Of a stretch of DNA of 32,000 nt, positions 1 through 32,000 are shown in pieces. The position numbers and the translations under genes are program-made. How positions within the stretch are numbered: the stretch's first letter is position 1; each line of letters opens with the position of its first letter. Source of the stretch: Ignicoccus pacificus DSM 13166 (lineage in GTDB: Archaea; Thermoproteota; Thermoprotei_A; Sulfolobales; Ignicoccaceae); NCBI GenBank assembly GCA_025340205.1, contig CP006868.1, positions 1,650,001-1,682,000 of the forward strand, in the 5' to 3' direction. The notes beneath the pieces were generated by a model. That model was given only the letters and a program-made list of their open reading frames with translations, ran no database searches and was not told the DNA's origin.

Positions 1-1
1 C

Positions 2-196
2 AAGAAGGTGGAGTCTAAGGAGTTCATTAAAGATGCTATACATAAGGTACTAGAGTTCATGCCTCCAGAGAAGGTCTACGTGAAGCCGGACTGCGGTCTA
101 AAGATACTCGGTGATAGGGACATCGCCTTCCAGAAGATGAAAGTGATGGTAGAAGCTACCAAGGAGGTAAGGAAAGAGTTAGGGTATGAGGAGTGA
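2..196 (+). CDS. metE: 3' end of a cobalamin-independent methionine synthase (MetE-type catalytic domain). The 5' part lies upstream of the window.
   Basis: The frame is open from the window edge. The tail ...EKVYVKPDCGLKILGDRDIAFQKMKVMVEATKEV carries the conserved PDCGLK zinc-ligand Cys motif typical of MetE C-termini. Confidence 0.6.
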   Translation, partial: KKVESKEFIKDAIHKVLEFMPPEKVYVKPDCGLKILGDRDIAFQKMKVMVEATKEVRKELGYEE

Positions 197-853
197 TCAT
201 TCCTTTTTAGCGTAGAGCTCCAGTAGGTTGCACTTCTCGTTGGCGCTGCTCAACGCGCCCTTGAACTCATCAAGGGAAGTTATCACTATGGTATCAGTTC
301 CTACGCTTATGTTTATCGCTATCTTGTCTGGACACATCTCTCCCTTTATCGCTCCTTGACACTCTTCGCCTCCTAGGAGACCCTCTATTCTGAGACAACT
401 CGTAGTTTCTATTTGGGAGAGCGCGTCGTAGAGCAGCGTCAGATCTCCTTTCGCAGCTGCGTGGAATTCAACCAAGTTTCTGAGTTCGACGGGAGCGGAA
501 ATAGTCAATGAGACTCTAGCCATAGGATTTTCCTCAAGATCTATTTCGACTTTGTGTTCGTCGAGCTCTATTATTTCCGCGTACCCCTCGGCTCTGTCTA
601 AAGCTTGCTCTAATATAGGAATAGCTTCGGTACCGACGAGCAGTCTTCCGTTCTTCTCAATTTCTAGTCCCACCACTCTATTCTTGTTCATTTCTATCCT
701 TATCAATACAGTATCGTTACCCACCCTACCGTCGAAGACTATTCTTCCTATGAACTTTTTCGAGGAAAGGTCGATAAGTAGGTCCCTCAAGCTCAGCTCA
801 AAGGGACCTACTCGCTTGAAGCCGATGGTCTTTCCTCTGCTAATGAAAGGCAT
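197..853 (-). CDS. Hypothetical protein with an N-terminal DUF4388/PATAN-like domain, possibly tandem (ORF A, last gene of the minus-strand operon).
   Basis: 218-aa ORF. Its ATG lies 2 nt after the stop of the upstream ORF. The N-terminus GPFELSLRDLLIDLSSKKFIGRIVF...NKNRVVGLEI...GTEAIPILEQAL...GYAEIIEL follows the DUF4388 pattern as I remember it (G-x-L-x-x-x-S-L-x-D-L-L...G-x-I-x-F...G-x-V-x-x-A...G-x-E-A). Confidence 0.65.
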   Translation of the reverse strand: MPFISRGKTIGFKRVGPFELSLRDLLIDLSSKKFIGRIVFDGRVGNDTVLIRIEMNKNRVVGLEIEKNGRLLVGTEAIPILEQALDRAEGYAEIIELDEHKVEIDLEENPMARVSLTISAPVELRNLVEFHAAAKGDLTLLYDALSQIETTSCLRIEGLLGGEECQGAIKGEMCPDKIAINISVGTDTIVITSLDEFKGALSSANEKCNLLELYAKKE

Positions 854-855
854 CT

Positions 856-1311
856 CTAGCGTTCACCTCCAGCCTTCTTTAACTCCTCGACGACCGTGTT
901 AAAGTTTGGAGTTTCTGGGGAAACTATGTACACTGAGAAAACGCTAGCCCCACGACCTATTAGTATGAACAAGTGGTCCTTGAAATCGCTCTTCCTCGAC
1001 TCGACGAAGAATATAACGTTCTCGAGCTCTTCCCTAAGTTCCTTAAACATTCTAGCCGTATCGTCTTGAAGATCCTTCCCTAAAACTAAGAAGGATTTGT
1101 GAAGTACTATTCTCGGTTTCTCATTAAGGAGTTGACCTTCAGGTGGTTTAGTCTTATAACCCAATATCTTGTACCTCACGAGCTCTCGTCTGCTCTGGAT
1201 GGTTATCGCGGAAACGGCAGTTCCTATCTCACTTAGTTCGTTACCTAACTGTTCGATCAGTTTCTTGAGCTTGTTGATGAAGTCATCGGCACCAAAGCCA
1301 ATTATTATCAT
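856..1311 (-). CDS. Hypothetical 151-aa protein (ORF B). It may have a Roadblock/longin-like alpha-beta fold, but this is unproven.
   Basis: ATGA start/stop overlap with the upstream ORF at 1308-1311. No P-loop or TM segment. The helix-then-strand pattern KLIEQLGNELSEIGTAVSAITIQSRRELV is only weakly Roadblock-like. Confidence 0.5.
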   Translation of the reverse strand: MIIIGFGADDFINKLKKLIEQLGNELSEIGTAVSAITIQSRRELVRYKILGYKTKPPEGQLLNEKPRIVLHKSFLVLGKDLQDDTARMFKELREELENVIFFVESRKSDFKDHLFILIGRGASVFSVYIVSPETPNFNTVVEELKKAGGER

Positions 1312-2048
1312 GCCTTCACAACCCCCGTAACAACGTTTTTCGCTTTTTCAACAATTCTTCTATCTATTTTGAAGTTTATTGGAGGACACGAAAGAGGTTT
1401 AGCATGGGTAACTATCCACTTGCCCGGACTTTCTATTGGGTAATTAAACGCGTCCGCGCCAGTTATGGGTTCAACTTGCTCTGGCATGGAAAGAGAAGCA
1501 CCTATCACTACCTTATTACAGATCACGATATCGAGTACCCACCTATCAGTAACTGAAACTATGTTGTATGCCATCGTATCTGCCATCAACAAATCCTTTA
1601 GTGTTAACACCGGTGTATCAACGACTAGTAGATCACTTCCCCACTTCTTGTCGTCGACGGCTACAGAGCCGGGTTCAAATAAGTGAATGACCGGAAACAA
1701 TATTCCTTCGAGAACGACACCTTCTGTTACGACGACCTCTTTTATTAAAGAGAGGAGAGACTCTATAGAGTCCAACTTTATGTAATCTTTGTCATTGCTT
1801 TCGACGATGAGTTCAGGATCACTCATTTCTATTATGCTTATATCTACATCCCTACCTATTGAGAAGGCCGTTAAATCACCCTTGTACGCTATAGGTACAC
1901 CGTCAACCATAAGAATGTCCAAGGTAGGCCACTTGACAGAGATCTTACCCTTCAAGCCTTTAGAACGAGCATAGTTCAAAGCATTTAACATGTTCTTATA
2001 TTTATGAGTCAGCTGGCCACAACTCCAACATATATCCATAACCATCAC
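1308..2048 (-). CDS. Hypothetical 246-aa protein with a C-terminal DUF4388/PATAN-like domain (ORF C).
   Basis: Its start (GTG 2048 or ATG 2045) overlaps the TGA stop of the upstream ORF. The C-terminal segment LTLKDLLMADTMAYNIVSV...DIVICNKVVIGASL...ITGADAFNY repeats the motif seen in ORFs A and D. There is an N-terminal CWSC pair. Confidence 0.6.
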   Translation of the reverse strand: MMVMDICWSCGQLTHKYKNMLNALNYARSKGLKGKISVKWPTLDILMVDGVPIAYKGDLTAFSIGRDVDISIIEMSDPELIVESNDKDYIKLDSIESLLSLIKEVVVTEGVVLEGILFPVIHLFEPGSVAVDDKKWGSDLLVVDTPVLTLKDLLMADTMAYNIVSVTDRWVLDIVICNKVVIGASLSMPEQVEPITGADAFNYPIESPGKWIVTHAKPLSCPPINFKIDRRIVEKAKNVVTGVVKA

Positions 2049-2695
2049 CCCGGAAGGATCCTTTCAATACCGAAGTCAGACAAGTATCTCAACGCAATTT
2101 CGACGATACGGTCCCAAGGGATATCGCCGAGTATTTCAACGTGTAACCTTGCTGTTCCATTATCGACCTTTAACCTGAATTCCCTGACATCGGCTCCTAA
2201 GGCCTCTAATTGATGCAGAAATCCGAGCACCGCTTTGCCCAAAGACACTATTCCGTACGAAGCCACGTATCCGCTGGCAACGTCGGAGCTCACGAGGGCG
2301 TCTGCAGACATTTCTTCAAGGAGAGAAATTTCTTCTGGTGGTGGGTAGAAGAGTATGTTGACGAGTTTGGGTGAACTCTTTAGATCGTCAAGCATCTTCC
2401 TCCAAGCCTCTTCGCCTTTTAACTCGCCCCATTTCGCATCGTGTATGGTACCATTGCATACCACAAAGGAGCCTCTCTTACCTTTGGGAATTTCTACCTC
2501 TATTTTAACACATGAGGAGTCCTTTATCTTCTGCATCGAGGAGACCAAACAATCTCCCGTACCGTTTGAATATCCTATGGGAATCAGCTTGATTAGAGTC
2601 GAAATAGTTGATCCCACCTCTAAACAAACTTCAATAGAAATAAAGCTTAACTGAAGAGTGTTGAGGGGGTAAGCCCAATCGTGAGTGGTGATCAC
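2045..2695 (-). CDS. Hypothetical 216-aa protein with a DUF4388/PATAN-like domain (ORF D, first gene of the minus-strand operon). The start is uncertain.
   Basis: Segment CVKIEVEIPKGKRGSFVVCNGTIHDAKWGELKGEEAWRKML matches the G-x-I-x-x-A...G-E-E-A core. The maximal GTG start at 2695 overlaps the 5' end of the divergent ORF E. The alternative ATG at 2536 would cut into the domain. Confidence 0.55.
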   Translation of the reverse strand: MITTHDWAYPLNTLQLSFISIEVCLEVGSTISTLIKLIPIGYSNGTGDCLVSSMQKIKDSSCVKIEVEIPKGKRGSFVVCNGTIHDAKWGELKGEEAWRKMLDDLKSSPKLVNILFYPPPEEISLLEEMSADALVSSDVASGYVASYGIVSLGKAVLGFLHQLEALGADVREFRLKVDNGTARLHVEILGDIPWDRIVEIALRYLSDFGIERILPG

Positions 2696-3286
2696 TCGAA
2701 AAGCGTGAAAAAGGTGAAGGACGCTAAGGACGTCTTCACTGCTGTCCGAACGATAAACAAAGGTATAGCAATATTGCTGCTACTCAAAAAAGACCTAACT
2801 TGGAATAAGTACGTACTACACATCAGCGAACACAAGCTGGTCTCCGGAGAGCCGAAGATACCCACAGAGCAAGACTTCAAGGATGCCATTCTAGCATTGC
2901 TAATAGTTCCTAAGGTAAAGATAGTCGAAGAAGGAATTGAGAGAGTAGTCGAAAGCGCCGGACTAGATATTGAGGCGCTGCCCGACGATGTTAAGAAGTT
3001 GGTGCAACTAATACCCGGAATTGAGCTATTCATACCTGACAAGGAGCTGGTTGAAGCCAGCGTCGGTGAAACTATAATCCCCCCTGAGCAGATAATGGAC
3101 GAAGTCGTTAGAATAGTTGAAAATATGATCAATGAATTAGGATTAAAGGGAGAAGTAAAAGTGACCGGGCGCGAGCTCTATGTAGTGATTAGCAAGAGAG
3201 TTCCCAAGAAGTTAGTACAACAATTAGAGAAGGCCCTCAAGGCTAGGCTTGGAGACTTGTATGAGGTAAAGGTAACCACGGGGTGA
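2681..3286 (+). CDS. Hypothetical 201-aa protein (ORF E, first gene of the plus-strand operon).
   Basis: GTG at 2681 is preceded by GAGGGGGT (2663-2670). An alternative GTG at 2705 is preceded by GGTGAT. The stop lies 6 nt before the next ORF. Any resemblance of its N-terminus to the DUF4388-like pattern is weak. Confidence 0.55.
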   Translation: MSGDHSKSVKKVKDAKDVFTAVRTINKGIAILLLLKKDLTWNKYVLHISEHKLVSGEPKIPTEQDFKDAILALLIVPKVKIVEEGIERVVESAGLDIEALPDDVKKLVQLIPGIELFIPDKELVEASVGETIIPPEQIMDEVVRIVENMINELGLKGEVKVTGRELYVVISKRVPKKLVQQLEKALKARLGDLYEVKVTTG

Positions 3287-3292
3287 TGAATC

Positions 3293-4201
3293 ATGATATT
3301 CTTCTTCGGTAGGAAGAAAAAGGAAGAGAGCATTGTAGTTGGAATAGACAAGGACAACGTATTCGGGACGATGAGCCCCAAGGGAGGTGTCGGTAAGACT
3401 AGCATAACAGTAGAGATAGCCTTCCTTATCGCACAGAAAGACATCAGCGTTGCATTAGTTGACTGGGATCTGTGGTCTCCCAGGTTGACCAGCAGGCTAT
3501 TGGGAAGCAGCGAAGGCCCCGGACTTTTGGAACTCTTGCTCGGCGAGGCTAATCCTGATGAAGTAGTCAGAGAGGTAGAGTTCACCACAGTTACCGGTAA
3601 GGTAGTTAGGGTAAAACTAGTTCCCGCTTCTAGTAAAGAAGCCTTGGCGAAGGGTGAGGTCAAGAGACTAGCAAGCGAACTGGAACATAAGTACGACAAG
3701 GTGAAGGCAAGAGCAGTTGCACTATCCAATTACCTATCCGGTCTCAATGACATAGTCTTCAATGACTACCCCGTACCAAGCGGACCAGCCCCGGCACCCT
3801 TCCATAAGATAGCCGCCAGTGCCACCCATTGGTTAAACATAGTCATAGACGCCGTCCCCGTCACAGCCGAATACGCTGCTAGGTACGTGGAGATGTTCTA
3901 TCCGACGTTGCCGGTATTCGTAGTCTTCGTCAACATGATAAAGCCTGTCCACCATGAGTACAGCGCTGCGGTAGCGAGGGCTCCGGAGCTATGTAAGAAG
4001 TTCGCCGCGAAGTACGTAGCATTCATACCCTTCGACGGAAAGTTATATGACGTGAAGGTATCCGGAGCAGCGCCCCCAGCAAGCATCAATTACAAGCCCA
4101 CGGAGTCTGCAGCTTTGAAGGTATTGAGAGATGCGGCGATGAAGATAGCCAGGAGGGAGAAGCCTCCGGGATGCGTCGCCCTACATCTAAAGGTTCTTTA
4201 A
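3293..4201 (+). CDS. MinD/ParA-family (SIMIBI class) deviant Walker A ATPase (ORF F).
   Basis: Deviant Walker A SPKGGVGKTS with the signature Lys. A' motif LVDWDL. Hydrophobic-D Walker B (IVFNDYP). The MinD-like C-terminal region FIPFDGKLYDVKVSGAAPP. GGGTGA Shine-Dalgarno motif 6-7 nt upstream of the ATG. Confidence 0.8.
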   Translation: MIFFFGRKKKEESIVVGIDKDNVFGTMSPKGGVGKTSITVEIAFLIAQKDISVALVDWDLWSPRLTSRLLGSSEGPGLLELLLGEANPDEVVREVEFTTVTGKVVRVKLVPASSKEALAKGEVKRLASELEHKYDKVKARAVALSNYLSGLNDIVFNDYPVPSGPAPAPFHKIAASATHWLNIVIDAVPVTAEYAARYVEMFYPTLPVFVVFVNMIKPVHHEYSAAVARAPELCKKFAAKYVAFIPFDGKLYDVKVSGAAPPASINYKPTESAALKVLRDAAMKIARREKPPGCVALHLKVL

Positions 4202-4224
4202 CGATTAATAGGGGGTGAAGTATC

Positions 4225-4539
4225 GTGAAGAAAGAATGGCAGAATGAAGTCCAGAAGGTCCCAGGATATGAGGTAGCGTGGTACGTCGTCTATGAAGTAA
4301 GTGATGTGGAGATAGAGGTACTGGATTATGAAAACATAGACACAGCAACTATAAATACACTCAAAGGTATAGTTGCTAATATAATTCATGACTTAAAGGC
4401 AATATCCGAGAAAGAGCTGAAGGCAATACCAATAGAGAAAAGGAAACTGGACGTCGTCACCAGAGCTAAGGGTGGATACATCAGTATGAGCTTAGTTGCT
4501 GATAACATGCTAGTGATGGCAGGTCTTAGGAAGAAATAA
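4225..4539 (+). CDS. Small Roadblock/LC7 (MglB-like) domain protein (ORF G).
   Basis: 104 aa. GTG start preceded by GGGGGTGA at a 6-nt spacing. The pattern ...VQKVPGYEVAWYVV...(helix)...KLDVVTRAKGGYISMSLVADNMLVMAGL fits the Roadblock alpha-beta-alpha layout (L-x-x-V-x-G-V-x-x-A...L-x-V). This was recognised by eye only. Confidence 0.5.
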   Translation: MKKEWQNEVQKVPGYEVAWYVVYEVSDVEIEVLDYENIDTATINTLKGIVANIIHDLKAISEKELKAIPIEKRKLDVVTRAKGGYISMSLVADNMLVMAGLRKK

Positions 4540-4541
4540 AG

Positions 4542-4916
4542 TTACGACAACTTAGCTATAACCACCCTTACTCGCGATCCGTCCCAGATGGCCCTTATAT
4601 CAAAGGGCGCTTCGAGCTCTGATTCTGAGAATATCGTCTTGAAGATGGCTGTCGTAGACCTTAATGATTTCGATGCCATTACAGCGTGAGCGAGGATAGG
4701 AACCAACTGCGAGAGGACCAAGTCCTTGCTAGGATCAACTAACACTGTCATTCCAGGATAGCTTGCTGAGCCGGCTCCCTCTCCCTCCCATTTCTCATTA
4801 AGAAGCTCCAATATTTCTTTGATTCCATTTATGTTCTCGCTGAGCACTTTTTCCATAGCTTCTATTAGTTCCTTGAAGTTGTTGTATTTGGCTACTTCAA
4901 ATGGCAACGTTCTCAC
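4542..4916 (-). CDS. Hypothetical 124-aa protein, translationally coupled to the upstream aminopeptidase gene.
   Basis: GTGA start/stop overlap with the pepA stop (4913-4916). I recognised no motif. Confidence 0.5.
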   Translation of the reverse strand: MRTLPFEVAKYNNFKELIEAMEKVLSENINGIKEILELLNEKWEGEGAGSASYPGMTVLVDPSKDLVLSQLVPILAHAVMASKSLRSTTAIFKTIFSESELEAPFDIRAIWDGSRVRVVIAKLS

Positions 4917-6217
4917 CTACCCATTTTCTTGAGAGTTCTCAGCATAAGTCTAGTGCCCCAACCGGTAGGATAGGGCGAGCACCAGCTAGCTCCGATGCTA
5001 TTAGCCATAGCCGGTCCGGCTATGTCTAAGTAGACCCATGGCTCTGGTGCGAATTCTTTTAAGAACAAGGCTCCCATGATGCTTCCGGCTTGCCTCTTCT
5101 TGCTTATGTTAGCTATATCTGCCGCCGGGTGAGACAAGTACTCCTTATACTTCTTGTATAGGGGCATCCTCCAGACGAGCTCTCCAGTCTCCTTCGATGC
5201 TTCTTCAACAACCTTAGCAAGTTCATCATCGGTAGCATAGAGCGCTGCTATGTCATAGCCTAAAGCTATTATCTGGGCACCAGTTAAGGTCGCTAAGGTA
5301 AAGGTTACGCTGGGTGAGTATTTCTTGGCATATGTTAGAGCATCAGCGAGGATCAAGCGTCCTTCAGCATCTGTATTAGATATATGGACGTACTTTCCGC
5401 TATAACTCTTAATGATATCCTCGGGTTTGTAAGCTCTGCCGGAAATCAAGTTCTCAGCAAGAGGTACCAAGGTAACCAAGTTAACGTCTAAGTTTAGCTT
5501 CGCTGCCCAAATAGTGGCCGAGGTCACCGCCGCTGCGCCGCTCATGTCAGCGTGCATGCCCTCCATGTAGTTAGGAGGCTTCAAGTCGTACCCTCCTGCA
5601 TCAAATGTGACACCCTTTCCAACCAAGGATACCTTCTTCCCTCCACCGTTGTACTCCAAGATCATGAGCCTGGGGGGTATGTCGGAGCCCTTACCGACGG
5701 CTAGTAGTAAGTTTAATCCTTCCTTCTCTAAGTCTTCCTTCTCTAATACAGTAACCGAGATCGGCAGACCTCTAACGACCTCTCTTACCCTATCAGGGAA
5801 GGTTCTGGGATTGAGTTGATTTGGAGGTTCACTAGCTAATTCTCTTGCGAACATTTGTGCCCTAGCATGTTCTAACGCTTCCTTCAACTCATCACAATCT
5901 CTTACAACAAAGTAAACAGTTCTTTCTTTTTTGTCAGATTTATACTTATCGAAGTCCCAAGCGGTTAAGGCTAACCCAGTAACTATAGCATACGGGTTGT
6001 CTACCTTGCGGAGGTCTACTACGGAGAACTTGAATTTCTTGAGTGATTTTCCTAAACCATATCCCGTTTCGAAGGGATCCTCCTTGTTGTAGACTGTTAG
6101 GAGCTTGAGAATACCATCCTCCTTAACTAGTAGCGACTTCACACCTTTGGTATCTTCAGGTAACAAGGGAACGCTTGCCCTTTCCAAGAGTTCATTTTCT
6201 GAATCAAGGAACTCCAC
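4913..6217 (-). CDS. pepA: Leucyl aminopeptidase, peptidase family M17.
   Basis: M17 signature NTDAEGRLILADAL, metal-site region VGKGVTFDAGGYDLKP, 434 aa. Confidence 0.9.
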   Translation of the reverse strand: MEFLDSENELLERASVPLLPEDTKGVKSLLVKEDGILKLLTVYNKEDPFETGYGLGKSLKKFKFSVVDLRKVDNPYAIVTGLALTAWDFDKYKSDKKERTVYFVVRDCDELKEALEHARAQMFARELASEPPNQLNPRTFPDRVREVVRGLPISVTVLEKEDLEKEGLNLLLAVGKGSDIPPRLMILEYNGGGKKVSLVGKGVTFDAGGYDLKPPNYMEGMHADMSGAAAVTSATIWAAKLNLDVNLVTLVPLAENLISGRAYKPEDIIKSYSGKYVHISNTDAEGRLILADALTYAKKYSPSVTFTLATLTGAQIIALGYDIAALYATDDELAKVVEEASKETGELVWRMPLYKKYKEYLSHPAADIANISKKRQAGSIMGALFLKEFAPEPWVYLDIAGPAMANSIGASWCSPYPTGWGTRLMLRTLKKMGR

Positions 6218-6412
6218 CTTTACACCGGGTAACGTCGAAGGCTCCGAAGTAGTGCATTGAAGATTCAGCAGGGCTCACACCCGTTAGTCACACCTTAATA
6301 TCCCCTTTAAGGGGTAGCCTTAGGCACTTCATACTCGAGAAGTTTCTCGGTTTTTATGAGCGATGAGGTGAACCGGCAAATCTGATAGGTGATGAGTCAG
6401 AGTTACGCCGAG

Positions 6413-6760
6413 CTATATTTTGAAGAATATATGAAGCAGAACGTATACTATAGCAGCAATAATCAAGTTACTGAGCACAGTTTTCCATGTTAACTCTTTC
6501 AGCTTATCGGCGGCGGCGATGAAGAGCATTGCAAGACCTAAAACGTTTGTCAAGGTATAGCCTATCCAATAACCTATATCAAAACTGACTATTGGTCTGA
6601 GTGCCATTGCTATAAGAATAGCAAGTGGAATGTTGACGAAGCTATCGTTCCAAGGGGTTAATGGTGAAAGCATGAAGCCTATGAAGGCTACGGCTGCTCT
6701 GATCAGATGCGCCGGGCGTTTACGTCCTCCCTTGACGGTCTTGCCGGTGGTTCTCATCAT
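6413..6760 (-). CDS. Small integral membrane protein (about 3 TM segments) with a basic N-terminus.
   Basis: 115 aa. Hydrophobic segments AAVAFIGFMLSPL, IPLAILIAMAL, VLGLAMLFIAAA and LIIAAIVYVLLHIFF. It starts 18 nt downstream of the small Cys-rich ORF on the same strand. Confidence 0.6.
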   Translation of the reverse strand: MMRTTGKTVKGGRKRPAHLIRAAVAFIGFMLSPLTPWNDSFVNIPLAILIAMALRPIVSFDIGYWIGYTLTNVLGLAMLFIAAADKLKELTWKTVLSNLIIAAIVYVLLHIFFKI

Positions 6761-6778
6761 CTCAAGTTTTGGAAAGCG

Positions 6779-6943
6779 CTAGTCCTTAATAAAACCGGTA
6801 CAGTAGATACACTTACATAGCTTAGAATTAGGATCGTACATATAGGCATGACAGAAGTTGTCTTGACACTTTATGAAACACTCTTCTTCACTTTCTATAT
6901 CATTAAAAGTTATGTCTCTTATCGCTGGTTCTATCTTCTTCAT
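6779..6943 (-). CDS. Untracked 54-aa six-cysteine small protein (MKKIEPAIRDITFNDIESEEECFIKCQDNFCHAYMYDPNSKLCKCIYCTGFIKD).
   Basis: I translated this by hand. It is below the 60-aa cutoff of the ORF track. The ATG at 6943 lies 5 nt after the TGA of the upstream 101-aa ORF, with an AAGAG stretch between them. The stop TAG is at 6779-6781. Cys pattern C-x3-C-x4-C...C-x-C-x2-C. It exactly fills the gap between two same-strand genes. Confidence 0.5.
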   Translation of the reverse strand: MKKIEPAIRDITFNDIESEEECFIKCQDNFCHAYMYDPNSKLCKCIYCTGFIKD

Positions 6944-6948
6944 CTCTT

Positions 6949-7254
6949 TCACTCTAACTCTTCCAATACTTCCTCTGGTATGTGAGCGGAGGGAGCTCTT
7001 AGCGCTTTACGGGCCAGCTCCCTAGCTATCGGATTAAGTGACTTGAATTCGTCAGATTCTATGTCTATCTTCTTTATCTTGCCCTTGTACTTATCCTTTT
7101 TCTCCTCTAATTCCTTTGGAGGTATGATGAATGCTGTGAACTTCGGGTTGGTCTCAGATGGGATCCTTCCAGTTGCAATGGCTACGTGAACCTCTCCGTC
7201 TAAGCCCCTCCTGGCTCTCACGATATAGACGTCTACGTCCACTGGCTTGTACAT
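6949..7254 (-). CDS. Hypothetical 101-aa protein downstream of nurA.
   Basis: The ATG at 7254 lies 34 nt after the nurA stop on the same strand. It has a charged K/E-rich centre. I recognised no motif. Confidence 0.5.
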   Translation of the reverse strand: MYKPVDVDVYIVRARRGLDGEVHVAIATGRIPSETNPKFTAFIIPPKELEEKKDKYKGKIKKIDIESDEFKSLNPIARELARKALRAPSAHIPEEVLEELE

Positions 7255-7288
7255 CTACTCTCCCTCTCGGAGCTTGAAGAAAAAGGGA

Positions 7289-8278
7289 TTAAAGCGCTTC
7301 GCGCCCTGTTCTAAGAAGTCCTCCTCCAGCCCTTCTTAGTAGTACGTTGAAGTAGCGGTCACTAATTTCACATCTCCTATGAGCCAGTTTAAGGGGTAGA
7401 GGATATCCTTTTACTGAATAGTAAATTAGTATTTTAAAGATCTCTTCCATTTCGTCTTCGTTAACATTTCCTAGTACCTCAACTACGTAAACGCTACCTC
7501 TTTTACTGAACTTCATATACGATCTACTTATCGTTACTGTTTCTTGGGGGCTACACCCGACCTCGAGTTCTTGTATGAAGGGTTTTGTGAAACCAGGAGT
7601 CTTTGCTAACACATCTATTATCTCTATATCATATATCTCCGGATCGTTAAACACGGAATTATCCATAAACGATTTGCCCACGTAAACCGTCGGAACCTTG
7701 CGTGCAATCCTAGCTACTTCTTTGTACATCTCCTTTTTCCATCCACACTCAACTCTTATGGCTTCAGCTACGTCGTTAGTATTCCTTACTCTTACTAATA
7801 GTTCATCTAGAGTACCCTTGAAGGGAGTGCAACCATACGCGCTCAAGTCTGCGTGACACTTGCTAGCAACGCTGAACATGCCATCCATCATCATAAAGAA
7901 TGTTGGATTCGCTTCTGTAAAATCGGAATAGAGTTCTGCCTCTAGACCTTCCATGTACATAATAGTTCTCTCTCGCCAGAACTGAGGAAAACGTAATATT
8001 CCCATCTTTTCCTTTTTGGGAGTCTCTTCAGTAGAACCCTTGGGTATTTTGATTACTACGGCCCTAACGGCAAAGACAGTAGCCGCGTGAAGCTTCTTCC
8101 TGTTGACAGAGCCATCGATAGCAGCTACGGGTATACCATCAGACCTTTCTGTAATATCCATCGAGTTCCAGAGTTCGTTAAACTTATCCATGTATTCTTC
8201 GGCGAGCGTCCTTAACGCGTTTTGTGTAAGTATCGACCTCAATTCAATTGAATCTTTAATTAGACCTTGATAGACCAA
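7289..8278 (-). CDS. nurA: NurA-domain 5'-3' nuclease.
   Basis: NurA hallmarks: VAAIDGS (catalytic Asp motif), FFMMMDGMFS (second D-G motif), VGKSFMDNS, and the C-terminal GYPLPLKLAHRRCEIS (Y-P-x-x-L-x-x-A-H). 329 aa. Head-to-head with a HerA gene. Confidence 0.8.
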   Translation of the reverse strand: MVYQGLIKDSIELRSILTQNALRTLAEEYMDKFNELWNSMDITERSDGIPVAAIDGSVNRKKLHAATVFAVRAVVIKIPKGSTEETPKKEKMGILRFPQFWRERTIMYMEGLEAELYSDFTEANPTFFMMMDGMFSVASKCHADLSAYGCTPFKGTLDELLVRVRNTNDVAEAIRVECGWKKEMYKEVARIARKVPTVYVGKSFMDNSVFNDPEIYDIEIIDVLAKTPGFTKPFIQELEVGCSPQETVTISRSYMKFSKRGSVYVVEVLGNVNEDEMEEIFKILIYYSVKGYPLPLKLAHRRCEISDRYFNVLLRRAGGGLLRTGREAL

Positions 8279-8310
8279 TCCCGACCCCCCACATTAATAT
8301 CTCTTTGTAC

Positions 8311-8340
8311 TATGATAATACGCTCGGGCATGGTATTTAT
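8311..8340. promoter_or_regulatory. A/T-rich divergent promoter region between nurA and herA, with TATA-like elements TATGATAATA and GTATTTAT.
   Basis: The elements lie about 25-35 nt upstream of the nurA TTG (8278, minus strand) and of the herA in-frame ATG at 8369 (plus strand). The call is by spacing only. Confidence 0.35.
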
Positions 8341-8368
8341 GGAAACACAGTTCACTGAAAGTGTATAC

Positions 8369-10066
8369 ATGGAAGATGAGAGTGTAGGATATGTCGTTGG
8401 AGAGACTTCGACAACGCAAGTAGTCGCTAGATACGATGGTAAAGTCATTAGAGGAAAGTACGTTATAGTAAAAGGAGAGGACAAGTACCTACTAGGACTC
8501 ATCGAGGATGTTAGAAGCAGAAGTGATCTAATTGAGGATGGATTACATACCGAAGACATAAAGAGAATAGTTGAAGAGATAGGTATGGACGAGAAGGCGG
8601 TTTATGCCAAGATACGTTTGTTAGCCGAATTGGACGAACTCTTAAATGGAAAGATAGTCCCTCCGAGAACGGCCCCTCATCCCGGAGCAGAAGTACGCGT
8701 AGCTTCAGATGAGTTGTTGAGAAGGATCTTTACGAAGGATAACGATCCCAGATATATTCGTATAGGTACGTTAGCTGCACATCCTAATGTTCCGTTCTTC
8801 GTTAACTTAAATCAAATAGTTACGAGGCATTTAGCTATACTAGCGGTCACTGGAGCCGGAAAGAGTAACACCGTAACTGTTCTCTCAGAAAGAATTGCAC
8901 GAAAAGGAGGCATAGTCGTTATATTTGATATGCATGGAGAATATAGCAAGGCCACCGATGAGGAGCTAATAAATACAATAAAAGGTAAGATCAATCCTAA
9001 TAAAATAGATCACAGTAGTTTCGTTAGATTACTTAATCTTAGAGAAGCACCTAAGCAAGAGCTCTATATTAGGAACTTACTTAAAGCATGGAATGTGCTA
9101 TATCAAGGTAACTTCTATAAGGATCCCTCGGATATGCTAGACGCGCTAAGTGAGATGTTAGAGGAATTAATGGGTGGGAGCAAGTTACCTATAATAAAGG
9201 ATCCTTACTTAGTATCAAAGGCAGTTGATGAGGAGCTTAGGAAGAGTAAGACTATACACATGAAGCCTTTGAAGTTCTTGATAGGTTTCGTCAAGGGTAA
9301 TCTAGCTTCGGCGAGGTATAGCTTTTGCAAGGATCCGGAGAGATGTATGTCAGCTATGAGCGTTCTTGACGTTCCTGGTACTGACAAGAACTCGACATTA
9401 CCTTCATTGATGATTAAATTGGAGGATATGAAGGAGAGGTATAAGGAAATAATTGATTTTGCATTTAATGACATAATTGATAAAATAGAGAAAGGAAAAA
9501 TAAATGTTGTTGATCTCAGTACCGTGGATGAAGACGCAGCCGATGTTATAGTGAGCACTTTCCTAAAGAGGATACTATTTGAAAGAAAGAGATATGTTCA
9601 GAGCGGAGGAACAGAGGGCTTCAAGTACCCATTGCTGGTGGTCTTGGAAGAGGCTCACATCCTCGCTCCACGTGATAGGAGTACGAGTACCAAGCATTGG
9701 GCTGCTAGGGTAGCTAGGGAGGGAAGGAAGTTCGGGGTAGGGATATGCTTGGTTTCCCAGAGACCTAAGAACGTCGACCAAGATACCTTGAGTCAGGCCA
9801 ATAACATGATAATCTTAAGGTTAATCGAACCGAGTGATCAGAAGCACGTGCAAGCGAGCAGTGAATCGCTAAGCGACGACCTTCTCTCGCAACTTCCCTC
9901 TCTGGCAACCGGAGAAGGGGTGGTTCTGGGTCCAATGACTACGTTGCCGGCTTTGGTAAAGATAGATAAAGCAGAGAAGAAGGTAATTGGAGCAGATATA
10001 GATGTCGTCAAGGAGTGGCAGAACGAAGAGAGAGTGGAGGTAGAAGACATTTGGTCACAGCTGTAG
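8369..10066 (+). CDS. herA: HerA-family hexameric ATPase/helicase (FtsK-HerA superfamily).
   Basis: N-terminal HAS-barrel-like VGYVVGETSTTQVVARYDGKVIRGKYVIVKGEDKYLLGLIEDV. Walker A AVTGAGKSNT. Walker B LLVVLEEAH. The QRP motif (CLVSQRPKNVD). The track ORF begins at 8267, but that start would overlap the nurA 5' end. The ATG at 8369 fits the TATA spacing. Confidence 0.85.
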   Translation: MEDESVGYVVGETSTTQVVARYDGKVIRGKYVIVKGEDKYLLGLIEDVRSRSDLIEDGLHTEDIKRIVEEIGMDEKAVYAKIRLLAELDELLNGKIVPPRTAPHPGAEVRVASDELLRRIFTKDNDPRYIRIGTLAAHPNVPFFVNLNQIVTRHLAILAVTGAGKSNTVTVLSERIARKGGIVVIFDMHGEYSKATDEELINTIKGKINPNKIDHSSFVRLLNLREAPKQELYIRNLLKAWNVLYQGNFYKDPSDMLDALSEMLEELMGGSKLPIIKDPYLVSKAVDEELRKSKTIHMKPLKFLIGFVKGNLASARYSFCKDPERCMSAMSVLDVPGTDKNSTLPSLMIKLEDMKERYKEIIDFAFNDIIDKIEKGKINVVDLSTVDEDAADVIVSTFLKRILFERKRYVQSGGTEGFKYPLLVVLEEAHILAPRDRSTSTKHWAARVAREGRKFGVGICLVSQRPKNVDQDTLSQANNMIILRLIEPSDQKHVQASSESLSDDLLSQLPSLATGEGVVLGPMTTLPALVKIDKAEKKVIGADIDVVKEWQNEERVEVEDIWSQL

Positions 10067-10848
10067 GCTTGGGAGGAATCGGAGGTACCCTAATAGCCCT
10101 AGCTCATTCTCCAAAGGTAGATAGAGTCGTGGTCTTAAGATCATGCAAGAGACGCGACGTGAAACATGCTAAGAAAGTAGCTGATAGCGCCTTTTTGGTA
10201 AATCCCAGTACGATGATAAACAAGAAACCATCCTTAGAAGGTCAGTTAGCTTCCAAGGACTATGAAACGTATGTTGTCTGTCTAGATTCTCCATGGCCTA
10301 TGGTGTTGGAAAGCGTAGACGTAGTCGTCGAGGGAGATGTGGTAGCTGGAGATATGGCATGTTTATGCAGTCCCAAACCTCCTAGATGCTTTCCTTCATT
10401 TAAAGCCTTAGCTGCCTTGGGAGAGCGCGAGGGTGTCCTCGTTAGCTCGCTCCTAGGGAGACCCCCTGCAGACGCTAGCTGTGTTGCCGAAAGGTTAGAG
10501 AGAAACATCCACTGCTTCAAGGGTCGAAGAGTGCTATCCGGAAAACCTCTTGAGGATTACATCAGGTTATTGGATTATCTTTATGCCAAAGTTCCTAACA
10601 GTATGATAATAGAACTTCGAAAGGAGGTGCTAAAGGGTAAGCTGGAGATCCTCGAGTTCGATTACCCGTGCTTTTACGAGTTCTCGAGAGACGCCCAAGC
10701 CCTTAGACAAAAGGGTCCTAAAGACTTTCGTATAGGGATGAAACCTTGTAAAGGAGACCTTACCGAAGTGCTTAAGAGAATAGGAGTTGAGTTAGGAGGT
10801 GACGAGAGTTCCGCAGATTCCCTCCACTATAGCTCTTCTGACGTTTGA
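10015..10848 (+). CDS. Hypothetical Cys/Arg-rich protein with an N-terminal Rossmann-like GxGGxGG motif. It overlaps the herA 3' end and the pyrH 3' end.
   Basis: VTAVGLGGIGGTLIALAHSPKVDRVVVL resembles a dinucleotide- or ThiF-like nucleotide-binding loop, but the downstream acidic/SNL-RQ ThiF motifs are not visible. Possible starts are GTG 10015 or TTG 10051. The ORF overlaps convergent pyrH by 57 nt. Whether it is coding is not certain. Confidence 0.4.
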   Translation: MAERRESGGRRHLVTAVGLGGIGGTLIALAHSPKVDRVVVLRSCKRRDVKHAKKVADSAFLVNPSTMINKKPSLEGQLASKDYETYVVCLDSPWPMVLESVDVVVEGDVVAGDMACLCSPKPPRCFPSFKALAALGEREGVLVSSLLGRPPADASCVAERLERNIHCFKGRRVLSGKPLEDYIRLLDYLYAKVPNSMIIELRKEVLKGKLEILEFDYPCFYEFSRDAQALRQKGPKDFRIGMKPCKGDLTEVLKRIGVELGGDESSADSLHYSSSDV

Positions 10849-11466
10849 GGGATCTCCTCCGTAAACGACCGCTATGGGTATGTTACTCCTCTTCGCTATT
10901 TCTAGCGATAGAGCATCGAATAGTTCGTATCTGCCTGGCTCTTGTTTCCATCCAGAACTCTCTAAGATCCTTTTGACCTCGTCGTAACTAACCTTACTCA
11001 GCTTCTTCGCTCCAGGACTGTTGGGGGGTTCTGTGTATATTGCGTCAACCGTAGTAGCATTTACGACCATGTCGGCGTTCATGAGTTCTGCCAACACTAG
11101 GGAAACGGCATTCGTCGACTGGCCCGGCTGCATCCCGCCCGCTATTACTACCTTACCAGAACTCATTAGCTCTAAGACTTCATTGACACTCTTTGGTACT
11201 TTCTTTATTGCGTTCTTCACGTGAAGACTTAGAAGTAAGGCGTTCAACCTCGCTGCTTCTATACCTATGAAATCCTTGAGGGACTTAGACTCAGGTGCAT
11301 GTTCTATGTACTTCCTCGCAGTGGAACCGCCTCCTACGACCACGGCCATGTTATAGCCACGTTCATAAAGCTCATCAATAATCTTAGCGTATTCCTTGAC
11401 CAACGGTTCGTCAAGAGGGGAGATGAACTTACCAGAAATTTTTATTACTACCTTCTTCATCTCCAT
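10792..11466 (-). CDS. pyrH: Archaeal UMP kinase.
   Basis: Amino-acid-kinase fold motifs KISGK, VVVGGGSTAR and VIAGGMQPGQSTNAV. 224 aa, typical of archaeal PyrH. Confidence 0.85.
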   Translation of the reverse strand: MEMKKVVIKISGKFISPLDEPLVKEYAKIIDELYERGYNMAVVVGGGSTARKYIEHAPESKSLKDFIGIEAARLNALLLSLHVKNAIKKVPKSVNEVLELMSSGKVVIAGGMQPGQSTNAVSLVLAELMNADMVVNATTVDAIYTEPPNSPGAKKLSKVSYDEVKRILESSGWKQEPGRYELFDALSLEIAKRSNIPIAVVYGGDPSNVRRAIVEGICGTLVTS

Positions 11467-11471
11467 TACCT

Positions 11472-12194
11472 TTACTTCAGTCCTAGGTACAGCTTTCCTA
11501 TCTCTGGGTGTTCTAAGATCTCTCTAGCGGGTCCTGTATAGGCCACCTTGCCCGTCACAAGTACGTATCCCCTGTCGGCTATCTCTAGTCCCTTCCTGGC
11601 GTTTTGTTCTACCAATATTATAGTAACGCCGCTGTCTCTGATTTCCTTAATCTTGTTCAGTACTAGGTCCACGTACTTAGGAGAGAGCGCTGCCGTGGGC
11701 TCGTCGAGAAGCATTACCTTTGGCTTAGCCATTAACGCTCTGGCCATTGCTAACATCTGTCTCTCTCCTCCTGAGAGGCTTCCAGCTAGCTGCTTCAGCC
11801 TCCCTCTCAAGTCTGGGAATATGTCTAACACCTCCTCCATTCTTCTTTCTACTTCCTTCTTGTCTTTGATAGTGTAAGCTCCCATTTCCAAGTTCTCTTT
11901 TACAGTTAAGTTGGTGAAGACGTTGTTGGTCTGAGGCACATACCCCACTCCCATTTTACTTATCTTATCCAACCTCTCGTTGGTTATATCCTTACCTTCA
12001 TAATAGACCTTACCCTTGAGGACCCTGGCTATACCCAATATGGCTTTCAGCAAAGTACTCTTGCCGGACCCGTTTGGTCCTACTATGGTGACTATCTCTT
12101 GTCTTGTAACATAGAAGTCTATTCCGTGTAAGATTACCATCTTTCCGTAGCCCGCTACTAAGTCCTTTGTCTCAATTACCTTGTCAGTCATCAT
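11472..12194 (-). CDS. livF: Branched-chain amino acid-type ABC transporter ATPase (LivF-like).
   Basis: Walker A GPNGSGKST, signature LSGGERQ, Walker B MLLDEP. 240 aa. ATGA-type overlap with the upstream ATPase gene. Confidence 0.85.
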   Translation of the reverse strand: MMTDKVIETKDLVAGYGKMVILHGIDFYVTRQEIVTIVGPNGSGKSTLLKAILGIARVLKGKVYYEGKDITNERLDKISKMGVGYVPQTNNVFTNLTVKENLEMGAYTIKDKKEVERRMEEVLDIFPDLRGRLKQLAGSLSGGERQMLAMARALMAKPKVMLLDEPTAALSPKYVDLVLNKIKEIRDSGVTIILVEQNARKGLEIADRGYVLVTGKVAYTGPAREILEHPEIGKLYLGLK

Positions 12195-12967
12195 GCCTCA
12201 CCCAAGTATATCTCTACCACTACGGGGTTTTCAGATACTTCCTCCGGTGTACCTTCCGCGACTATTCTTCCCCTATGCATGACGTAAACGTAGTCCACGT
12301 AGTCGAAGAGTATGTCTAATCTGTGTTCTATGATTAGCATGCTCATCCCTCTCTCATCTCTTAGATGCCTCAAGAACTTGAATATCTCGTGAGCCAAGGT
12401 AGGGTTAACTCCGGCAGCTGGCTCGTCCAAGAGTAACATCTTGGGATCGCTCATCAATCCTCTGGCCAGCTCTACCAGCTTCATCTGTCCTCCGCTTATC
12501 GCTGAGGAGAGGTTTTTGGCGATGTGTAGTATCTTCAATAGTTTCATAGTATCCACAGCCTTGTTTGCTATACCCAACTCAGCTCTCTTCCATATAGACC
12601 TAATCAAAGACTTGGCGTAGCTTTCACCAGGGTTGTTCCTAGCCGCAGTTAGTACGTTCTCGTATACCGTCATACCCTTGAACATTCTTGGGATTTGGAA
12701 AGTTCTTACTAATCCTAGGTGATATATCTTTTCTGGAGGCATCCCGGTTATGTCGTGACCATCGAAGTATACCTTACCTCTATCTGGCTTATAGACTCCA
12801 GCTATAACGTTGAAGAGCGTCGTCTTCCCAGAGCCGTTTGGTCCTATCAGCGCAGTCATTGTACCTCTTCTAACCCCCATTACTACGTCATCTAGTGCCA
12901 CTATACCGCCGAAAGTTTTCCTTACGTGTTCAACCTTCAGTATGTAATCCTCACTCATTTTCCTCAC
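12191..12967 (-). CDS. livG: Branched-chain amino acid-type ABC transporter ATPase (LivG-like).
   Basis: Walker A GPNGSGKTT, signature ISGGQMK, Walker B LLLDEPAAG. 258 aa. Confidence 0.85.
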   Translation of the reverse strand: MRKMSEDYILKVEHVRKTFGGIVALDDVVMGVRRGTMTALIGPNGSGKTTLFNVIAGVYKPDRGKVYFDGHDITGMPPEKIYHLGLVRTFQIPRMFKGMTVYENVLTAARNNPGESYAKSLIRSIWKRAELGIANKAVDTMKLLKILHIAKNLSSAISGGQMKLVELARGLMSDPKMLLLDEPAAGVNPTLAHEIFKFLRHLRDERGMSMLIIEHRLDILFDYVDYVYVMHRGRIVAEGTPEEVSENPVVVEIYLGEA

Positions 12968-13994
12968 CTCCTTCTCCTTCTTTTAGGTAGTCTATCTCCT
13001 TCGGGGCCCTTTCCTCTAGGACCCTCCATGCGGGAGTTCGGACGGGCTTCTCTGGCACTAATCCTTGTGGTCTGAACATCAGGAACAGTATGATTAGCAG
13101 ACCCACTAGCATCGCTTGGAAGTAGTTGGGCTCTAGAGGTAAGTGTATGTAGTCCTTAGCTATTTGTGTTAATCTGTTTATTAGTATCACTATCGCTGTG
13201 CCGAGTACCACTCCCGCGTTGTTAGCCATTCCTCCTATGATTACCATAACCCAAATTAGGAATGTTACTAATGGTAAGAAGGTATCTGGGTTCAGATAGA
13301 GGAAGTAGAACGCGTAAAGCGCTCCGGCCAAGCCGGCTAAGGCGCTCCCGAGTGTTAGTGCCAGTAGCTTGTAACGATAGGTAAACTTTCCGATGCTCTT
13401 CGAGGCCAACTCGTCATCTCTTATACTCTTCAATACTCTTCCTAGAGGAGAGTTGCCCCACCTCTCTAGCAGTATGTAAGTGAAGAAGAACAAGACTACG
13501 GAAAGTCCTACGTATGCTATGGTTCTCTCAAACGTGTTGGTAATGAAGTCGAACGGCGGTTTTATTCCTCTAAGTCCGAATACTCCTCCCCACACGCTGT
13601 TGGTTGGCGTGTTTCTGAGTAGAATTCTTATCATCTCTCCAATGATTATGGTTGACATGCCTAGGTAATCTTCCCTTAGCTTTACAGTAGGTATTGCTAT
13701 GAAGGCACCTACTGCGGCGGCAGCTATGGCAGCGGCAATTAGGCAGAGAGGGAAGGGCACGCCGTATGCAGCAGAGAGAACTCCAGCAGTGTACGCTCCT
13801 ACCGCTATGAAGCCTACCTTTCCGAAGTTGCTCAGGCCGGCGTAGCCGTACTCTAAGTTCAAGCTTAGTGCCGCTATGGCATAAAACGCTAAGAAGAATA
13901 TCAGGTCTAACGTGTAGCTTACGTTCACTGCCGCGAACGCGGCGATTATACCGGCGACAATTATTCCCAAGATCAAACCGGTCTTATCCACCAT
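12951..13994 (-). CDS. livM: ABC transporter permease (LivM-like, BPD_transp_2 family).
   Basis: 347 aa and polytopic. It sits between the LivH-like and LivG-like genes in the canonical livH-M-G-F order. Confidence 0.8.
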   Translation of the reverse strand: MVDKTGLILGIIVAGIIAAFAAVNVSYTLDLIFFLAFYAIAALSLNLEYGYAGLSNFGKVGFIAVGAYTAGVLSAAYGVPFPLCLIAAAIAAAAVGAFIAIPTVKLREDYLGMSTIIIGEMIRILLRNTPTNSVWGGVFGLRGIKPPFDFITNTFERTIAYVGLSVVLFFFTYILLERWGNSPLGRVLKSIRDDELASKSIGKFTYRYKLLALTLGSALAGLAGALYAFYFLYLNPDTFLPLVTFLIWVMVIIGGMANNAGVVLGTAIVILINRLTQIAKDYIHLPLEPNYFQAMLVGLLIILFLMFRPQGLVPEKPVRTPAWRVLEERAPKEIDYLKEGEGGEENE

Positions 13995-14005
13995 GGCTCC
14001 TCACC

Positions 14006-15337
14006 TCACGCCTTTCTCGTCTTAATTCCGGCTAGACCCTCTGGCTTGAGATACAGTACTAACAGGAAGACGGAGAACGGAATCATAAACCTGTATCCGG
14101 TGTACTGGGGGTTGATCGCCGCTAAGACGCTAACTCCGAACTGCTCTGCAAAGGCTAGTATGTAGCTCGCCGCGAACGTTCCCCAGAAGCTACCTAATCC
14201 TCCCAGTACCGCTACGGCGAACGCGTTTAGTAGGATCATCCATCCCAGCTCTGGATATATCTGGGTCTGAATGGCCCAGAATAGACCACCTATTCCAGCT
14301 AAGGCTCCGGCTACCAGCCACGCCAAGTTTACCACGCTGTCGACGTCTATTCCACAAGCGGCTGCCAGCACTGGGTTGTTAGCTACGGCCCTCCATGCTT
14401 TTCCTATTTTCGTCTTCTTGAACAGTAATGTCATTCCAATTATTACAGCTAGTACCGTTAGAGTGCTCCATATGTACAAGTCGGTGAACGACAGTACAGG
14501 TTGAGGGAACTTAAACATGACGTCTAGCGCATTCAGCTTGGTGAACGCTATGCCTCCAGCTCCTATCTTTATTGCTGGAATATATTCGGAGGCAAATGAA
14601 GCGGTTGTGTTAGCTATGACTAAAGTTCCGTTTATTATCCATGCTTGGAAGTTGCTTAACTGTACTCCGAAGTTCTGATAGGTTATCTCTTGTTTGAAGT
14701 ACTGTCTGCTGTACCAAGTCATCTCATATAGAGCATACCTTATGAATAGGGCTACGCCGATGCTGGCAACCATCAGCTGTACTAGGCTAGCTCCTCTGTT
14801 TGATAGAGGTTTGTAGACTAGCACGTGAGAGAGTAGCGAGACTACAGCGCTCGCCAACATGGCCTCGATGGTAGCTTCCCATAAGTTAGCGCCAGTGTAG
14901 CAAGCGAAGAGCACTACTGCACCCATCACTAGGAGCGCAGGACCCAAGACCATTAACGTCGAGTTCTTTGTTTTTAAGTATGCTAAAGTTAAGATTATTC
15001 CAGATACTACGCCCACTAGGCCCACTTGGACTGCGAAGCCGTTGGGCGCTCCGCTGAGGACCGCGAAGTTGTAAAGCAAATAGGCAGCATAAGCACCTAC
15101 GGTCGCTACGTCACCATGGGCGAAGTTTGCGAACTTAGCTACGGTGAATGTCATAGTGATACCGACGGCAATCAAGAAGTATAGATTTCCTAGAAGCAAA
15201 GTGTCAATAAAGATTTGTGGTATTTGTGGTGTTACTTTGGACCAAACGCTGGGACCCAGCGCTTGGTAGACGTATGCGGCGAGAACGACGACTATGGCCA
15301 GTCCTATCAACAACTTGGCGCGCGAGCTCAAGTGCAT
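14006..15337 (-). CDS. livH: ABC transporter permease (LivH-like), unusually long.
   Basis: Polytopic, with the conserved KIGKAWRAVANNPVLAAACGIDVD loop. The ATG at 15337 fits the TATATA box at 15371-15376. The track ORF extends to a TTG at 15355. Confidence 0.8.
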   Translation of the reverse strand: MHLSSRAKLLIGLAIVVVLAAYVYQALGPSVWSKVTPQIPQIFIDTLLLGNLYFLIAVGITMTFTVAKFANFAHGDVATVGAYAAYLLYNFAVLSGAPNGFAVQVGLVGVVSGIILTLAYLKTKNSTLMVLGPALLVMGAVVLFACYTGANLWEATIEAMLASAVVSLLSHVLVYKPLSNRGASLVQLMVASIGVALFIRYALYEMTWYSRQYFKQEITYQNFGVQLSNFQAWIINGTLVIANTTASFASEYIPAIKIGAGGIAFTKLNALDVMFKFPQPVLSFTDLYIWSTLTVLAVIIGMTLLFKKTKIGKAWRAVANNPVLAAACGIDVDSVVNLAWLVAGALAGIGGLFWAIQTQIYPELGWMILLNAFAVAVLGGLGSFWGTFAASYILAFAEQFGVSVLAAINPQYTGYRFMIPFSVFLLVLYLKPEGLAGIKTRKA

Positions 15338-15370
15338 TATACGGGCCCCTAGCAAGCCAAGGGGCGTAAG

Positions 15371-15376
15371 TATATA
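15371..15376 (-). promoter_or_regulatory. TATA box candidate for the liv operon.
   Basis: TATATA lies about 35 nt upstream of the livH ATG at 15337. The predicted TSS is near 15347, giving a short leader. Confidence 0.4.
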
Positions 15377-15408
15377 GCGTAATCGCAGTATATGCTTGGA
15401 ATAAGTGG

Positions 15409-16299
15409 TCAGTACCTAAATATACTCGATTGGGAGACTGTAACCATATATGGTTGAGGTGAGTGGAGTCCTTCGACGAGTATAGCACCTCCTTCTTTAT
15501 CCATGTAGTCTTGGACGGCAGTGAGGTAGTTGAACGCCATCGCTTGAAGATCCTTACTCATGAGTTTAGCAAATGGTAGTAACTTTGTAAGTTCTTTCGC
15601 ACTCATTGGTTGATCGTGAATGTCTACCTTATTTAATAAGTTGTCGAGAATTTGTGAGATAGCGTCTTCGCTAACTCTCCCTTCCAAGGATTCCAAAACA
15701 AGCTTTTCTATATAATTGAAATATTTGTTCGCTAATTCATACTCATAGTATATGCCAGATACGGAGAGGGCGTGCATTACTTGGGCCCTCCCGCCAATGC
15801 TCTCCTTAGGGGCAGAAGCCATCAGCTGCTCTACCAGATCTCTAAGTATTATCGCTTCCTTTGCTGAGGGAGGGGAACTGGGTATTAGGGGATCTATAGT
15901 ACCTATTATTCCCCAAGGAGGTAGGAGTACCTCATCTGAGAGTAAGAGAAGGAGAGCCCCCATTGAGAGGGCGGAATCCAGCAATAACGTCGTAACTTTG
16001 CGTATTCCCATAGACCTCAACCTTCTCATTAAATGTTCAGCAAATAGAACGGTGGTTCCTATAGTATTATATACGATAACGACCTCCTCGCAGCTCCGCG
16101 AGGACATTTCTCTATGAAGTGTTCTAATAATATATGAAACGTCGCGCGTGTGTGACATTAAGGCGTTTGGATACATGGATAAGTCCACGGAAGTATTTGA
16201 AACGGCGCTAATTACACAAGTGCCTTCAGGAAACTTACTGTTTATCATGTAGAGATATCGCTGCCTCGATGAGAATTGATGTGGGACGTACGAGCTCAA
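15409..16299 (-). CDS. ClpP/crotonase-fold serine protease homologue (SDH 'serine dehydrogenase proteinase' / S49-like family).
   Basis: VIVYNTIGTTVLFAEHLMRRLRS...LLLDSALSMGALLLLLSDEVLLPPWGIIGTIDPLI parallels the family pattern hTPGG...A-x-S-x-G-x-L-x-A-L-A-A-D-E-I-x-M...LGPIDPQ. The TPGG motif is degenerate here. Confidence 0.5.
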   Translation of the reverse strand: MSSYVPHQFSSRQRYLYMINSKFPEGTCVISAVSNTSVDLSMYPNALMSHTRDVSYIIRTLHREMSSRSCEEVVIVYNTIGTTVLFAEHLMRRLRSMGIRKVTTLLLDSALSMGALLLLLSDEVLLPPWGIIGTIDPLIPSSPPSAKEAIILRDLVEQLMASAPKESIGGRAQVMHALSVSGIYYEYELANKYFNYIEKLVLESLEGRVSEDAISQILDNLLNKVDIHDQPMSAKELTKLLPFAKLMSKDLQAMAFNYLTAVQDYMDKEGGAILVEGLHSPQPYMVTVSQSSIFRY

Positions 16300-16332
16300 C
16301 TCAGAGGCCCTCTCCGGGAGGCGTAGAGCGCA

Positions 16333-16836
16333 TTATAGAGATAACAACGCTCTCTCTTTACTGAACCTCTTGGTCGTTGCTATCAAGTAGGCAGAGCTAG
16401 CATGACGTCCAAAACCCTTCAGCTTAGTCTTCGAGGTATTATCCTCTGGAACTACATAGACCTTTACGTTTTGAGGCAACTCTATCATCTCCGAAGGAGC
16501 ACCGTTCCCTATTATTATCGCCTCGACAGCGAACTCGTTAAGGATTGAATTAACTATGCTAGTTGCATCTTCCTTAGGACCTTCCCAAAGGTATATTGGA
16601 TACTCGGCTGCGACGAGCGCCACGCCATACACCTTTCCCGGATCTATCCCAAGGTATAATTTTGGCGAATAACCCAACCGTCTTTCTAACAACTTCAATA
16701 TACAATCGCTTTCCGAAGTGCAGTTTACCGAGTAAGCGAAACGGAGGAGCTCACTTAGACCTAACTCGTTCAGCCTCCTTCTAATTTTATAGAGGAGGCG
16801 AGGGTTCACTAAGTTCCCCTGGCCTAGAAGGCACAA
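16333..16836 (-). CDS. Putative RNase H-fold (RuvC/YqgF-like) protein.
   Basis: LYLGIDPGKVYGVALVA (the G-I-D-P-G first-strand motif) and EAIIIGNGAPSE resemble the YqgF/RuvC fold. The TTG start lies 3 nt after the ndk stop. Motif-level evidence only. Confidence 0.35.
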   Translation of the reverse strand: MCLLGQGNLVNPRLLYKIRRRLNELGLSELLRFAYSVNCTSESDCILKLLERRLGYSPKLYLGIDPGKVYGVALVAAEYPIYLWEGPKEDATSIVNSILNEFAVEAIIIGNGAPSEMIELPQNVKVYVVPEDNTSKTKLKGFGRHASSAYLIATTKRFSKERALLSL

Positions 16837-16839
16837 AAG

Positions 16840-17286
16840 TTAATATATCGCATGGGCGAACTCGTAGTCCTCTACGAGTTCCTCTTTTTTGAAGAATATA
16901 CTCATTTCCCTCTCTACCTTCTCCGGCGAGTCGGTGGCATGGACTATGTTCCTGGCCTTACTTAAGGCAAAGTCACCTCTTATGCTGCCCGGCTCGGCCT
17001 CGGCTCCATCGGTGGCACCCACCATTCTCCTCACGACTTCAACAGCCCTCGGTCCCTCGACAACCATGACCACGACAGGTCCGGAGGTCACGTAGTTAAC
17101 TAAGTCATCAAAGAACGGCTTCCCCTCGTGCTCCTTGTAGAGCTCGATTGCTTGCTCTTTACTCATCTTTATCATCTTTAAGGCTCTTAGTTTCAAACCC
17201 TTATTCTCAAATCTTTTGATGATCTCTCCTACTAGTCCTCTCTTAACTCCATCTGGTTTTATCATTACGAACTCTAGCTGAGTCAT
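16840..17286 (-). CDS. ndk: Nucleoside diphosphate kinase.
   Basis: [40 protein letters not shown] and the NIVHATDS active-site His region. I chose the ATG at 17286 ([13 protein letters not shown]), which is preceded by AGGTGA. The track ORF extends to 17319. Confidence 0.9.
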
Positions 17287-17291
17287 GGTGA

Positions 17292-17468
17292 TCACCTCAT
17301 TCCATACTTCTTGGTCCATGGTAACTTTCTGGGATCTCTCTTCATCTTGAAACTCTTAAAGCACTTGCTGCTGCAAAACCACAAGATGGTACCATCTACC
17401 TTTACGTACATCAGTCCAGTTCCTGGCTCTATTTCTTTGCCACAGAAGTGGCACGTCCTTACCGGCAT
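17292..17468 (-). CDS. rpl24e: 50S ribosomal protein L24e.
   Basis: [40 protein letters not shown] is the L24e zinc-ribbon consensus. The ATG at 17468 is preferred over the GTG at 17474. Confidence 0.9.
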
Positions 17469-17586
17469 CTCCACATACCCCCGTGACGCCCCTCTGGAAT
17501 ACCTTTAAAGCAAAGCTTGAGAGTGAGCTGGGGTAGCGACTATGGTTGAGAAGATATATGTGGGCGAGTGGATAAACAAAATAAAC

Positions 17587-17802
17587 ATGACTGAGGAGAT
17601 AGGTTTCCCTGCTGAGGTCATCCAGATTATAGGTAGAACTGGTGTCACCGGAGAGATCACCCAAGTGAGGGTTAGGGTACTGGAAGGAAAGGATAAGGGA
17701 AGAATCCTCACGAGGAACGTTAAGGGACCGGTGAGGCTAGGAGACATACTCGTACTTAGGGAAACTGAGAGAGAGGCCAGAAAGCTCAGCGGAAGAAGGT
17801 AA
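17587..17802 (+). CDS. rps28e: 30S ribosomal protein S28e.
   Basis: [62 protein letters not shown] is near-consensus S28e. The ATG at 17587 gives the usual length of about 71 aa. ATATAT at 17554-17559 lies about 30 nt upstream. The track start at 17542 is possible. Confidence 0.9.
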
Positions 17803-17817
17803 AGCAGAAACGAGACC

Positions 17818-18699
17818 CTACCATTCAATTTCTGCTATTGCCTTCACCAATTCCATATCAAGTAATCCTCTCGTTACGGTCATACAAGCTTGACCGCGTC
17901 CCTTTTTCCATAGCAAATATGCTATACAGTCCAGCAACATATTGACTTCCAAGCTACCCCAGTCTATCCTCCTGTAAAGTCGTGTCATAAACAGTATAAC
18001 CAAGGTCTTTATCTTACGCGATGTTATATTGAGAACCTCATTTATCAACATTCTTCGTTCATTGGGATCAGCTATGGTTCTTGGGTTTACTTGGTTAATT
18101 ACAAAAGCCTTGGGAAGGAAACCCATTGTCACTTCTGCCACCTTTAATGTTCTTTCGATCTCTACAATGCTAGCCTGAGAGAGAAGCACGCTCTTCGCGT
18201 CCAAGGAAGAAATTACACACTTTAATATCGGTATATCAGCGAAGCTCGCAGCCGGCGTGTCCATGACTATCAAGTCGTAGTACTCCGATATAGTGAACAG
18301 AGTTTCGGCGACTTTCTTAGCAGCATACTCTATTCCGTGCTCTGCTATCTCGGCAGAGTACTTTATTGCAGACTCGATGGTTCCGGAGGGAATGACATGT
18401 AAATAACCGTTGTAGAGTGTATGTATGAATTTATCCAGTTCTCCACCGACTTCCAATACGTCATACCATCCCTTCAAGTTCCTAGCTTCCTCTCCTAGGA
18501 AGAACCTCGAGGCACCGTCTCTGAAGTCAGCGTCGATTAGCAAGACCCTCCTCTTAGCTTTGGCAGCAGCGCTTGCTGAGATCAATGCACTGGTCGTTGA
18601 CTTTCCTACGCCACCCTTAATACCCCACACAGTGATGATCCTGCTATTTCGTAAAAGAGGAGGACAACCAAAATCTCTCTTCCTAGATCTTAACGGCAC
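17818..18699 (-). CDS. Second MinD/ParA-family deviant Walker A ATPase, with no adjacent partner gene.
   Basis: IKGGVGKSTT, LLIDADFRDG and LIVMDTPA (Walker B). 293 aa with a C-terminal extension of about 90 aa. GTG start. Confidence 0.75.
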   Translation of the reverse strand: MPLRSRKRDFGCPPLLRNSRIITVWGIKGGVGKSTTSALISASAAAKAKRRVLLIDADFRDGASRFFLGEEARNLKGWYDVLEVGGELDKFIHTLYNGYLHVIPSGTIESAIKYSAEIAEHGIEYAAKKVAETLFTISEYYDLIVMDTPAASFADIPILKCVISSLDAKSVLLSQASIVEIERTLKVAEVTMGFLPKAFVINQVNPRTIADPNERRMLINEVLNITSRKIKTLVILFMTRLYRRIDWGSLEVNMLLDCIAYLLWKKGRGQACMTVTRGLLDMELVKAIAEIEW

Positions 18700-18782
18700 G
18701 ATAAAACCCCCACATGCTGTGATGTTGAAACTAAGAAGCTTTGTAGTCCGCTACGCATACGATCAACGGGTGACGTTAAACC

Positions 18783-20279
18783 TTGCCAGCAAGATTTGAC
18801 GGTATTCAAGAAACACTCGTGGAAGCATTGGTGGAATCAATCAGAGTAGCGGAAACCCGTCTACCCAAATGGGTTTATGAGAAGCTCTTGAGAGCTTACG
18901 AAGAGAATGATGGGGTAGCAAAGGCTCAGCTAGCCGCTATATTGAAGAACATAGAAATAGCGGCTAAGGAATCGAAGCCCATGTGTCAAGATACTGGCTT
19001 ACTAGTGTTCGACGTCAAGGTGGGTGAGAGGTTTCCACTATCTATTGAAGACATAAAGAGAGCGATAATCGAAGCATCAAGAAGGGCTACTGGAGAGGTC
19101 CCGATAAGACCAAACTCTATGGATCCTCTGAGCGGTTACAATCCCGGCGACAATACCGGGAAGGGCGTTCCAATAATACACATAGACTTAGTGCCCGGAG
19201 ATTATCTCGAGGTCAAGGTTAGACCTAAGGGAGGAGGAAGCGAGTATCCTACGAGGTTATGTATGATCCCTCCTTCTAAGGGGATTGCTGGAGTTCACGA
19301 GTGTCTACTAAGGACCGTTTACGAAGCTGCTGGAAAGCCATGTCCGCCCGGAATAGTGAGCGTTGCCTTCGGAGGAACGGTAGAGGAAGCCTTTAAGTTA
19401 GCTAAGAGTAACCTATATAGAGAAGGCAGACACGAAGAAGATAGGGTAAGGGAACTCGAGGAGAAGTGGCTCGATGAGATAAACCAACTTGGAATAGGAC
19501 CTATGGGTTTAGGAGGCAAGACCACAGCATTAGATCTCAAGGTGGATTACCTTTATCGTCATCCCGCCTCCTTCCCAGTAGCCGTCACATTTAACTGCTG
19601 GGCGGCTCGCGAAGCAGCCCTCAAGATGGATCCTAATGGTAACTGGAAGATAATAAGCGAAAATGTAAGGCCAGAGGACTTGAAGAAGATCGAGCTGGGA
19701 GGTGCAGATGGAATAGAGCTGAAGCTACCCGTATCTGAAGAAGACGTTAGGAAGCTGAAGGCGGGAGACGTAGTCTACCTTACCGGGACCATAGTCACTG
19801 CCAGAGACGAAGCTCATAAGAAGATATTGGAAGAAGGCGCTCCTATAGACCTTAGAGGCTTGGCAATATATCATTGTGGCCCTGTCGTAAAGAAGGAAGG
19901 TGACGAGTGGAAAGTTATAGCAGCTGGTCCCACCACAAGTGCCAGAATGAACGATCTTCAAGCTCAAGTACTGGAGAAAACGGGGGCCAAGCTAGTAATA
20001 GGAAAGGGAGGTATGAAGGATGAACTTCTCGAAGATTTCAAGAGATTGGGAGCAGCTTACTTGGCCTTTACCGGAGGCGCCGCCCTTCTAGCTGCCAAGG
20101 CTATAAAGAGGGTCAAGGAGGTGTACTGGCTTGACGAGCTCGGAATTCCCGAAGCCATGTGGGTGTTCGAGGTTGAACGCTTCGGTCCCCTAGTCGTAGC
20201 GATGGATAGTCACGGAAACAGCCTCTATAAAACTGTTCTAGAGAAGGCTAAGTCTAAGATGGAGGAGATGTTGAGGTGA
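18783..20279 (+). CDS. Class I (Fe-S) fumarate hydratase / tartrate dehydratase family, with alpha and beta domains fused.
   Basis: The N-terminal CQDTG motif of Fe-S hydro-lyases. The C-terminal beta-type domain has GPTTSARM and GKGGM. 498 aa. TTG start. Confidence 0.8.
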
Positions 20280-21322
20280 GGGACAGGATAGATGTAGAGC
20301 TTTTTGAACGGGTAGGCGTAATACCTCCACAAAGAATTCACATAAAAAACCATCCTTTAGGAACTCCTACCACGGCTTTCAATCCCGGACTTACATTTGA
20401 TGGTGAGAATTTCCATATATATCCAAGAATAGTCGCCGGTTACTACATGTACGTTTCTGCAATAGCCCATATAGAGGTACCTCTTTATGATATGGAATCC
20501 GGTATAGTGAATTTCTCTCACTATCCAGCAGATCTGGTTGTATGTCCCACAGGACCCTTCGATATCTGGGGCGCTGAGGATCCTAGGGTTAACTTCGTAG
20601 GGTCAAGAGAAGTTATGGTATATACTGGTAGGACCATTAACTACTTTGATCCTAGCAAGAGGTCATGGAGGACTTCTCCAATAATAGCAGTAAGAGATGG
20701 ATATGGGTTTAGAAAAATAGGGATGATGAGGAAAGATTTAGAAAACATAATATCAGACAAAGACGCCTTTGTTGTTGAAGCGGACGGCAGCGTGTATCTA
20801 TTCCATAGACCTCATGTAAATGTAAACGGAAAAGAGGAATTCTACATGAGTATATCTAAAATAGAGAATTGGGAAGAATTAAATGAGATCAGCGACGAAC
20901 CTTTGGGAAGCTGTGGAGGAGGTACGCCGAAGGAAATGAAGCTGAGTAAAGATATCTTTAAAATGTATCCGGCAAAGTGGGAGGAAAGAATAGGCTGGGG
21001 ACCGCCACCAATCGAGGTCGAACCTAACACGTTCTTAGCGTTGGTACATGCTATGGACGGGATAGATAAGGCATATAAAGCGTTCTTGCTAATGTTTAAG
21101 ATCAAAGGCGATACAGTTGAGGTAATAGGTGAAAGTCCTGGATATGTGCTGACGCCTACCTTAACGTACGAAATATATGGAGATAGACCGTTGGTCACCT
21201 TCCCCACAGGAATGGTATTAGTGGATGGAACAGTATACATAACCTATGGAGCAGCGGATGCGGTAATAGGGATAGCGAGAGCAGATCTAAGTGCACTAAT
21301 GGCTGTAATAAAATATTTATGA
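20276..21322 (+). CDS. GH130/DUF377-type glycosidase or glycoside phosphorylase homologue.
   Basis: [20 protein letters not shown] and WGAEDPRV...MVYTG match the beta-propeller GH130 pattern (NPg...R, G-x-EDPR). The GTG start overlaps the fumarase stop (GTGA). Confidence 0.6.
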
Positions 21323-23000
21323 TAATGTATACAAGACGTAGCTATGCATTGCAGCGAACTCGAAGAAGAACAGCGCGTCCAGTGGGAACGTAGTCTTTAG
21401 TTTGTTCGCGCTGTAATCGTAGAGTAAGCTCACGTAGGGTTCAAGGCCTCTGCTAAGGGCTAGTGACAGCGCGTAAGAGGCAGTTAGCGAACTCTTCTTC
21501 AGTACGTTTTCTAGGCTTATCGAGTAGTTCGTGTGTAGCGTGTAACTGGCAGATGCTATAAAGTACATGCTGGCGGCCATCCTGAATATGGCTGGTTTAT
21601 CGCTAGCGATCTTGTATATCGCTATGGCGGTCTCTAAGTTCTTATCTACGGGTATGTTCATTGCCAGTAGGTAGCCTAGGATGCCGTTTGCTGAGGAGTA
21701 TAAGGCGTCAGCAGTCTTATTGAAGGTTATTTCACTTATCATCAATGAACGTGGGGCCGAGGGAACTACCTTGAGTAACTCTAGCCAAGTCCTCGTAGCT
21801 AGTGAATAATACTTGGAGTACACCAAGTAAGTTATCACATCATCGATGTTCGTGGAGTTGAGAGCGGCGTGGTAGTAGTAGTATGACTTAAGGGCTCTGC
21901 TCGCGGCAGTCATCAATACGTCCAACTTGTTAGGGTCGTATGTCATGTTACCCATGACGATTTTCATGCTCTCCTTGGAGTATTTTTGTGCCTCCGTTCC
22001 AAGAGTCAAGATAGCTTGGAATCCATGGAGTGTTACTTGATCTATCCAGTAGGCCTTCTCAGCATACAAGGCAGCGGTAAAGGCCATGTTAACCGCTTGA
22101 TACGGTTGAGTCTTTGAGAGCTTCAGCGCCTCATGGGCGAACTCGGAAGCCCTTTCGAGAAGGTTGACGCTTATGTCAGTCAACCCTCTGGTCTCGTACT
22201 TGTACTCTTCGTAGAGCTTCAGATAATAGTTTAGCCAGTTCTCCAACGTAGACTTCAGAGCAGCTGGAAGATCTTCAGCAACGAATGGTTTCGGTATCTT
22301 GGGCGGATTTGGTACCCAGTACTTGAGTGCGTCAAAGATCGTGGCTACTGGAATTACCTTTATCCCGAGCTTTTTGCCCTCTTCTATCAAGTTTACTTTA
22401 ATCTTCGAGATGCTCTGAATGACGCCGAAGGGGGTATTGACTTCCTTTACCTTTGACAAGAAGGTAACGTTCTCGCCAAATGGTATGAGGAAGTACTTAT
22501 ATCCTTTTTCGGCAGCTGCCTTCATCTTGGCATAAACTCCCACCTACGGGCCCTATTGTCGCGTCTGGGCTTATGGTACCCGTTCCAGCGACGTATGGCT
22601 TTGGTTTTTGGTGAGTAAGAGCACAATAGACGGCGACGGTCATGGGCATTCCGGCGCTAGGGCCTCCGACTATCACGCTTGGTGTCTTAAAGTGAAAGAA
22701 GAAGTCGTATTTAGTCCAGTCCTTGTGAGCCAACATCGAAGCAACAAGCACTGCTATCCTGGCAATTCCTTGCGTGTCAACTTCTGTCAGGGGTTCTGAG
22801 GAGACGTATATCTGTCCCTTTCCGGGATATGCTACGGTGACTTGAAGGGAGCCTACTACGCCCTTCTCTCCGAAGGGTGTCAAGGTGACGCCGACCACTG
22901 GTACCGTAACCGTAGTGACGTTACTGTAACATTTCGAGAAGGCAAACGATGGTGTGATTGCGAAGAATAGTGCTATCAACACTAGAGCAAATCTCCTCAT
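21317..23000 (-). pseudogene. Secreted Lon-type (S16) peptidase with a long helical C-terminal region, interrupted by a 1-nt frameshift near 22538-22546.
   Basis: The upstream ORF (22497-23000) has a signal/anchor peptide MRRFALVLIALFFAITPSFAFS and the Ser motif GGPSAGM, and ends ...TGTISPDATIGPVGG. The downstream ORF (21317-22543) begins VYAKMKAAAEKGYKYFLIP, which is the Lon Lys motif G-G-[VI]-x-x-K-x-x-A-A. Removing one base from GGTGGGAGTT restores IGPVGGVYAKMKAAA. Confidence 0.65.
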
Positions 23001-23041
23001 TTCCCTTACCCTGTGAGCGAAGGACAGATGGTACTAAAGAG

Positions 23042-24346
23042 TCAATAGTTCAAGATCGCTAGTACCATTTGTTTTAGATCGCATAAATCTTTAGCCAGAA
23101 GTCTGATCATCGCTTCCTTGCCATAATATCCTCTATCATATATGACGTCGGGAAGCCTTCCAGTTTTCTTTACGGCTTCCTCAACTACCCAACCCATCGT
23201 CTTAACTCCTCTTGGCTGTTTACTTCTATCTACTTCGACGACAAGATAACCAGCTTCTTTCAAGGCTTGGATGTTTTCTTTACTGTATCTAACATTCATA
23301 GCTACGTTTACCTCTCCGTATTTTCTAGCGGATAGAAGCAATCTAGCCATGTGGTCAGAGCCACCCCACCAAGGGCATTCTAATCTTCTCAAACCATTGG
23401 GCGTTAAGTGAAGTCTGCCTGGGACACCCATTACAGTGCCCACACTTCTACTAACCTCTTTGGGAACGGAGCACGCGACGTTGAGGCCTACTTCTGGTGC
23501 TATCTTCTTAGCTTTTTCATAAGGCAAGGATTCTAACCATTTAATGAACGCCCTATATCGTTCATGACACTCAAATCGCGCTATTGCAAGACGATGAGAA
23601 AACAGGGGATCGGGTACATAACCGCCTACATCCCTTGCGAATTTGTGAAGTAGACGCGTGAACCCTATTGCTTTCCTCGCAGCTATGAATGGATCTTCTC
23701 CTTTGGCTAAGAGGGCAGTAAGGGCGGAAGCTAGGGCGCTGCCAGAACCATGAAGGTTTATATTTACTTTGCTTCCGTGTAATAGAGCATAATTACCTTT
23801 ATAATATATCACATCGACCAATTTCGAGTCTCCTAGATGACCTCCCGTTAAGACCACTAGCTCTGGTCCCATCTCAGAAAGTCTTTGAGCGACACGAAGC
23901 ATATCATCCTCATCCTTTACCTTTACGTTAGTTAGGATTTCAGCTTCTGGAATGTTCGGCGTTACTGCAAACGCATGAGAAAGTAGATCTCTATACGCGT
24001 TAGGGTCTCCATCGAAGAGGGTCCCACCAACGCCGGCCTTTAAGACAGGATCAACTATGAGATGGTTGTTATTCTTTATAGAAAGATCTAGGATTGTCCT
24101 AAGGATTTCTTCGTTACAGAGTGCACCTGTTTTCCAGTATTTCAGCATTGTGTAAGGTTGTATCTGGCGAACTATGGTGGACACATCTAAGCATTGTCCA
24201 CCGTAATATTCAGTAGGTGTTTGATACGTGATCATAGTGGCGATAGGATGCACATGGACGTCAAACGCTTCGCCAACTTTAACATCCAGCTCTACGCCAG
24301 CACCACCGGAGGGATCGATGCCACCGATAGTCACCATCCTCCACAT
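23042..24346 (-). CDS. thiDN: Bifunctional ThiD (hydroxymethylpyrimidine/phosphomethylpyrimidine kinase) - ThiN (archaeal thiamine-phosphate synthase) fusion.
   Basis: N-terminal IGGIDPSGGAGV and ribokinase-fold motifs (GSGSALASAL). There is about 170 aa of extra C-terminal domain, as in archaeal ThiDN. 434 aa. Confidence 0.75.
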   Translation of the reverse strand: MWRMVTIGGIDPSGGAGVELDVKVGEAFDVHVHPIATMITYQTPTEYYGGQCLDVSTIVRQIQPYTMLKYWKTGALCNEEILRTILDLSIKNNNHLIVDPVLKAGVGGTLFDGDPNAYRDLLSHAFAVTPNIPEAEILTNVKVKDEDDMLRVAQRLSEMGPELVVLTGGHLGDSKLVDVIYYKGNYALLHGSKVNINLHGSGSALASALTALLAKGEDPFIAARKAIGFTRLLHKFARDVGGYVPDPLFSHRLAIARFECHERYRAFIKWLESLPYEKAKKIAPEVGLNVACSVPKEVSRSVGTVMGVPGRLHLTPNGLRRLECPWWGGSDHMARLLLSARKYGEVNVAMNVRYSKENIQALKEAGYLVVEVDRSKQPRGVKTMGWVVEEAVKKTGRLPDVIYDRGYYGKEAMIRLLAKDLCDLKQMVLAILNY

Positions 24347-24385
24347 AGGATCACAAGAGGCGTTGATAGGAGGTGTTAGTAAATC

Positions 24386-25222
24386 ATGCTATCGAAAAAG
24401 TATCCGATAAGAGGCACTAAAGTTTCATGGGGTAAAGAGAACCTTGTCGCGGTGGTGAGGGAGGAAGGCGGAGTCGCCCTCATCGATGTAGATAGTTCGC
24501 TTGTTAAGGTGATAGGGGGATTCTTGTCTTTCCAAGACGTTGCATGGAGCAAAAACAGGATAGCATGTGCTGCAAGAGCTATAGTGATGATATATGATCT
24601 TAACGGTGAGTTACATAAGGTAGTGAAGGTCGCTAGCGAGATCACGGCGTTAGGATCCTTAGAAATAGGATTTATCATAGGAACTGAAGAAGGAGAGCTA
24701 ATTATGATAGATGAAAACGGTAAGAAGATCTGGGAGAACAAGGTATGGGATGGTCGAATTGATCGAATAGAAAGAAGTAGTAGTGGATACATTCTTGTTA
24801 TAGCGAACAAATATACTCTCTTAGTAGTTAGTCCCGAGGGTAAGGTAATTACAACGAATAGCTATCGGTGGGATATGAGAAGAGTAGCTTGGAATAGTGA
24901 CATGAGCTTACTAGGGGTTCCAGAGAAAGGAATATTCATCATATACAAGTGGGTTGAGGGTCAAGGCTATGTAAAAGAGAAAATGATAAAAGAGGAAGTA
25001 AAGAAAGCTGCGTGGTGTAATGGAAAGCTAGGTCTGCTAGGTCATATGGGCTTCAGAATTTACGATGAAGAGGATAAGAACGATATACTCATTAGAATAG
25101 AAGGCGTAGACTTCGATTGGTCCCCCAACTGTAACGGCGTTTCAATATTAAGTAAAGATCATCTTTACGTAATCTCCGATTTGAACTCTACCGCAACCAG
25201 TATGTCATTAGGGTCCAAGTAG
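24386..25222 (+). CDS. Hypothetical beta-propeller-like repeat protein (PQQ/WD-like).
   Basis: Repeated beta-strand blades with patterns such as GELIMIDENGKKIWENKV and LLVVSPEGKVITTNSY. No signal peptide is obvious. The 3' end overlaps the convergent channel gene by 58 nt. Confidence 0.45.
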   Translation: MLSKKYPIRGTKVSWGKENLVAVVREEGGVALIDVDSSLVKVIGGFLSFQDVAWSKNRIACAARAIVMIYDLNGELHKVVKVASEITALGSLEIGFIIGTEEGELIMIDENGKKIWENKVWDGRIDRIERSSSGYILVIANKYTLLVVSPEGKVITTNSYRWDMRRVAWNSDMSLLGVPEKGIFIIYKWVEGQGYVKEKMIKEEVKKAAWCNGKLGLLGHMGFRIYDEEDKNDILIRIEGVDFDWSPNCNGVSILSKDHLYVISDLNSTATSMSLGSK

Positions 25223-26301
25223 TCAAAGGGTTTCAAGGGCTCTATGTCCATGACGCTTTTAACTCTAGCTACGACGTATACTTTCGTCCCTCTGATCTTG
25301 GAGGCAAGCTTAGAGACCCTCTCTGCTGTGATGTTATCCTTACGACCCAAGGGGACTACCTTATTTCCAACTCTCATAAATACTAGACCTAAGGGTCCTT
25401 CCATCAACTTTATCTCAAGTAGATTGGGATGACCCTCAGAAAGTGCAGAGAGGAACATTGCTGCGACAGGATCAGAGAACGACTCCATGAACAAGCCTCC
25501 GATGAGTTTGGAGGGTACTACTACGTCCACATTTACCAATTCACTTAATATCTTCTCTCCTTGAGAAGTATATGAGAGGGAGATTATCGTCGGTGGGTAT
25601 ATTCTCTTTCCCTCAACACTCTTGACTACTAATGCGGAGGCGACGTTCTCTTTATCGCTACTTCCGCAGATTATTATCTTGTTGCACGTTAGTATATCAG
25701 CTCTATAGTATGTGTCCAAATGAGTGAGATCGCCCTTTATTATCATAACACCTAAGGAGCGAGCGTTCAGTACATACTTATCTGGGGTCTCCGGTGAGGT
25801 TACCCAAACTATCCTGCTCGATTTGCCAGTTAGCTTACGAAGCCTCTCGGCGATGTCCACACAAGCGGGTGAGGTCCCTACGAGAAGTATGTTAGTGCCT
25901 CTTACCTTTCCTCCTCCCTCTCTTTCCAAGATCGCTTTAGATACTACGTTATGGGCAGCGAGGCTCAGAGCGACGGTTAAAGTGCTAAAGCCGGTTATTG
26001 CTACTACCATCGCTATCAACTTACCGATCATTGTATGGGGAACTATGTCACCGTATCCTACAGTAGTTATTGTGATGATTATCCAATATATTGCATTAAA
26101 GAAGTTCAGATGTTCTATTCTTGCATAAATATTGCTGAATATCCAAACGAAGGCGACTAAGAATAATATTAGCATTATAGGAGTTCTACCCAGTATCGTA
26201 CTGTAGAGCCAGAGTAACCATAAGTAGACAGATCTGAGGGATCTGTTTAACTTCCTAAGCTTGTATGTCAATTCACGAACTTTCAAGACTGACTGATCCA
26301 A
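25165..26301 (-). CDS. Potassium channel (2-TM pore with a cytoplasmic RCK/TrkA-like domain).
   Basis: Selectivity filter TTVGYGD flanked by two TM helices, followed by NILLVGTSPACVDIAERL (Rossmann-like RCK N-lobe). The start is uncertain (TTG 26301 or TTG 26286). Confidence 0.85.
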   Translation of the reverse strand: MDQSVLKVRELTYKLRKLNRSLRSVYLWLLWLYSTILGRTPIMLILFLVAFVWIFSNIYARIEHLNFFNAIYWIIITITTVGYGDIVPHTMIGKLIAMVVAITGFSTLTVALSLAAHNVVSKAILEREGGGKVRGTNILLVGTSPACVDIAERLRKLTGKSSRIVWVTSPETPDKYVLNARSLGVMIIKGDLTHLDTYYRADILTCNKIIICGSSDKENVASALVVKSVEGKRIYPPTIISLSYTSQGEKILSELVNVDVVVPSKLIGGLFMESFSDPVAAMFLSALSEGHPNLLEIKLMEGPLGLVFMRVGNKVVPLGRKDNITAERVSKLASKIRGTKVYVVARVKSVMDIEPLKPFDYLDPNDILVAVEFKSEIT

Positions 26302-26350
26302 AAGTCACTAGAGAAGATGTTGATAAAGGTTTCACGAGAACGCTTTCCAC

Positions 26351-26406
26351 GGCTATGATGAGGGTTAAAAGCGGTGACTTGATGATCGAGGGTCAAGCGC
26401 TGAGCC
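26351..26406 (+). ncRNA. Candidate C/D-box sRNA (2'-O-methylation guide).
   Basis: GGCT-ATGATGA(C, 26355-61)-12 nt-GTGA(D', 26374-77)-2 nt-TGATGA(C', 26380-85)-14 nt-CTGA(D, 26400-03)-GCC. The terminal GGC/GCC can pair. Length is about 56 nt. The A/T-rich TGATAAAG (26321-28) lies about 25 nt upstream of the 5' end. The location is intergenic. Confidence 0.55.
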
Positions 26407-26410
26407 ACCC

Positions 26411-26418
26411 TATTTAAA
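26411..26418 (+). promoter_or_regulatory. TATA box candidate for infB.
   Basis: TATTTAAA lies 36 nt upstream of the GTG at 26454. A GGTGA Shine-Dalgarno motif at 26443-47 lies in the short predicted leader. Confidence 0.45.
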
Positions 26419-26453
26419 CTATCTCTTTAAGGTCTGTGAAACGGTGAGATAGA

Positions 26454-28277
26454 GTGAGCGAGGAGCGTCAGCGAAGGCTCAGGCAACCTATAGTGGCCGT
26501 GCTAGGTCACGTCGATCACGGAAAGACTACCTTGTTAGATAAGATTAGGGGAACGACAGTAGCGGCCAAGGAGCCAGGGCAGATAACTCAGCACGTAGGA
26601 GCGAGTTTAGTACCATCAAATGTCATCGAAAAAGTTACTGAACCTCTGAAGAAATTGATACCGACGGTGAAGCTGGAGCTACCGGGCTTATTGTTTATTG
26701 ACACGCCAGGTCACGAGATATTTACAAATTTGAGAAAAAGAGGCGGCGCGGTTGCCGATCTAGCCATATTAGTCGTAGATATAATGGAAGGATTCCAACC
26801 GCAAACGTATGAAGCCGTTGAAATCCTTAAACAAAGGAAAGTGCCCTTCATCGTAGCAGCTAACAAGGTCGATAGGATACCCGGCTGGAGACCTAACCCA
26901 GACCAGCCCATATTGATAAGCATGAGGAAGCAAGATCCCTCCGTAATAGAGTTCATGGATAATCAGATATACAAGATTATGGGAGAATTGGCAAAAATGG
27001 GCTTCGATAGCGATAGATTCGACAGAATAAAGAATTACACTAGACAAATAGCGATAGTTCCCATATCCGCCAAGACTGGAGAAGGCGTGCCCGAACTACT
27101 GGCACTCCTAGCCGGATTGGCCCAGAGGTTCATGAAAGGAAAGCTCAAGTATGTTGAGGGACCAGCTAAGGGCGTAGTTATGGAAGTCAAGGAGGAACCC
27201 GGGTACGGATCCACAATTGATACCATAATTTATGATGGTATAATAAAGCAAGGTGACACAATAGTAGTCGGCGGAATCGAAGAACCGATAGTGACTAAGG
27301 TTAGGGCACTTCTGATACCAGAACCTCTGCAAGAGATAAGGGCTACCAAGAGGTTCAGAGCGGTTGATGAAGTAAGCGCAGCGGCAGGAGTGAAGATAGT
27401 TGCGCCCGGCCTCGACAAAGCGGTAGCCGGTGCACCAATATATGTAGTTGAAAGAGAGGAAGATTTGGAGAAGATAAAGGAGCAAGTCAAGAAGGAAGTC
27501 GAGGAGGTACTTATCGAGACCGATGCAGAGGGAGTAATAGTAAAGGCCGATACCTTAGGTACCTTGGAGGCTTTGGTTCAATTCTTAAGAAGTAGAAACA
27601 TACCGGTGAGGATGGCCAGAGTAGGTCCAGTCACCAAGAGAGACGTTATGGAAGCTATAGCTGTCAAGAGGCATAAGAAGGAATACGGTGTCATACTAGC
27701 CTTTAACGTCAAGGTGTTACCAGAAGCTAAGGAGCTGGCGGAGAAGGAGGGTATAAAGATCTTCCAGCACAACGTAATATACAAGCTCATTGAAGACTTT
27801 GAGGAGTGGTTGAATAAGCTTAAGGAAGAGGAGAGGCGGAAGGAGCTAGAGAAGCTAATTAGACCCGGAAAGATACGCATTCTTCCGGGTTTCGTCTTCA
27901 GAAGGAGCGATCCAGCTATCGTCGGAGTGGAGGTACTAGGAGGAACGATAAAGCCTGGCTACCCCTTAATGAAGGAGAGCGGTGAAAGGGTTGGATCAAT
28001 ACTTCAAATACAAGATAAAGGGAAAACAGTTCACGTAGCCAGAGCTGGGCAACAAGTAGCGATATCGATTAAGGGTAGAGTAATGGTGGGTAGACACATT
28101 CACGAAGGAGAAATACTCTATACAGACATACCTTCCTCACATGCGAGGCTCTGGCAGACGAAGTTCAGGAAGGAGTTAAGTGACGACGAATGGCATACGT
28201 TACAAGAGATCATAAAGATAAAGAGGAAACAAGATCCCCTCTACGGGCTTGCCATAGGTGCTTCAACCAATAAGTGA
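26454..28277 (+). CDS. infB: Translation initiation factor aIF5B (IF-2 family GTPase).
   Basis: G1 GHVDHGKTTLLD, G3 DTPGHE, G4 ANKVD. 607 aa with the typical four-domain length. No intein. Confidence 0.95.
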   Translation: MSEERQRRLRQPIVAVLGHVDHGKTTLLDKIRGTTVAAKEPGQITQHVGASLVPSNVIEKVTEPLKKLIPTVKLELPGLLFIDTPGHEIFTNLRKRGGAVADLAILVVDIMEGFQPQTYEAVEILKQRKVPFIVAANKVDRIPGWRPNPDQPILISMRKQDPSVIEFMDNQIYKIMGELAKMGFDSDRFDRIKNYTRQIAIVPISAKTGEGVPELLALLAGLAQRFMKGKLKYVEGPAKGVVMEVKEEPGYGSTIDTIIYDGIIKQGDTIVVGGIEEPIVTKVRALLIPEPLQEIRATKRFRAVDEVSAAAGVKIVAPGLDKAVAGAPIYVVEREEDLEKIKEQVKKEVEEVLIETDAEGVIVKADTLGTLEALVQFLRSRNIPVRMARVGPVTKRDVMEAIAVKRHKKEYGVILAFNVKVLPEAKELAEKEGIKIFQHNVIYKLIEDFEEWLNKLKEEERRKELEKLIRPGKIRILPGFVFRRSDPAIVGVEVLGGTIKPGYPLMKESGERVGSILQIQDKGKTVHVARAGQQVAISIKGRVMVGRHIHEGEILYTDIPSSHARLWQTKFRKELSDDEWHTLQEIIKIKRKQDPLYGLAIGASTNK

Positions 28278-28290
28278 GGGCGACTTTTTG

Positions 28291-28348
28291 ATGATGAGTA
28301 AGGGAGTCAGGTGATCCAAAAGGAGATGACCGGAAACGGAACAGCTGA
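28291..28348 (+). ncRNA. Weaker candidate C/D-box sRNA.
   Basis: ATGATGA(C, 28291-97)-13 nt-GTGA(D')-8 nt-GAGATGA(C', 28323-29)-15 nt-CTGA(D, 28345-48). Length 58 nt. It lies in the convergent infB/trpD intergenic region. The spacers are longer than the usual 12 nt and I see no terminal stem. Confidence 0.3.
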
Positions 28349-28427
28349 GACTATTTCCTTGCGCATCTTGGGCACAATGAGGATGCTAGAAAGGGGCGAG
28401 AGATGAGCGGAGGCCGGGCTCCGAGTG

Positions 28428-29447
28428 CTAAAAGGTTGGCTTACCACCGGACGCCTCAACGATCCTTCGAATTCTCTCGATAACGTCGTTGCTTTTGATG
28501 AAATCTATTACCTCGTCGTATGCTTCTCTAAGGTCCTTTTCACTTAATACGTGTAAGGCCATAGCAGCGTTCAAGCCCAAGAAGATGGCTTCTGGGACTT
28601 CTCCTCTAAAGGCCCTTAGAACCTTTTCCTTGGACTCTTCAACGCTGCTCACCCTTAATGGATCCAAGCTCTCTAAAGCTCTTGCTCCAAAGTCACTTAC
28701 ATCTACCACGCTCTTAGTAATCTCCCCGTCTTCAATTAAGTAAACTTGAGTAGTTGATATGGGAGAAACCTCATCAATACCCGGTCTTCCATGTATCACA
28801 GCAGCTCTCTTGATTCCTAAGGTACTTAGCGCCTTTGCCATGGGTTCTAGCATCCACTCCTTACTAACGCCGAGCACTTGGTAGCCTGGTCTCGCTGGGT
28901 TGCTTAGAGGTCCTATTAAGTTAAAGATAGTCCTTATCCCCAGCGCCTTTCGTACTGGCATCACGTTCTTCATGGCAGGGTGATACTTGGGAGCGAAGAT
29001 AAACGCAAAGTTACTTTTTGCTAAAGCTTTCTCAACCTCTTCTGGAGATAGATCGATCTTATAACCTAATGCTTCGAGAAGATCAGCACTTCCGCTAATT
29101 CCAGAGACGCTTCTGTTTCCATGCTTGACTACGGGATAACCCATAGCTGCCAAAAGAAATGCGGTAGCGGTACTTACGTTGAATAATGAGGCCTTATCCC
29201 CGCCCGTCCCTGCGGTGTCTAACGCTTCAGGGAAGGGGCCCACCTTGATTGCGAGATCTCTAAGCGCCTTGGCGAACCCTGCTATTTCATTGAAACCTTC
29301 ACCTTTACATCGCAACGCTACTAGGATAGCACTCTTCATTACGTCATCAATTTTGTTCTCTGCAATTGCTAAGGCCACATTATATGCATCCTCTAAAGAG
29401 AGATCCTTACCTGAAAGAAGGAGTTCGAGGAGTTCATTCCACTTCAC
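28428..29447 (-). CDS. trpD: Anthranilate phosphoribosyltransferase.
   Basis: GTGGD, KHGNRSVSGISGSADLLEALG and NLIGPLSNP motifs. 339 aa. GTG start. Confidence 0.85.
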   Translation of the reverse strand: MKWNELLELLLSGKDLSLEDAYNVALAIAENKIDDVMKSAILVALRCKGEGFNEIAGFAKALRDLAIKVGPFPEALDTAGTGGDKASLFNVSTATAFLLAAMGYPVVKHGNRSVSGISGSADLLEALGYKIDLSPEEVEKALAKSNFAFIFAPKYHPAMKNVMPVRKALGIRTIFNLIGPLSNPARPGYQVLGVSKEWMLEPMAKALSTLGIKRAAVIHGRPGIDEVSPISTTQVYLIEDGEITKSVVDVSDFGARALESLDPLRVSSVEESKEKVLRAFRGEVPEAIFLGLNAAMALHVLSEKDLREAYDEVIDFIKSNDVIERIRRIVEASGGKPTF

Positions 29448-29612
29448 GACTGTGTACCGAGGATAGGTAAAGGTAATTGTACAAAAAAGTTACTCCTTGG
29501 GCTTGCAGATGACAGGGGCGTTAGGGCCTTGGTCCTCGCAGACTAGAACGACCTCGTTGTTCTCGGTGTTCGCGCTCATGAGGTTCCACCATGAGGCACA
29601 GTCTTGTGGGCA

Positions 29613-30368
29613 CTATATAAGCAAAGCGTTCAGTAACTCTAGTTGTGAAGCGAAATTCAATGCCTTGAACTTATCGGGGGTGTCGAAGGGCGAACCTAGG
29701 TACTTTGTAGCGCAACCTATCCATAACATTCCGTTATCCGTAAAGGACTCTTCACAAACTCCTATCCCATCCACCATGTAGATCGTTTTACAGTACTCGC
29801 CAAGTAGGTCGCTCGGAAAGTTAGCGAAGAATCGAGGGATGAAAATGAGCGTCCTCTTAGTTCTAAAGATAGATAGAGTGACAAGAGCGGTCATGCTGTG
29901 GGAAAAAGCGTACCACAGACCATCGTAAAACGTCACTATGCATATCTCATCACCTGGTTTAATGAAAACGTCAAGAAAACCACTGTAAGCATTTACCTTC
30001 ACCTCGGCATCAAACGCGCCCACCTTACTTGCGGTGAAGATCTTCTCTTTGTATTCTATGGGAACGGCAATGGCAGCTCCTTCTATGATGTTCGGAGTCC
30101 TAGGCAGGACAGATCCCTCAAAATATAGAATATTATCCAACGGTTGGATTCTATTTGAAATGATTCTTATCTTTCCAGAGAGAAACCCAGAGGGAAGACA
30201 AGGTATCCTATTTTCAGCAACTACGTGACAATTCCAGTCCTCCACGATTATTCCGGGCGTTTTTTCTTTGAAAACATCAAAATGAGACTTGATATATTTA
30301 GAACGTTCTTCTATTATCTTTAACGGTGACATGGTGAAGCTAGATAGCCTCGACGCCTCGGAGAGCAC
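29613..30368 (-). CDS. Hypothetical beta-rich 251-aa protein downstream of hyuB.
   Basis: It starts 23 nt downstream of the hyuB stop on the same strand. The start is GTG 30368 or ATG 30332. I recognised no motif. It ends at a TAG that is followed by an open in-frame Cys-rich extension. Confidence 0.5.
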   Translation of the reverse strand: MLSEASRLSSFTMSPLKIIEERSKYIKSHFDVFKEKTPGIIVEDWNCHVVAENRIPCLPSGFLSGKIRIISNRIQPLDNILYFEGSVLPRTPNIIEGAAIAVPIEYKEKIFTASKVGAFDAEVKVNAYSGFLDVFIKPGDEICIVTFYDGLWYAFSHSMTALVTLSIFRTKRTLIFIPRFFANFPSDLLGEYCKTIYMVDGIGVCEESFTDNGMLWIGCATKYLGSPFDTPDKFKALNFASQLELLNALLI

Positions 30369-30391
30369 GTATTGGTACAGTTCGAAAAGCC

Positions 30392-31909
30392 TCAGACATG
30401 ACCACCCCCACCTGGAGTCTCTATGATGAAAACGTCGTCTGGTTCGAGTTCAACTGTATCGTAACCTCCTATGAGATACTCCGTCTGCTTCTTCACTATT
30501 CTCACATTCCCGGGCTTCCCTGGAGAGGCCTTAACTCCCGGGCTCGGATACTTTGTCCTTGACATCATTACAGTGACTTTTATTCTTTCTAAGGCCTTCC
30601 AAGACCTAATTAGACCATCACCCCCTTTTCTTCTGCCATAACCTCCGCTCCCCCTCCTTACCCTATATTGGAGAAAGAGTATGGGTAACTCTTGTTCTAG
30701 AACCTCTATTGGGGTATTCATGGTATTCGTCATTCCCCACTGGACAGCGTTCTCTCCGTCTTCGCGGGAGGTAGATGAACCTCCTCCACCGTTTGTCTCA
30801 TAATATACCTTATTTTTAGTAGAGATAACGACGTTGGCCATGGTTCCTGGACCACAAGAAGGAGCCTTATCGGTGGCACTCGCTAAAGCTATGAGGAGAG
30901 CCTCCAAGGCTCTCTGTGAAGTCTCCAAGTTCCCAGCGCCTACAGCTGCTGGATAATGAGGATTGAGTAAGCTACCCTCTCTGGTTTTAACGTCTATAGA
31001 ATCATACAGTCCTTGATCTACTGGTCCCTCTGGTACCGTTAGAGCCTTCAAGAAGAATGAGGTGGCGGCGTAAGGTATCCCTTCTACGGCGTTTACGTTC
31101 AAGGGAACCTCGTCGTCAGTAGGACTAAAATCAACTTTTAATAAATCATCTTCAATCTTGAGCCTAACTCCTATCTTAACGTCTTTGAGGGGCGTCTCCA
31201 GAATAGTTTCGCCAAAACCCTCGATACCCTCGAACTCACTTAGGTGTTTCGAATAAAGAGCTCTCGAAGACTCAATGAAACTGTCTATAGAATTTAATAT
31301 TAACTCCTTTGAGTACCTCTCCAAGAGCTCGTTAATTCTCCTTACGCCCTCTCTTAAGGAGGCTATCTGAGCTTTGACGTCTGAACGGAAGACCTTAGGG
31401 ACTCTTACTTGGGAAGCGAGCTCGTTCAGGACTTTCTCGTCAACCTCCCAACTCTTCGCTATTAGCGTTGGTTCTATGACTAGTCCTTCTTCATAAAGAG
31501 TCCTTGCCCTAGGATTTAGTGAGCCGGGAACAGGTCCGCCTACGTCTACGTGGTGCGCTTTATTGATTACCCACCCTAAGGGAGACTTCGTAATGACAGT
31601 GACGTCGTTTAGGTGAGTACCCGTAAGGTATGGATCATTCATTATTATGACGTCGCCTACCCCGAGCTCACCTATCTTTGCTTCTATCGCATTAAGTATT
31701 CTCTTGGATGCCCATGCTAGGCTTCCCAAATGCACCGGAATATGTTCCGCTTGGGCTGCAATTCTCCCGTCATCAGTTAGGAGAGCACACGACATGTCTA
31801 ATCTTTCTCTTATATTGGGGGACATAGAGGAATTTCGGAGGACTATCCCCATTTCCTCGGCTATGTAGCTTAGAGCTCTTTGTATTATTCCGACCTTCAA
31901 GTTATCCAA
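30392..31909 (-). CDS. hyuB: Hydantoinase B/oxoprolinase-family subunit (HyuB / acetone-carboxylase-alpha-like).
   Basis: NDPYLTGTHLNDVTVI (the D-P-Y-x-G-G-T-H-L-x-D-type motif). 505 aa. The TTG start overlaps the stop of the upstream ORF by 8 nt. Confidence 0.8.
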   Translation of the reverse strand: MDNLKVGIIQRALSYIAEEMGIVLRNSSMSPNIRERLDMSCALLTDDGRIAAQAEHIPVHLGSLAWASKRILNAIEAKIGELGVGDVIIMNDPYLTGTHLNDVTVITKSPLGWVINKAHHVDVGGPVPGSLNPRARTLYEEGLVIEPTLIAKSWEVDEKVLNELASQVRVPKVFRSDVKAQIASLREGVRRINELLERYSKELILNSIDSFIESSRALYSKHLSEFEGIEGFGETILETPLKDVKIGVRLKIEDDLLKVDFSPTDDEVPLNVNAVEGIPYAATSFFLKALTVPEGPVDQGLYDSIDVKTREGSLLNPHYPAAVGAGNLETSQRALEALLIALASATDKAPSCGPGTMANVVISTKNKVYYETNGGGGSSTSREDGENAVQWGMTNTMNTPIEVLEQELPILFLQYRVRRGSGGYGRRKGGDGLIRSWKALERIKVTVMMSRTKYPSPGVKASPGKPGNVRIVKKQTEYLIGGYDTVELEPDDVFIIETPGGGGHV

Positions 31910-32000
31910 TAATTCCCCCTATACGACGAGAGAAGTCCCCCCTATCATCCTGAGGCCTCTTGCCTCCGTCAAGGGGGTCGGCGCGCATGAGTATGTTAAG
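31902..32000 (-). CDS. hyuA: 3' end of the probable hydantoinase A/oxoprolinase subunit gene (partial, continues beyond the window).
   Basis: The minus-strand frame is open from the window edge (...LNILMRADPLDGGKRPQDDRGDFSRRIGGIIG*) and overlaps the hyuB start. The assignment rests on the usual hyuA-hyuB adjacency, not on motifs. Confidence 0.35.
   Translation of the reverse strand, partial: LNILMRADPLDGGKRPQDDRGDFSRRIGGIIG

What the first reader, a model, noticed from the sequence alone, without database searches (positions are those of the whole stretch)
197..4539. Bidirectional seven-gene cluster: DUF4388/PATAN-like paralogues, a MinD/ParA ATPase and a Roadblock-like protein, with no GTPase
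**Seen in the sequence.** There are two back-to-back operons.
- The minus-strand operon D-C-B-A (2695 to 197) is tightly coupled. Its junctions are GTGATG at 2043-2048, ATGA at 1308-1311 and a 2-nt gap at 854-855.
- The plus-strand operon E-F-G (2681 to 4539) has GGGTGA and GGGGGTGA Shine-Dalgarno motifs 6-7 nt before the F and G starts.
- Three ORFs share one recurring domain signature: A (GPFELSLRDLLIDLSSKKFIGRIVF..NKNRVVGLEI..GTEAIPIL), C (LTLKDLLMADTMAYNIVSV..ICNKVVIGASL..ITGADAFNY) and D (CVKIEVEI..VVCNGTIHDAKWGELKGEEAWRKML). I recognise this as the DUF4388/PATAN pattern.
- F is a deviant Walker A MinD/ParA ATPase (SPKGGVGKTS).
- G looks like Roadblock/LC7.
- None of the seven has a GTPase P-loop/NKxD set, a TM segment or an obvious DNA-binding motif.
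- The flanks are housekeeping genes (metE and pepA).

**Established knowledge.** Roadblock/MglB proteins act as regulators of P-loop NTPases, as in MglA-MglB and the actinobacterial conservons. PATAN/DUF4388 domains occur in bacterial motility and polarity regulators. MinD/ParA ATPases position cellular cargo, including archaeal motility and chemosensory machinery in haloarchaea.

**Inference.** This may be an uncharacterised crenarchaeal spatial-positioning or molecular-switch module. A SIMIBI-class MinD-type ATPase would take the place usually held by a small GTPase, with multiple PATAN-like adaptors.
Basis: partly seen in the sequence, partly recalled or inferred. Interest (0 to 1): 0.75.

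Follow-up and report, generated by a model that had tools for sequence, protein, structure and literature searches.

The report
Rare archaeal ParA/MinD–Roadblock gene cluster
This is a real, conserved and very rare eight-gene cluster from uncultured hot-spring archaea, built around an unusual ParA/MinD-type ATPase and a Roadblock-fold protein, whose function is unknown but is most likely an ATP-driven switch or positioning device; the proposed PATAN domains were not supported.

Summary
Two corrections apply. D most likely starts at 2617, not 2695, so it does not overlap E. An eighth gene, H (4542-4916, minus strand), travels with the cluster.

The A-H block recurs in about five related lineages of uncultured Desulfurococcales-like archaea, once with completely different flanking genes, so it is a functional unit.

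F is a genuine but very divergent deviant-Walker-A ATPase. Among 1.84 billion representative proteins, only five other clusters match it along its full length.

G has no sequence match to Roadblock/LC7. Its AlphaFold model (pLDDT 80) retrieves almost only Roadblock-superfamily structures, so the fold claim holds.

The PATAN/DUF4388 claim failed every available test, including hhalign against a Pfam-validated PATAN seed. A's model (pLDDT 87) is an internal duplication of a β-α-β-β-β-β-α-β module with no convincing structural neighbour. Domain-level profile comparisons only hint that A, C and D share this module.

I found no GTPase, DNA-binding domain, centromere-like repeats or defence-system match.

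Best reading: a lineage-specific MinD/ParA-type ATPase switch, with E as activating partner and G as Roadblock-type regulator. Interest is moderate and the function is untested.

The parts
197..853 (-). Gene A (218 aa). A two-domain soluble protein that is an internal duplication of a β-α-β-β-β-β-α-β module. It has four invariant cysteines (C153, C165, C174, C208) in the C-terminal domain.
   Evidence: ORF. Orthologues at 38-46% identity, with invariant columns listed. AlphaFold2 model with pLDDT 87.2. Only weak clamp-like Foldseek hits, TM <= 0.32. No Pfam hit.
856..1311 (-). Gene B (151 aa). Unknown function, with a helical N-terminus and a β-α-β-β C-terminus by eye. It may be a distant paralogue of H.
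   Evidence: ORF. Orthologues at 27-47% identity. B-H similarity is weak: BLASTP E = 0.33 and hhalign probability 2.5%. No Pfam or PDB sequence hit.
1308..2048 (-). Gene C (246 aa). Unknown function, possibly two copies of the module seen in A. Its start overlaps D's stop by 4 nt (GTGA).
   Evidence: ORF, junction. Orthologues at 37-56% identity. C_N-C_C hhalign probability is 4.2%, not significant. No Pfam or PDB hit.
2045..2617 (-). Unknown function.
   Evidence: Orthologues are 181-186 aa and align from about residue 27 of the long ORF. A GTG lies at 2617 with a TTTATTT box 24 nt upstream. The best cross-family hhalign hit is A_C-D_N at 12%.
2618..2680 (.). Divergent intergenic promoter region with a conserved A/T box (AAATAAAGCTT on the plus strand, core about 2638-2644). 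A GGGGGT Shine-Dalgarno-like motif (2665-2670) lies before E.
   Evidence: Sequence. The A/T box is conserved in the same position in six loci. Its promoter function is inferred.
2681..3286 (+). Gene E (201 aa). The best-conserved cluster-specific protein, with a conserved basic N-terminal tail (K-x-[VI]-K-[KP]-V). It is the candidate partner or activator of F.
   Evidence: ORF. Orthologues at 56-70% identity. N-terminal tails. Only a marginal PDB sequence hit, to Rev7/HORMA at E = 0.036. The activator role is inferred by analogy with ParA/MinD partner proteins.
3293..4201 (+). Gene F (302 aa). A divergent deviant-Walker-A (ParA/MinD/Mrp-class) ATPase with a conserved hydrophobic-then-polybasic N-terminus (MIFFFGRKKK).
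   Evidence: Pfam ParA 37.7 bits (cutoff 27.1) and CbiA 34.3 bits (cutoff 25.4). KGGVGKT and LVDWDL align with the Walker A and switch I regions of solved relatives. Only five other full-length clusters exist among 1.84 billion representatives. N-termini.
4225..4539 (+). Gene G (104 aa). A Roadblock/LC7-fold protein.
   Evidence: AlphaFold2 model with pLDDT 79.9, pTM 0.71 and topology (α)-β-β-α-β-β-β. Nearly all of the top 50 Foldseek PDB hits are Roadblock superfamily (TM 0.5-0.6, probability about 1.0, E = 0.013-0.08). No sequence-level hit.
4542..4916 (-). Gene H (124 aa). It is convergent with G, and its start overlaps the pepA stop by 4 nt.
   Evidence: ORF. It is conserved next to G in all loci, including L001, which lacks pepA. 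No Pfam or PDB hit.

Best explanation
This is a chromosomal eight-gene module (A-B-C-D on one strand, E-F-G on the other, then H) found only in a small group of uncultured Desulfurococcales-like Thermoproteota.

Its engine is F, a very divergent but apparently catalytically competent deviant-Walker-A ATPase of the ParA/MinD/Mrp class.

Proposed mechanism (inferred, not shown):
1. F forms an ATP-dependent sandwich dimer, as other members of this class do.
2. The dimer may attach to the membrane through the conserved N-terminal hydrophobic-polybasic peptide.
3. E, encoded immediately upstream of F in the same operon, acts as F's partner. Its conserved lysine-rich N-terminal tail would stimulate ATP hydrolysis.
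4. G, a Roadblock-fold protein encoded directly downstream, acts as a dimeric platform or regulator of the nucleotide state. This is the role Roadblock proteins play for small GTPases.
5. A-D and H are soluble adaptors or cargo. At least A is built from a duplicated α/β module with no close structural relative.

The output would be a nucleotide-dependent switch or positioning of some cellular component.

Shown: gene order and coupling, co-conservation, the ATPase family and its motifs, the Roadblock fold of G, and the architecture of A.
Inferred: every protein-protein interaction, the membrane binding and the cellular role.
For: Co-conservation:
- The A-H block is present in L001-L011.
- Per-gene identity to the window is 25-85%.
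- In L001 the flanks are entirely different: an ABC transporter ATPase gene and ribosomal protein S7 on one side, Suf genes on the other.

Operon structure: 4-nt overlaps, GGTGA motifs 6 nt upstream of F and G, and a conserved A/T box in the divergent intergenic region.

F:
- It passes Pfam ParA and CbiA gathering thresholds.
- Walker A KGGVGKT with the signature lysine, the D-x-D switch I motif and the NDYP Walker-B-like motif are invariant.
- The family is distinct. The five other full-length clusters score E = 5e-79 to 5e-17; every other hit matches the P-loop region only.
- The N-terminal hydrophobic-polybasic motif is conserved even in the distant relatives.

E: second most conserved protein, with a conserved K-x-[VI]-K-[KP]-V tail.

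G: Roadblock fold.

Background:
- Roadblock/LC7 proteins are regarded as NTPase regulators.
- Many 'orphan' MglB homologues have no known partner (PMC4316618).

Negative evidence against other systems: no defence-system match, no centromere-like repeats and no DNA-binding family hit.
Against: - No interaction, ATPase activity or localisation has been tested.
- The Foldseek E-values for G are only 0.013-0.08, and no sequence method sees Roadblock.
- The activator-tail and membrane-targeting readings rest on resemblance to motifs recalled from other systems.
- F is equally distant from MinD, the Mrp/NBP35 Fe-S carriers and the BY-kinases, so the MinD/ParA-like behaviour is not assured.
- Close F paralogues stand alone in the same genomes, and more distant relatives lack the cluster. 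The ATPase subfamily can therefore work without A-E, G and H.
- No cargo is identifiable.
Confidence: 0.45

Rival explanations
1. One reading: a PATAN/Roadblock/NTPase polarity module analogous to the bacterial MglA-MglB-PATAN systems. A, C and D would be true DUF4388/PATAN-domain adaptors, and the MinD-type ATPase would replace the small GTPase.
For: - G has the Roadblock fold.
- PATAN proteins are sometimes encoded near MglA/MglB genes (PMC4316618).
- By eye, the A, C and D segments follow the PATAN-like pattern ('G..v.A....G.eA...l').
- A's N-domain contains the α-β-β-β…α-β order expected from that pattern.
Against: - No PF14332 hit at E <= 10 for the window proteins, the orthologues or the consensus sequences.
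- hhalign against a Pfam-validated PATAN seed gives probabilities of at most 1.5%.
- No significant similarity among A, C and D.
- A search with A's N-terminal module found only another A-family fragment and no DUF4388-annotated protein.
Confidence: 0.15
2. A metal-centre or Fe-S maturation or delivery module. F would act like the Mrp/NBP35/CooC-type SIMIBI NTPases. The cysteine-bearing proteins (A with four invariant Cys; D and F with two each) would be scaffold or target.
For: - F matches the Mrp/ApbC/CFD1-type proteins about as well as it matches MinD.
- A has four invariant cysteines.
- D has invariant C36 and C54.
- F has invariant C234 and C294.
- In L001 the cluster lies one gene away from SufC-like and SufBD genes.
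Against: - F lacks the CxxC motif that bridges the cluster in Mrp/NBP35 proteins (sequence).
- The Suf neighbourhood occurs in only one of about five lineages.
- Roadblock-fold partners are not known for such maturases, to my knowledge.
- No Fe-S or metallochaperone family hit was found for any partner.
Confidence: 0.13
3. A DNA segregation (ParA-type partition) system. One of the unknown proteins would be a novel centromere-binding protein.
For: - F belongs to the broad ParA/MinD class.
- E has a basic N-terminal tail like those of ParA partners.
- The B profile has a marginal match to P1 ParB, E = 0.07.
- A's model weakly resembles sliding clamps.
Against: - No HTH, RHH or other DNA-binding family hit.
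- No multi-copy repeats in or near the cluster.
- F scores far below the ParA partition and MinD equivalog cutoffs and shows no close match to any solved ParA or SegA-type protein.
- The proteins are acidic overall apart from E's tail.
- The clamp hits have TM < 0.2.
- The location is a stable chromosomal site, not a plasmid or mobile element.
Confidence: 0.1
4. A mobile-element or anti-virus defence cassette.
For: - Distribution is very narrow and patchy.
- F weakly matches a PADLOC candidate model, PDC-M28B, at E = 1e-6 over the P-loop region only.
- The Ignicoccus-type F relative lies near CRISPR adaptation genes.
Against: - None of the other seven proteins has a PADLOC hit.
- GC content matches the rest of the window.
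- Synteny between housekeeping genes is stable across many contigs.
- No integrase, transposase or flanking repeats were found.
Confidence: 0.03

Closest known systems
MinD/ParA-family positioning ATPases with their partner proteins (MinD-MinE, ParA-ParB, McdA-McdB, PomZ-PomXY)
   Same: - F has the deviant Walker A with the signature lysine, plus switch I and Walker-B-like motifs.
- A small partner gene, E, is adjacent in the same operon and has a basic N-terminal tail.
- F has a short amphipathic or polybasic terminal peptide that could bind the membrane.
   Different: - F scores far below every MinD and ParA equivalog model.
- Its C-terminal half has no detectable relative outside five small clusters.
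- The candidate membrane peptide is N-terminal rather than C-terminal.
- The partner set has seven proteins, including a Roadblock fold, and none resembles MinE, ParB or McdB.
- No cargo or DNA site is evident.
MglA-MglB and actinobacterial conservon (CvnA-D) modules: a Roadblock/LC7 protein regulating a small Ras-like GTPase, sometimes with PATAN proteins nearby
   Same: - A Roadblock-fold protein is encoded next to a P-loop NTPase.
- Several small soluble accessory proteins are present.
- The overall logic is that of a nucleotide-dependent switch.
   Different: - The NTPase is a SIMIBI-class ATPase, not a TRAFAC small GTPase.
- G is not recognisable as Robl_LC7 by sequence.
- There is no histidine kinase and no DUF742.
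- PATAN is not detectable.
SegAB archaeal chromosome segregation locus
   Same: It is archaeal and chromosomal, and pairs a ParA-class ATPase with small archaea-specific partner genes.
   Different: - F shows no specific similarity to solved ParA or SegA-type proteins.
- The gene after F is Roadblock-fold rather than a DNA-binding protein like SegB.
- There are no centromere-like repeats.
- The locus has eight genes rather than two.
NCBIfam NF047398 'KGGVGR-motif variant AAA ATPase'
   Same: - It is F's best NCBIfam hit, at E = 1e-10.
- The most distant F relatives, P0018 and P0019, actually carry KGG[AV]GRT.
   Different: - F scores 42 bits against a cutoff of 90.
- F keeps the canonical lysine (KGGVGKT).
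- No published function for that family was found.

Membership tests
ParA/MinD/Mrp-class deviant-Walker-A ATPases (Pfam CbiA PF01656, ParA PF10609) | A profile match above the curated gathering score | tested here: met
   PF10609 scores 37.7 bits against a cutoff of 27.1. PF01656 scores 34.3 bits against a cutoff of 25.4.
ParA/MinD/Mrp-class deviant-Walker-A ATPases | Deviant Walker A xKGGxGK[ST] with the N-terminal signature lysine, a switch I aspartate motif, and a hydrophobic-D Walker B | tested here: met
   SPKGGVGKTS, LVDWDL and IVFNDYP are invariant in the family. Walker A and switch I align with BceF and CFD1.
MinD proper (TIGR01968 / TIGR01969) | An equivalog- or subfamily-level score, plus a C-terminal amphipathic membrane-targeting helix | tested here: not met
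   F scores 24.0 and 23.8 bits against cutoffs of 212.9 and 201.75. The C-terminus...PPGCVALHLKVL, is not amphipathic-basic. A candidate motif lies at the N-terminus instead.
ParA partition ATPase (NF041546) / SegA-type | An equivalog-level score, an adjacent DNA-binding partner and centromere repeats | tested here: not met
   F scores 25.3 bits against a cutoff of 180. No partner has a DNA-binding family hit. There are no repeat arrays. The PDB sequence search returns only MinD, Mrp and BY-kinase proteins, at E >= 1e-5.
Mrp/NBP35/ApbC Fe-S carrier ATPases | A conserved CxxC cluster-bridging motif and an equivalog-level score | tested here: not met
   F scores 32.4 bits against 450 and 25.6 bits against 348. 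Its only invariant cysteines, C234 and C294, are 60 residues apart.
Roadblock/LC7/MglB superfamily (Pfam PF03259) | A sequence-profile match to Robl_LC7 | tested here: not met
   No hit at E <= 10 for G or its four orthologues. The PDB profile search found no Roadblock protein.
Roadblock/LC7/MglB superfamily | An α-β-β-α-β-β-β fold that superposes on solved Roadblock proteins | tested here: met
   The model has pLDDT 79.9 and elements E15-25, E30-36, H40-64, E75-81, E84-92 and E95-103. Top hits are 3kye, 9jue, 3l7h, 7f8m, 6hjm and the LAMTOR proteins, at TM 0.5-0.6 and probability about 1.0. E-values are only 0.013-0.08.
MglA-MglB-type GTPase/GAP pair | A cognate small Ras-like GTPase encoded within a few genes | tested here: not met
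   No GTPase family hit occurs among A-H or in the neighbouring genes of the related loci.
PATAN / DUF4388 (Pfam PF14332) | A sequence-profile match to PF14332 | tested here: not met
   No hit at E <= 1 or E <= 10 for A, C, D or E, for all A orthologues, or for the consensus sequences of the A, C (both halves), D and E modules. As a positive control, a PatA N-terminal sequence scored 55.7 bits.
PATAN / DUF4388 | Profile-profile similarity to bona fide PATAN domains | tested here: not met
   hhalign of the PatA + Allocoleopsis seed against the families gave A 0.9%, C 0.1%, D 0.2% and E 0.1%. The seed has only two sequences, so its power is low.
PATAN / DUF4388 | The same three-dimensional fold as PATAN domains | not testable with these tools
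   No PATAN-annotated structure appeared among the PDB or BFVD hits for the A model. AlphaFold DB was not available, and no paper found describes the fold.
Known anti-phage defence systems (PADLOC-DB) | Matches of several cluster proteins to the models of one system | tested here: not met
   Only F's P-loop region matches a candidate model, at E = 1e-6. The other seven proteins have no hit.

The most novel reading that the evidence does not exclude
Roadblock-type regulation, so far tied to small GTPases and dynein, also operates on a SIMIBI-class MinD/ParA-like ATPase. On this reading the cluster is a self-contained archaeal polarity or positioning machine: F would be a membrane-binding ATP switch, E its activator and G its Roadblock-fold regulator or platform. 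A, C and D would be a family of adaptors built from a previously undescribed duplicated β-α-β-β-β-β-α-β module. That would also give a first functional partner to one class of the many 'orphan' Roadblock/MglB proteins.
Probability: 0.2. Interest if true: 0.75.

Novelty: new variant of a known kind. Interest (0 to 1): 0.5.

Why it matters
ParA/MinD ATPases and Roadblock proteins are two of the most widespread building blocks for organising cells in space, but they are known from separate systems.

- A conserved operon that couples a MinD/ParA-class ATPase to a Roadblock-fold protein would extend the Roadblock 'NTPase regulator' idea from small GTPases to a different class of P-loop NTPase, if the coupling is functional.
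- It would suggest what some of the hundreds of uncharacterised orphan Roadblock/MglB proteins do.
- It would add a positioning or switch system to Thermoproteota, whose cell biology is poorly known.
- The accessory proteins also appear to include at least one fold with no close solved relative.

The practical limits are severe. The organisms are uncultured, the family is tiny, and nothing is yet known about cargo or phenotype.

Tried and rejected
I worked around this by registering the orthologues through the listing of cluster members.
3. The PATAN tests were all negative. A tblastn search of plasmids for more PATAN seeds found only one record, so the PATAN profile stayed weak.
4. PDB sequence-profile searches for A, B, C, D, E, G and H gave nothing significant.
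   - The G hit to a designed repeat protein (7rdr) had no stretch passing on its own, and I dismissed it as compositional.
   - E versus Rev7/HORMA (E = 0.036) and B versus P1 ParB (E = 0.07) are kept only as leads.
5. I asked whether the neighbours of the distant F relatives (L014, L019, L021) are divergent A-H genes. hmmsearch and hhalign were not significant. The by-eye resemblance in L014 is recorded as anecdotal.
6. Foldseek of the A model against PDB and BFVD gave clamp-like hits with E about 1e-4 but TM 0.13-0.32. I rejected these as evidence of homology.
7. Centromere-like repeats: none found.
8. Rfam and tRNA scans of the window: nothing found.
9. Literature searches for DUF4388, the PATAN fold, KGGVGR and Roadblock-plus-ATPase found no prior description of this cluster.

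Full report
**1. What is in the sequence**

- On the minus strand the junctions are as described. C's GTG overlaps D's TGA (GTGATG, 2043-2048). B's stop overlaps C's... more precisely, the B start and C stop share ATGA (1308-1311). A follows B after 2 nt.
- On the plus strand, GGGGTGA and GGGGGTGA lie 6 nt before the F (ATG 3293) and G (GTG 4225) start codons. This is the usual arrangement for internal genes of crenarchaeal operons.

Two corrections are needed.
- The 216-aa reading of D (start 2695), which overlaps E, is probably too long. All orthologues are 181-186 aa and align only from about residue 27. An in-frame GTG at 2617 lies 24 nt downstream of a TTTATTT box, as expected for a leaderless archaeal transcript. 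This leaves a 63-bp divergent intergenic region. It holds an A/T box (AAATAAAGCTT on the plus strand) that is conserved in position in six loci.
- A further small gene, H (4542-4916, minus strand, 124 aa), belongs to the unit (see section 2).

None of the eight proteins has a TM-like segment. GC content is like the rest of the window.

**2. Is it a unit? Co-conservation**

F has only six close relatives in a 5.8-billion-protein collection. I recovered cluster loci from several sources:
- the contigs that encode those relatives;
- two MAG loci found among 185,579 species-representative genomes, a 'Desulfurococcales archaeon' and a 'Thermoproteota archaeon';
- one JGI metagenome contig;
- further contigs reached through G's cluster members.

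All of them carry the same block in the same order and orientation: A-B-C-D divergent from E-F-G, followed by H.

| Protein | Identity to the window |
|---|---|
| F | 70-85% |
| E | 57-70% |
| C | 37-56% |
| G | 37-52% |
| A | 40-41% |
| D | 27-40% |
| B | 27-36% |
| H | 25-54% |

In most loci the block lies between a methionine-synthase gene and pepA, NurA and HerA. In the most divergent locus, L001, the flanks are completely different: an ABC ATPase and ribosomal protein S7 on one side, SufC/SufBD on the other. All eight genes, including H, are still retained there. That is good evidence for a functional module. It also shows that H is a member, even though in the window its start overlaps the pepA stop codon.

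**3. The ATPase F**

- F passes the Pfam gathering thresholds for ParA (PF10609) and CbiA (PF01656).
- It is far below every NCBIfam equivalog cutoff: MinD, ParA partition, Mrp/ApbC, BY-kinases and ArsA. Its best hit is the 'KGGVGR-motif variant AAA ATPase' domain model, at 42 bits against a cutoff of 90.
- Against PDB sequences, only the N-terminal third (P-loop to switch II) matches BceF, MinD, CFD1 and Mrp, at E about 1e-5.
- The deviant Walker A with signature lysine (SPKGGVGKTS), the D-x-D motif (LVDWDL) and a Walker-B-like IVFNDYP are invariant. The protein therefore looks catalytically competent.
- It lacks the Mrp CxxC motif and a BY-kinase tyrosine cluster.

An exhaustive HMMER search of 1.84 billion representatives found 320 hits at E <= 0.001. 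Only five clusters outside F's own match along the whole length (P0015-P0019, E = 5e-79 to 5e-17). Everything else matches the generic P-loop region.
- P0016 and P0017 are stand-alone paralogues in the same genomes that carry the cluster.
- P0018 lies in the complete 1.39-Mb genome CP006867, which I believe from memory is Ignicoccus islandicus. P0018 and P0019 carry KGG[AV]GRT and have unrelated neighbours.

F is therefore one branch of a small Thermoproteota-specific ATPase subfamily, and only that branch is tied to the cluster.

A family hallmark is an N-terminal hydrophobic-then-polybasic peptide: MIFFFGRKKK, GILDRLFGRKKRR, MLPIFKKK. From memory, this resembles MinD-type amphipathic membrane-targeting sequences. 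This is an inference.

**4. G and the Roadblock claim**

- Sequence methods see nothing. Pfam was negative for G and four orthologues at E <= 10, as was the PDB profile search.
- An AlphaFold2 model built on six sequences is usable: pLDDT 79.9, pTM 0.71, with a short helix followed by β-β-α-β-β-β.
- Foldseek against the PDB returns an almost pure list of Roadblock-superfamily structures: Streptomyces Roadblock/LC7 3kye, Asgard Roadblock 9jue and 7f8m, dynein LC7 3l7h, MglB 6hjm, the LAMTOR and Ragulator subunits, and the Rag C-terminal domains. TM-scores are 0.5-0.6 and probability is about 1.0, but E-values are only 0.013-0.08.

I accept the fold assignment. Family membership by sequence is not met, and there is no cognate small GTPase.

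**5. The PATAN/DUF4388 claim**

Every test I could run was negative.
- No PF14332 hit for the window proteins, for all A orthologues, or for the consensus sequences of the putative modules of A, C (both halves), D and E.
- No significant similarity among A, C and D by BLASTP (best E = 0.26) or by whole-protein hhalign (best 5.5%).
- A word-indexed search with A's N-terminal module found only another A fragment.
- To obtain a genuine PATAN reference, I wrote out the PatA N-terminal region from memory and validated it against Pfam (PF14332, 55.7 bits, E = 6e-15). I added its one plasmid-borne homologue. hhalign of this seed against the families gave probabilities of at most 1.5%. The seed is thin, so this test has low power.

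**6. What A looks like**

A's model, built on ten sequences, is confident: pLDDT 87.2, and above 92 over the N-domain.
- There are two domains, residues 1-116 and 129-217, with a flexible linker.
- Both domains have the same element order, E-H-E-E-E-E-H-E. A is therefore an internal duplication.
- Four invariant cysteines (C153, C165, C174, C208) sit in the second domain.
- Foldseek against PDB and BFVD gives only sliding-clamp-like and uncharacterised viral proteins. E is about 1e-4, but TM is 0.13-0.32 and rmsd exceeds 13 Å. The resemblance is topological (β-α-β-β-β repeats) and not a convincing match. There are no Roadblock hits.

Domain-level hhalign with enriched alignments ranks these pairs highest:

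| Domain pair | Probability |
|---|---|
| A_C-D_N | 12% |
| C_N-C_C | 4.2% |
| B-H | 2.5% |
| A_N-D_N | 2.5% |
| A_N-A_C | 1.6% |

Several of the module pairs (A_N-A_C, A_N-D_N, C_C-D_N) align over most of their lengths, and the ranking is what a shared module would predict. None is significant after allowing for the 55 pairs tested. So 'A, C and D are built from one recurring module' remains a reasonable but unproven idea, and calling that module PATAN is unsupported.

**7. The other proteins**

- E is the most conserved partner. It has a conserved basic N-terminal tail, K-x-[VI]-K-[KP]-V, reminiscent of the ATPase-stimulating peptides of ParA/MinD partners (from my own knowledge). Its only PDB sequence hit is a marginal one to the HORMA protein Rev7, at E = 0.036.
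- B, C, D and H have no informative hits.
- There is no PADLOC system match and no centromere-like repeats.
- Rfam and tRNA scans of the window were empty.

**8. A possible distant variant**

The closest non-cluster relative of F (P0015, locus L014, a high-GC archaeon) is followed by a series of unannotated genes:
- a convergent 131-aa gene;
- a 250-aa protein with a Roadblock-like N-terminal pattern, double zinc-ribbon motifs (Pfam DZR, E = 9e-4) and a TM tail;
- 196-aa and 233-aa proteins that align end to end with D and C;
- a FUN14 membrane protein.

The alignments are not significant, with probabilities below 1%. I record this only as a lead. If it proves real, it would link the module to the membrane.

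**9. Interpretation**

The best-supported reading is a lineage-specific MinD/ParA-class ATPase module. E would be the partner or activator, G a Roadblock-fold regulator or platform, and A-D and H adaptors or cargo.

- Shown: the gene structure, co-conservation, the ATPase family and its motifs, G's fold and A's architecture.
- Inferred: dimerisation, membrane binding, activation by E, regulation by G, and any cellular output.

The rivals are each weaker, and none is excluded by experiment:
- a metal or Fe-S maturation role, suggested by the invariant cysteines, the Mrp-like similarity and the Suf neighbours in L001;
- DNA partition;
- a defence or mobile cassette.

**10. Novelty and score**

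No paper in the library describes this cluster, the F subfamily, or a ParA/MinD-Roadblock pairing. A survey of prokaryotic small GTPases counted 328 'orphan' MglB/Roadblock homologues, none characterised (PMC4316618). G would be such an orphan, with a candidate partner of a different NTPase class.

I rate it a new variant of a known kind: a ParA/MinD-type module with an unprecedented partner set. Interest is moderate (0.5). The cluster is real and unusual, and it contains at least one fold without close solved relatives. But it is confined to a few uncultured genomes and has no phenotype or cargo in sight.

Noticed in passing
window 17818-18699 (minus strand): A second, more canonical ParA/MinD-type ATPase (293 aa; GIKGGVGKST, LLIDADF, VMDTPA). 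Its Pfam hits are AAA_31 at 6e-14, CbiA at 4e-11 and BcsQ-like at 5e-7. It is only generically related to F (BLASTP E = 0.65) and is not matched by the F-family HMM. A 159-aa ORF that by eye looks like a nucleoside-diphosphate kinase (not scanned) lies downstream.
   Followed up: partly
L016 5179-6138 (P0016) and L017 7001-7870 (P0017): Each genome that carries the cluster (GCA_054005295, GCA_054017055) also encodes a stand-alone paralogue of F elsewhere. These score E = 4e-48 and 1e-23 against the F profile and have no A-H neighbours. One lies next to an M50 site-2 protease gene.
   Followed up: partly
L019 7001-7921 (P0018, CP006867.1) and L021 7001-7903 (P0019): The most distant full-length F relatives replace the Walker A lysine with arginine (STKGGAGRTT, SFKGGVGRTM). 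This matches the NCBIfam 'KGGVGR-motif variant' family. In CP006867 the gene is flanked by a 371-aa TPR-like membrane protein and a 198-aa unknown protein, beside CRISPR adaptation genes.
   Followed up: partly
L014 3977-7889: A possible rearranged variant of the module in a high-GC archaeon. An F-like gene is followed by a 131-aa convergent gene, a 250-aa protein (Roadblock-like N-terminal pattern, double zinc ribbon, TM tail), 196-aa and 233-aa proteins that align end to end with D and C without significance, and a FUN14 membrane protein.
   Followed up: partly
window 197-853 (protein A residues 153, 165, 174, 208): Four invariant cysteines in A's second domain suggest a metal or redox site. 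D has two invariant cysteines (C36, C54), and F has two (C234, C294).
   Followed up: no
window 2681-3286 (protein E residues 21-103): The E family profile gives a marginal match to the HORMA-domain protein Rev7 (PDB 6v8p_D, E = 0.036). It may be chance, and it was not tested structurally.
   Followed up: no
window 3293-3330 (F residues 1-12): A conserved N-terminal hydrophobic-then-polybasic peptide (MIFFFGRKKKEE; GILDRLFGRKKRR in L014). It resembles a MinD-type membrane-targeting sequence but sits at the opposite end of the protein.
   Followed up: partly
window 4913-4916: The start codon of H overlaps the stop codon of the upstream pepA (M17 aminopeptidase) gene by 4 nt. In this lineage H may therefore be co-transcribed with pepA, although it stays with the cluster where pepA is absent (L001).
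   Followed up: partly
window 2638-2644 and the equivalent positions in L001-L005: A single conserved A/T box (AAATAAAGCTT, AAAATAAGGCTT and similar) lies in the 63-bp divergent intergenic region. It sits 24 nt from D's start and 40 nt from E's, so it could be a shared bidirectional TATA-type element.
   Followed up: partly
window 7289-10848: NurA (by synteny) and HerA (DUF87/HerA_C) genes, followed by a conserved ~250-aa (277 aa in the window) unannotated gene, lie just beyond pepA. They are syntenic in most related loci.
   Followed up: no
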